Both the position numbers and the translations under genes were made by a program. Below are positions 1 through 64,000 of a stretch of DNA of 64,000 bases, piece by piece. This stretch comes from Epithemia pelagica. Taxonomy: Eukaryota; Protista; Bacillariophyta. The stretch is taken from contig OX337239.1 in assembly GCA_946965045.2 (NCBI GenBank), positions 2,604,001 through 2,668,000 of the forward strand, written 5' to 3'. Within the stretch, counting starts at the first letter, position 1. Every line of letters begins with the position of its first letter. The notes beneath the pieces were generated by a model. That model made no database searches. It was not told where the DNA came from and worked only from the letters and a program-made list of their open reading frames with translations.

Positions 1-530
1 ACCAAAATCACTATCAGCAATGGCAAATGACTGTTTTGACCCTTGGCGACTGCAACTATTGAAGCATTTGATTCAATCTGATTTGCAATCCATGAACTTG
101 TCATTTCTGGGATTTTAGAGTGTGGTGGAGATGATGACAACGACATAGAAAGACACTTTCAGGATGTCTTCGCATTCTGTTGCTTGGAGGTACCAGCATT
201 GTTGATTGTTTCAGTTCTTGATTTTCCAACAAAGAGGGTACTGACCGCTCAAAAAAATGTAATCCTCTCAACTCTTCCGTCCCAAAGAAGATGAATATTT
301 GGTAGACTATCTTAGTCAAATGAACCGATTCAACTCTGGGGAGTGGCTTGCTACAACCTGCAACTACAAGCAGTTGGATAACAATCAAGTTATGTTGACA
401 GATGAAGGAGCCCACGTTCTTTGTCATGTGAACTTTCGGCAATCTCTCCATTCTTCATTGGACGATCACTACAACTAGATGAATTTTCGTCCGAATCCGT
501 TTCAGAAGGCTTCATCTGATCGACAAATTT

Positions 531-1600
531 TTGTTCCAACAAGAATTCAAGAAAACCACCACTGTCACTGATCATTTCGGAAACCCAAAGCTTTCATTTG
601 GGTGTCATGATGATTCACTACAACAAGACAAGAAAAAGAGACATGGTTTCACTTTTTCTGCACTCAAGGACAATGGCATGCCACGATTTCAGTTTAGCAC
701 AAGCTCAGACTCGACTAGTAACGGAAGCTCTGATTTGGATGTCGCAACACTGGTGGACTCACTATGTAGTGATCCGGACAACGTCCAAGCATTGGCTCAT
801 CATGCAGGGGGCACTTTTGACAACGAACCTGAAGCTCTTGTCACTACCAAGAAATCTTTTGAAAAAATAATGATTAAGATACCTGAGCCACTCCGATACC
901 TGAATGGTGTCCTTTGACAGCCAATGGTCTGGGGTGACCCATTCCATGTTGCCAATCTTGTTGCCATGTGGGGCTTGAATGCTGCTTTTGGTGAAATGAG
1001 ACGCGGAGAACACGAACAACGTCACCACCGGCAAGTAATTCAATCTATGTATGGCGTTGTGCACCACAATCGGTCAATTGCAAGTCTTGTCGAAAAAGAG
1101 ATCGCAAATGAGTTTTTGTGGTCCACCATTCCTCACGTGTCTGTTGTTCGGGAGCGCCAACAACGATGGATGGTCAATCAAAGACATTGTTGCAAGATAC
1201 TTGGATGGTTTGCTGTGGATTGTGGTGGCGATAGTTTCTTCTATTATTTCTTGCAAGACTTGGCATCTGGCGTGAGAGCCATGAGCGCTTGGCAGGCCAA
1301 TGCCGCTGAGCATGCTGCCATGCTGGTTGCAATGCCGGCAATTCGTACAGCAATGCAATTCGAAGCCGAGATGGGCATCTATTTCAATGCCGTCATGTCA
1401 TGGCATTCGCGAGCAGGTCTTATGTTGGATCAGCCTGGCTCTCGGATGTTGGAGGTACACGCGTTCTTTTTCCGATTTGAGTTGCCCTTCTGGAAAAAAG
1501 CACTTGAGTCTACTGAAACTGTCTTCCCCAAGACAATATCATCGATACAAGACACTGAAGATGACAACATACGCGATTATCTCACGCAAAATCTCGGATA
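531..1600 (+). pseudogene. hAT-like DDE transposase remnant, truncated on the 3' side by a copia fragment
   Basis: ORFs 531..917 and 924..1628 are in the same frame, separated by one TGA (915-917). Motif order GCHDDS ... GGTFDNEPEA ... WGDPFHVANL ... ERQQRW resembles hAT D1, D2, CxxH and (T)RW. No TIRs found; right boundary approximate. Confidence 0.4.
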
Positions 1601-4600
1601 TCTATCCAGACGTCGCCGTTGGCGGTAATCGCCGTAACCAAGCCCGTCACCGCTTCGTATCAGAAGCCACCTCGAACCCTGCCAACCGTCCACGGAATTT
1701 TACTGGACTCCAGCAAACCAACGGAATCTACACCTTCTATGGTGTTGATGTCACCGACGTTACTCGTCGGTTTTCAAGCAAAGAAATGGCGACCCTTGGC
1801 CCTGCTGGGCAAGCTTATATCCACCAGGAACGTGCACGTGTTCGTGTTCATGGTGGTCGTGGCGGCGGCCGCGGTCTCGGTGGTCGGGGACGTGGGGGTC
1901 GCGGTGCAGGCCGTGCAAATGGTCGTGGCATTTCTGAGATTCAGACTGGTGGGGACCAGTCGATTATCACCGATATCACCAACAACGATCAGGGCACAAG
2001 GACGGAGACTGGCACAGCCACACAAGGGGAACGAGAAAGGGGAAGTACAAATGGGAGAAGATTTGGGAATGGGGCATACGGAGATGAAAACACTGGGACA
2101 GCAGGAAGCACTGGGAATGGCCATCGGGGAGTGTCGGTCGTCCATTGCGGGCCACAGCGACGCGTTGGTCAAGTCGACAAGGGTTGGTTGTTGGAACAAG
2201 GAAAGGCGGGAACCCTTGGTAGGAACGAAATGGACACGATGGCAGATACATGTTGCGCGGGGCGCAATTGGAGTCTGCTTGAGACAGCGGGGATGGAGTG
2301 TACGGTTAACGATTTTGCAGGTAACCAGGTGGGAAAATCTTCGGTGCCAGTGGCGACATGTGCCACTGTCGTCAGGGAGGCGAAATCCGGCTTAGAAATC
2401 GTAGTGATAGGACACCAAATGTTGTGGTTCGGGGATAAGTTGGATAAAACATTGTTGAATCAAAACCAGATTCGCCATGCTGGGCACGATGTTCGGGACG
2501 ACCCGACGAGAAAAGATCGTGAAGGATTCGGAATTTGGGTGGATGGGTTTCACATCCCTTTTCAGTTACACGGAACGACGGTGTACTTTGAGTCCCGAGC
2601 ACCAAGTCCTCAAGACATCGAACAGATGCTTTCTGTAACTATTACACGTCAAGAAATGTGGGATCAGCCCAGGACGCAAGCCCATATCTGGAGACGTATG
2701 GACCAAGCATGGCCGGGATTGGTGAAATTTCTGTCGCATTGACCCCGGAAGGAATTACACGCGAGTTGGCGTCTCGTCCGCGAGTTAAACAAGTCGAGAG
2801 CTCGCGGCATGGCTCGGCCACTGCGGAGAGTCTCAGTCGCAAGTGGCGCATCGGGCTCGATTCTGCTCGAAACACCCTCCGAGTGACCACCCAACAGGGG
2901 ATCCGCACGGCTATCTCGCCAATCACGCGGCGATACAGGGTAGACAATCTAGCATTACACCGGAATCGTCTCCACACACGTTTTCATACGGACACACTGT
3001 TCTCCAAGACGACGTCTTTATCCGGGAACAAATGCGCTCAGTTGTTTACGGAGGGGCACTTTACCGCGGTTTACCCTCTACCTAGTAAAGCACAAGTCGG
3101 ACAGGCGCTCGCGCAGTTTATCGACAAAGCTGGGATCCCGGACAAGCTCACAGCGGATATGGCGGGTAAACAGTTTGGCGAATCAACCCTCTTTCGGAAG
3201 TTAGTCCGGATGCACCGCGTGGACATCCACTGGACGGATTGTCACACTGGGAAGCAAAATCATCGCGCCGAGCGTGAAATTGGATTGCTGAAGCAACGAT
3301 GGCATCGTCGTGCCACTGACTTGCATGTGCCCAAACGACTGTGGGATTTTGGTCTCGTTTATGAAGCGGGCATACTCAGTCGAGTCGCTCGGGGACAAGA
3401 CGGCCGAACCGGGTTGGAACGACTCTCGGGAGATACGCCTGACATCTCGGAGTGGATTGATTTCTCCTTTTATGACTTAGTATCAGTTTTCACGTTGTTT
3501 ATGAAGCGGGCATACTCAGTCGAGTCGCTCGGGGACAAGACGGCCGAACCGGGTTGGAACGACTCTCGGGAGATACGCCTGACATCTCGGAGTGGATTGA
3601 TTTCTCCTTTTATGACTTAGTTTGGTTTCACAACAACGTGAAAACTGATACCGCTGACGACAATGCTCAATTGGGATACTGGTTGGGGATCGCACACCGA
3701 ATTGGCAGCGATCTCTGCTATTGGGTGTTGACCAAAAGCGGCAAGGTCATCTCTCGGACAACAGTTCAACACGTCACAGACGACGATATGAGGAAGCCAG
3801 AAATCGCCGAGAAGGTTAAGCAGTTTAAGTTGATTGTTGAAGAGAGGTTAGATGACCGGAACTTCACTGACACGGAAGGGAAAGGACCAGGTTACTTGGA
3901 AGACATGGAGAATTTGGAATCCGAAGAGGAAAGACGGGGACGGATCAGGATCGTCCCGTCTGATGACGAAGACGGAGATATGGTGGTGGAGGAAACAAAG
4001 GATGCCGACGCACATGGGGAAGGACACGACGAGTACATTGGAGCACAAATACAAGTCAAAGTGGGAGGCGAGCGAATGTTCCGCACGGTAGTGAAAAGAC
4101 AGAAAGGGTTAGACGGAAAGCCCGTGGGGAAACCGCATCGCAACCCACAATTCGATACCAGGACTTACCAAGTAGGATTCCCAGGTGGGGAAAACTTATA
4201 TTCTCAATTGGAAAAGGTTTCTGGTGATCCAAGAGGTAGTCGGCCACAGGAAAAACGGGGACGCCGTGAGAGCTGAGGATGGGTACCATGAAGGCAAGAA
4301 TGGTAACAAACACCCGAAGAGAACAACCAAGGGATGGGAAATAGCTGTTGAGTGTCGCGATGGTAAACAGATGTGGATACCTCTACGGGACGCGAAAAAT
4401 GGGTACGCCATCGAGTTGGCAGAATACGCGGTCGCACAAGGGCTCGTGGAGGAACCGGCGTTCAAGTGGTGGGTCCCACAGACGCTAAACCACATGCGCC
4501 GGATGGTAAAGAAGGTGAAGAAAAAATACTGGATGACCACCGAGAAGTATGGGATAAAACTACCCCACTCGGTGGAGGAAGCGTTAAAGATAGACGAACC

Positions 4601-6338
4601 AACTGGAACTACGTTCTGGAGGGACGCTATCAACAAGGAACTCAAGGTAGTGAAGGTAGCATGGGAAGCAAGGGACGACTTAGACATCGACGAGGTACGC
4701 GCCGGGCGACAGCTCATTGGTTACACTGAAATTAAATGCCATATGGTTTTCGACATAAAAATGGACCTGACGAGGAAGGCGCGGTTGGTGGCTGGTGGCC
4801 ATATGACCGACGCGCCGTCCAGCCTCACATATTCCAGTGTCGTCAGCCGAGATTCTATCCGAGTTGCTTTTCTCATTGCCGCACTAAATGGGCTGAAAGT
4901 GTTGGCATGCGACATCGGGAACGCATACTTGAATGCACCATGCAGGGAGAAGATTTGGTTCCATGGCGGGGCCGAGGTAGGGAACGAGTTCCAGGGCAAG
5001 GTTTGTGTCATGGTGCGGGCGCTATACGGGCTCAAGTCGTCGGGTGCAAGTTGGAGAGCCACGCTCATGGTCACGCTTTATGACATGGGTTTTGTCGATA
5101 CTAGAGCGGATGCATGCATTCTAAGGAGGAAGGCGAGAAAGGCATCGGGAGAGGAATACTACGAGCTTATTTTAGTATATGTGGATGACATCTTGCTGGT
5201 CAGTGATGACCCACAACCGGTACTCGACGAGATCGACCGGCATTACAAGATCAAGGCAGGCAGTGTGGGTGAGCCGACTGTATATTTGGGCGCGCAGATT
5301 TACAAGCACAACTTACCTAATGGCGACTGGGCATGGGGAATGTCCAGTGAAAAGTATGTGTCCAATGCCATTCGGATCGTCGAAGACCTGCTGAAGGAAG
5401 ACGGGGACGGCAAACATTTGAAGACCACGGCACGGGTCCCCGTCATCTCATCGTACAAGCCTGAACTGGATACCAGCCCAGAGCTAGACGCAAGACTCAC
5501 CTCACGATATCAACAGCTGATCGGTATACTCAGGTGGGCAGTGTAGCTCGGTCGTGTGGACGTCTATTTGGAGGTCTCGATTTTGTCGCAGTTCTTAGCG
5601 AATCCAAGGGAAGGGCATCTCGAAGCGGTGTATCACATATTCGCCTTCCTCAAAACACACTCCAAGCTGAAGCTGGTGTTCAACCCGAAAGATGTGGTGC
5701 TGGATGAATCTTGTTTCCCGCAGGTTCCATTGGACGAATGGAAAGAGTTTTATGGGGATGTTGCTGAAGAGATCCCGTCCGATATGCCGCTGGCGTTAGG
5801 ACAGCCCGTAACTATCACGTGTTTCGTTGATGCCGACCACGCCGGGAACGTCGTGACTCGTCGATCGCACACCGGTATCTTAATCTTCATCCAAAATGCT
5901 CCCATCTTGTGGTATTCAAAGAGGCAAAATACCGTGGAGACTTCAAGTTTTGGGAGCGAGTTCGTTGCTCTTCGGATCGCAAAGGAGATGATTGTTGCAC
6001 TGCGTTACAAACTTTGAATGCTCGGGGTTCCTTTGGCCGGGCCAGCCAATGTCCTCTGTGACAATCGTGGTGTGGTGAAGAACACCAGTCTGCCTTCTTC
6101 GGTTCTCAGCAAGCGGCATAATGCTATCAACTATCATGCGGTGCGGGAGGCGGCTGCCGCATCGATTATCCGTGTCGGCAAGGAGGATACCGACTCCAAT
6201 ATTGCAGATTTGTTTACCAAGGTTCTGCCACAGGAGCGGCGGAACAATTTGATTTCGCAGTTTACGTATTCTTCGGCGTTTGGGTCCAGTGGTCCACCTT
6301 CTATGTCCACTGCTGGTATCAACCCTTCCGCCTTCTGA
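1600..6338 (+). pseudogene. Copia-1 gag-pol pseudogene
   Basis: Protease EMDTMADTCC; integrase HTDTLFSK, ADMAG, NHRAERE; RT CDIGNAYL, ALYGLK, YVDDIL; RNase H FVDADHAG, GSEF, CDN, NIADLFTK. Broken by frameshifts (~2700, ~3490, ~4200) and in-frame stops TAG 5544-5546 and TGA 6015-6017. Confidence 0.93.
3357..3621 (+). repeat. 125-bp direct duplication (3357-3481 and 3497-3621) with a templated inverted junction insert
   Basis: Two copies, identical on visual comparison. Junction 3481-3499 (TATCAGTTTTCACGTTGTT) is the exact reverse complement of 3632-3650. Confidence 0.95.
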
Positions 6339-6380
6339 GGGAGCCAGTCATCATTTCATGACATGTTGACTGGCGGGGAC

Positions 6381-6561
6381 TGTCTCATTCTGGTCGATAC
6401 GGGATTGATACGTCAGCATGACGTAGATTGGGCCTTATGACCGGGGGGGGGGGGAATTGGAACGGACATTATCGGTTACCACTTTACTGGTTTCATGCGT
6501 TGGATGTAGTTGTAACGCTTAGTCTTTCTTTGGAACGGATTCTATCAGGTAGAATAAGACA
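6381..6561 (+). repeat. Putative 3' LTR of Copia-1 (~181 bp)
   Basis: Follows purine tract GGCGGGGAC (6372-6380); begins TGTCT and ends AGACA (5-bp terminal IR). No partner LTR in the window to confirm. Confidence 0.55.
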
Positions 6562-6752
6562 TTTCCTCTTGCACTGGCACGATCTCCTCCTCCGCTTCCA
6601 CTAACTCCGTTACTTCCGGTACCTCCGCCTCCGCACCCCTTCCCCTCACTACAATACTTTCCTTCGTAGCCGTACTCCTAGTATTAACTCTCGTCGCTGT
6701 CGTCATTCTCAACGCTTTGGGTCTGATAAACTGTCTTATACGCTTCGTATAA
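6562..6752 (+). pseudogene. 3' remnant of a membrane-anchored protein gene (S/T-rich stalk plus C-terminal hydrophobic segment)
   Basis: Start-less open frame SSCTGTISSSASTNSVTSGTSASAPLPLTTILSFVAVLLVLTLVAVVILNALGLINCLIRFV* immediately after the putative LTR. Confidence 0.35.
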
Positions 6753-7655
6753 GTCAACTTCTAAAAGACTGAGATTAACAACTATAAAGATATCGTCCAA
6801 AACCAGTAAGGTGGTATTCGGTGATGACCGTGACCCCATTCGTGACTGCAATCCCGCAACGGGCTAGGAGAAACAGTGACGCACGTGCCGACATGGACAT
6901 CTGAGTTGTGACACACTCTCGACATTCACACAAAATTCTCTTGGGGAATGTTGGACCATGGAACCAACGGTCGCGACGACCGTGTGTGTGAGTCCACAAA
7001 AGTTGGCGGTCCCCTTTCTCTTTCTTGTGATTGTGTCAAGTGCGTGTGGTTCGGTGTTGTTGATGGGATGAAGAAGAGAGAAACAAGAGATTGATCAATT
7101 CGTAGTTTTTCTGTATACAATAGGGCCCCAACCGTTTTGGATCGGTCCTTGTTGTATCCATCGAATGGCCGTATTCTATGCCAGAAACATCATTGCAGCA
7201 TTGTGAATTGAGAACATGGTGGTTGCTCTTGTTCTCTTGTATCATCCAAGCAAGGTAATGACAACCGCCGTTTCCAAATCCTTGTGTCAACGAGGTGCTG
7301 CATGGAGACGACAATCCTGGTACAGGTACCATTTGGTACCCATTACAACAAACACAACACGTTACCTTTCTGCATTTTCGACCGCATGCCTTTGTTCCGG
7401 AAAAATCAGCCCATGGTCGTCAATGTGTGGTACGATCCATCCACTACTGCATGCAGAATCTGGGGGTTGGTTTTCCACCCATACAAGCCTTGGGAGTGGA
7501 AGGCTCGTGACACTGCTACTACTGTGGGGAATGATGCTACTGCTGACGATGATGTGGTAGCTTCGCCCTCCATCATCGACAAGGAACTCTTTGTCTTTCA
7601 ACAAGATGGTGTCCGATTTTTGTTGTCCAAGAAACGATGCATTTTGGCCGATGAG

Positions 7656-7791
7656 GTGAGTCCAAAGAGGAGAGGATAATGGGTGCGGATCGTGTGGTTG
7701 CACTGATACACTCACGGCAGACACGCCCATTGGGGATGGGGACTATTGTTGTGGATTCATTGTTGGATTCATATGCATTCTACCTATCTAG
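7656..7791 (+). other. Spliceosomal intron (136 bp) in the SNF2 pseudogene
   Basis: GTGAGT donor and CTAG acceptor; removal joins LADE to MG*GKT in frame. Confidence 0.8.
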
Positions 7792-9333
7792 ATGGGATGA
7801 GGGAAAACTGTGCAATGCATTGAAGTCTTGAATCACTTGGCTCGAACTCGTCCACGTAGTAGTCATTCTACCAATCGTCCTCTGTCTCCCATTCGAGTCC
7901 TTATCGTATGTCCCAAGTCGGTCATGGGTGTGTGGCAAAATGAACTCAAAGAATGGATGCAAGTGTCGTATCAACTCAACCTGATTCAAGCCGCCAAGTC
8001 CACACCCTCCACTACTGAGGATGGTCCTCAACCAAAAGAAGAAACAGAAAAGGCCGTTTCGATAACCATGATTAATTACGATTTGTGTCCCAAACGCGAA
8101 CAAGAGTTGCAGCAGATTGCCTACAATGTTTTGATTTGCGACGAAGCCCATCGTCTCAAAACGCCGCGCACGCAACGGACCCTGGCCGTGTTCGGGGATG
8201 GCAGCCACGAACATCCAGGAGTCGTTTCCGAATACCTGTGGCTCATATCCGGTACACCCATGCCCAATCGTCCCGTCGAACTTTACGCTCCCCTGCGAGC
8301 CATCAACCGACGAGCGGGTGTGTGGAACTATACCAGGACACAGGACACAGTTTTCTCGTGAGTTTTGCAGTCCGGAACACGTTGTGAAAGACGATAGAAC
8401 GATGCAACAGTTCCCCGAATTGCGCAAGCTTTTGGAAGGCTTCATGTTGCGTCGGGAAAAGAAGGACGTTCTGAAGCAAATGCCAGCCAAGGTGCGATCC
8501 TGTGTCGTGTTAACACCCCCTGATGGCAGCAATGTGGCCCTACGCGAACGACAAGAAATTCAGGAGTTGTTGCAAAAATTGCAAAAACAGCCAAGCTCCA
8601 CGCAAAAGCGGTCTGTGGTACGAAGCAAGGTCAATCAAACCTCGGCGGGAGGAAGCGAGGCACTAGAGACTGCTAACCCAAAGAAGGATTTGGAAAGCTT
8701 TTGGAGCCGTGGCAATGGAACTACGAGACTATATTTCACAAGAGTTCCCAGAGTATTCCGGCTTTGCGATTAATCAACATTTGCTGGGGCTTTTGGTTCG
8801 CATTCGTCACAACACGGCCATTCAGAAATTGGAACCGGCTCTAGAACTGTTGGAAGATATACTGAAATCCGAAAACAAGGTGGTGGTCTTTTGTCATCAC
8901 TTGGATCTAATGGATGGCTTGTTGAAACATTTTGGACGCGTACGCTCTGTTTGTTTGCTCGGAGGCCTGTCGGACGAAGAACGTAAAGAGGCGGACGATC
9001 GCTTCCAAAACGATCCGCGCGTGTCTGTCTTTGTTGGCAGCATGTATGCGGCCGGTGTAGGTTTGACCTTGACGGCCGCCTCCCGCGTTGTTCTTTGGAA
9101 TTGGATTGGACACCAGCGAACATGAGCCAGGCGGAATATCGGTGTCATCGAGTAGGTCAAGTTAATTGTGTACAAGTTCAGTACTTTGTCTTTGCCAAAA
9201 CCCTGGATGAATTCATCGCCCAGACGCTTGTGAACAAACAAAAGGCTATTGATGAACTTATTCACCCACGCGAAGGCGGTCAAGACAACAAAACAGAGGA
9301 ATCAAATGAGGTCTATTGCCTGGATTTTGGAAA

Positions 9334-9352
9334 ATACAATGGACGTCGGTTG
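9334..9352 (+). repeat. LINE target-site duplication, left copy (19 bp)
   Basis: ATACAATGGACGTCGGTTG, identical to 18426-18444. Confidence 0.93.
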
Positions 9353-9452
9353 TTAAGGCTGCGAAAGAACTTTTTCGGCACCGCGCGGTTTTGGGAAGCT
9401 ACACAGTAACTACTAGTAACGTAGAATTCTACGTAGTTCTGTACTGCTGACC

Positions 9453-12100
9453 ATGGCCGAAGCTACGGAAGGCTCCGACGATCGCCCAATCAATTCCACC
9501 ATGGATACTCACCCAACCAACACCAACACGAACTCCAGCGAACCCCAGGAACCCCCTGTTCTGTTCTCTGGCCCCGCCTCCCCTTGGTTCCAGTCACGCT
9601 GGCGCTTAGAAATCCGTCTCGCCAATGACACCAACCATGCTTTCGATGCTGGTAAGGCCTATCATAACTTTGTGTCTACCGCTCTCCAGGCGTTCCCCAA
9701 CGCTATCCATTTTTGCACGAACGATGGATCGATGTACTTCACGGAACAGTCTCAGATGCCGTCCCCTACCGATTACCACAACTATTTTCAAGGTGCGCGC
9801 TCCAGCAGGCCCGAACACGGGGCTTATCGCTTCTATATGGTTCTCGCTGTTCAGACCTACGGACTTCCGATTCAAGATATGAAACACAATAAGCAGTTCC
9901 TAGAGTTCCTTCATTCAACTGTCACATGGTTGACGTATCATAATCTCGATAGTTTGGACATCCAATCCGCTGGGTTCTTTACTTTGCGTCATCCTCACTG
10001 GACCTTTTTGGAAGGATTCCATTTCCGTGCTAAGAATGCTTTGAAGGACTACCTCCAAGATCTGGATATGGGTACCTTGTCTCCCGACCAAGTTGCCGCG
10101 GTCCGTCCCTACAAAGATCGTCATTACCCTTTGCCGCCGTTCGATCTCTGCATCCAGAACGTCCGGGCATACTATTCTCGCTCCTCCCAGCAGAATGATT
10201 CGAATGCCACAGGCAAACCTCAAGCCAAGTTCATTTCGGCTGAAGCTCTGGAGTTCCGCTGCGCCCGGGCGCACATTGACCTCTTTACTTGTCTACTTGA
10301 TGGCGTTACCTCCAGAGACATTTGGTCCCTCGGTAGATTTGCATCGTATCAACTCCGCCGTGACAGCGCCGACCACTTCCGCGCATGTGTATCCGAACAA
10401 AATACATTTTTGCAATCGACATCCTACATTCTGCTCCAAAATGTGGACCGAATTGTTCTCGATGGTATGATTTCCGTGGATCACCTCAATAACATCCCTG
10501 GCTTTGAGGATGCCATGCATTCTATTCCCCTTCGCGGCCTTCTCCTCACACTGAATGGCTCAGACACCGATGACCTTAAAACACGCCCCGATTTCTTGCC
10601 TTGGAACCGGAAACTCGCTATGGTTCGTGGAAGCTTTTGTGCCCAAGCGCACACTTGCAGGCTAACAGCGAATGGTTTGACGATCACTTTCTCCGTCTGT
10701 ATACCAGTGTCGAGACGTATGCCGCTCTACCAAGCCACTCTGCGTCTCGCCAGCCGTTCCGAAGAGCCATCCGATCAGATCGCCACGCCCGTATTGCTCA
10801 GATGGAAGCAACTGGACTCAATATGGACCTACCGAAAGGCAACCATCGCCCCACGCAACGAAAACCAACCATCAAAGTCATGATTGATCAGCAATCATTT
10901 CCGGAGTTAGTGAATCCGTGGCAACCGATTTCCAACCCAACGGCTCCTCCCCCATCACGCATGAAGAAACTTGGCAAACTAAAGAAACAGGTCTCCTACG
11001 CGGACGCAGTGACAGTTTCCTCCAATCAATCAACGGCGCTCACCTCTGCTACTACTACGGTCACGAACGCATTGGAGACTAAGGTTCAACAGTTGGAAAA
11101 ACAACTTACCGACCAAGCCGATCAGTCTAAATCCTTGCGTCAGGAATTATCTTCACTCAAGGCCACGGTAACTGAACAGGCGGCACAACTTACCACGGTG
11201 AATCAGGCACAAGAGACGATTACGAACAACCAAACCGAAATGCAGCAACAAATCGCGACCATCCATCGTACGCAGACGGAACAAATAGCCCACCAGCACC
11301 AAGTTTCTACGGCTCTCGACCGTATCTTCCACAGGTTGGATTCGGTTGTTTCTCAACAACAATTCGAACAATTGACGTCCCTCCTCCAAAGACAACAAAT
11401 CCAGTCCAATATTCCAGCTCCAACTCCCAGTCCTCAACAAAATACTGGCGATACAGCTGCTCCACCTTCCCTTGCCACCAACACCACAGCTCTGGCAACA
11501 GCGGATACTCCAGCTCGACCTTCCAGTCGTCCTCGCGAGGCCACCACCTCCGATGACCCCGAGACCAATAGCCCACCTCACAAGCGCACATGTCCTCCAG
11601 CCCTTTCTCCGGATACTCAATTTGCGCTCGAAAATTCGTCCCCTATCCACGTCCCGGACGAGGCCCCAGCAATGCCCCAAGCTAGTAACCAACCACCAGC
11701 TCCAACAGCTCTTTTTCCCTCGGCTCCCGCTCCCCAAGCTCCATCCCAAGTCAGTCCCACCCCAGTCTCTGCGTCGGCCAACGCCGATCCCAACAGCTCT
11801 TCCACCCAGGACCCCACCACGGCATCAACCACGCCGCCTCCAGCTCCGCCAACTCGTATTCTGGCTCTTCGGAATGATATCGCTAGAGAGGTGCCAAACC
11901 AGTCTCGGCCATCCAATGCGATTATCAACCCCTATGCATCCCACAGGTTTTCCAGCCAGAGTAACCCCCGGATCCAGTCTAACCGTGACCGTGCCGACAA
12001 CACCCCAAACGGCCACTCCACTAGCCAGACCGGGCCAACCGGACCCAATAGTGATCCCCGCCCACCCGCGGCACCAAACCCCCAAAGCAACCGACCTTAG
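9453..12100 (+). CDS. LINE ORF1 (coiled-coil plus P/S/T-rich tail), with one apparent 1-bp frameshift near 10595
   Basis: ORFs 9453..10883 and 10601..12100 join as PDFL(A)LEPETRYGSW if one base is restored; heptad-rich segment LETKVQQLEKQL. Confidence 0.7.
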
Positions 12101-15100
12101 TGATCAATGTGATCACTTCCATCCATCCCCACCCAGTCCACTACCATCGCCTCCACCAGCACCCGACCCCTCACCCCCACGTATCATCCAAACAAGCATC
12201 CATGACTTTCCAAATTACCCACCACCCAGCAACACCAATGATTCCTGGGGCGACCCGTGTCTGCCCAAGGCCGAACATCATATGCGCATATACTTCCAGA
12301 ACATAAATGGTTTGAAGGCAGCCTCGGATTTTAGTCACGTCCAAACTCTTGCCATCACAGCACTTGGCGCTGAGATCGACGTTCTCGGATTGGCGGAAAC
12401 AAATATAGACTGGCGGCACCGAGAGGTAAACCACACGATCTTTCGGCAATTCAACCAAGTGCTTAAACCTTGCACCCTGGCTACAGCAACCACCAATATC
12501 CGTTACAACACATACTACAAGCCGGGGGGAACCTGCCTATTGGCGCATGGCAATTGGCAGCCTCGTTGTCGCCGTCTTTCCGACCCGATGCAGATGGGAC
12601 GCTGGTCTACCTTACTCATCCGTGGCCGTCATCGCAGTAAACTGGCCATTATTTCGGCGTACCGAGTATGCAATCAGGACCCAAGTCAGGCGGGCGGGCG
12701 CACAGCTTACATGCAACAATGGCAAATGTTGCGAACACAGCACCCAAACTGCACCCCAGATCCACGCCGTCAATTTTTCATCGATCTAAAGGCAGAAATC
12801 GCACGGCTAACAACCGAGGACTACGAAGTGGTGGTTATGCTAGATGCGAACGAAAGCATGTACGATCGGAATAGCAACCTTCTCCAGTTTGTCCAAGAGA
12901 GCCAATTGACAGATTTACATCTACTTCGCCACTCGGCCATTCATTCCAACCCACCAGGTACCTACCAAAGAGGCTCCAAACGGCTTGACTACATTTTCGG
13001 CACCAGGCTTATCGCGAATTGCACTGCACGGGCGGGCATTTCGGCGTATCACGAGTACTTCTCATCCGACCATCGCGGTCTGTACGTGGATTTGGATGTG
13101 AATCAATTCTTCGGCGGCCAACCGACGCCCCTTGATATCACGGCCACTCGCCTTCTTCATTCCCACCGTATTCAACACGCTATGGCCTATCGATCCCACA
13201 TCCTAGAATATTCACAACAGCATAAACTGACACAACGTTCAGAGGCACTCGAACAGCTCGCTTGTACCGACCCATCACACCCCAGCATCCCGAAGATGCT
13301 CAATGGCATCATTGAAGATTTAACAAGAGGAATGTTAGCGGCGGAAAAGAAGTGTGGGGCACATCACTCCCATCCTTGGTCCCCCACCCTGGTCAATGCA
13401 CGCCGCCGAGTTCGTTTTTGGAGGATTTGGCTTTCCGAACTCAGAACAGGCCGTTCCTTTTCGAATGAACGGGCCCAACTGGCATCCGAGGCTCAATGGG
13501 AACCTCCCGAGATTCCTCTTCCGCCAACCCGCCGGATACTCATACGCCACCTCCGCCAAGCCAAAAGCCACCTCTCGGAGTGTGAAAGAAAAGCCGTCTT
13601 GTTACGCGAGGAATTTTTAGAAGAGCGCGCTGCATATTGGGCCAAGGTTCTAGACCAAAAGAAATCCGCGGTTCTTGCCGGTCTCCATGGAGTCGAAACA
13701 ATCCAACGAGTTTTCTACAGATTCCGAACTATGCTACGGAAGCACCAATCTGGCGGTGGCCTCGCGTCACTCAAGGTCCCTATCACGGATGACAATGGGG
13801 TTCCAACGACCGAGTACAAATGGTTACACGATCCTGACGAAATCGGGCCTCGATTGATCCAACGTAATCTCAACCATTTTAGTCAAGCCCGTGGCCCGTT
13901 CACCCAAGGTCCGGTTCTCGAATGTCTGGGACGCAACGCCGCCCATGGCCAGCACGGTATTCAGAAGGCACTGGCACTCACCGACATTACCCCAGCCACC
14001 AAAGCACTATTGGGTCAACTCCAAGGCACTCCATTACCCCGTATCTCCAATACTATCACAGGAGCCGACCTCCGCCAGAAATTTCAACGGTGGTCAGAAT
14101 CGACATCTACGTCACCAAGCGGCGTTCATCTAGGCCACTACAAATCGCTGCTATTGCTTGACATCAAGAAACCAGACAGTGCTCCGGCTGCCCAGTTGGC
14201 CCACCAACCCGATTCCGTAGCTACGTCCAGGGCGACTCAAGACCGCAGCATTGGCGACCAGATAACCACCCACGACGATTCATTGACTCAAAGCGCTCCG
14301 GCCTTCAATAGTTGCGCCCATCTTTTTGATGTAATGGGCCACGCATTGACCGCCTCCTTCAAATCCGGTCACGTGGCTGACCGCTGGCTGACCGTCCACA
14401 ATACTATGCTAGAAAAGGACCCCGGAGATCCCAGAATCGATCGGCTTCGAGTCATCCATATTTTTGATGCGGTATGGAACGCCGGCCTTGGCATTCTCTG
14501 GTCTCGTCGTCTCATGCCTCAATGTGAGCGTCACTCTGCCCTCCATGAGGGACAATGGGGATCCCTGCAAGGAAAAAAGGCCATCGAATGTGTTTGCATC
14601 AAACAATTCACATACGAAATAGCGGCATTTACAAGGACTGACCTCGTTACCTTTGACAATGACGCAAAATCTTGCTATGACCGCATCGTCATGGCATACG
14701 CCCTCGCATGTTGTATCCACCTGGGACTTCCCGAAATGACCGCCGTTGCATTCGGGAAGTTTCTCGACGAAGCACGCTATCACGTCAAGACGGTTTTAGG
14801 CGTCTCCACCGACTCCTACTCGCACGGCGACGACGACAAGGACCTTCATGGTCCAGGACAAGGCAGCCAACCTGGTCCATGTTTATGGGCAATAGAGTGT
14901 TCTCAAATCATGGCGGCTCTAACAAAGCATTTTACTGGCGTCGATCTATGCACACCAGACCGCGAACTACAAATTGCTCAAGCACTCCAAGGCTTTGTCG
15001 ACGATGTTGCAAACGCGTCATCCAAATTCCAAGAAACTTTACACCATTTCACCGAATTCACGTATACCGAAGAACAATCCCAGCAATTCTTACACCTTCT

Positions 15101-18100
15101 AGTCCAGGAGGCCACTGAGATGGCTCAGTGGTGGGAAACGCTTTTATGGCACTCGGGTGGACAACTCGAGTTCCGTAAATGCTTCCTGTACATTCTCCAC
15201 TGGACATTTGACCCGTCCGGCATCCCCCTTCCTGCTACCGTAGACCAACTCAAGGCCATGGGAATCTCCGTGTCTCTTACCAACAGTGACGACAACACTA
15301 CGACGGAATTCCGACACATGGACTGTTCAGTGGCAACCCGCACATTGGGCTGCATGGTCGCCCCTAACGGATCTTCCAAGCTTGAAGTCTCTCACCTAGC
15401 GAAGAAAGGCCACCGGTTGGGTGTTGCGTTAGCAGTGAACAAAATCAGCAGAAAAGCCTCACGTACCTTCTATCGTTCTATATTTCTCCCATCGATGACA
15501 TACTCTCTCCCCAGCACTCATTTATCTTACAAAGACTGTCAAACAATACACAAATCCTCGACCGGCCAACTTTTGAATTCTCTCGGATTCCCCCGGAATT
15601 TTCCCCATGCACTTACTTTTGCTCCTCGGGAACTTGGTGGCGTCGGTTTCACTCACCTTTGGGTGGAACAAGGATGTCAACACCTCCATTCGATTCTGCT
15701 CCCGACCCTCCGGGGCCAACCGAATATATTACGCAAAACATTGGTGATTCTACTTAAATGGGCCCACCTTTACTCCGGATTCATCTTCCATCCCTTGCAA
15801 GATGTCGACCAGCGCATTCCATATCTTCCAAGTGGCTGGTTCCAGGTTACCCGCGACTTTCTCGCCGAGAGTGATGCCTATCTCGAGCTCCCCGAGAATG
15901 AATTTCCGACACCCCGACTACTTCGAACTGGCGACTCAAACTTGATGGAAACGGCATGCCGAGGCAAATGGACCCCACGAGAATTGATGCATATCAACAA
16001 TTGCCGATTGTTTTTGAAGGTTCGGTTCCTCTCCGAGGTTTGCACGCTGTTGGGCGACGAGCTCTACGCGCCTTGTCTTACCGGCGGCTCACCAACTTTA
16101 TCACAACCGCCTGCTACGGAACTGTGGCCCATTCAACAATGCCCAGGCGAGACCCAATGGGCCCTATTCCGTCGATTTTTACGCCATACATACTGCCGTC
16201 ATCATCGAACAAACAAGCTCAAAGATACACTCGATAGCTGGTTACCTCATTCTACTACAAGACTATGGCCGGCCTACTATAACATCACAAATGATCAAGT
16301 CCTCATTCGGTGTAACGGCGGAACCTATCTACGATATCATACTTCTGGTCGCGGCGTAACAGCGCTCTATGACAGAACCATCGAAGTCCCAATTTACCCT
16401 ATTATCTCCCAACTACCAGCCAACTGCTTCCCCACACGAGTCAATTGGCCCCGCCGTTTGTGTGCCATCCCCCCGGTCTTCAACTACGACGGGACATATG
16501 ATCCAGGACCACCACCACCCGGCCTCATCGACAGTTTCCAACATCAACACCCCCATTTTGAGGCTTCAGAGTTCGTAGTACAAGAAACTGGGCAACAACA
16601 ACTATGTTCGACCTTCAATACTGCGGTCACTCTTCCCGAGGTTTATTTCGTTTGCGATGGAGGATCTCGGCCCCCGACGGGTTCTTTCGGATGGGTGATC
16701 GGCGACGAGCACGATGAATGGCTCAAAGCCAATGGACCAGCTATGGGCTGGCCCATGTCGTCGTTCCGCGCGGAAGCATGGTCGATTTGGAACTTGTTGA
16801 GCTTCCTCCGCCACCTGCTCCTCCATTACGGATTCCAAGGCAACCCCATTCAAATTCTTACCATACACACCGACAGCTTAAGTTTTATTCAACGATTCCA
16901 AGAATTACAGTCCTATGGCGAACTGTGGTATTCCTCAATCTACATGCGCAAAGACATCGACATCTTCACCGAAATCTTCGCCACATTGCGCACGTTCCCG
17001 TATTACATTCAATTCGAACACGTCCCAGGTCATCAAGACAACGAAGTCAGCTATTATTTTCTTTCAAGACCCGCCCAGCTCAATGTTCAGGCCGATCTTA
17101 GGGCCACGGCCGCTTTGGATCGCCAACCACTAGGCCACCGACCAACCATACCCTGGCTGCCCAACACGAAAGTACGCCTCGTCACCGCTGCACACGGTCC
17201 CCAAACAGGCGACGAATTGTCAACACTACGCAAATTGTTTCCCGGTAAACGATTAGCCTCGTATTTCCATCACAAATTCGGGTGGAATGATGCGGCCCAC
17301 CAACTCATTGACTGGGTCTCCTTCGAACAAGCTACTGCCAAGACCGAGATTTCCCGTACCTTCCTGGCCAAACTTCTCGTAGGCTGGTTACCCACAAATT
17401 CTCGGCTATCCCGCTACGAGCCCATCTCGGCCCACTGCCCAAACTGCCCCTGTGATGAGACGCAGACCCATCTCTATACCTGCCGCAGCTACCAATGCTG
17501 GCGGGATGCATTTCGCAAGAAAATAGACGATACAATGCGGAGTCTCTATACCGAACCCAGTCTCCACAACCATATCCTCCAATGCATCGATCACTTGCTT
17601 ATCTCACCGCGACCCGAACCACCGGCTCCGTGTCCTGACGACGACTTAAATGACTACGGCGCGATGCTACTGTTTCGGGGTTTCCTCCCTAGAGGATGGA
17701 GCGTCAACCAGACTGCATACCTGGCCGATCACCCGCATATCACTAATCAGAAGCACCCTCCTCCTCCATGGGCACCCACCATGATCTCTCATTTGTGGTA
17801 CGCCAGCAAGGACCTATGGTTCCAACGGAACCAGACCGTACACAAACATACCAACGAGGACAGCCCCCACACCCGTCGCCGTCTCGAAAACATGGTTCGC
17901 CAACTGTACCGAGCTGGCAATACACTCAACCATATTGACCGTGCTCCGTTCGAACAACCACTGTCACAACGTTTAGCTTCGTCATCTACGGCCGAACTTC
18001 GAGATTGGATGACTGTTATGGGCCCAGTCGTCGCAGCGGGCCGGAAACGACAAACCAACCAGCAACATCTCCATACACCAGACATCCGACGATTCTTTCC

Positions 18101-18269
18101 CACCATCGCAACGCACAAATCCTCTTGCGGACCCAGGACGGCCCACCCTCGACACTATGATGGACGCCTTCCACCACAACAAGACATTCGAGCTTACTTT
18201 ACCTTCCTACGACACTCTACTTCCAATTCAATCACCAACACAACAGGGGACAATAATCACCCGTCCTAA
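12101..18269 (+). CDS. LINE ORF2: AP endonuclease, reverse transcriptase, RNase H, CCHC finger (start uncertain)
   Basis: APE: YFQNING, GLAETN, LDANE, LDYIF, SDHR. RT: DNDAKSCYD, GQGS, GFVDD. RH: CDGG, RAE, HTDS, HVPGH, NVQAD. Finger: CPNCPCDETQTHLYTC. No stops in frame from 11472 to 18269. Confidence 0.93.
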
Positions 18270-18425
18270 CTCACCGTCCAATGTCATCCGCTCCCTTGTC
18301 CCTTGTTCAGTCCAATTCCTCAACATTCTAATCCCCTAAACCCGTCGCTCAGGCCGCGGTAGACGATTCCCCCTTATGTATGCCATAAGATTCGGATAGT
18401 CTTAAAAAATAGAAGTTACTCATAT

Positions 18426-18444
18426 ATACAATGGACGTCGGTTG
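18426..18444 (+). repeat. LINE target-site duplication, right copy (19 bp)
   Basis: Identical to 9334-9352. Confidence 0.93.
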
Positions 18445-18790
18445 GACCAAGTACCAACAAACTACATTGAGTTTTTGGTTCGAGAACAAGTTTGGAAAGA
18501 GCGTCCCCGACTGTGGCATGCCTTGGCTCGGGCGGGGCAAAAATGTAGCCGCACCACCGCCCCTGAGCTCCTTTCGTCGCCATGTTTGCCAGAGTGAAAG
18601 TGCTGGTTCGTCGTCGTCGTCGTCGTCGACAACGGTGAATTTTGTCTTGGATTTTGGAAAATATTCGGGTCAAGAGTGGAATGTAGTCCCACGTTCTTAT
18701 CGGAATTGGATTATTCGAGACAAGGTATGGGAAAAGCGCCCCAATCTTTCAAGAGCACTCCGGAATGCCGGATACCACTTGGAGACGTGA
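18426..18790 (+). pseudogene. SNF2 pseudogene, 3' part, with two FGKY-type repeats
   Basis: Removing the LINE restores LDFGKYNGRRLDQVPTNYIEFLVREQVWKERPRLWHALARAG. A second copy, LDFGKYSGQEWNVVPRSYRNWIIRDKVWEKRPNLSRALRNAG, follows in another frame. Confidence 0.8.
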
Positions 18791-19629
18791 CACTTTTTGG
18801 TTCAAGAAGAAGATGATGAAGCAACGCTTGGTTCCTAGTTTTTTATGTGCAATCGAGGCACAGTGAGGCGTAGCGGTGCTGTAGGCTGCTCAAGTGATGG
18901 CCAATCCTACCAGACGCAGGCTCGTTGAGAGGCCGGGAGCCCTGTGACAAACGCTGAATAGGCTGGATGCATTGCAACCCTCTTTATCGATGCCAGAGGT
19001 ATATGAGCCTTAGTAGGTAGTTGCTGTTAATTAGGCACCTTGAAGATTCTCCTCGTGACATTTCCACTTTGCACCATGGTCTGCCTAAAAACTAAATCGT
19101 GTTATTGTGCGCTTGTTGACTCGGATTGTATCAGTGATATTTTATTCCTCTCTCTTTGAGATGGCCGAGAATGTATATGCATCATTCAAAGAGTAGTACT
19201 TGTGGCTGCGCCAATGTCGTACAGAGGCACGACACTACGTGAGTAGGATTTTCTCTCTCTGGTAGGTAGGAGTAGTAGACAGTGTTGTTGTTGTTGTTAT
19301 CGTCAGGTGACGGGATCGGAAATCATGTCCACCTGTTGCAAGGGCCAACTCTCGGTTTCGCTGTGACCTAAAGCTGGGCGCACTTGCGGTACAGGCCAAG
19401 AGAACCTTGTTCCTTGTTTGGCATCTCCACGATTTCCCTAGCCCAGCATCACATGTGATTCGAGGACAACAAGAACCCAACAAGTTGAACTGTCGATGAG
19501 ATGGTTCCAAAGCGGCTAGGTTTTCGATGAAGTTTCCGATCTAGTTCCCCAAACCATTCATTCCTTGTTCTTATTCATCCTTTGGGTGCAACAGGAAATA
19601 AACTCACCGAGAGATAGTGCGAGCAACCA

Positions 19630-21456
19630 TTATGCTGGTGATGCATGGTAGTCAAAGGAGTAGGGATAGGGTTCCGAGTCGTACAAGTGCTGTCTTGACG
19701 AGGGAGCGGACGCGGACGCATGTGATCCATTCACGGCGTGACGAGGAGGAGAAGAAGAGTGTCGTAGTTGCACTTGAACCGTCCCATTGGGCAAAGTTTG
19801 CACGATAAACCGTTGTTCCAACCATGTGGCAAAGCGCGTATCTTCTGGACGGTCTTGTTCTTGTTGTGGTTGTTTGGCCTGTTGAATGACATTGGCAATT
19901 TGTTGGGGTGTCATGGACCATTGCGCTTGTCGTACCTGTTGCGAAATGGGTGGAACCTGTCCACTTCCTTGTAAGAGCGATTGAATTAATGTAGTATTCC
20001 AGTGAAATTGTCGACAAAATCCCTTGAGCCATGGTCGAACAGAATCATCAGGCAAATCTTGTTCCCCGACCAATGCCATGAATAAGTATCGTTCTCGATT
20101 CCGTTTCACACCCACGCGGGCATCGTTGCGACTGGCATAGGCTTGCCAACTGCCCAGGTAGTGTCGAACTCGTAACGGACCAAAACCCACTGGAAAAGCT
20201 TGTGGTGCACAGGACGGTATAATCCGATGAATACTTCCAGTAAAGGTCAAGGGAGAGGGAGGACCGGATACGTCCACAATGGATTTGCCCATGCCATTGA
20301 GGAACATATCGGAATGGGTCGTACGATGGAGCCAGGACAAGGTTTCAAAGTGACTGGCATTCAAAAAGGACGGCACGCCTTGTTGAATCCGATCCACCGA
20401 CTCTGAAACAGAGCCATAATAATTTCGTTCCATCACGATACAGTGATCCTTATACATTGCCTGGTACATTGTTTCCTGCGTTTGAAGCGCTGTTGTTGTT
20501 GTTGCTGCTGCTGCTGCTGCTGCTGTTGCTCTTCCTTGTTGGTGTCGTCCTCGTTTGCGTTTGTTTGCCACACCACTTGTAGTTGATAGTGATGCTGTCG
20601 TTGCGGTAGCAGTGGTTGGTACATTGGGCTGTTCTTCCAAGTAACGACGAATATTACCGGGTATGGTGACATGCCGTGTCGCATGAGGCACACTCAAGGG
20701 ATTCAAATAGATATACTCGTCCACATCATGAAAGGTCGTCCAGGTTCGATCACGGCTTCGGAAGTAGTGAGCACATTGTGCATAAAAGAATTTTTGGACC
20801 CGTCGATGACGTTCCCAGGGATCCAAATTGGCATGTTTTTTGGAATGGGGTTTGTATTGATGCAAATCCGTAAAGTTCCAGACATCAATCTGTATGTAAG
20901 ATCGCCATCGATGTACAATATTCATGGGTGAAGTTTCTGAGCGAGGATCAACCAACAAGACAACATGCCGTAATGGAAGCATGTAGTAATGATAAGCGAG
21001 CCATTCCGGTAAGCGATGATTTTCGTCCATAATCATGAGACACGCCGAAAACGAATTGTGGTAATCCAAAATTTCATTCTCTTCCAGTTGATGTTCTGGT
21101 GGAATGGTAGAAAGGTCCTCGTGATTCACTTCCATGATGGACTGAGAAGTTCGGGCGTTCTGGCTCATTTTCTTGTTGGTAGTGGTATCCACTTGTTGTG
21201 CTTGTGCATCGTTCGACAAGGTTGTTGTGTTTCCTCCAGACCATCTTTCCGATGTACTCGTACTTGTTGTATTTTTGAAATCCCGAATCCATTCTTCCAA
21301 AATGACACTGTTCATGGACAAGACGGCAGCATCTCCCCAGGTTTGAGGACTGATCTGAACCTGAATCATGACTTGGATTACATTCAATACCATGATGGCA
21401 CCCACAAAGACGAACCACACCAACCGCCATTGGCGGAACCCATTTCTTCGTCTCAT
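19630..21456 (-). CDS. Type II membrane glycosyltransferase-like protein (GT92/DUF23 or GT2-like)
   Basis: 608-aa ORF; N-terminal TM (LVWFVFVGAIMVLNVI); motifs FSACLMIMDENHRLPEWLAYH, TFHDVDEY (DxD), KSIVD and HYLGS. Confidence 0.75.
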   Translation of the reverse strand: MRRRNGFRQWRLVWFVFVGAIMVLNVIQVMIQVQISPQTWGDAAVLSMNSVILEEWIRDFKNTTSTSTSERWSGGNTTTLSNDAQAQQVDTTTNKKMSQNARTSQSIMEVNHEDLSTIPPEHQLEENEILDYHNSFSACLMIMDENHRLPEWLAYHYYMLPLRHVVLLVDPRSETSPMNIVHRWRSYIQIDVWNFTDLHQYKPHSKKHANLDPWERHRRVQKFFYAQCAHYFRSRDRTWTTFHDVDEYIYLNPLSVPHATRHVTIPGNIRRYLEEQPNVPTTATATTASLSTTSGVANKRKRGRHQQGRATAAAAAAATTTTALQTQETMYQAMYKDHCIVMERNYYGSVSESVDRIQQGVPSFLNASHFETLSWLHRTTHSDMFLNGMGKSIVDVSGPPSPLTFTGSIHRIIPSCAPQAFPVGFGPLRVRHYLGSWQAYASRNDARVGVKRNRERYLFMALVGEQDLPDDSVRPWLKGFCRQFHWNTTLIQSLLQGSGQVPPISQQVRQAQWSMTPQQIANVIQQAKQPQQEQDRPEDTRFATWLEQRFIVQTLPNGTVQVQLRHSSSPPRHAVNGSHASASAPSSRQHLYDSEPYPYSFDYHASPA

Positions 21457-21732
21457 GATGATTTTTTGTGTGTTATTGTCAGATTGTGTGTGTGTGTGTG
21501 TGGAATCAGAGTAGTTACAAGAGGAGAACGGAAACAGGGAGCCGTCGGGGTAATGATAGGGTCATATGGCCATACAGCTTTTTTCTTGCCACAACGTCAA
21601 ATGGCGGCACGCAAATAAAGCGCGACGGAAATCCAGTAGTCGCAGATAGAGAAGAAGGCGTACGTCTTTCACCCAACCAGTATCTTTTGTATTGTACCTG
21701 GCCATACCCAGTACAAGTACGAGCACTGGTAC

Positions 21733-21936
21733 TGCGGTACCCGGACTCTGTCCCGCCACGACTCCACGTAAACATGACTCGATAGGTCCCTAGTTGAATC
21801 TTTGACACCGACGTTCGCAGAATTCAGTCCGTCCTTGTCCCGTGTGCAGATGGCTTCTCTGGCCATCGCTCACTTTCCTAGCCTAATTCCTAAAGATCAT
21901 AATTTTTACGTCCTACCATTATGCATGGGTATGGCA
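21733..21936 (+). repeat. Gypsy 5' LTR
   Basis: TGCGGTACC...TATGGCA; 203/204 identical to 27227-27430. Confidence 0.95.
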
Positions 21937-22073
21937 CTCTGATCAGATTCCTCAACGCCCTTGTTTTTCCTTCTTCACCATAACACAGCTCCGGCGGCCG
22001 ACGTTTGTGCAATTCCTTTTGCCCGTCCTTTGATTCCTTTCCTTTCATTTTCTCACCATTGCATCTCTCCATC

Positions 22074-25000
22074 ATGGCAGACAACACCAATGGGTTCATT
22101 ACCCTTGTCGATGCACTCTGCTTCCAACGTCGTGTTGATGAGGCTCTGTCCTCCGATTCCTTTTCCGCTCTCAAGCTCAAAGATGACGACAACAAGTATT
22201 ACGCCAACCTCCTCCCATTTCGGGAGTCGACGGATGAAGATCCTCGAGATCTCTTTCTTTGGGTCCTCCACTTCGTGGACAAGATCCGCATCTCCGGTCA
22301 TCCGGATCCCTTCGCCGCTTGTTGCGAGTATTTCCCTCGCTCGGTCACCAGCGCTATCGCCGATCCCTTTCTCGAAGCCTACAACGGTTTGCCTCCAGGC
22401 ACCAATCTCGATGAAGCCTGCTTTCAAGGTTTGATTGCTGCGGTCTTCGCTCCCCTTGTCCTTGTCAGTGAAGTTAGTGCTTTCCGCACCTTCCTTCTTT
22501 CTGGGCCCCGGAAGCCCTCAGACATGACAGTGGATTCGCATTTGCAATCCCTTCGCAAGTTCTCTAATGGTCTCAAGTACCTCAGCTCTGACGCTGCAAT
22601 CGTCCCCCTCACCGAAGACGAAATCAAACAAGCCTTTTACCAAGGTTGCCGACTACATGGCGCACGGAATTTCAACAAGCCAATCCCTTGGTGCCGGACA
22701 TTGTCAATCATTTTGACACGGCTGCTCTCTTGCAAGCCATGCGCGGATACCAGCGCGCCTCCAAGCAAAAGGCCCTACAACGTGAGCAACAGCAAAATCG
22801 TTCGCAGTCTCGTCAAGACCACTCTCGTCCTCGCGACTCCAACAACAGCGGCAATCGCGATCGTCGCGTGCGCTCTCGCCAATCTCGTGGTGGACTCCGC
22901 GGTGGCAATCGTGATTCCTCACGTGGCGGAAATCGCCGTGGCTCCTCCGACCGCAACGACTCCTCCGGAGACAATCGTGGCGCCTCCGATGGCAACTCCG
23001 ATCCCTGTCCGTATCGGACCACGATGGACTCCCATCGCAACCATTCTTGGGCTGATTGCATTTATAATCCTACGGGTCGCAATTTCAATCAAAGTCTTTT
23101 TGACGTCATGGTTCAACGTTCTAACCGTTCTACCGGTGGCGGCAACGCCGGAAACAATCCTCCTCAAGGTGGTGGTTCCAATGGCAATAACAACCCGCGT
23201 GGTGACTCTTCCGCTCCTCTGCGTTCCACTTGGGGCTCTCGTCCTTCTGCCCCAGGTCGTGGCAGTGATCAACACGCCTCTGACTCTGCTGGTGCCGGCA
23301 ATGGATGGAATGCCGTTCCTGCCAATCCTCCTGCCGTAGCTCCTCCTCCAGGATGCGTTCCTACCATTCCTGTCGATGCTGAGGGAATCCAGCAGTGGAG
23401 CGATCTTCGCAATCCTGAAAAGACGGTCCCCGGTACGTCTCACCTTTCATCTTCCTTTTCCTCGTCTCCTGACGATCAGACTCATCACCTGGACATTTTG
23501 TTCTCGCAGCAATGTCAGATCCAAACTGGCCCGCCAACAGCTATGCCGGCAGCGCAATCCATCCCAATGCACCCATCAACGAGGTCATCGACCAGCTCAA
23601 TAAAATCTATGGGCGCGGAATGGACATTTCCCACATCTACGACCTGTCCACCCAAGGAGGTCTCGCTGCTTACGCCCGCGTCTCTATGTCGTGATGACGC
23701 TTTTATAAGCGAGGTGATTGATCCTAATAACGGTTACTTGGATAACCTAGAGTCTTATGATGAGTTCTACTCCCAATTTCCTTCATCTAGTGATGTTCAT
23801 TCGTTAGATTCGCCTTCTCGGCCTGAATGCGTCCCACTCACCATCGTCATGGCTCGCCATATTGGCGGTGTTGAGAATACGCTTCCCTTGCGTGCCCTGC
23901 TCGATTCAGGCGCTGACAAGACGATTCTTCATTCACGCTGCCTTCAACCAGGCATGATACCGCGGTCTACCGACCGTTCCGTGAACACGACCATGGGAAC
24001 TCGTTCCGGTGTGTCCGAAATTCTCCTGGAAGACATTGTTCTCCCAGAGTTCTCACGAACCAAACACGTAACCTATCCCTTATGGGTCGACATCTATGAT
24101 GCTCCCAACAGTCGCTATGATATCATCATCGGTCGCGATTTGCTTCGCCGTCTGGGCGTCCTTCTTGATTTCGATCGTGGGATCTCCTCGTGGGACTCCA
24201 TTGAAGTCGCCATGCGCGACCGCGATTCATTCGCGACTGAACACGAGTTCGTCTCACATTTCATCGATCTCTTCGCAGATGATGACGTCCTCGGTGACGA
24301 TTACCTGCTTGATTCAAATTACAAACAGGCAGATCTCGATGAGCTTCTTGCTCAACAGACTCATCTGACGCCCTCACAACAACAAGATCTTCTTGGTGTG
24401 TGGCTGAAATGCGGGCGCATCTTTGATGGCGTCCTGCGTGCCTATCCGGACAAAGAGTTGCATCTCGATCTCATGCCCGATGCCAAACCGGCTCATCATC
24501 GTCATTTTGCGGTCCCTCGCAATATCCATGACACCTTTAAAAAGGAATTGTTTCGGTTTGTCGATATCAGCATTCTCGAACGAGTTGGTTCCACTGAATG
24601 GGCCGCTCCTCATTTCGCCATTCCTAAAAAGGATGGACGACTCCGAATGATCTCGGACTTTCGTTCGCTTAATGCGCAAATGTATCGCCTTGTCTATCCC
24701 TTTCCAAGGATCGAAGATATCCTTCGACGACGCAAAGGCTACAAGTATTTCACAAAACTTGACATCTCTATGTGTTTTCACACTTTCAAACTCGACGAGT
24801 TTTCCAGCAATCTTTGCGTTATCACCACGCCTTTCGGCAAGTTTCGCTATCGTCGTCTCCCTATGGGAGTTAAGCAATCCCCAGACTTCTGTCAGGAGCT
24901 CATGGAAGAAGTCCTCGCTGACTTTCGCGATCACGTCGAAGTCTACATCGACGATATCGGCGTCTTTTCCGACAGTTGGGAAGAACATGTCGAGATTCTC

Positions 25001-27139
25001 AACAAAGTCCTCCAACGTCTTCAAGACAAGAACTTTTCTATCACTCCTCACAAATGTGAATGGGCCATGCAGGAAACCGACTTCCTTGGCCATTGGCTCA
25101 CGCCTACAGGTCTACGACCATGGAAGAAAAAGATTTCCGCGATTCTGGCTTTATCGCCTCCTCGCACCATGAAAGAACTACGTTCCTTCATTGGCATGGT
25201 TAATTTCTATCGTCACATGTATCCTCAGCGATCCCATCACTTAGCTCCGCTAACAGCCTTGACCGGCAAGAAGACCTTTGAATGGTCCCCGCAATGTCAG
25301 AAAGCCTTTGAAAACGTAAAAGCCATGCTTGCGCATGATGCGTTCATCCGCTATCCCGATCACAACATTCCTTTCCACGTCTATGTGGACACGTCTGACT
25401 ATCAGCTCGGCGCTGTTATCATGCAGGAAAACATCCCTGTCGCGTATTTCTCACGCAAGCTCAACCCCGCTCAGCGGAATTACACCACTATGGAAAAGGA
25501 GTTACTTTCCATTGTCGAAACCCTCAAGGAGTTCCGCTCCATGTTGCTTGGCTGTGCCGCCTTGCACATTCAAACCGATCACAAAAATCTCACCTATTCC
25601 ACTCTCAACTCCCAACGAGTCCTTCGTTGGCGTCTCTTTCTCGAAGAATACAATCCCATCTTTCATTACATTCCTGGCCAGGATAACGTCATCGCCGACG
25701 CGTTGTCACGTCTCCCTCTTTCAGAAGAGGAGGAGAAGAGTGTCCCTTCCAAGGTCCCTTCCGATGGTCCCTCGTCTGGACCACGATCCCTTTTCGATCA
25801 TAGCGGCAAACACTCCGTGTTTCAGGTTCCTCGTGCGCCTAATGATGACCCCCGCTTAGCGTCTCGTGACGCGGATTCTCATGAATCCCCTATTTTCATG
25901 GACGAAGAGTTGATCGATGTGTATCTTAATCATCCCGCCATTACGGCCAACCAACCCCTACCGGTTGATTATGCTACGATATTTCAGCATCAACAAAACG
26001 ATGCCGCCTTAATGGCGTTGGTCCAATCCAAACCTGACTATTATCATTTGCAACCCTTTCCTACGGAAAACCCACAATACAACCTTGTCTGTTATCGACA
26101 ATCGGTTAATGCCCTCTGGCGCATTCGCATTCCTGACTCGCTTCTCTTGCATACAGTCAACTGGTATCATCTCGTGCTTAACCACGCTGGTTCCACGCGA
26201 CTCCGCGATACTATCGCCATGCACATGACACATCCCCAATTGGGACTCTACTGCGATCAAGCTGTTTCCAGCTGTCCGACCTGTCAACGGTTGAAGGTCG
26301 TTCATCGACATTACGGAGAATTGCCTCCTCGTGAGGTCCGTGGTAATCCCTGGTCCGACATTGCCATCGATCTCGTCGGCCCCTGGACAGTCAAAGTCCA
26401 TGGCATAGCCCTGACCTTTCAGGCTCTGACGGTCATTGACACTGTCACCAATTTTTGCGAGATTATCCGCATATACGATAAAACCGCTCGACACGTTGGT
26501 CTCCAACTCGAGAATTCATGGCTTTCACGCTATCCTCGCCCTGTTCGTTGCCTTTTCGATCAAGGCGGCGAGTTCATCGGCCATGCGTTTACGCAAGTGC
26601 TTCGTAATCATGGCGTCAAGCCAGTGCCCCTAACGGTCAAATATCCACAATCCAATGCCCTATGTGAACGTCTTCATCTGACGATTGGCAATTCGTTACG
26701 CGCTATCGTTAACTACGAGCCGCCGCAAAACATTGATCAGGCCGCTCTCATGGTCAACACTGCTCTGCAAACCGCTGCATACTCTGCACGCACTGCCATT
26801 CACGGTAGCCTCAAACATTCTCCTGGCAGTCTTGCGTTCCACCGCGACATGCTGTTCGATATTCCCATCCTTGCGGACATGGAATTGATTCGTCAAAAAC
26901 GACAAATCATCGTTGACGAACGAGCTCGACTCGCAAATCGCTCTCGCGTCTTTCATGACTACAAAATTGGAGATCGCGTGCTCATCCGCGCTACCAATCC
27001 GGACAAATTGGCACTTCGTACCAGTCCCAATCCTTTCACTATCACACGTGTCCATTCCAATGGCACTGTGACCATTCAACGTGGTCCCCACGTTACCGAG
27101 CGCATCAATATCAGGCGTCTCATCCCTTACCGTGTGTGA
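22074..27139 (+). CDS. Gypsy gag-pol with one apparent 1-bp deletion in gag near 22646
   Basis: Gag QAFYQG|xPTTW; PR ALLDSGA; RT YIDDI; RH VDTSD, EKELL, TDHKNL, ADALSR; IN H..H..C..C, DLVGP, DQGGEF, ALCERLH. No chromodomain visible. Confidence 0.92.
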
Positions 27140-27226
27140 CATGGGTTTTACTGCCGTTGGCCTCTGGCCATCAAGCTTTCCCATGGCCCGCTCGAACTTC
27201 CTAGGTCCGACCAGGGAGAGGTAGAG

Positions 27227-27430
27227 TGCGGTACCCAGACTCTGTCCCGCCACGACTCCACGTAAACATGACTCGATAGGTCCCTAGTTGAATCTTTGAC
27301 ACCGACGTTCGCAGAATTCAGTCCGTCCTTGTCCCGTGTGCAGATGGCTTCTCTGGCCATCGCTCACTTTCCTAGCCTAATTCCTAAAGATCATAATTTT
27401 TACGTCCTACCATTATGCATGGGTATGGCA
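27227..27430 (+). repeat. Gypsy 3' LTR
   Basis: Preceded by the PPT and followed by TSD GTAC (27431-27434). Confidence 0.95.
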
Positions 27431-27500
27431 GTACCAATACTCGTACTCGTACTCGTACCCAGTGTCCGAATGCTCCATGGACATTGAATTGCTCCTTTTA

Positions 27501-27551
27501 CAAGCTGGTTTCACGAGGGACCTGCCTAGTCTATTACAGTACAAATACTGT
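27501..27551 (+). repeat. Left TIR (flanked by TA at 27499-27500)
   Basis: Ungapped alignment to the reverse complement of 36399-36449 gives 41/51 matches: perfect blocks of 12, 12 and 8 bp and a diverged 12-bp middle. Confidence 0.85.
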
Positions 27552-27713
27552 ACTGACAATTTTGTACATAAAACCATCATAGTAATCATTTATGCCCCGC
27601 TGCTTCTCGACCATGAGGACGGCAAATTTGGATGCTCATAGGAAAACGATGCCGTTCATGGCTGTGAACGTAAGAGCTAATGTTACTAATCGTTCTAATA
27701 GGTCTTATGTGAA

Positions 27714-28214
27714 CTACATTGCAAAGAAGAGATCTTGATTTGCGAATTTGGCCGTCATGGAGCCAAGTGTAGCATTGAGGTCATTCATGTCCTCAAGTTG
27801 CATGTAGACCGTCAGCACCATTGGGTCCATGCAGACCTGCGTATCAATGCTGCACCGCGTATAGAACCGAATGCGACCCTTGACTTTCTTCTCATGCGTA
27901 GGTGACGCCACTGCTTGCATCTCAGACTTCATGATGAAGCCAATCGGAAGCACAAGCAGCGGGTCAACATGCTCCGAATGGGCTTCTCGTTTGAAAAAGG
28001 CAAGCCGGAGATAATCTGTCTCTACTTCACGCTGTAAGAGGATGTGTCCTCGATCCACAACATTCCGTCCGTGACGTCCAAGGTTGTCGGTCATCGGGGC
28101 CATGAGCACGTTGACGTTCTTGGCGTAGAAACTCGTCCGAAATTTGACGCCAGCACCCCCACCATCAACAATGCCTTCTCTCTCCGCGTTGAAATAAAAG
28201 TCTAATCCATCCAT
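27714..28214 (-). CDS. Orphan cargo ORF-A (166 aa), function unknown
   Basis: Clean ATG-TAG ORF of normal complexity, divergent from ORF-B, inside the TIRs. Confidence 0.55.
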   Translation of the reverse strand: MDGLDFYFNAEREGIVDGGGAGVKFRTSFYAKNVNVLMAPMTDNLGRHGRNVVDRGHILLQREVETDYLRLAFFKREAHSEHVDPLLVLPIGFIMKSEMQAVASPTHEKKVKGRIRFYTRCSIDTQVCMDPMVLTVYMQLEDMNDLNATLGSMTAKFANQDLFFAM

Positions 28215-28522
28215 TGTTAGCCGTGGTTGCTGCTTCCTTATTCCTTAGGCGTCGTTTATTATGAAAGCGACGTTGGATTGTTGCGTGTTGAATTCGAATC
28301 GTTGGTTTTGTGTTTCGTTTGCGGATGGCTCCGAAATGTGGCGGCCCCCCGGGTTGGTCGGAGCACTTGCGCGCACCTCCACCATGGTGATCTAAGTAGA
28401 TTGCAGGATTTTGGTCCTTATTCCGAGCATGCACACACTTTTGCTATTGTGGGCTTGCGTGTATTCTGCTTGTGGGACTCGGCTCAGGATGGTGCATGGT
28501 GCCCACGCTCACAAAATCAGAG

Positions 28523-29382
28523 ATGAGCACCAACACCAACACCAAGCTCCGTCGTTCAAATCGGCTTGCCTCCTCAGAGGGCGGCATTGTCTCGGCCATG
28601 GCGAGTACCCCGCCGACGAGGAACAATAAGACTCCCAGCAAGAAACCCAGTGCCAAACGCAACAAGAAGAGCCAGGACGGCTCGCCCGGATCTGTGGTCG
28701 GCAAACGCAAGGAGAAGCTTGTCGTGCTTGCTCCAGTTAAGGGAGCCGACAAGCAGGAGCGCTACAAGGCTGCCCTGCAAGGAGCCACGCAGTGGCAGCT
28801 CACCCTTGCTGACGGCAATGGAGCGACAACGCTCACAATCTGCCGCACAAAAGGTGAAGGTGAAATCACCTTTGGTGGTATAATTGAAACGTTGCAGAAG
28901 ATTGGCACTGATGACGAACTAGAAGATTCAGATGTCAAGAAGACCAGTTTTGGTAAGTGGACACTGCAGCCGATTGTTGCCCTACAATATAAATTGACAA
29001 CTAACTACGCTCCTATTTTCAAGTTCCGAAGACTCCTTCGAAGGTGCAGTTCGTCGGGGTGATGGAAAAGGAGGAACAAGAAGAAGTGATGGCTGAACCG
29101 GTCGTGTCCTCAATGACACCAGGTCAGCAGTATGCGGCGAATCGCGTCATGTCCGAACACCAGGTTAGGTTTCACACAGGCGGAACGCCATTCAAGGCGA
29201 CGAAGAACCGTCCTGCCGAGAACCAGCTGTCGACACCCGAGCTTTTGTTCCGCCACCGCCAGAAGCTCTTCTGCGACCAAGCTACGGTGGATCCCCTCTC
29301 TGCGCAACAAGACTCTCAAGTGGACGACGGGTTTGAAGATACCCAGGATTGTCCGTTCTCTGAGGATTACTACAATTACTAG
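28523..29382 (+). CDS. Spliced cargo ORF-B (~262 aa; exons 28523-28952 and 29024-29382), basic N-terminus and acidic C-terminus
   Basis: A 71-bp intron (GTAAGT donor 28953, CTAAC branch ~29001, TTTCAAG acceptor 29023) joins ORF 28472..29062 to 29044..29382 in frame. N-terminal LRRSNRLAS. Confidence 0.65.
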
Positions 29383-29416
29383 ATAGTCAACTAAGAATCT
29401 TTATCTACGTAGAAAG

Positions 29417-30367
29417 TTATTCATTATCTGAATCTTCATCGTCACGGTCTTCATCATCATCATCATCTTTACCATGTAGATTGTAACATAAAAACAATTC
29501 TTTACCACAAGGGATATCGTGGATCGCAGTCACCTTGAGCTTCCCATCGATGTGGATGTTGTATTTTTTATCGTCCGCGTCAACCTCTTCGTCGGTGTTG
29601 TACTTGAGGAAGTGGGGGTCGTTGGAGAAGTGGAGACCCATCCACAGCTCCTGTTTTGTTGCTTCGATGTGAAAGGGCGTTTTAGATCGGGTGAGGATGG
29701 CGAATTGAGATGGCTCTTTTTGGAGCCCCTCAATCACACTCCCACAATAGTACCCCAAGCTTTCGCCCGCCTCGTAGTTGCGAGCGGCGAAAGCTCCGAG
29801 ACCAGCGTTCGGCAGCGTCGATTTCTTTATCGTAATGAGATCCTTGTCGAGGTACCGGGTGGTCACCTCAAAGTGCTGCTCATCATCGTTCATATCGACC
29901 ATGAAGGTGCCGAAGATTGTTACGTTGTCCTTCTTTTTAGCGTTGATGCGAGGAGCTCGGTTCTTGGTGGTGTTCTTCTGAACCTGTTTGATTGTTGTAG
30001 TCACGGGCTTGCCCTTCGTGCCGTGTTCCTTTCGCACGAGGGCACCACGCAAACTAACAACTCCCTTGATGTGCTCCGCAACGAAATGTTGCATCTTTGC
30101 ACGGTCGGTGAGACTTCCAGATCCCACCAACTGGTCCAGCTTTTTCATCAACCTCGTCGTGCCGACGGGTTTCGGCTTGGGCAGCGTCTTCTGCTTCTTC
30201 TCCGTCGCCCTGATGCGACGAAGAAGGTTGCGCTTGTCTTGCTTGTAGTTTCGATTGGGCTGTAGCTCAATCGACTTGGCAAGCCGACGGAGCTGTGCAT
30301 CGCTCTGATGCTTCTTCGACTTTGACGCCGTTGTTTTTGCAGTCGCACGTGCTGGCGGCTTTCCCAT
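29417..30367 (-). CDS. SET-domain protein (putative lysine methyltransferase), transposon cargo
   Basis: 316 aa; IKKSTLPNAGLGAFA (GxG motif), MGLHFSNDP (NH-like motif), ELFLCYN (ELxxDY-like motif); K/R-rich N-terminal half; D/E tail. Confidence 0.8.
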   Translation of the reverse strand: MGKPPARATAKTTASKSKKHQSDAQLRRLAKSIELQPNRNYKQDKRNLLRRIRATEKKQKTLPKPKPVGTTRLMKKLDQLVGSGSLTDRAKMQHFVAEHIKGVVSLRGALVRKEHGTKGKPVTTTIKQVQKNTTKNRAPRINAKKKDNVTIFGTFMVDMNDDEQHFEVTTRYLDKDLITIKKSTLPNAGLGAFAARNYEAGESLGYYCGSVIEGLQKEPSQFAILTRSKTPFHIEATKQELWMGLHFSNDPHFLKYNTDEEVDADDKKYNIHIDGKLKVTAIHDIPCGKELFLCYNLHGKDDDDDEDRDDEDSDNE

Positions 30368-30374
30368 GGTCAGC

Positions 30375-30458
30375 GAATCGCAAATCCAAGATCTTTTTCA
30401 GAACAAAAAGGGATGAAGAATCGCAAACCCAAAATCTTTTTCAGAACAAAAAGGGATG
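30375..30458. repeat. Tandem 41-bp direct repeat just upstream of the SET gene start
   Basis: 30375-30415 versus 30418-30458, 39/41 identical; each contains the CTTTTT/AAAAAG dyad. Confidence 0.9.
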
Positions 30459-30579
30459 GAAGCAGCGCACTCCCCATTATGCTGCCACATGTCCCACTCT
30501 TGTGAATTGTATCGGAAACAATGTGGCAGCGACTCAGGTTGTGGATGGAATTTCTCCTTCGACAAACACAGTGGTAGCT

Positions 30580-31400
30580 AGAATGACTATGTACTCTATT
30601 GTAGCAGTTAAAAAAGGGAAACAAAGTGCAATCACATCATCATCGTCTCGGCATTTGACACAAAGGTTGTGCAAACGCCTACAAGTATCTCTTTGGTCGT
30701 TCTCACTCGCTCGCGCGCTCTCTCTCTCTCTTGAGTCGTCGTCCGTGCAACAACAACAGCAGCAACAAACGGTTCAACACTTGGAACAAGCCTTGCATCA
30801 ATTCTTGGCCGAAGCCGTCACCTTGTATCGTTATTTGGTCAATCATTTGCAAGCCAAATTGCTCGGACAGTCGGCCACCTTTTCGCAGTCGCAAGTATCC
30901 TCCTTGGCTTCGTCGTCGCAAACCCTGTCACAATCGCAAGACGACGACGACGAGGAGCATCCACCCAGCAACGACCAACCAGAAGAATTGACGCCACTCT
31001 CTCCTTGGCCGTCGTCTCCCAAGTGAATACGACTACAAGTACCAACGCCAACACGACAAACAGCGCTACGACCAAGGGCCACCCCACGGCCAATCCTACG
31101 GCCACGCAACATTCGTCGGCCAGTGCCTTGCATTGGTATGCCCGAGCGCTCTTGGCTCCATCAACATACTGCCACAGTGACGGCAACAACAACAACGACA
31201 TGGAGTCAACGAAGCGCTCATTCTTCCAACAGCAACAATCACAAACAACAAGTCATGACGACTCGCTTATTCTTGGCCGAGTTTGTCGATTTGCATCGAT
31301 TGTTTTTTGTTTGCCAAGGAATCCACGACGCTCTACAAAACCATGGAACGTGTGCGATGCCCTCTTGTGCAAACTCATTTGCATCCAAGCCTTTTTCGGA
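30580..31400 (+). pseudogene. Frameshifted host-gene fragment, possibly EST1/SMG5-7-like
   Basis: Fragments FLAEAVTLYRYLVNHLQAKL, ALHWYARALLAP and RLFLAEFVDLHRLFF lie in different frames with host-type polyQ/T runs. Family call is from memory of motifs only; boundaries approximate. Confidence 0.35.
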
Positions 31401-31976
31401 ACATATCGTGAGTTCCACCAATGCAACGAGCAGCAGTCAAACCACCACAAACATCTGCAGCCACCAAAGAACACCCTTGGGAACTCGGGACGATTTGACA
31501 TTTCTTTGCCACTCGGTGACACGGCGATTGATTTTGAGGCCATTGATGGCAGCAATGGACGAGATTCAAACGACGAGACGACAATGACCACAAAACCAAC
31601 AACAACAACAAGAAGAAGACCTAAAAGACCACCCCGAACCGCCACAACAGGTTCACAGTCAACCACTCGAAGAGGAGGAGGAAGAAGAGAATGATGAAGC
31701 ACTGCCATTGGACGAACACACAAAACCACCAATAAGTACCCGCCGACCACAACTACAAACACCCATTCGTCTCGCACCTTGTCGTGATGCTCTTACGGGC
31801 GATCCACAATAGCGCTTCACATCCACGTGAGAAGAAGAATGTGTCCTCCTTGATGTGAATCCCGACCAGGATCATAACAGTAGTACGCATGTGAACTTAG
31901 TAACCTACCTAGTTGATTCAACACTAAATGAGCACTACTAGTATGTAATATGTATCTTTGAGACATGCAAATTGTT

Positions 31977-34639
31977 TCAGGGTTCAGCTTGTTGCGCCTC
32001 TTTCCAAGCCTGCTGGATGTAGGTATGCTCTTGATCAAGGGTGCAACGATGCGTCTTCATCGTCTGATTAACGTACTTCTCGATCTCCTCGTAGGAAAGA
32101 CCATTGCTTTCAAAATCTGCGTCAGCTCCATGTCGATCAAACAAGAAGTACACCAACATGTAGCGCCGTGCTTTTGCTGAAAACTTTCGCATTGTTTTCA
32201 ACGAAACTTTGGCAACACTCTTTCGTACACATTGCACAAACTTGTCCTTGTTCGATTTTTCAGCCTTGGTCATGCTCCGAAAGACTCGCTTTGCAAGTCC
32301 CCACCCATACTCAATGCCTTCACCCGCAAGTTCACAATGGTACTTTGTTGTTGTGTGGACATCAATCCTGCGATCAAACCGTGCCGAAAGATCTTTTGCA
32401 AGTTGTTCAAGCGCTGACAGCTCGTGCTTGAAGTCATCGCAACATCCCATCAGGTACAGAAGCGAATACTTTTGATACTCCTCCATGCAATCATCTTTGA
32501 GTTCCCCTGTCGCATCCATCCATGCCTTGCGCTTGTCTCTAACGTACTTGTCTAGGTTTGCTGGGTCAATAAACCCACGCTCCCAAAGAACTTGGAAGAG
32601 ACCCTTGGGTTGCCCAAGCCACCCTTGCGCCACTACATCTTGTTGGACTTGCGTTGGCAATTGCTTTGCTTGCGACATAACTTGGAGTTGCGCAGTGGAC
32701 TTGGACTGGTATGTATTCAGATGATCGCCACCAGTCCCTTGCTCAAGGTCGTGACGAAGCATTTGAGCAACTAGTTCTTTCTTGGAAAGCTTGCGAATTT
32801 TCTTCTCTCCTGTTGCACAATCAAACTTCATACTCTCTCGCTGCGCATCGGTGAGAGGAGTATTCTTGTATGCGTATGGTCCACTGTCCTCGTCTGTGTA
32901 GACCATACGTTGCTTCGCACCTGGCTCGAGACGATCAGCGTGTGCAAAGGGCCCAACATGCGGAACAACAGTCTCATGCATATGCGGAGCAACGCCACCC
33001 CATTCAAAATTCATGTTTTTCTCGTTCAGACCATCTTTCTGTTTCCTTGCATGTCCACTGCTATGATCAAACAAGAACGCGAAGTCAAAGTCGGGGAAGA
33101 TGTTCACCAAACAATCAACCAGGTCTTCAAATTGGACTGCCATGTGATCGTAGGTCCAGTAACCATCACCGTTGGAACCTACATCAAAGTACGTACAGAA
33201 TGGGCTTGCATCAGTGATTTGTCGAATTCGCTTGTCGTCACCACCGATCACTTTGATTGCCGACTCCGTAGACAAATACTTGTCACGCCCAAGCACACTG
33301 TCCCTCCGTAGACAATTGATCCTTTGTATCATATCGCGGCTGAGTAGATTGGTCTCCTTCTCCACACAGAAACTCCATGCCCGACTAACAAATGCACTTA
33401 GCATCAAACTATGACCCTCGTCTTTTGGCAGAAGGGTTCCAGATCCTTTGTGGTCATGCCAAGACTTCTTGGAGAATGACCATTGTTTGAAGACTGCCTC
33501 ATCTTGGCCGACAATTATGACAGGGCGACGGTTGGGAGGGAAACGATGTGACAGATTTGCTCCGAAAGGCTTGTTTTCCTCTTTCACATACTTTGCGAAG
33601 CCTTCTGGGAAACAGTCAATGTGGTATTCTCGCATTGGCTTGTTGGTCACTGGGTCCACAAACTCAAAGGCCCAAACATTTTTCATCAGTTTCTCGCTGG
33701 AAGAATCACATCCGTCACCATTCTCTAGTTTGACTGCTTCCTCGATGGGGATTTGAATCCATCGGTGTGCAAGCTTTTCAATCTTGAAGTAGTCTTCGAT
33801 GAACTGCTTTCTGTGTGCCACGTTGTCTGGGTCCTCGTGCCGATCGGTGTAGTACGACTTCTTTGTGTCTGAAAACTTGAGGCCTGCATATGCAAGAAAT
33901 CTTGCTGCTGTTGAAACTGCCACTGTTCTCAGCTTCAGTTGGCTCTTGAATTCCGTCAGAGTTGGCAGGTCCTCTGAATCCTCAGTTGCGTGGTCGGCTA
34001 GCTCCATGTTATAGATCTTAGGAACAAGCTCATCTCGAATGAAGGTGGCCGCCATTTCACAGGACATCCGTTCAAGGTTCTTGCTTGCCCAACATTGAAA
34101 GATGCGCTGTGCTTCTGGGAATGCTTCAAATAGTAAGGGGCATGGCATTCTTCCTCTCTGAACGTATGGATTGGGGTGAGGGAAGCGTTCATTGTTTCGG
34201 AACTGGATGTTCCAGACTTGGATTGTTCGCCAGTGAGTAGCAACTATTTTTGTCTCCGGTCCATGCATACGATGAAATTCACTCATTGCAGCTTGGCAAC
34301 AATTACTCCAGTAGTTGCCTTTCTCCATTGTTGCCAGAGCCATCTGATACGTGATCCGGAGTAGCGTTGCTCTTGCCATTATCTTTGGCACGAAGCTTTT
34401 CGCAGGTTCATATTCATCTGCCTTGTTCACCAAAGACAAGAGATTGCTGTAGTTGTATTCAGCATCCATAAGACGCTTGACCCACCGTTCAAGCTTCTGT
34501 CTTGTCATTTCATCATTTCTCCCTGGTGGACCAGCAAAAATTTTCTTGACATAGGTCTGGTCGAAGAAATCGGTGGTGGATCTTGGACTTCTTGCTGGTG
34601 CTACCACATTTTGGTGTGCCTGGACTGGCAGTGTTGTTG

Positions 34640-34671
<32 letters not shown>

Positions 34672-35138
34672 GGTGGTGGTGGTGGTGGTGATACAGCAAT
34701 CATGGCTGTTTCTTCGTCTCTTATCGGAGTTGCAGGATTCTTGCGTTTCTTCCTTTGTGTAATGCGGACTGTCAACGTTTTTGCGAAGGACAGCCACTCA
34801 TCAGGTGAATAATCAAATTTTGGAGGTGGCTCATTCCCGCACGACAAAACATAGTAGAAATGTTTTGTTTGGTTTCTTTGCTCTTTCTCATTTAGGTTTC
34901 GATGCAGCGTGTATCGATAGACGCCTCTACTATTCCGATTCATTGATGAGAAATGGAGGGTCCATTCAGGACTGCGCGTCAGAGCTCGGTTCATCTGTTG
35001 GGCGTTTGACAAATCGGGAACCCATTGTTTCAAGAAGGGAACAAGCTGTTCATCAACAATCCACCGATTTGTCCATGGGAAGATCTCTGGACAGCATTGA
35101 TCTTCAAATGCCTCACGAATTTTGCGCGAGAGACTCAT
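31977..35138 (-). CDS. Large DDE transposase, Tc1/mariner-IS630 superfamily (~1053 aa, D-144-D-251-E)
   Basis: Motifs IIVGQDE, LMLSAF, GYW, FLFDHSSGH, KYHCELAGEGIEYGWGLAKRVFR. Intact ORF; likely start MSLSRK at 35138 (ORF track starts at 35207). Confidence 0.85.
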
Positions 35139-35154
35139 AGTTGACGGAGTCTCG

Positions 35155-36120
35155 CTCACACAGCCGGGGAGACAGACAAGGCAGTGGACGAGACGACAGT
35201 CTCTCACACAGCCGGGGAGACAAACGAGGCAGCGGACGAGGCGACCACAGAACAGTGCACGACGTGAAGCACTGCTATTTCTAGAGATAAAGGAACTGCG
35301 TAGGTGATGTTTTTTATAGTTGATTGCTGGCTGCTATTCGGAGTCTCGGGGAGACAGACAAGGTTGCGGGGAGACAGACAAGGCAGAAGACGAGGCGAAA
35401 GTTTCTCGCCTTTGGAGTTGTTCTTGTTGTTGTTGTTGTTGTTGTGATTTGTGGCACTGGTGGTAGCCGAGGGGTTGGTAGTACAATACTCTTGTTGTTG
35501 TTGTTGTTGTTGTTGTTGTTTTCCGTCGATGGTGACACAGCCGGGGAGACGAACGAGGCAGCGGCCGAGGCGAAAGTTTCTCGCCTTTGGAGTTGTTCTT
35601 GTTGTTGTTGTTGTGATTCGTGGCACTGGTAGTAGCCGAGGGGTTGTTAGTACTCTTGTTGTTGTTGTTGTTGTTGTTGTTGTTTTGCGGCGATGGTGAC
35701 CCAGCTGGGGAGACAAACGAGGCAGCGGCCGAGGCGAAAGTTTCTCGCCTTTGGAGTTGTTCTTGTTGTTGTTGTTGTTGTTGTGATTCGTGGCACTGGT
35801 GGTAGCCGAGGGGCTGTTAGTGCTCTTGTTGTTCTTATTCTTGTTGTTGTTGTTGTTGTTGTTTTCCGACGATGGTGACACAGCCGGGGAGACGAACGAG
35901 GCAGCGAACGAGGCGAAAGTTTCTCGCCTTTGGAGTTGTTGTTGTTGTTGTTGTGATTCGTGGCACTGGTGGTGGCCGAGAGGTTGCTGGTACTCTTGTT
36001 CTTGTTCGTATTGTTGTTGTTGTTGTTGTTTTGCGACGATGGTGGTTGTGATCCTCACACAGCCGGGGAGACAAACGAGGCAGCGGACGAGGCGAAAGTT
36101 TCTCGACTTTGGAGTTGTTG
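35155..36120. repeat. Composite tandem array (~165-180 bp units) with embedded (GTT)n tracts
   Basis: Core CAGCCGGGGAGAC.AACGAGGCAGCGG.CGAGGCGAAAGTTTCTCG at ~35161, 35209 (both partial), 35365, 35538, 35702, 35881 and 36060. Confidence 0.92.
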
Positions 36121-36398
36121 TCGTGAAGCGCTGCGATTTCTCGAGATACAGGCGCCGCGTACGTGATGTTTTTTGATAATCTGTTTATGACATACCTATG
36201 CTATCGATCTGTCGCATTACATCACGTACCAGCGGCATGTGACGGCTATGGTGACCTGAAGCGGTGGCAGTTGTTTTCGTTTTCGAATACCATCACGAAA
36301 TTATGTGAGGAACCGGAAAACTCCACCGCGTCCGCACCGCTAGAGTACTATGAGATAATTTGTACTGCCAAAAAAGGGAGTATTGGCAAGATTTGTAC

Positions 36399-36449
36399 AC
36401 AATTTTTGTACTTTAATAGACTAGGTATGGGGCGCGCGAAACCAGCTTG
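36399..36449 (-). repeat. Right TIR (followed by TA at 36450-36451)
   Basis: Reverse complement of the left TIR; ends GAAACCAGCTTG|TA. Confidence 0.85.
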
Positions 36450-36854
36450 TATGCCCAGATCCATGGACCAGCCCTAAGGAAAAATTCACAATTGCCTGAA
36501 ATCCGAATGGGTAGTCATCGATGGCTTTTCCCCTAATACGAGTACTCGTATGGTCATTCTGAGCATAGCATATCTGGTTGGGAAGGATGCGTCTCCATTA
36601 TTTGACCAACGCTCAACGCGATATTATTTTGGGATCGACACAACCATTGAAACACCGACCATCCAAGACAGCCAGCGGCCCGATCCGATCTCGTGGACAG
36701 TTTCTTCGTACCCTCTCATTTTCATTTTGTCGTGGGGACCGATTGTTTGTTCAGTGACTTGCTCAACTACTCTCTCGTGTTTGCAAGGATTCCTTGTTTG
36801 TTTTCATTTTTTTTTTTGAGGAAAGGCAGCAGCAACGTACAATCATTATCAATC

Positions 36855-37214
36855 ATGGCGAGCTTATCCAGCATGTTGGAATCGCACAACAACTCCTCCG
36901 CGTCGTTGCGAATGGATGGTGCGGAAACAGTCAACATTACTGTAAGCACCGAAGATTCTCGAATCAAGGGCATTAACAAGACAAACAAGTCCAGTCGTCG
37001 AGGAGGGAAACGATCCAAGGTCAAGAAGCAAGCATCCTCCTCGTCTTCGGCGACTTCGGACGATGATGGTAGCAGTGGAGACGATGACAACCATCATCTC
37101 CGATCGTCGTCGTCCTCCTCTTTGGATGAGGACTCACAGCGACGACGAGAACAACAAGCAGCCATGTATCAACAACATATGAAACTCATGCAACAAAAAC
37201 TGGATCAACAATAA
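36855..37214 (+). CDS. Short S/D/Q-rich ORF, possibly the 5' part of a decayed gene
   Basis: 119-aa low-complexity ORF followed by an out-of-frame continuation (37235..37552); no recognisable domain. Confidence 0.25.
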   Translation: MASLSSMLESHNNSSASLRMDGAETVNITVSTEDSRIKGINKTNKSSRRGGKRSKVKKQASSSSSATSDDDGSSGDDDNHHLRSSSSSSLDEDSQRRREQQAAMYQQHMKLMQQKLDQQ

Positions 37215-37415
37215 TAAGACTACGAATACCTATATTGGATTTGGATGACAAACGTGATGCAACCCAAGAGCCGCAGCACACGACTGACTGTGAACCGAGT
37301 GAGGTTGTGTGGGCATGGTTCTATTCGGCAAGTGACACTGAAACGACCCTTGGAACTCGAATGGGCGGACACAAGGTGAGCCGAGGAAGGTACCAATCCG
37401 GTACACCGCACGTCC

Positions 37416-37523
37416 CTGTAGCGAATTCGTTTTCCCCATGCATCGAGCTATTTGGCATCCATTCTTCATCTGTAGCGAATTCGTTTTCCCCATGCATCGA
37501 GCTATTTGGCATCCATTCTTCAT
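37416..37523. repeat. Perfect 54-bp tandem duplication
   Basis: CTGTAGCGAATTCG...ATTCTTCAT at 37416-37469 and 37470-37523. Confidence 0.95.
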
Positions 37524-39128
37524 TTTACGCTATTATTTCTGCTCTGAGTTGAGAACAGGATCATGAACAAACGTAGACCCAATGATAAAATAAGATATCG
37601 GAAGGAATAAAATGTAGACTGTACGACTGCAAGTTTGGTTGGGAGTCAACAAGAACAACGCGGAGGATAAGACACATGGTATGAGATTGTGACAAGACCT
37701 CCATGCTGTGCTCCATCCCATCAAGATGGAAACCATGGTCAAGTCCCATCCCCATCCGGTGTGTTGCCAAGACCCGGTGGACCTACTATTAGGTATAGGT
37801 ACAAGCCCACGCATTCCCCTTTTCGTTCCACGATTCTTCATCCCGGTATCAATATAGATTAGACGAGTAAGGATCCCACAAACTGGAACGCAAGACTCTA
37901 CATCCCATTAATGCTCTCGCATTGAAATTCTACCAGAGCTACCTCTCTGGAGTTGTGGGGGAAATGAGCCCCCCACCCCAACCCCCCACCCCAATTTCGA
38001 AAGCGCGCACCGATGCCGTGGCGGGTCGATTCGGAACGGATCTCGATGCGTTTTCGTACGACCCATCATCTAAGTAATTGTTAGAATGATGCGCGCGCCA
38101 TGGTTTTTGCAAGAGTAATTAGACGTTCCTGTTTCGGTCCTACGTGGCAAACTACGTCCAAATAGAGACATCGGACGGTGAGTTTTCTTACCTAACGCCT
38201 CCTTTCTTAACTACTCATGTCACATTGGCCGAATCTGACGAAACCAAGGTCTATGTATTTCTGTTCTTCCGAAACTTTTGGCTCTTCGTTGTGTCCACAA
38301 TTTCCGTTCTGCACACACTCTTTCGCGCAAGTGTGTGCGCAGGTTGTTTGCACCCCGAAAACGATTCACTCCTCCGTCCTCATATCCCACAAAGAAAAGG
38401 GCGCGGAGGTTTTTTCACTGGATCGTTGGAGCCTTCCCTTGCCTTTGTTTTTCGTAGGGCGCACTCCAACGGCTCTTTCTCTTTCAACGGTCCATCCTTT
38501 CTCCCCCACCCACGCCGACCAAGCGGAGCACCACGATTCCTTCTAGCTAGAGACAGACGCAGTGCTCTCTGTGTATGTGCATGGTTGGTTGGCTTTGGTG
38601 CCCAAAAATCACCCGTTTGTGGGATACCAAACAACACGGAATCATAGAGAGGCTTTTTCGTGCACACCCAAGACAGGAGAGAAACAACCCAAACGACGGC
38701 GCGCCATCACGGTGCCATTGGGCAAACTACCGGACTCCAAAAACAAAACGGATCGATACAACCTTACAACAGAGAACTTTCAAGGAACGAGAAAAGGACG
38801 ACGCAACTTGGTCTTCCACATTGGACGGTGTTTGCCTGGAGCTTTGCCTTTGCAAAGTAGCGAAAACGCAGTGGAGGGAGGACCGAAATTCGTGAGACTG
38901 TCACAGTGGGAATAAACTCCGAAACAGGAACACAAGGCATTCTGGAAATCATTTGTTTGTCTCTTTTGGAAAGTCAAAGACTATCAGTGTCGAGAGTGAC
39001 GTGACAGGCAGGGTCATTCCGATCATCATTTATTGTACCATAGGGACACGTCTCTTGACAACCACAACAACCTCAACATCCACTACTGCATCGTTTCGAG
39101 GCCTTTGATCATCCACAGTGCCATCAGT

Positions 39129-42100
39129 ATGGCGACTATTTTGGAAGATGTCGATATTTGCGTAACGTGCATTTCCGATCAACCACCACAATTGCCCTTG
39201 CGGGAAGAATTGCCAAGTTTGGGAGTCGAGGTCGTCTACCGGGCCAAGGGACAAGGAGTCAAAGCCAGTCAACAAGAGGTGCGGGAAAAAGTGCAACACT
39301 ATCGCCAACAGGAAACCACGCAGGATTTGACACCCACGCCCATTACGCACGCCTTGTTTGGATCACCCAACCTCAAACACATTCGAGCCAAACTAGCCGA
39401 ACGGAAACGAACCGAACGCATGCTCAAGGTTCCACATGCCTTGACCTATGAATCCTATACGGCCGCCTCACCAACCATTCCCAACGAACCTCCCATGGCG
39501 AGCAATCACATTCGAACGCGGTCTGACGAGGCCAAACAGGAAAAGGACGAACAACGTGGTGGAGGAGGCAGCAATGAATCGCAGTCCTTGAGACAATCTC
39601 CTCCCACTCCGGAACACTTTTACCATGATCTTGATGATGGAGTGGTCGTGGATGCAGTCCTGGGAAACCACGTTCATCATCCTTCGACCGTATCTTCTAC
39701 GTCTTCTTACTCGCATCAAGGTCGTGTTCGCGAGGAGGAGGACAAGACCTTATCGACACCCCCACCCGACAATGCAACCATCTCCACCACCACGACACCT
39801 CCGGATCCATTGCACAAGGACGATATGAGGGCGGCTGTGGTGGCCCCCGTGACGTCTCCCACTCTTCCCGACACTCCGACACGCATGCGGAAACACCGCA
39901 ACCACCAGTCCCCCTCCTCCCCGTCGCGCAAACACCAACCAGCTCAAGCACATGCCCGTATACCCTCTCCGAATCATCCGGTACTCCGCGCCGCCACGGC
40001 CACTCGAGCCACGGGCGCTCCGAACCAGCTGGTTCCAACCCACGAAACCGGCAACCCAACGACACCAACTCTTCCAGTCTCCACTCCCAATTTGGACCAT
40101 GACCAGATTGGGAACCAGAACACCAGCGACATCCAGAATGACAAGAGTGGTCCCACCAACAGCACTGGCGCAGCAACAGGAATGTTCCATCAGTACTATC
40201 CCATGGCCGAAGAGTTGCTGTGTCCGGCCATGAGGACTACAGAATTGCGTCCGAAACAGGTTCCCGAATCTTCCTCCAACAACAATGATCCAAGTACCAA
40301 CCTGCCAAACTTTTCCAATTTCACCAACAACAACTGCCAATCTGATTTCACCAACACCAACTGTCAAGCGCCCCAGGACGACGAGGAAATGATGGATCTG
40401 TTGCAGGCCGCCGCGAGTTCCTTGACAAGTTTTGGATCTTGGTGCAATCCCATTCCCAACCAGGGTCCCAATGGCCTGGACTCTCCCAAAATCTTGCAAA
40501 CACCGATGGGAAATCACTACATGGCTCCCATATCCCCCGAAGGACTGGAGCTCCCTAACTCTCCCTCGGCACTGGAAACAAACCCGGAGACAGAATCACG
40601 TTACGATCAGTTGTATGCGGCACCTGTCGACACTTTTAATGCAGGAAATGCCAAACGAGCAGTTCCCCTTGTAACGCATCTACCTCCCCCTCCTCCGCCT
40701 CCCCCGCCGCCTCCACAACAACAAAAACAAGAGCCGAACAAGGAACAACATCAAGATTCGTTGTCTGTCCAAAAAGCAGACAAACCGGAGACAAAGCGAC
40801 TGACGCAGATTGGACCACAACCAAAACCAAACGAGAAATTACCACCGTGGTTGAACTCCATGTCATCTTCTCCGTTATTTATTGCAGCCAAACAAAAGCA
40901 TCTTCAGCAACAACAAAAACAACAACAAGAAGAGCAAAAGGGACGAGAGAAAGAAGAAGCGCAACAGGAACAGGAACAACCAGAAGAGGAAGGGTCCAAA
41001 CACCCACAATCGCTTGCCACAGAAAAAGACACTCAGCGACACCAAGGAAAACCAGACAAACTTCCCAGAAAATGGCCTCCCCCGTCGTTTACAGCACAAA
41101 CGACAGATACCTCGACATCGGCATTAGCCGCAACCCTGAAAAACACTCGCTGTCATCGTCCTTCTCAAGACCAAGCAGATGCAAACAAGCGAAGTGTTTC
41201 ATCGCTTTTTGTTCAGAAACTACAAACGGACAAGGCACTGGAGAAGGACCAGCTGGCAGGAAAAGGCCACATGGAAAAGGAGAAAAAGACATGGAAGAAA
41301 AAGGAAGGTATAAGCTACCCAATATTTCAACCCCTAAAGAATATCTCCTCAACCAACAGGGCAAGTGCCAAGGGACCTGGTAAAATTGCGTCGGACACAT
41401 CTCCTCTTAACAACAACAGAACGACGACACAAACCCCTCCTCCTATTAAAAGGACGACGACACAAACTCCTTCTCCTAATAACCGGACAATTACATCAAG
41501 TGTGGAGCCCTTGTACAGCGAAAAATCGCTAGCTTCAAAGGACAATGAGGACAATGCTCTCCCGAGCAGCTCGGCACCACCATCCGTATCACCATCCACA
41601 TGGAAGTCACGTCGCATTGTGACGACGCAGTCGAAACGAAATCCAGAAGAAGAGAAAGAAGAAAAAGAACTCGATTTGCAAGGACAAAACCAACAGCAGC
41701 CAGTCGAAACTAAGACACCTTCCAATGAGCAATCCCCAAAGGAATCGACACCCCGGTCGCCATCTGGGACTCCTGCCACGGAACCTGACAGCGTTTCCCC
41801 CGTCCAATTTCAAAAGGTAGCTGTCGGGTTTAACCCGATCGCTTGTCCCACGAGAAACAAGGCTTCTCGCGAAAAGCTTTCGTTACGCGAATTGCTTGCT
41901 CGCGATCGAGCACCCCGAGGGACTCCCGCGACACCAGTACCATCCCCTCCCGATGCTTCGTCCGTACCGTGGGGACAACAACAACTTCGGTCACCACAGC
42001 CTCAACCGAAGCAATCTCCTCTCTCTCTATCGGAACCTTCCTTTTCTTCGGCCTCTCCATCACCGCTCCGTGCTCCAGGGAATGCAACACAATCAACTCC

Positions 42101-43016
42101 TCCCAGTGCCAATGCGGCGGTGGTTCCATTGAAAATCTCTGCTTCATTTGGTTCCCGAGTATCGCACCATTTCTTGTCACCCGAGACAAAGGAGGGTGAC
42201 AACACAGAATCATCACCATCCTCTTCTTTGGTTCCTCAAGAGGAGCAAGCGAATGCGAAACGAAAGTTGCACGGTCTTCTTCAACCCTCTTCCAGGACAG
42301 ACGAGCTTCCGAAGACTTCCCCGCGCACTGCAAGACTGTCTATCCCGACTCTCATCCCCGTAGAGGACGTCAAAGACAAGAGAAGAGAGGCAAAAAGAAA
42401 CTATGGACGAGCCAATCTTTCGCCAACCAACAGCGTCCAAACGACCATCAACACGAAACCAGAGTCACCAATGACAACAACAACAACCAACTCCCTTTCC
42501 AAGTCTCCCCTTGTGACATTTCATGAAGCCAAAAAGACAAGTGGTAGCATGCCCCATTCTCCTCCAAGTTCTCCTCTGTCGTCGTCCCGGTACATGAGCA
42601 ATAAGTACCGGGCCAAACCCATGTACGACGGAGACAGTCAACACCACCATGTCCCCGCACTGGTGAATGGTGGGCGTGGCAAGGCAGCATGGACTCCCAC
42701 TCCATCTCCCACACCTACGGCCGCCAGTACACCCGACCGTACATCTTCGACGTCATCCTCATTGGTCCTGACGACAGTTTCCTCCTCACATGCACCACCC
42801 TCTGTCGTAGAAGGTGCGCCACTAACAAAGGCCTCCACTCATCCTACCGTGTTGGAGGAGGGACGACCAGCACCGGCACAACTAGAAGCGTCATCCTCAG
42901 TCAACAAAACAGGCGATTCTCTTGCCCCTCTTTCAGCTACTACCAAAGGACCCCTTCCTCGTCGGTCGCCTGGTCGAGTGGCCCGCATGGTGGAATTGTA
43001 TTCCAAAGGCCAGTGA
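39129..43016 (+). CDS. Large P/S/T/Q-rich, probably disordered protein of unknown function
   Basis: Uninterrupted ORF (39033..43016 in the track); short ordered N-terminal segment and C-terminal GRVARMVELYS. Confidence 0.7.
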   Translation: MATILEDVDICVTCISDQPPQLPLREELPSLGVEVVYRAKGQGVKASQQEVREKVQHYRQQETTQDLTPTPITHALFGSPNLKHIRAKLAERKRTERMLKVPHALTYESYTAASPTIPNEPPMASNHIRTRSDEAKQEKDEQRGGGGSNESQSLRQSPPTPEHFYHDLDDGVVVDAVLGNHVHHPSTVSSTSSYSHQGRVREEEDKTLSTPPPDNATISTTTTPPDPLHKDDMRAAVVAPVTSPTLPDTPTRMRKHRNHQSPSSPSRKHQPAQAHARIPSPNHPVLRAATATRATGAPNQLVPTHETGNPTTPTLPVSTPNLDHDQIGNQNTSDIQNDKSGPTNSTGAATGMFHQYYPMAEELLCPAMRTTELRPKQVPESSSNNNDPSTNLPNFSNFTNNNCQSDFTNTNCQAPQDDEEMMDLLQAAASSLTSFGSWCNPIPNQGPNGLDSPKILQTPMGNHYMAPISPEGLELPNSPSALETNPETESRYDQLYAAPVDTFNAGNAKRAVPLVTHLPPPPPPPPPPPQQQKQEPNKEQHQDSLSVQKADKPETKRLTQIGPQPKPNEKLPPWLNSMSSSPLFIAAKQKHLQQQQKQQQEEQKGREKEEAQQEQEQPEEEGSKHPQSLATEKDTQRHQGKPDKLPRKWPPPSFTAQTTDTSTSALAATLKNTRCHRPSQDQADANKRSVSSLFVQKLQTDKALEKDQLAGKGHMEKEKKTWKKKEGISYPIFQPLKNISSTNRASAKGPGKIASDTSPLNNNRTTTQTPPPIKRTTTQTPSPNNRTITSSVEPLYSEKSLASKDNEDNALPSSSAPPSVSPSTWKSRRIVTTQSKRNPEEEKEEKELDLQGQNQQQPVETKTPSNEQSPKESTPRSPSGTPATEPDSVSPVQFQKVAVGFNPIACPTRNKASREKLSLRELLARDRAPRGTPATPVPSPPDASSVPWGQQQLRSPQPQPKQSPLSLSEPSFSSASPSPLRAPGNATQSTPPSANAAVVPLKISASFGSRVSHHFLSPETKEGDNTESSPSSSLVPQEEQANAKRKLHGLLQPSSRTDELPKTSPRTARLSIPTLIPVEDVKDKRREAKRNYGRANLSPTNSVQTTINTKPESPMTTTTTNSLSKSPLVTFHEAKKTSGSMPHSPPSSPLSSSRYMSNKYRAKPMYDGDSQHHHVPALVNGGRGKAAWTPTPSPTPTAASTPDRTSSTSSSLVLTTVSSSHAPPSVVEGAPLTKASTHPTVLEEGRPAPAQLEASSSVNKTGDSLAPLSATTKGPLPRRSPGRVARMVELYSKGQ

Positions 43017-43475
43017 CCACGGAACAATGAAATTTCTTGTCAACCTACTAGTTCACATTAGTTTGTTGTGGAATTCTGGAGCTATCAGTGTTGGGAGATT
43101 GTAGGCCTGTCACACTGGACAACAACATAGTCCATCGCTTGCATCGGTTTGAATAGTTTTTTTTGTGCGACACAGGAACCGTTCCGCACACACAGATAGA
43201 TCAACGTAATCGCCATGTTATGTACAGGAATAGGTCGTTGTGATTGTCAGGGATGAGTCTGTGTGGTAGGAAAGATGGAAAGATGTGTCCTGCAACTTCC
43301 GGTAATGGACTCAAAACGTACGAAATCTTCCTACTTCTCAGAGTATCGTCACGATAAAACAACCGTTTTCATATTGCGTTATCACACACCAATAGCTCTG
43401 ATATGATCATATTAGATACAGATTCTTTTGATATGAGGCAAGCATCCCGAGTCACGGATGTCGGGGGACATTGTA

Positions 43476-43788
43476 GATGTCTTTTGATGTCTTTTGATGT
43501 CTTTTGATGTCGTTTGATGTCGTTTGATGTCGTTTGATGTCGTTTGATGTTTTTATCGCCAAAGAAGCTCTACTCTCCAGCCGTTGGTATTCTCCAACAG
43601 AAAACACACGACTTGTTGACGACAGGCCCATCGCTGAATCAACTGAATGAGCACCGCTTGATTTTGACTCAAACCATGTTTGCGCGCGAGCCCGAAACGA
43701 CATCAAACGACATCAAACGACATCAAACGACATCAAACAACATCAAACGACATCCCTCACGACATCAAACAACATCCCTCACGACATT
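43476..43788. repeat. Foldback: two inverted arrays of a 10-mer around a 139-bp spacer
   Basis: (GATGTCKTTT)x8 at 43476-43555 and (AAACRACATC)-based x9 at 43695-43788. Confidence 0.92.
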
Positions 43789-44401
43789 CCCGTTTGTTCC
43801 ATACTAGAGAGATTGGGAAACCATACTCTATGGCTTCATTATACGTATTTTGTAATAATATCGATCCTTTGTCGAAGAAGTTCTTGGTCTTGTACTCTGG
43901 GTATTGCTAGCGGATATGGGACTCACGGGTAGTTACCGGAAGTTGCTGCCTACTCTACTAGAGGGCTCAAGCAGATGCTACCCACATAGCAATTGCTTCC
44001 AAACACACAAACCAAACCGCTAGGGCGTCATGATAGCGACGAGTATCCACTCTCGAGCGCATCCACCTTACTTAAAGTCAATGATACTAATAGTTCGACA
44101 ACCTTTTTCCCGATGAGTTGTCATGACCGCACCAAAGTCACAGCACAGGATTTAATTGGCAACCTATGCAACAACGCAATAGATCCAAAGGACGCAAGAG
44201 ATAAAAGAGGTTCGTCTCGGTTGAGGATATCGATCGGAATCAGTCTCCCTTTCTCTGTCTTTGTTTCGATCGAGGTGGAACTTTGATCTTTGTTGGAAAC
44301 GTTGGTTTTCGCAGAGTCCTTTGCATATATTCTCTTGCGGTCATTTTCCTTGTTTGTTGCTGTCGGTGGGAAACAACACGTCTTGAGTTTGGGAAAGCAC
44401 C

Positions 44402-47400
44402 ATGTTGACAAAGTTTGAAAGTAAATCAGCCCGAGTCAAAGGATTGGCCTTTCATCCAGTCCGTCCTTGGGTTTGTGCTTCCCTGCACAATGGTGTTATT
44501 CAACTGTACGTAACAACAACAACACATGCATTTTTGAATGTTGTGGTTTCGGGAAGGTTTGCGATTTGTGCATGTTGAATCTGCTGAGACCTGCTGTGAG
44601 AGAAGCAGAAATTACGGCAACGGTGTAACGCTTGCTATCGACAAACCTTTCCTTCTCGCATCGGCATTGGAAGGAATTTGCGGTACATCGGCATTCTTCT
44701 TCCTTCGCTTTCTCATTTCTCACCATGGATTGAATGCTCTTGTCGTTTTCAATGTTTTACAGATGGGACTACCGTGTAGGAACAGTGATTGATCGTTTCG
44801 AGGAACACGATGGACCTGTTCGGGGAGTTGATTTTCATATGACCGAACCCTTGCTTGTGAGTGGGGGCGATGACTACAAAATCAAGGTGTGGGATTACAA
44901 GCTCCGTCGTTGTTTGTTCACGCTCTTGGGTCATTTGGATTACATCCGGACGGTACAATTTCATCCCAATACAGCACAATTTCCCTGGATCTTGAGTGCC
45001 AGTGACGATCAGACCTTAAGGTTGTGGGATTTTGCCAAGCGTACCTGTTTGTCCGTATTGACAGGTCACAATCATTATGTCATGTGTGCCGCCTTCCATC
45101 CTACCGATGATTTGATTGTTTCGGCTTCATTGGATCAAACGGTGCGTGTATGGGATGCCACTGGATTGCGCAAGAAGCAGCTCGGTGAAGGAGGCATGGC
45201 CGGTGGGCCGCCCTCCTCGGCCGACCTTCTCATGGGAGGTGCGGGAGGACAGGGGCTGCAAATGTCTTCTGGTAGCAGCGATCCCCGCCAGCGTCAACAG
45301 CAAGGTCTCAATGTTCAAGCGGAATTGTTTGGTACCAATGATGTCGTCGTCAAGTACGTGTTGGAGGGCCATGATCGCGGTGTCAATTGGGCCTGTTTCC
45401 ATCCCACCCTGCCGTTGTTGGCTTCGGCTGCCGATGATCGTCAAGTCAAACTTTGGCGAATGTCTGAAACCAAGGCATGGGAAGTTGACACATTGCGCGG
45501 ACACGCCAACAACGTAAGCTCCTGTTTGTTTCATCCCAAACATGAACTGGTCGTGAGTAACAGTGAAGATCGATCCATTCGCGTGTGGGATGTCAACAAA
45601 CGCGTGGGAGTGCAAACCTTTCGACGAGAAGGGGATCGCTTCTGGATTTTGGCTGCCCACAAGACGCAAAATTTGTTGGCCGCCGGACATGATTCTGGTA
45701 TGCTCGTGTTCAAGCTCGAGCGGGAGCGACCGGCCTCTTGCCACGGACCATCCCCTGGTATGCTTTATTATGTGCGTGGTCGAGAATTATTCTTACACGA
45801 TGCTTCGCGGAGCAGTTCCGGAGTGGATGTCCCGGTAACCAGTTTGCGTCGTATGGGAACACAAGCGCAAACAGATGGCATTGGCAGTGCTCCACGCTTC
45901 CTCACGTACAACGATCATAACCCATCCGAAGGCAACATCTTGGTTACATCGGATGTGGATGGAGGATCCTATGAACTCGTGACTTTTTCCTTGACAAATG
46001 CAAGTGGTAGTGTGACCGATGGAAAGCGGGGTACTTGTTTGGGACCTGGTGTCTTTCTGGGACGCAATCGATTTGCGGTATTGGATCGACAGCGACAAAT
46101 CGTTATCAAGAATTTACAAAATGAAACTACCAAACGCGTCCCACCTCCCATTCCCACAGTCGATGGATTGTTGGACGGCGGAGCTTCGGGTCGTATTTTG
46201 TTACGAGCGGATGACCGTGCTTTGTTGTTTGAAGTACAAAGTCGACGTGTATTGGGAGAATTGTCAGCACCCAAGATCAAGAGTGTCGTGTGGAGTCCGG
46301 ATGGAAGCAAGGTGGCCATTTTGTGCAAATATGGTGTCGTAATTGCGGACAAGCAACTTGAGCAGCTTTGTTCTATTAGTGACAATGTCCGTATCAAGAG
46401 CGGGTGCTGGGATGTCAGTCCCACTGGTGGGACGGCTTCTCAGTTGTTTATCTACACCACCCTGCATCATGTCAAGTATTGTTTGCCTACAGGCGATACG
46501 GGCACCATCCGCACCCTCGATCAGCCGATTTATGCCATGCGTGTTGTCCAAGATCAGTTGTTTGGTTTGGACCGAGAAGCACGACCTCGTACATTGCGCA
46601 TGGATGCTACCGAGGCGCGATTCAAACTGGCGTTGGCTCAAAAGAAGTATGCAAAGGTCATGCACATGGTTCAGAATTCCCGGCTTTGTGGACGGGCCAT
46701 TGTCGCCTACCTCCAATCCAAGGGTTTCCCCGAAGTTGCCTTGCATTTTGTCAAGGAACCCAAAACACGATTCCGCTTGGCCTTGGCATGCGGAAACATT
46801 GAAGCAGCCATGGAATCAGCCTTTGCGCTGGAGCAGCAGCAACAACAACAACAGCAAGAAGGTGCCACGGCCACAGTGAATCGCGATGTGTGGGGCGAGC
46901 TGGGTAGCGAAGCCTTGCGTCAAGGCAATCATCAAGTGGTGGAAATGAGCTATCAACGCACGAAAGACTTCGATCGTTTGTCCTTCTTGTACCTGATCAC
47001 TGGCGATTCCGAAAAACTCAAGAAAATGCTCAAAATTAGTCAGTTGCGGCAAGATATTATGGGGCGGTATCACAATGCTCTCCTTTTGGGAAATGCACAA
47101 GAACGAGTTCAAGTATTGGAAGAATCTGGCAATTATGCCCTTGCCTACTTGTGTGCCACTATGCATGGATTAGACGAGGATGCGGAACGTATCAAGATCA
47201 CTATGGAAACCAACAAGGTCTCTGTTGATGGCTTGTTGGAAAAATTGTCGTCGGAACCACGTCATTCGCAATGCTTGTTGCAGCCTCCTACACCGATTGT
47301 TCGATCTGAAAATTGGCCGATTCTGAATGTCCCTAAAACTACCTTGGAAGATTTGTCCTCAGCCGATCCTGGTGGCGCCGAAGATGATGAAGGTGCACAT

Positions 47401-48639
47401 ACAGCGGCAGCGGCTGGAACCGATCTTAGCAATCCGGCCGGTGTGGATGACTGGGGTGGCATGGATGATATGGAAGGCAAAGACGCAACCGGTACAGGTG
47501 TTGGAACCGGTGCGGCAGCTGCAGCGGCAGCAGACTTTGACTTTGAAGACAATGATGATCTGGGTGATTGGGGAGACGAAGACGATGATTTCGGAGATCT
47601 TGGTGATGATACAGCGGGAGCGAACGACGAAAAGGTGGACGAGATGGCCGTCATGCAACAAGTTGGAGACGATGTAGGTGATTTCACCATGCCAGTTGCC
47701 GGGCGACCACCCGCTGCATGCTGGGCCGCCAATTCCTCCCACTCGGCTGATCATATGGCTGCCGGGTTGGCGTCTTCAGCACTTCAACTGTTGCATCGAC
47801 AGATCGCAGCCAGTGATTTCAGTGTTTTGAAGCCCAATATGTTGAATTGCTACTTGGGAAGCATGACTAGTCTACCTGGAATTCCGGGTAGCCCTAGTCT
47901 TTCAATTCCGTTGCAACGTAATGATGCTGCAGGCCCACCTGGCAATGATTCATTGCCTCGTCCACCGATTCAATTGTCGAATTTAGTCACAACGTTGCGA
48001 AATGGGTACCGTTTCTTCCAGGGTGGTAAATTCAATGATTCCAAGGCTGCCTTTCTCCAGGTTCTTTGGGAAATTCCATTGGTGGTTACTGCAAACCGTG
48101 CTGAAGCGAATGAGATGAAGGAACTCGTATCCATCTGCCGTGAGTATATCACTGCGATTCGTATCAAAGCCGCCATGGCCGAAGCAGCGAACGACCCCGT
48201 CCGTGCGACAGAACTTTCGGCGTACTTCACACATTGTCAATTGCAACCAGTGCACCTGTTATTGGCTCTTCGTGCAGCCATGGGCACAGCCTTCAAGCAC
48301 AAGAACTACATTACGGCTGCTGGGTTTGCCCGTCGTTTGTTGGAGTTACCAGATGTAGCGAGTGAGAAGAATTCCGAATTGCGATCGAAGGCCACGAAAG
48401 TGTTGCAAAAGTCAGAACAGATGGCCCGCAATGAACATACGGAATTGAAATACGATGAAACAAAGACCTTTGTGTTGGATTGTCAAACACTGTTTCCTCT
48501 TTACGATAAGGATGACAAGGTCAATTGTCCCTTCTGTGGATCTGCGTATGGAAACACGGAGGCCAAGTCTAATCAATTGTGTGATACTTGTGGCTTGTCG
48601 GCGGTTGGTGTCCAAACGATTGGTTTGGTTACTGGGTGA
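44402..48639 (+). CDS. COPA: Coatomer subunit alpha (exons 44402-44505 and 44763-48639, ~1326 aa)
   Basis: [21 protein letters not shown]40 repeats ([35 protein letters not shown]), coatomer WDAD region, C-terminal AAGFARRLL and CPFCGS. Confidence 0.98.
44506..44762 (+). other. COPA intron 1 (257 bp)
   Basis: GTACGT donor and TTTACAG acceptor; removal restores IQL-WDYRVGT. Confidence 0.93.
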
Positions 48640-49502
48640 AACCACCACGTGAGCTCATTGCTTCTATGGTCGTTACCCTCTCAGAGAAAAATAAAAATAA
48701 GCATTGAAAAGAGATGGGGGTATTAGAAAGTCAGTGACTCAAGTGTAATTCATAGTCACGCTTTTAAGCAGAACAGAAATGCTTATACTCATAAAAGTGT
48801 CTACTAGCAATACGTGTGAATCGGAGGAAGTGTGACAATATGGGGGGCCATAGCACCCACAGTCACCTTGTAAAAGTAGTTTGAGTGTTCGCAAGCTGCA
48901 AGTTCGCAACTAAATCAAGCCAAGCATCAAGAGGACTTTGGAGCGTCTTTTTTTTCAGGTTTACGTTTAACATCGCCCCCACTGCCAATAATCCTGAAGT
49001 AGAAATCTCAAGTGCTGGAGATACGATAGCTCTGTAAGACGCGAACTACTCTGAGAAATCATCCTGAATAGTGAACCATTCTTCAACCAGAAAGCAGGTC
49101 GTCCATACTCAAAGGCCATGATTATTTTCCTTGGCTGTTCATTTGACTTGGAACATCATGGACAAGGCCCATCACTCCACTTACGTGGTGTGCATTGTCG
49201 ACCATGTTCTGTCGCGGCTAGAAGAACGATGCGACTGCCCTCAGACAGTCGTATCAATTTATAATGTTCTAATCGTTTGTGTCCTTGAACGGTTTCATTT
49301 AAAGTTTGCCGCTTCTTCCCAAACCCACAACGATACCAGAAGTCACCACATTTGTCATACACTTTGAAAGCATATGATTCTTTGCCTGCATCGCAACAAG
49401 CATGTTTTCCAAACCCACTTTCAACCATGAATACTTCTTTCCAAGGCCCATATGCGGGCAGTACCTGTGCAAGTGGTGGATCAATGAATTGACTTGTGTT
49501 AA

Positions 49503-49656
49503 TAAGAAAGTATGTCTGTCGTACGTATGAAAATCGAGAAGATAGGGAGTAGTGACTCTGTAACCTATATTTTAGTTCACTTCTTTGTTTGGAATGACTT
49601 TTTGTACCCGTGCACCCATGACGGTGCCCCGTATGCCCAACGGACGGGTTTTCTTA
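49503..49656 (+). repeat. Copia-2 5' LTR (TAAGAAA...TTTCTTA)
   Basis: 154/154 identical to 56229-56382; 7-bp terminal IR; followed by GTTTATCAGACCC, a possible half-tRNA-type PBS. Confidence 0.96.
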
Positions 49657-50522
49657 GTTTATCAGACCCAAACTGGTTGATAGCATGGAAGTAGACGGTC
49701 CAATGCCTGGACAGATGGCTGCGACCGTTGGCGTAATGCCCCAAGCCTATAAGGCAAACCGACAGAAATAACCCAACTGTCGGGGATCATTGGTTGACCT
49801 ATTGCACCTGTGAATGGGCTCGTGCAGGCACAATGATAATGGTACGTTACTATTGTTTGGCGCTACCGTTGTCTGCGAAAAGGTGCGCAGATTGGGGGAA
49901 TGGCGACGGTCTTCCCTACTGGATCCATCCCAGTGAACCAGATCCGCCATGGTTGCGGAATTCGAGATCGGAACGCATCCCAAAACCAGTTATATGTGTG
50001 ATTCGCATTTTACCCTGGGAAATGGTCCGGAGAATATTCCTGGGACCAGTCTTCTTGTGGATGAAATGGGGGCATGTGTCCGAAACAGCCTTCTCAACGG
50101 AAGGGGGGTACTCATTGTTGCACAGTGCTGAATTTTGGAATAAGTACAGTGTCGCATCGCAACCGTTTGGGACTTGTCTCACATTTTGCGGTTTGTTATC
50201 CCTCTGGCCGAGAGCACATGAGCTTAGCTCCATGTGAGGCCTCCCACTGCAGGACAAAATATACCTAGACGTGGTTCGGGTGTCTTGTGGAACCGACGAA
50301 AAGACTTTTCCGGGCTCCTATGTGGATCTAGCCAATTAGGGCCAAAGATCATGTGGGTTAGGTCTGGCACGACCGACTTTGAGCAACAATCAAGGATTGT
50401 GTGCAAGCCAGTAGTGGTTCTACGTAGGTAATGGATTAAAATCATGGCAAAACTCGTCTTGGAAACCTCACTTTTGAGGAAGTGTTTCAAGAAGTTAAGA
50501 GTTGATTGTTGTTTTGATTACC

Positions 50523-52031
50523 ATGGCCGCTCCAGCTGCAATGCGTCAGGCGTTTATCCGCCTCCAGTTCTCCAACCCGGCATCCCAGTACCTTGTGGAC
50601 CGCCAAGGACTCTCCTCGATCGAAGATCTCCGCGACTTGGACGACGACGGCGTCATCAATCTCTGCAAGGCCGTCCGTCGACCCGGTGGTGTCCAAGCTC
50701 CTCCTGCCGCTGCAGCAGGAGTGGCAGCTCCGCCGCCTGTCCCTAATCCAGGCTTTGAAGTTTCTATCCTAGCCGAGACGAATCTCAAGTTGGCATGTTA
50801 TTTTGTCCGCCACCGTATCCGCATCGATCGGGCCACCACGCCGAACGATTTGACGATGGCGAACATTCGCCCTATGCGAGACCTCAAAGAATATGAGACC
50901 ATGCACGATGATCCGGAAGCACCCGAGCTCGACAACCGAGATTGGCCGCGGAACATCGAGTTGATTAAGGAGTATTTCGCCGAGTGCCGAGGCACGTCCG
51001 GTATACCTTTGGCGTATGTGATACGGACGGATGAATTCCCCGGAGCTGACCCGCAAGGTGGATTTGAGTCCGACGAGGCTGAGATGATCGCACGCGCTCG
51101 TCACCGTGTTGGAAACGGACCGAACGACGGCTTTACCCGTCAGTACTTGCAGGATCGGGCCAAGGTTTGGATCCGCTTGTCCGCTATGTGTGAACGGATG
51201 GATTGTTCTACCTACATCCGCAAGGCGAGCCGAAATCGCGACGGGCGAGCGGCTTATCAAGCCTTGTTTGACCATTACTTAGGGCCGAACAACGCGAACA
51301 ATTTGGCCAACGAAGCTGAACGGAAACTTATGAACACGAGTTACAACGGTGAACATAAGCGGTTCAACTTCGAGAAATACTGTAAGATTCACGTGAATCA
51401 ACACGCGATCTTAGAAGGGTTACGCCAGCAGGGCGTACATCCTGGCATCGATGACCGTTTTAAGGTTCGGCATCTGATGGACGGAATCAAGACCGACCAA
51501 TTTCAAGCGGTGAAGACGCGAATCATGTCGGATGATTCCCTACAAGCCGATTTCACCCGTGCCGTATCCTTGTTTAAGGATTTCTTAGCACAGCGTCCAT
51601 CGGCTAGTCAGTCTCAAGTATCGAGTATCAGTACCAAGACTGATTCTAATTCTGGTAAGACTAAGTCTGGGGTGAAAGCTAGTGTCAGTGTAGAAGACCG
51701 ATATTATAAGAAAGACGAATATCAGAAGCTTTCTCACGCCCAGCGCAAGAAGTTGAAGGAAATGCGGGAGAATCGCACGGGCAAGGGCGATTCCAGCAAG
51801 CCCAAAGAGATGAAGCTCTTTTCCAAGAAGTTTCAGAGGAACATCGCTGCCCTGTCCGCTCTCGCGAAGAATTCAATGAGCTTGCCACCATTGCGCGATC
51901 CATCTCGAGCCAGCGGCAATGACTCATCGTCCGATAGTTCTGATGATGATGCCAAGCCTGCGGGAAAGCGCAAGCCCGAGTCGAATCGCGACAATCCGGC
52001 GCTAACCCGCCAGAAGAAATCACGGAAATGA
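50523..52031 (+). CDS. Copia-2 gag (~502 aa)
   Basis: IPLAYVIR, RDGRAAYQALFDHYLG, FNFEKYCKIH, FLMDGIK-like segment (RHLMDGIK), RYYKKDEY. Confidence 0.9.
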   Translation: MAAPAAMRQAFIRLQFSNPASQYLVDRQGLSSIEDLRDLDDDGVINLCKAVRRPGGVQAPPAAAAGVAAPPPVPNPGFEVSILAETNLKLACYFVRHRIRIDRATTPNDLTMANIRPMRDLKEYETMHDDPEAPELDNRDWPRNIELIKEYFAECRGTSGIPLAYVIRTDEFPGADPQGGFESDEAEMIARARHRVGNGPNDGFTRQYLQDRAKVWIRLSAMCERMDCSTYIRKASRNRDGRAAYQALFDHYLGPNNANNLANEAERKLMNTSYNGEHKRFNFEKYCKIHVNQHAILEGLRQQGVHPGIDDRFKVRHLMDGIKTDQFQAVKTRIMSDDSLQADFTRAVSLFKDFLAQRPSASQSQVSSISTKTDSNSGKTKSGVKASVSVEDRYYKKDEYQKLSHAQRKKLKEMRENRTGKGDSSKPKEMKLFSKKFQRNIAALSALAKNSMSLPPLRDPSRASGNDSSSDSSDDDAKPAGKRKPESNRDNPALTRQKKSRK

Positions 52032-52046
52032 GCGGTGGTCCGCTCA
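52029..52046 (+). promoter_or_regulatory. Hairpin containing the gag UGA stop (candidate readthrough signal)
   Basis: TGAGCGG-TGGT-CCGCTCA forms a perfect 7-bp stem; pol continues in the same frame. Confidence 0.45.
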
Positions 52047-55000
52047 GTGCGTGTCGGTGCGGTTGACACGTCCGACGAGGGCGAGTCTCGTACCGAGCTT
52101 GATAGTCACGCGGACACGTGTGTTGTTGGAAGGTCTGCGATGGTTGTACAGGACTATGGCCGCCCTGTGGATGTCAAGGGATATGATTCTTCTCAGGGCG
52201 TGGTTCACAAGAGTTGCAAGACTATAAGTGCGGCTCTAGCTTATGATTGCCCCGATACCGGTGAAGTATTGATCCTACTCGTGAACCAGGCCATTTATAT
52301 ACCATCGCTTACTCACAACCTCCTGTGCCCTATGCAGTTGTGGATGAATGACGTGCAAGTTTCGGACCAACCGAAATTCTTGACCGATAATCCCGACAAT
52401 AAGACACACGCACTGGTCCTGACAGATCAGGACGATGAAGATTTTGTGATCCCCCTGGATTTATGTGGTGTCACTTCCTATTTCCCTACAAGGACCCCCA
52501 CTTCCGATGAATACGCTTCATGTCGTCGCTTTGATTTGACTAGTCCCGACCCGCCGTGGGACCCCCAAAGTGACTCTTTCGCTCGGGATGAAATGTCGGC
52601 CCGAGCGGCCCTCCAACGATCGATTTCCACCGTTCGCTCAAGGGGACCCAATGACCCTTTCACGACTTTGCTTTCTGATTCGCGACCGTCGGAAACCGCA
52701 TGCTTTGCGACTGCTCTGCAAGCACGCGTGGCGACTCTTTCCGTAACACAAACTACCCCTTCTGGAAAAACTATCGATGCCAAGACTTTGGCACGTCGAT
52801 GGGGATGTGGATTGGAACGTGCAGCGGATACCCTTCGAGTGACGACGCAACGTGGTCTACGTACCACATTGAATCCTCTGACCAAGAGGTTCACGACGAA
52901 CGACCGGTTTCACCGATACCGGCCATTGCCTCATCCCTTATTCACGGACACTATGTTTTCGAAGGTGAAGTCTAGGCTGGGCAATACTTGTGCCCAAGTC
53001 TTCACGGCAAGGAATGGATGGACTAGAGCGTACCCTCTGGCCTCGAAAGGCGATGCACACGAAGCTTTGTCGTTGTTGCTCCAGAGGGAAGGCCGTCCAC
53101 CGGAACTAATCATGGATGGTGCCGCGGAACAGGTCAAGGGCAAGTTCAGGAAGAAGTCTAGAGAGGCTGGTTGTCGAGTGAAACAGTTGGAGCCCTATAC
53201 TCCATGGGCAAATGCGGCTGAGAGTGCAATTAGGGAGTTGAAGCGTGGTACTGGACGGAAAATGGTCTCAACTAAATCTCCTAAGGTATTGTGGGATCAT
53301 TGTCTCGAGTTGGAAGCCTATATCAGATCGGCTACATGTCATAGTAATTTCGAGCTGTCAGGTCAGGTCCCGGAAACGGCAATGTACGGGGAGACCTTCG
53401 ACATTTCACTCTTGGCTGGATATGGGTGGTACGACTGGGTTTATTACTACGACTCAGCGGCCAACTACCCGGAAGACAAGGAGAAACTGGGTAGGTACCT
53501 AGGTCCTGCGACGGACATGGGACCCGCACATGCAATTAAGATCCTAGCCGAGTCAGGAATGATCAAGATTCGCTCGACCTACCGACACCTGACGGACGAC
53601 GAAATCCGTGACCCGACTGAAATAGAGAAGAGGAAAGACTACACGAGTAAGGTCAACGAGAAGTTAGGCGGTGTAGCTAAAGTCGAAGACTACGACGGTC
53701 TAGTTGATGTGGAAACGCCGACCTACGAGGCGTATGAAGACGACGATGACCCCAAGCCACCGATTGCACCCGACATTGATGACATCACACCAGACACCTA
53801 CGACAACTACGTTGGAGCTGACGTCTTGTTGCCGAAGGGTGATGCAATGGTGACGGGCAAGGTGAAAAGACGGTCCAAGACCAGTGATGGCCGCCTCAAG
53901 GGGACGTCGTCCCACAACCCGATTCTAGACTCGAGAGTATACGTTGTCGAGTTTCCAGACGGCGAGACGTCAGAGTATGCCGCGAACGTCATCGCGGAAA
54001 ATATGTATGCGCAGTGCGATGCTGAGGGAAACCAATTCTTGCTGCTGGACAGCATCGTTGACCATCGCAAGACCAAAGCCGCTGTCGACCACGATAACCG
54101 CCATGTCGTTGTCCGAGGGCGGAAGCACAAGAAGAAGACGACGAAAGGGTGGGAGTTGTGCGTCCAGTGGCGCGACGGGTCAACGTCCTGGGAACGCCTG
54201 GCTGGACTGAAGGAATCCAATCCGATTGAAGTGGCGGAGTACGCCGTCGCAAAGCAGATTGAAAATGAGCCAGCGTTTGATTGGTGGGTGAATAAATTCC
54301 TCCGACGACGAGATCGGATACTCGCCGCCGTCAATAGCCGCTACCACAAGCGGACGCACAAGTTTGGGATCGAAATCCCCAAGACTGTTGCCGAAGCATA
54401 CGAACTTGACAGAAGGAACGGCAACGACTTGTGGCGAAAGGCCATCGAGAAAGAGATGGAAGCTGTTCGAGTGGCGTTCAAGCTGATGGAAGACGACGAG
54501 AAACCAGCTCCTGGCTTCCAGGAGATCCGATGCCACATGGTTTTCGACGTAAAAATGGAAGATTTCAGGAGAAAAGCACGGTTTGTAGCGGGCGGACACA
54601 CAACAGAGGCACCAGCAACATTGACTTATGCCAGTGTCGTATCTCGAGAAAGTGTTCGTATTGCCCTCACTATTGCCGCTCTCAATGACCTAGAGGTTAA
54701 AACGTCCGACATCAAGAATGCTTATTTAACTGCGCCGAACAGTGAGAAAATCTGGACTGTACTGGGCCCCGAGTTCGGGTCCAACGCTGGGAAGCGTGCA
54801 TATATCGTACGAGCATTGTATGGGTTAAAGAGTGCCGGTGCAAGCTTCCGCAACCACCTTGCGAGTTGTATGAGAACTCTTGGGTACGATCCGTGCTTGG
54901 GTGCTGATCGAGACTTGTGGATGAAGCCTATGACACGTCCGAGTGACGGTCACAAGTACTACGCCTATGTATTGCTGTACGTAGACGATGTCTTGGCCAT

Positions 55001-56099
55001 ATCGCATGATGCGACTGCGATGTTACACGAGTTAGATCATTTCTTCCCTATGAAGCCGGGCTCGATCGGAAATCCTGACATGTACCTTGGAGGGAAGCTT
55101 AAGCCCATGACCATGCCCAATTCCGTTGTCAGTTGGGCTATGAGTTCGAGCAAGTATGTACAAGAAGCTGTTTCGAATGTTGAGACGTACTTGGAACGCG
55201 AGTGTGGCGGCCGCAAGCTCGCAAAACGCGCGGCGACTCCGTTCCCACCAGAATATGACCCAGTTCTCGACGTGACAGATCAACTGAATGTGGACGAGGT
55301 GTCATTCTACCAGTCCCAGATTGGCGTCCTCAGATGGATGGTTGAACTGGGAAGGGTGGATATCATGACCGAAACGTCATTGTTAGCATCCCAAGTGGCA
55401 AGTCCACGACAAGGACATTTGGAAGCGGTATTCCATATGTATTCCTATTTGAAAATCAAGCACAATGCTAGGATGGCATTTGATCCGACCTATCCCGAAA
55501 TAGACCTCCGAGAATTTCGTGAAGATTGCGACTGGAAGGAGTTCTACGGCGATGTAAAGGAGGCAGTTCCACCGAATGCACCAAAGGCACGTGGTAAAGA
55601 AGTGGATCTGCGGCTGTATGTTGACTCGGATCATGCTGGTGACAAGATGGTACGGCGATCTAGAACTGGATTCTTCATCTTTATGAATATGGCACCTATT
55701 ATGTGGTATACCAAGCGACAAGCGACCATCGAAACATCCGTTTTTGGAGCTGAGTTTGTCGCAATGAAGACGGGCATGGAGGCCGTCAGGGGACTACGCT
55801 ACAAATTACGGATGATGGGAGTGCCGTTGTCTGGTCCTACATATGTTTATGGTGACAACATGTCCGTGATTCACAATACATCGAAACCGGAATCGTCGCT
55901 GAAGAAGAAGTCCAATTCTATCTGCTATCATGCAGTCAGAGAAGCTGTTGCCATGGGTGAATTGTTGACTACACATATTCCCACACAGCATAATCCAGCC
56001 GATTTGGCCACCAAGGTGATTCCAGGAGGACAGAAACGCAATCATTTGTTGGGTCTGGTCCTTTGGGATATTACTGATGATCATGGATCCCCAGAGTGA
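52032..56099 (+). CDS. Copia-2 pol (PR-IN-RT-RH), intact, no in-frame ATG at its start
   Basis: ELDSHADTC; FTDTMFSK, IMDGA, NAAESAI; SDIKNAYL, ALYGLK, YVDDVL; YVDSDHAG, GAEF, GDN, NPADLATK. Confidence 0.96.
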   Translation, partial: AVVRSVRVGAVDTSDEGESRTELDSHADTCVVGRSAMVVQDYGRPVDVKGYDSSQGVVHKSCKTISAALAYDCPDTGEVLILLVNQAIYIPSLTHNLLCPMQLWMNDVQVSDQPKFLTDNPDNKTHALVLTDQDDEDFVIPLDLCGVTSYFPTRTPTSDEYASCRRFDLTSPDPPWDPQSDSFARDEMSARAALQRSISTVRSRGPNDPFTTLLSDSRPSETACFATALQARVATLSVTQTTPSGKTIDAKTLARRWGCGLERAADTLRVTTQRGLRTTLNPLTKRFTTNDRFHRYRPLPHPLFTDTMFSKVKSRLGNTCAQVFTARNGWTRAYPLASKGDAHEALSLLLQREGRPPELIMDGAAEQVKGKFRKKSREAGCRVKQLEPYTPWANAAESAIRELKRGTGRKMVSTKSPKVLWDHCLELEAYIRSATCHSNFELSGQVPETAMYGETFDISLLAGYGWYDWVYYYDSAANYPEDKEKLGRYLGPATDMGPAHAIKILAESGMIKIRSTYRHLTDDEIRDPTEIEKRKDYTSKVNEKLGGVAKVEDYDGLVDVETPTYEAYEDDDDPKPPIAPDIDDITPDTYDNYVGADVLLPKGDAMVTGKVKRRSKTSDGRLKGTSSHNPILDSRVYVVEFPDGETSEYAANVIAENMYAQCDAEGNQFLLLDSIVDHRKTKAAVDHDNRHVVVRGRKHKKKTTKGWELCVQWRDGSTSWERLAGLKESNPIEVAEYAVAKQIENEPAFDWWVNKFLRRRDRILAAVNSRYHKRTHKFGIEIPKTVAEAYELDRRNGNDLWRKAIEKEMEAVRVAFKLMEDDEKPAPGFQEIRCHMVFDVKMEDFRRKARFVAGGHTTEAPATLTYASVVSRESVRIALTIAALNDLEVKTSDIKNAYLTAPNSEKIWTVLGPEFGSNAGKRAYIVRALYGLKSAGASFRNHLASCMRTLGYDPCLGADRDLWMKPMTRPSDGHKYYAYVLLYVDDVLAISHDATAMLHELDHFFPMKPGSIGNPDMYLGGKLKPMTMPNSVVSWAMSSSKYVQEAVSNVETYLERECGGRKLAKRAATPFPPEYDPVLDVTDQLNVDEVSFYQSQIGVLRWMVELGRVDIMTETSLLASQVASPRQGHLEAVFHMYSYLKIKHNARMAFDPTYPEIDLREFREDCDWKEFYGDVKEAVPPNAPKARGKEVDLRLYVDSDHAGDKMVRRSRTGFFIFMNMAPIMWYTKRQATIETSVFGAEFVAMKTGMEAVRGLRYKLRMMGVPLSGPTYVYGDNMSVIHNTSKPESSLKKKSNSICYHAVREAVAMGELLTTHIPTQHNPADLATKVIPGGQKRNHLLGLVLWDITDDHGSPE

Positions 56100-56228
56100 G
56101 TCCTTTCCTCATATCTACTTATGAGGTTTTGTGCAGGTCTTGAGGTTTCCTGGGCTAGTTGGCCCGAATACACTTACCACTGGGATGGCAAACAGTTCTC
56201 AAAGGAATCGAGTACTGTTTGAGGGGAC

Positions 56229-56382
56229 TAAGAAAGTATGTCTGTCGTACGTATGAAAATCGAGAAGATAGGGAGTAGTGACTCTGTAACCTATATTTTA
56301 GTTCACTTCTTTGTTTGGAATGACTTTTTGTACCCGTGCACCCATGACGGTGCCCCGTATGCCCAACGGACGGGTTTTCTTA
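56229..56382 (+). repeat. Copia-2 3' LTR
   Basis: Directly follows the PPT; identical to the 5' LTR. Confidence 0.96.
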
Positions 56383-56416
56383 TTAACATTGTCATCATCA
56401 TAAAAGTCAAATTGAT

Positions 56417-56529
56417 ACTTAATGTAGACGTAAAACTAGGTGTTGATATCAAGACACAATCGTTAGTTCCGTAGGTCAATCCAGTTCGCTGTATGAACGA
56501 TGGGGCCCTCACCTTTCACACTAAACTAG
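56417..56529 (-). repeat. Copia-3 3' LTR
   Basis: 112/113 identical to 60999-61111. Confidence 0.88.
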
Positions 56530-56566
56530 TGATGAGGAAACCAATACTTCCTCCTCTTCAAGCACT

Positions 56567-57930
56567 ATGGATCAAACAGTAGAAGACTCTTCCGATTCCA
56601 TGGTAGGAGAATGCGTTGAGATCCACTATACACCTTGGACCTATAGTCCTCGTGGGGACCGATGGGGGAACCGAACCGCGCCGGCCGAGCAAACCAACAT
56701 GATCAGTTCCACGTTTTGGACCACTGGTCGGCTTCATCTCTTATTCGTCGCTCTCATGATGCTTCCACTCATCCTACCGGTGATCCTATGGACTCTTCCT
56801 ACTACTACAGTTCTTGAACGAAGCACAAGCCTTTACTACGATGGGTTAAGCTACCTCAGTAACGGCTGCAATCATCTTCTTCAAGGAACAAACGAAATGT
56901 TGAATGGACTCTCGTTTCTCCTTGCTGCTATTCTTTCCCACCCATCATGTGCTCCCACCCTTCTCATGTGTTTCTTTGTTGGATGATTAATATTGCTCTC
57001 CAACCAACCATTGGCTACAGCACACGGCCCAATGCTTTCCGTCACTGGGCCTATCCCCGTGCTCAACTACGTACCCGCGGCTCGCAATCCTTTTACTGTT
57101 TGATTGTTGTGTCGTTGTGTCGATTGTTGGATATTGCGACCTTTGGCCTCTGGTATCGTTGGGCCAATGCACGAAAAGAGGGAGGACACACGTTCAACAG
57201 GCCAGGACCACGACCATCTAGCCGCTCGTCCTTCCAAAGCCATTGTCGCCGTCATCGAAAGCACTTTCGATATCGCTTTCGTCCCATCAATCCAGCAACA
57301 CCAGATCGTGCTCAACCAAACGTCCAACCACGACGACGTCGACCCGCTGTTAAATCCAAGAAATTTGCCAAGAAACCAGAAACCAACAATGCAGCCACAC
57401 AGGTGACACCATCACCGCCACCCAATGCACGATCGGCATTCTCCCCTTGTCGTCGTACATTTCAGTCGCCTGCTCCAGAGCAGACTGCATCGATCCCGAT
57501 GAAGACTCATCGGGAACAGACCACTAAAAACCAGAAGACAAGCGATTGTTGTGTTGATGATCGCCTGGCCGCAACAGCAGACTTCATTCCACGCTTCTAC
57601 AAGGTCAAGCGCTCAGACAAGAATCAAAAAGAGAAGATTGTTGGAATGACCATCTGTGTGGCAAGCCAAAACGATCACACCACAACAACACGAGAAAGCC
57701 AATGTGAATTGAGAGGAGATGTGGCTCTCCGTGCCACCCTCCAGGCGCCCGAGAAATTCAGGAACTCAATGCCCTCGGAAGCTTCCTATCCCAACATATG
57801 GGATTCAGGAGCAAGCATCTCAATCACATACCGGCCCGAGGATTTCATCGACGCCTTGGAACCACAAGAAAAACTGAAGATTCGAGGGATTGCCAACAAA
57901 ATGAAGGTAAAAGGAAAAGGGTCATGGACG
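56567..57930 (+). pseudogene. Inverted gag-pol linker plus aspartic protease fragment of Copia-3
   Basis: Plus-strand NIWDSGASISIT..EDF..KIRGIA..KGKG (copia protease), opposite in orientation to gag; frameshift near 56960; boundaries approximate. Confidence 0.75.
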
Positions 57931-60799
57931 CCGAAGGAATGCTCCGTATAGGTGAGTTGCGAATGGGCGATGGTAATGTACCAAAGGTTTCAACACTCTC
58001 ATTCAGTTCATTGTTGTTTTCTTCTTCTCCCTCTTCCTGAATGGCTGTTGTTGCGACGGCGATTTCATTCGCAAACGCATCATTGAGGAGCTGGCTGTCT
58101 TGTGTAAAATGGCCAAGATGAGCCTCCTCCAGTTCTTTCCAAGTGTTCTCATATGCCAATTCCGCACCAACATGGAACTTGGGTTCCAAGTTGGTTAGAT
58201 TGGTGAGTTGAGCAACCGATAGTGGGTTTTCTGCATCGTCGGACTTGGGCGGGGTGACGCTTTCGATGCCAGTGGCCCGAAAGGCTTGGTAATCGTCACC
58301 AGGGTCCGTAACTGTTGTGTCGTCGTCACTCATCATCCTTGCGCTGCTTTCCTTGGTTGACTCAGAGAAGAGTCCGCTTGAGTTGGATGCTGAGCCATCA
58401 ATGGACACAAGTTCCTCGTCGTCAGTGGTGTTGCGGTGATGGGGCAAGGGAAGCATGGCTTTGAGGGCAAGCACTCCTTCCGTGATGGTGGATTCATCAT
58501 CATCCTTGTCTGCAGCTTCGACATCAGCAATTTCAGTGGCCGGTTCGTCATCGTCTTTTGTATCTGTGTTGTTTTCTTTTTCTTCATTTTTCTTTTGTTT
58601 TTTGATGTTACGATCACAGTAAACAAAGACGAAATCACGAATGTGGTCGTCCTCGGGACGAATGCTGAGTGCTTCGTCAATGTCCAATCTACCCATGGCT
58701 TCTTCCACTCCCTCACCGTAGGACACAACAACTACAATTCGCTTGTTTGGCTTGTTTTCGCGAAAGAAAATGCGAGAATGTTTGTGTTCCTTCAAGTCAT
58801 CATTGACATAGCTGTCAATGATGTCCGATAGGTCATCAAACTCACTGTCATTGTCAGCGAAGGCGCTGGAACTGTCATCATCAGCGACAAGAGCAGTCTC
58901 GTCGACGTCGTCATCATCGTCGGAGTCATCAGCCATCCTGGCCAATTTACAGTATGGTGGACAGGGGGTGGAGTCGTGGTATCGAGGGACCAATGGCGGA
59001 AGGTCCTCATATTCAGCATCGTCAGAGGTGATCGTTCCATCATCCAACAATTCACTGCTAGAAGAGTCATGGGTCTCGGCTGAGACTTCACTCTCAAGGT
59101 CCAGTTCCGCATTCCATGCGGATGCATCGAACTCCAAACAATTGGCAGTAGGGGTACGTCCCATGGGTTTCTTGTTGGATCTTCCTTTGTTCCCATTCTT
59201 GTCCTTTCGGCCATATCCAACAATATGCTGATGGGTTTTGTGGGTGGTGTTCCAACGAGCGCATTTGGCACACCAGAAATATTTAGTCCCATCAATCAAC
59301 CGTTCATCGGACGCTCCTGGTGCCGGTGGATTTTCTTCCAATTGGAAGATCGATCTGGCTGGTACTTGTTGTTCTTTTTGTTGTTGTTTCCCCCTTTGTT
59401 CCAGCTCGATTGGTCCATTTCCCTTTGTTATGTTTTGGAATGCCCGATGGTCCACCCGAGGGAGTCGGGTTGGAACCGGGTGGATGACGGAGTTGCTGGA
59501 CCAGTGCATTGATGGATGCCTGGTCCAGACGGGTTGGAACGCCAGCGGTCCGAGGGACAATGGCCTGGTTGGCGGAAAGGATGCTGGGGGCGCTTTCGAA
59601 TCGGTGAGATTTGACTTAGCTGCCCATTCTCTTTGTTTGAGGGCGACCAAGTATCGTGTGTTGGCCTCTTCTGCCACATGCGTGTACAGCAGCTTCTTGT
59701 TTGCCATGTAAGTATCCGCGATACTCTTGTCCATGAATCTAATGTGCTCAACCGCGGACTGAACTGTTTGATTGATGGTAAGCAGGGCGAACTTTGGTGT
59801 CTCTGGCCATTTAGCTTTCAAGATGTTCTTGAGGAAGCTAGCCGTGAGAGTGTGCTCGTATAGCCCGGCCGCGGACAGACATCGCGCCTTGATGGCGAAA
59901 TCCTTGGTAAGTAGCGTGATGTCGTGACCCGGATATTGTTGAGGCACAAGAGCACGCATCTCACCTTTCACAATTTCCCAGCGTTCGATGGAGTCGTCGG
60001 TGAGAATCCGAACGATCACCATGAACAACTCGGGAAAGCTCTTGACGTCGCGGCTTTGATCTTCGACGTCGCGACGGAAGCTCTTTTCTAAAGAGTCCAG
60101 AAGGTAATCACGTGAGCTTGCGTCATTGCTCTTATTGTATTTGTCGTAAAGACTCAACTGTTTTTCCATTTCTTCTTTGACTTTGACACTGGTAAACTTG
60201 GGGTGGTCGACGACGATGTGGATCATGGCCGTGGCGTCCATGGGGTCTTTAAGGTACGCAATAGTGTCCATCCCGTGCTTTTCGAGATGGCGAACAAGTT
60301 CGTCTTGGAGGCGAGAGAAATCCCCTGTTTTCTTGTCGAATTTGTCGTCGGGTCCACAGATACGCTCTGAGTAGCGCTTATCGGTAAGTGTTCGAAGCTA
60401 GAGGCTTCGTAACGGTTCTTTGGGAGCTGAGTCGTCTAACTCAGTCCATTCCACTTTCGGTTTTCCACCAGTCCAGACAACAAATTCGTTGCTCTTGGCC
60501 TGGATGATGCCACCCATCCTGGGCTTGGTCGGCATGAAAACAGCGGCGTACGTCGGATCGCGATCGGGTTCGTCGCTCATCTCGTCGTCTTCGGAAGATT
60601 CACCAATCAACTCGTCGTCGTCGGAGTCCTTTTCTTCTTCGTTACTGTTGGTGTCGTTGTCACTCAACAATTCGTCGTCGGTCCACGCGTCCGTGTCCTC
60701 GTTATCTGAACCAACAATCTCCTCTGGTGGTGGATTGTTTTCTCTGGTTCGATCTTGGTTCTCTCCTTCTTCTCCTTGTTCGATATTGGGATTTGACAC
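57931..60799 (-). pseudogene. Copia-3 gag with a premature TAG (60398-60400)
   Basis: ORFs 60398..60799 and 57845..60271 are in the same frame; WTGGKP, GMDTIAYL..P and WCAKCARWNTTHKTHQH motifs; long acidic linker; no IN, RT or RH. Confidence 0.8.
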
Positions 60800-60998
60800 C
60801 CAGTCGAAACTACCGTATCCACTCGCGGTGGGTGAAACTTCGTCCGCCGTCTTGGGCTTGTTGCTTGGGTGCCCACTGGGTCACCTCTTCTCTTTTGTCG
60901 ACTTGGTTGGACTTGCGCTTGTCCTTGAGCTCTTTCTTTTCTTCTCTCTTCGCAGTTGAAGCGTTCTTGGTCGATTAGCCGTCTTGGGCTCACTAACC

Positions 60999-61111
60999 AC
61001 TTAATGTAGACGTAAAACTAGGTGTTGATATCAAGACACAATCGTTAGTTCCGTGGGTCAATCCAGTTCGCTGTATGAACGATGGGGCCCTCACCTTTCA
61101 CACTAAACTAG
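60999..61111 (-). repeat. Copia-3 5' LTR
   Basis: Adjacent to the PBS-like motif; partner of 56417-56529. Confidence 0.88.
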
Positions 61112-61635
61112 ATTGACTCCTTTAGGACGTTGCTTACAGCTTTTCCTATTTGATAAGAAGTGAGATTAATCTACAAGTAGGTTGGTCGAAGTGATTGTTT
61201 CACTGGGACATTGCTTCAGATCGTGATCATCTTTTAGAGATGTCCCTGGCAATGTCCCTTGTTATGACCGCCTTTATGCGGTCTTTGGGTCATGTTGGAT
61301 TGTTATATAGATGGCTATGCAGTCTTAGGTTGTAGTCTTGAGGTGACCTAGACGACCTCCTTTGATAATGGACTTAAGGTCTAGGTGCCATGACTTTGGC
61401 CTAAGTAAAGTGAGACGCCTTGTGGATCGTCTGGCGATACTTACACATGAATCTTCGGCGAGTCATTCGAGAGCTGGCATAGTGCCCCCCCCCCCCCCCC
61501 CGCACGCTATTACTATTGTTTATTGTATGCAGATGGTCAGGAGGATGCAGCAGATGCTTGCTTCCTCGCGTGCAGGCGGGCCAGCTGCCTGCTTCCACGC
61601 ATGAAGGAAAACTTACCATGTAGACTTGCTATGTC

Positions 61636-62331
61636 TTAACTTTGATGAGGAATTGGGTTTAACCGATGGGGAATGAAAATCTTGCCTTGATCCAACATAT
61701 GGTGGAAGGAATTCAGTGCAGTACTAGTCATGCGCTGTCTCATATGAATAAGGGTGTCAAACTCAGAAAAGTAAACGTATTTCCATTTCTCCAGGCCATG
61801 TGTACCAAAAAACAATTCTCTCTTGAGCCGGTGCTTTTCATTATCCATATTTTGAGGAATGCCTTCAGTGTACTTCCATGGGAAGAACGTGGTGTACAGT
61901 TCCTGCAAAGTCATTCGATTTAAATTTTTCGTTAACCCCACACGACTTTGTACAAAAGCAACCTCTGTTCCAAGAACTTGAAATTCATAATGCTCTCCAT
62001 TGTTTGTGCTTGCGCCAATCTGAGTCGCCATTGTCTCAATATCCTGAAAAACACGATATAATGAAGACGTGGTGACATGCACAATGTGCATCTGTTCTCA
62101 TTTCTTTAGCAAGGCGTGACAGATGGGCCAAATGTTCAAAAGAGCATGTGTCCATAACGAATGATGGGTTACAACAACAATTCGTCCCACACCCTGACGG
62201 ATCATGGAATACATTGTAGCCGCAAGGACAACTGCCTGAAGTTTATTCGATTGATCGTTGTTGCGCATTTTCGTGTGGGGAATTAAAGCCAAGGTGTTTC
62301 TCATTGGGCTTGTATTTTTTTCCTTTAGCAT
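61636..62331 (-). pseudogene. Host-gene fragment (unknown diatom-type family) truncated by Copia-4
   Basis: Split ORFs with AATMYSMIRQGVGRIVVV, YVYFSEFDTLI and PHRLNPIPH; stops and frameshift; upstream part replaced by the LTR at 62350. Confidence 0.45.
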
Positions 62332-62349
62332 AGAGAGAAGATCCTCAGT

Positions 62350-62552
62350 TGTTTCTGATAGAATGCAGTGGGTAACGCAAACGGGAAAAGTGAAAGATTA
62401 TAAGATCTTACTGTCTATGAGATCCTCGGACGATGTCAGCCCAACTGACTTTCTTGGTTTGGGTCTTTGGTCGTGTCATTGTTGCTTTGTGACTGGTTGT
62501 GCGACCACGCCGGGCGACTTCGTCCTTGTCCATCACATTGTCAATTCCAACA
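62350..62552 (-). repeat. Putative Copia-4 3' LTR (~203 bp)
   Basis: Starts TGTTGG directly after the PPT and ends AAACA; partner LTR outside the window. Confidence 0.6.
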
Positions 62553-64000
62553 CCCCCCACTCCAGCAAGCTCGGGTACGAGAATGTCCGGGAGTTCACGG
62601 AAATGACTCACGTCACGATGTTCCTTCGTGAGCAGGTCGGCAGGATTCACGTTGCCGGGTATGTGGTAGACGGCAACTTCGCGGGCTTGGATGGCATCTC
62701 GGATGGCGACTTGGCGCATGTTCAAGTGACGGAGGCGCTTGGTGATAGCCCCTGTACCACTCCAATCAACCGACCCTTTATTGTCATTGTATAGTGGAAT
62801 GGGGTGGTGCGTATCTGTAACACCCAACTCGTTCATAAGGTAAACCAAGTGTTGCGCTTCCTTTGTCGCCAAGTCCATTGACTTGATTTCCGCTTCACAC
62901 GAGCTACGGCTACACCGTTTCTCGCGTTCCACCTTCCACCAAATCGGACCACCACTCCAGATGAGTAGGGCGCCTTGCAAGGATTTGCATTCATCGTCAC
63001 TAACGGTCCTCGTTTCCTCGCCTTCGGGGAGAGGACGGGAGGCGTCTTGGGGTCCCCAGTTTGAATCGGTATAGGTGCTACTACCGTCGTGATCGGGAGG
63101 TGGGACCTTGTTCGGCCATGAGATGTAACCGTGAATAAGATTGTCTGCTGGGTTTTCCATGAAGGCGATACCGTTTTCGGTGGTCCCGCGTAAGTACCGA
63201 AGAACGTGTTTGGCGGCCTCCATATGACCGGGACTCAGATTTGTGATATGTCGACTGAGGAGTTTATGGGCCACAGCGATATCTGGTCTAGTGCTGATGG
63301 ACAGCCACGTTAGACCCCCCATAAGGGAACGATAAGAGGATGTTAGAGGGTTGTTTTCGGCCGTCGTCGTGGCCGTAGGGATGCGATCAATGGGGAGACC
63401 AGAACGGTACGGACTGGTGGCTGGTGTACATTTGTCCATATTGAATTTGGTCAGAAGTTGCTCAGTGAAGCCGGGTTGAGAAACATGTAGGCAAAGCCCC
63501 CCACTGGCGGTACGTGTCCATTGATAGCGGCACCCCAAGAAATAGGTGACCAGTCCCATGAAATCCACGGTGAGGATCTTTCCAAGGGCGGTCTCGAACC
63601 ATTTCTCACTCTCAGCCTCGCGACTAAAATAGATAAAGTCATCCACATAGACGCCCACGTAAATAGGAGGCCCATCCTCTCGCGCCTTACCGACAAGTAC
63701 ACACGGGTCATTCGCGCAGCGTTCAAAACCCAGGTCGTTCATGAGGACTTCAACAAATTTGTCGTACCAGTGGCGAGGACTACGGCGAAGGCCGTATAGA
63801 GTCTTCTTCAATCGCCAGTATGTGCCAGGTTTGCTGAGCGGGCATCCTTTGGGTGGTTGGCAAATCACTATTTCGTCTTCGGGTAACTCAGGCTGGCAGA
63901 ATGCATTCTTGCAATCTCCTTGCTTGGCCACTCGGCCCATTGCCACAGCCATCGATAGCAGCAGCCGACAGCTGGTTGATTGTAGTACCGGTGCATAACG
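62408..64000 (-). CDS. Copia-4 RT-RNase H (partial, 5' part outside the window)
   Basis: GDCKNAFCQ, TLYGLRRSPRHW, YVDDF, RPDI, YTDSNWG, SSCEAEI, YNDNKG, NPADLLTK. Confidence 0.95.
   Translation of the reverse strand, partial: RYAPVLQSTSCRLLLSMAVAMGRVAKQGDCKNAFCQPELPEDEIVICQPPKGCPLSKPGTYWRLKKTLYGLRRSPRHWYDKFVEVLMNDLGFERCANDPCVLVGKAREDGPPIYVGVYVDDFIYFSREAESEKWFETALGKILTVDFMGLVTYFLGCRYQWTRTASGGLCLHVSQPGFTEQLLTKFNMDKCTPATSPYRSGLPIDRIPTATTTAENNPLTSSYRSLMGGLTWLSISTRPDIAVAHKLLSRHITNLSPGHMEAAKHVLRYLRGTTENGIAFMENPADNLIHGYISWPNKVPPPDHDGSSTYTDSNWGPQDASRPLPEGEETRTVSDDECKSLQGALLIWSGGPIWWKVEREKRCSRSSCEAEIKSMDLATKEAQHLVYLMNELGVTDTHHPIPLYNDNKGSVDWSGTGAITKRLRHLNMRQVAIRDAIQAREVAVYHIPGNVNPADLLTKEHRDVSHFRELPDILVPELAGVGGVGIDNVMDKDEVARRGRTTSHKATMTRPKTQTKKVSWADIVRGSHRQ

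Follow-up and report, generated by a model that had tools for sequence, protein, structure and literature searches.

A multi-gene transposon with a predicted mariner-type transposase core and a conserved SET-gene module in the diatom Epithemia pelagica

Textbooks present Tc1/mariner elements as minimal transposons that have one gene and span 1–3 kb. SET domains and chromatin factors have become associated with transposons along other routes: primate SETMAR (Metnase) is a host fusion gene derived from an Hsmar1 insertion beside a SET gene, and Arabidopsis VANDAL elements encode VANC anti-silencing proteins. In the DDE triad, the second Asp is separated from the Glu by 34–41 residues in Tc1/mariner and by 78–111 in Sailor (DD82E), the transposases of which measure 323–676 aa (PMC8533490). 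SET genes occur in the HarbingerS and MuDR transposons of Phytophthora (Kojima and Jurka 2014, as cited in PMC12730594), and fungal DNA transposons encode TET/JBP dioxygenases (PMC12730594).

Here we describe a locus from E. pelagica that shares features with several of these systems. The window is the whole stretch of DNA that was analysed (64,000 nucleotides, contig OX337239.1), and all coordinates refer to it. We consider it probable (roughly 0.8) that positions 27499–36451 hold one copy, seemingly intact and autonomous, from a family of multi-gene cut-and-paste DNA transposons.

Element boundaries, copies, and noncoding regions

The element spans 8,953 bp (27499–36451), has TA on both sides, and ends in imperfect terminal inverted repeats (TIRs) of 53 nt each, with the 2 arms (27499–27551 and 36399–36451) being 81% complementary. 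A first, sequence-only reading of this DNA had proposed imperfect TIRs of ~51 bp with flanking TA at this position, which is borne out with slightly longer arms. Apart from a host fragment, the other parts it listed (ORF-A, a spliced ORF-B, a SET ORF, an intact transposase ORF, and a tandem array) are also present, the splicing of ORF-B as a prediction. Specifically, the ORF-A-side end reads TA followed by CAAGCTGGTTTC, where the TA at 27499–27500 is the presumed target-site duplication, and the transposase-side end closes with GAAACCAGCTTG followed by TA at 36450–36451. The terminal 12-mer has only 2 matches in the 64 kb, one per end and inverted, against a chance expectation of 0.36.

A paralogous copy (L001) matches the element precisely from 36451 to 27499, the homology going no further at either end, and read contigs from DNA runs split into 2 other flanks exactly before 27499. 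The same assembly also harbors 3 more subfamilies, B (L002), C (L003), and D (L010 and L011), with the window element representing subfamily A. These share the terminus TA-CAAGCTG...CAGCTTG-TA in unrelated flanks, and transposase identity across the 4 subfamilies is only 39–55%. The TIR is perfect and 30 nt long in L002 and reaches 58 nt in L003, the elements range in size from 7 to 11.5 kb, and L010 and L011 (9.76 kb) are 98.5% identical in unrelated flanks. The search for copies with the same gene order and TA flanks that the sequence-only reading proposed was thus productive within this assembly (L001, L002, L003, and L010/L011), and its view of the locus as a genuine TIR transposon is upheld by independent copies that have identical boundaries in different flanks. 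Comparison of these copies shows a mobile unit that is present in multiple copies and whose ends are shared exactly.

The dinucleotide TA is found on both sides of all 6 complete insertions (window, L001, L002, L003, L010, and L011) and at 2 additional left junctions in reads. No direct repeat longer than TA is present around any of the 6, and searches with the flanks among the window and the retrieved loci found no empty site. The flanks suggest that TA is duplicated at the element ends. The flank search also revealed that the left flank of the window element adjoins a gypsy LTR. A further locus (L007) carries a subfamily D left end and a downstream SET ORF but, as far as the locus extends, neither an ORF-A nor a right end.

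A tandem array (35367–36121; 179 bp × 4.3, 83% matches) is located in the interval that separates the TIR from the start of the transposase gene. Related repeat sequence is found at the equivalent place in L001 (blastn), L002 has an unrelated array there (71–80 bp × ~29), and in L003 and L010 the region upstream of the transposase is too short to contain one. These comparisons point to a lineage-specific feature, which could represent a promoter or 5′-region expansion outside the element core. They also lend no support to the VANC-like role envisaged for the array: subfamilies A and B have arrays of unrelated sequence, and C and D have no room for one. A variable, low-complexity spacer of 1.6 kb (30368–31976) separates the 3′ end of the transposase from the SET start. 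It is patchily shared with the L001 spacer, its central ~830 bp are unique to the window copy, and no further match was found in the sequences searched; one read contig skips 30770–31590, a weak observation. The "host fragment" reported here earlier is not retained, as the interval is of low complexity, partly shared with L001, and has no supporting homology. Scans of the element for Rfam families and tRNAs returned nothing.

The transposase and its affinities

The transposase gene (31977–35138, minus strand) encodes 1,053 aa from the ATG at 35138, within an intact ORF of 31977–35207. The protein comprises an N-terminal winged-helix-like domain, a Pro/Thr-rich linker with a KRK nuclear-localisation-like motif, a helical HTH-like region, and a DDE RNase-H-like core, the putative triad of which is D569/D714/E966 when counted along the ORF and D546/D691/E943 when counted from the ATG. 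A total of 251 residues lie between D714 and E966 (DD251E), reflecting an insertion of ~250 aa that is conserved in 36/36 aligned homologues (alignment A1). The same alignment shows conservation of D569 (with E570), D714, E966 (within an IEYxW motif), and residues of the insertion domain. We find 70 homologues of ~1,000 aa, which come from diatoms, one pelagophyte, and environmental contigs, and pairwise dN/dS among the window, L002, and L003 transposases is 0.10–0.19.

The window transposase has no Pfam match even at E ≤ 10, the L010 transposase has none at E ≤ 0.01, and a profile search of PDB sequences returned no match. As such, the superfamily assignment rests on the predicted structure (AlphaFold, pLDDT 80). 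Foldseek with the whole model gave weak matches only, to Mos1, SETMAR, and POGK (E 0.15), and the fold matches came from a VIA-align wide search that followed the Pfam, PDB sequence, and Foldseek searches. With the predicted model, the 4 top structural matches are all catalytic domains of the Tc1/mariner group (190–202 residues, 2.9–4.6 Å), e.g. Metnase (Z 12.7, 192/201 residues, rmsd 3.0), Mos1 (Z 12.7), and Sleeping Beauty (Z 11.2), with ~95% of these 3 catalytic domains covered. The matches to this group rank clearly above those to integrases (Z ≤ 8.9), Tn5, Mu, P, and Hermes. The nearest ESM Atlas structures belong to DDE_3/IS630 clusters. Full-length Mos1 aligns with model residues 273–1024, including the helical region at 273–440, with an overall rmsd of 14.9, and the model has an extra winged-helix-like domain at residues 13–150. 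Based on this model, the RNase-H-like core of the ~1,050-aa protein is of the Tc1/mariner/IS630 type, in line with the Tc1/mariner-type enzyme that had been proposed from the sequence.

The same data could also be read as a real transposon with a transposase from a separate, undescribed DDE superfamily, in which case the likeness to Mos1 and Sleeping Beauty would go no deeper than the generic RNase-H-like fold, and the terminal TA would belong to the element itself, with no duplication involved. The absence of Pfam or PDB sequence matches and the weak whole-model Foldseek result are compatible with this reading, as is the large insertion that separates the last two residues of the triad, a trait seen typically in hAT, P, Transib, and piggyBac elements rather than in Tc1/mariner. 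However, a generic fold does not account well for 4 best structural matches that all fall in the Tc1/mariner group, well above other folds, or for Atlas neighbours that are DDE_3/IS630; the motifs DE..., D..S.GH, and IEYxW resemble Tc1 signatures, and the flanking direct repeat does not extend beyond TA in 6 insertions. We therefore regard a separate superfamily as unlikely and favor membership in the IS630/Tc1/mariner group.

A conserved trio of accessory genes

The divergent SET-domain protein (29417–30367, minus strand; 316 aa) comprises a basic N-terminal half, the SET domain itself (residues 189–296), and an acidic tail. Pfam SET scores are 22.5 bits for the window copy, 25.7 for L003, and 29.7 for L010, with a gathering cut-off of 22.4; the L010 SET gene is larger (986 aa), and SET is its only Pfam match at E ≤ 0.01. 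The nearest solved SET domain is that of EZH2 (E 2e-5). Among the SET copies of alignment A4, the GxG motif of AdoMet binding reads GLG (in NAGLGAFA) in 4 of 5, the L002 ORF model being without that stretch. All 5 copies have Tyr295 (in ELFLCYN), at the place of the catalytic Tyr of the C-terminal ELxF/Y..Y motif, and MGLHFxNDP is conserved. The position of the NH(S)C motif reads HFSN in every copy, so SET catalysis is not assured. Pairwise dN/dS is 0.12–0.31.

ORF-B (28523–28952 and 29024–29382, plus strand; 262 aa) consists of 2 exons with a predicted splice, in which removal of a 71-nt intron (GTAAGT..CTAAC..AG) restores the frame. The intron is retained in read contigs, which behave as DNA assemblies. 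The N-terminus of the protein is basic, its core is conserved (AxQWQL..D.NG), and its C-terminus bears the motif DDGFEDTQD..FS.DYY.Y; ORF-B is conserved in L001, L002, L003, and L010/L011. Pfam gave no lead for ORF-B, and Atlas feature searches gave nothing usable.

ORF-A (27714–28214, minus strand; 166 aa) is a conserved accessory gene, with identities of 82% in L001, 67% in L002, and 58% in L003 (tblastn), and a pairwise dN/dS of 0.14–0.23. Its family numbers 22 representatives among 1.8 billion proteins, none of which has a Pfam match (Ran_BP1 included), and its profile found nothing relevant among PDB sequences, the sole match being a cupin (E 1.1). In the predicted model (pLDDT 86), a C-terminal helix caps a beta-sandwich of 7 strands, a PH-like fold of the EVH1/RanBD class, with structural Z scores of 10–10.8 to Homer/ENAH EVH1, Dcp1, and the Ran-binding domains of Nup2, Nup50, and RanBP, and Foldseek concurs. 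We rejected a true Ran-binding domain, because the fold is alike with no profile-level link and EVH1, Dcp1, and p62-PH score equally. An EVH1-like binder of the poly-Pro tract of the transposase was also rejected, because the Pro run is missing from subfamilies B, C, and D, which bear ORF-A. The model thus points to a generic PH-like interaction fold. The earlier label of a "chromatin-type" cassette consequently holds for the SET gene, where the evidence supports it, and does not extend to ORF-A, with its generic fold, or to ORF-B, which has no assignment.

The order SET, ORF-B (on the opposite strand, with one intron), ORF-A is found in all 4 subfamilies. In L001–L003, the accessory genes are conserved in the same order (tblastn). 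In L010/L011, the called genes match in order and sizes, the ORF-B profile matches an opposite-strand ORF, and an ORF-A homologue is encoded (P0075, identical on 6 contigs). With 4 conserved genes across 4 subfamilies, the multi-gene nature proposed for this element, SET gene included, is confirmed. Given that order, orientation, and sequence are kept across subfamilies with transposases only distantly alike, the SET gene, ORF-B, and ORF-A form a core module rather than a recent capture, and the pairwise dN/dS of SET and ORF-A (0.12–0.31 overall) indicates that both are under purifying selection. The sequence-only reading had viewed these genes as a cargo cassette and had proposed dN/dS as a check; the conservation of the module and the ratios obtained both count against captured cargo.

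Host-gene capture by transposons does occur, and one could argue that the 3 genes are host-captured passengers with no role in the element life cycle, kept for a benefit to the host or by hitch-hiking. Consistent with this, no accessory genes were found at the loci of Nitzschia and Fragilaria transposase homologues; these loci also showed no recognisable TIRs. Passengers would not, however, be expected to form an identical trio, in order and orientation, in 4 subfamilies with 39–55% transposase identity, nor to diverge in step with the transposase, as the accessory genes do. The dN/dS values of SET and ORF-A are well below 1 between element lineages, and single-sequence and profile searches with SET recover relatives only from contigs of the ENA collection of the window assembly. 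We find it quite unlikely that the trio is a passenger, and treat it as part of the transposon. An ordinary host gene cluster lying between chance inverted repeats, for which the imperfect (81%) TIR is the sole point in favor, is ruled out for practical purposes by several copies with identical ends in unrelated flanks and by a terminus conserved across subfamilies.

Proposed function and relation to known systems

In the mechanism we propose, the transposase would enter the nucleus via the KRK motif of its linker, bind the TIRs via its N-terminal winged-helix and HTH regions, excise the element, and reinsert it at TA. The SET protein would methylate a lysine of histones or of some other protein, encoded by the element or by the host, with ORF-A and ORF-B acting as interaction or targeting partners. 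The module may thereby adjust the chromatin state of the element or its competence for transposition, an epigenetic function that we infer and that would parallel other epigenetic modifiers carried by transposons in its purpose rather than by descent. In its full form, the proposal is tentative, and we hold it to be possible rather than probable: across diatoms and further ochrophytes, the family would represent an undescribed, superfamily-level branch of IS630/Tc1/mariner marked by DD~251E spacing and a novel insertion domain. In at least one genome it would have co-evolved with a fixed module of a SET methyltransferase, a PH-like adaptor, and a basic protein, through which the element writes a histone or protein methyl mark to control its own silencing or mobility.

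If true, a mariner-type transposon would encode its own system of epigenetic control. The family offers a tractable case for the role of SET proteins borne by transposons. With a predicted catalytic fold of the mariner type, this lineage has an enzyme three times as large, a conserved extra domain, and 3 accessory genes kept through deep diversification. It extends the range of structures known for mariner-type transposases, which serve widely as genetic tools. Some 70 "hypothetical" proteins of ~1,000 aa in diatom genomes and marine environmental data are also flagged as likely transposases.

The element resembles IS630/Tc1/mariner in being a TIR element flanked by TA, in its Tc1-like motifs around D, D, and E, and in a predicted core whose nearest structural counterparts are those of Mos1, Metnase, and Sleeping Beauty. 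It differs from that group in its length (7–11.5 kb), in having 4 conserved genes vs one, and in its lack of a Pfam transposase match. By contrast with both Tc1/mariner and Sailor, its spacing of 251 lies far outside 34–41 and 78–111, and its transposase, at ~1,050 aa, exceeds the 323–676 aa of Sailor (PMC8533490). The closest parallel for the SET gene is found in HarbingerS and MuDR of Phytophthora, which, as described in PMC12730594, are also stramenopile DNA transposons that encode their own SET lysine-methyltransferase-type protein. The sequence-only reading knew of no description of the present organisation, for which these SET-bearing transposons provide a precedent. From that description, the Phytophthora elements differ in having PIF/Harbinger or MuDR transposases, whereas the SET gene here is joined by ORF-A and ORF-B.

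The fungal TET/JBP transposons are likewise large cut-and-paste elements that stably carry an enzyme capable of rewriting an epigenetic mark, but they differ in enzyme class, transposase lineages, and host kingdom. The likeness to VANDAL/VANC is one of concept, i.e. a transposon-encoded factor that may control its own chromatin. No VANC-like protein was detected, the Pfam matches of the element proteins being SET only, and, unlike in VANDAL, the arrays are unrelated between subfamilies or absent, and are thus unlikely to be a conserved target. Finally, as in SETMAR, a SET domain is associated with a mariner-type transposase, and Metnase is the top structural match of the predicted core; unlike in SETMAR, the SET domain here is encoded by a separate gene inside a mobile element.

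Ends, copies and mobility of the element

The sequence-only reading had described a TA-flanked transposon with terminal inverted repeats (TIRs), and both a repeat finder and the terminal 12-mer place its ends exactly at 27499 and 36451. The left end reads TA followed by CAAGCTGGTTTC, the right end GAAACCAGCTTG followed by TA. The TIR arms (27499-27551 and 36399-36451; 53 nt, 81% complementary) are the longest inverted repeat that the finder reports there, and the terminal 12-mer has two sites in the 64-kb window, both of them element ends (chance expectation 0.36 matches). The contents described are also present: ORF-A (27714-28214, minus strand), a two-exon ORF-B (plus strand, 262 aa after splicing), a SET ORF (29417-30367, minus strand), an uninterrupted transposase ORF (31977-35207, minus strand; 1,053 aa from the first ATG at 35138) and a tandem array of 179 bp x 4.3 (35367-36121). 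All four reading frames are open. The predicted ORF-B intron (28953-29023) runs from a GTAAGT donor through a CTAAC branch site to an AG acceptor, and its removal restores the frame. The exception is a 1.6-kb spacer taken for a host fragment, which is low-complexity, varies between copies and, in the sequences searched, has no match beyond copies of the element. A Ty3/gypsy-type LTR retrotransposon (21733-27430) stops 68 bp short of the DNA transposon; its 204-bp LTRs (21733-21936 and 27227-27430, 99.5% identical) enclose an uninterrupted 1,497-aa gag-pol ORF (RVP, RVT_1, RNase H, integrase).

Paralogues of the transposase-like protein lie on further contigs of the same ENA assembly, and four paralogous loci were retrieved for comparison. 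With the element and 300-bp flanks as a blastn query, homology to L001, a second copy in subfamily A, spans exactly window 36451 to 27499 and nothing outside, with a TA flank at both ends; this copy is degenerate, with stops in the transposase and ORF-A. Subfamily B (L002) is an 11.5-kb element with 30-nt perfect TIRs reading TACAAGCTGGTTCGAG, and subfamily C (L003) one of ~7 kb with 58-nt TIRs reading TACAAGCTGGTTCACG. The fourth subfamily, D (L010 and L011; 9.76 kb), ends in TA followed by CAAGCTGAG and in CTCAGCTTG followed by TA, and its two copies are 98.5% identical end to end in unrelated flanks. Aligned termini share TA-CAAGCTG(G) in all subfamilies, and within each element the two ends differ internally from one another in a conserved manner. 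Assembled contigs from public runs of the organism, mapped onto window 27300-33299, part from the window sequence exactly before 27499, continuing into two different flanks, and cover the element's first 200 bp at about threefold depth. Copies elsewhere with shared ends, TA flanks and gene order are found in L001, L002, L003 and L010/L011, and at the level of sequence this comparison establishes that the element is mobile, present in several copies and bounded exactly at these positions. No empty site turned up in the sequences searched, so we infer the TA target-site duplication from the flanks; no direct repeat longer than TA flanks any copy.

The Pro/Thr-rich linker of the L001 transposase gene contains an expanded microsatellite (9197-9828) with a 9-bp unit, ACCACAACA x 70 at 96% matches. 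Abutting the right TA of the 11.5-kb element is a 616-bp MITE-like unit (L002, 18252-18867) with 64-nt, 97% inverted repeats, whose ends are unrelated to the CAAGCTGG termini. In Nitzschia inconspicua (JAGRRH010000014.1), a 13.4-kb segment with a transposase homologue is duplicated at 99.4% identity about 55 kb apart, with 2.7-kb sub-repeats at its borders; neither of these two loci shows TIRs resembling the ones of the window family.

A derived mariner-type transposase

The large protein has no match in Pfam, even at E ≤ 10, or among PDB sequences searched with a profile of 36 homologues. Its family has 70 members, most of them ~1,000 aa long and every one annotated as hypothetical; their sources are Fragilaria crotonensis, Nitzschia inconspicua, a pelagophyte and numerous environmental contigs. 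Nearly invariant in their alignment (ORF numbering) are GQDE (D569, E570), DxSxGH (D714, H719) and HxELAGEGIEYxW (E959, E963, E966, W969), the latter two separated by many conserved residues, e.g. PKGLxQVLWERG at 867-878. In an exhaustive structural comparison of the AlphaFold model (mean pLDDT 80), the best match is the catalytic domain of Metnase/SETMAR (Z 12.7, 192/201 residues, rmsd 3.0 Å), with Mos1 (Z 12.7) and Sleeping Beauty (Z 11.2) also at the top, and retroviral integrases, Tn5, Mu, P element and Hermes at Z of at most 8.9. The closest ESM Atlas models belong to DDE_3/IS630 clusters. Judged on its predicted structure, the protein is a derived Tc1/mariner/IS630-type transposase. We read its putative catalytic triad as D569/D714/E966, i.e. 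DD251E, from the likeness of IEYxW to the PIExxW of Tc1. The model also has an N-terminal winged-helix-like domain (about residues 13-150), then a linker that is disordered and carries a conserved KRK motif, and after it a helical region that aligns with the DNA-binding part of Mos1.

The accessory genes and the repeat array

ORF-A, both ORF-B exons and SET are all found in L001, L002 and L003 by tblastn, in the order and orientation of the window copy: transposase, SET, ORF-B (opposite strand), ORF-A, TIR. Amino acid identity to the window copy in L001, L002 and L003, respectively, is 87, 55 and 55% for the transposase, 82, 67 and 58% for ORF-A, 76, 39 and 45% for SET, and 56, ~39 and 36-48% for ORF-B. 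Subfamily D has a matching layout, judged from gene sizes and positions, with an ORF-A homologue (P0075) and an opposite-strand ORF matched by the ORF-B profile. Between element lineages, the transposase has a pairwise dN/dS of 0.10-0.19, SET one of 0.12-0.31 and ORF-A one of 0.14-0.23; in the deeper pairs dS approaches or passes saturation, and no estimate was possible for several SET pairs. Given the kept order and orientation, the identities and the low dN/dS of SET and ORF-A, the accessory genes evolve with the element and are not a recent host capture; the supposed cargo cassette is instead a conserved core module.

Pfam SET scores at or above gathering in three subfamilies, and the nearest solved domain is EZH2 (E 2e-5). 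Four of five aligned copies have the GxG motif, and all five keep MGLHFxNDP and the Tyr of ELFLCYN, with HFSN in place of the canonical NH(S)C; the N-terminal half is basic and the tail acidic. Single-sequence and profile searches found relatives only on contigs of the assembly's own ENA collection. In subfamily D (L010, 5439-8399), the gene is enlarged to 986 aa, with SET its sole Pfam domain at E ≤ 0.01.

The ORF-A family is small, with 22 representatives in a set of 1.8 billion proteins, and neither Pfam nor a profile search of PDB sequences links it to a known family. In its model (pLDDT 86), seven strands form a sandwich accompanied by a C-terminal helix; EVH1, Dcp1, Ran-binding and p62-PH domains match this model at Z 10-11, so the predicted fold is that of a PH-like protein-interaction domain. 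A 1,792-aa protein of the representative library (P0089) has five stretches matching this family and may be a tandem-repeat relative. ORF-B has conserved motifs, and Pfam and Atlas searches assign it no fold or family. Three short JGI metagenome contigs (L008, L009, L013) each carry an ORF-A homologue with a divergently oriented upstream ORF, which in L013 is Lys-rich, as is the ORF-B N-terminus; homology of these upstream ORFs to ORF-B is not detectable. This arrangement suggests that the ORF-B/ORF-A pair exists beyond this genome.

A tandem array separates the TIR from the transposase start in subfamilies A and B alike; for that of the window, the sequence-only reading had drawn a parallel with the repeats targeted by VANC proteins. 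Because the two arrays share no related unit (179 bp in the window, 71-80 bp x ~29 in L002) and the ~300-380 bp from TIR to transposase start in L003 and L010 leave no room for such an array, the evidence argues against a conserved target of this kind. A labile promoter or 5' region fits the array.

Proposed mechanism and known systems

The analysis establishes that the unit is mobile, that its accessory genes co-evolve as a module and that the acidic triad of its transposase is conserved; the predicted structure has a mariner-type catalytic fold. We propose that the large transposase would move the element by cut-and-paste into TA, and that the predicted SET protein would methylate a lysine, either on histones or on a factor encoded by the element or the host, with ORF-A and ORF-B as its partners, to the element's benefit. 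Any epigenetic effect might run toward anti-silencing, self-restraint or target choice.

The sequence-only reading named no earlier description of this organisation and left room for one. Stramenopile DNA transposons that carry a SET gene have been published, namely HarbingerS and MuDR of Phytophthora (cited in PMC12730594), and fungal DNA transposons carrying epigenetic enzymes are also published (PMC12730594). As far as we have checked, with Repbase and Dfam outside the comparison, what is new is the fixed four-gene organisation, the PH-like (ORF-A) and ORF-B partner genes, and a ~1,050-aa enzyme that combines a mariner-type fold with an insertion of 251 aa. Tc1/mariner transposases are described as DD34-41E/D and those of Sailor, 323-676 aa long, as DD78-111E (PMC8533490); the spacing found here exceeds both ranges, and the enzyme is longer than those of Sailor.
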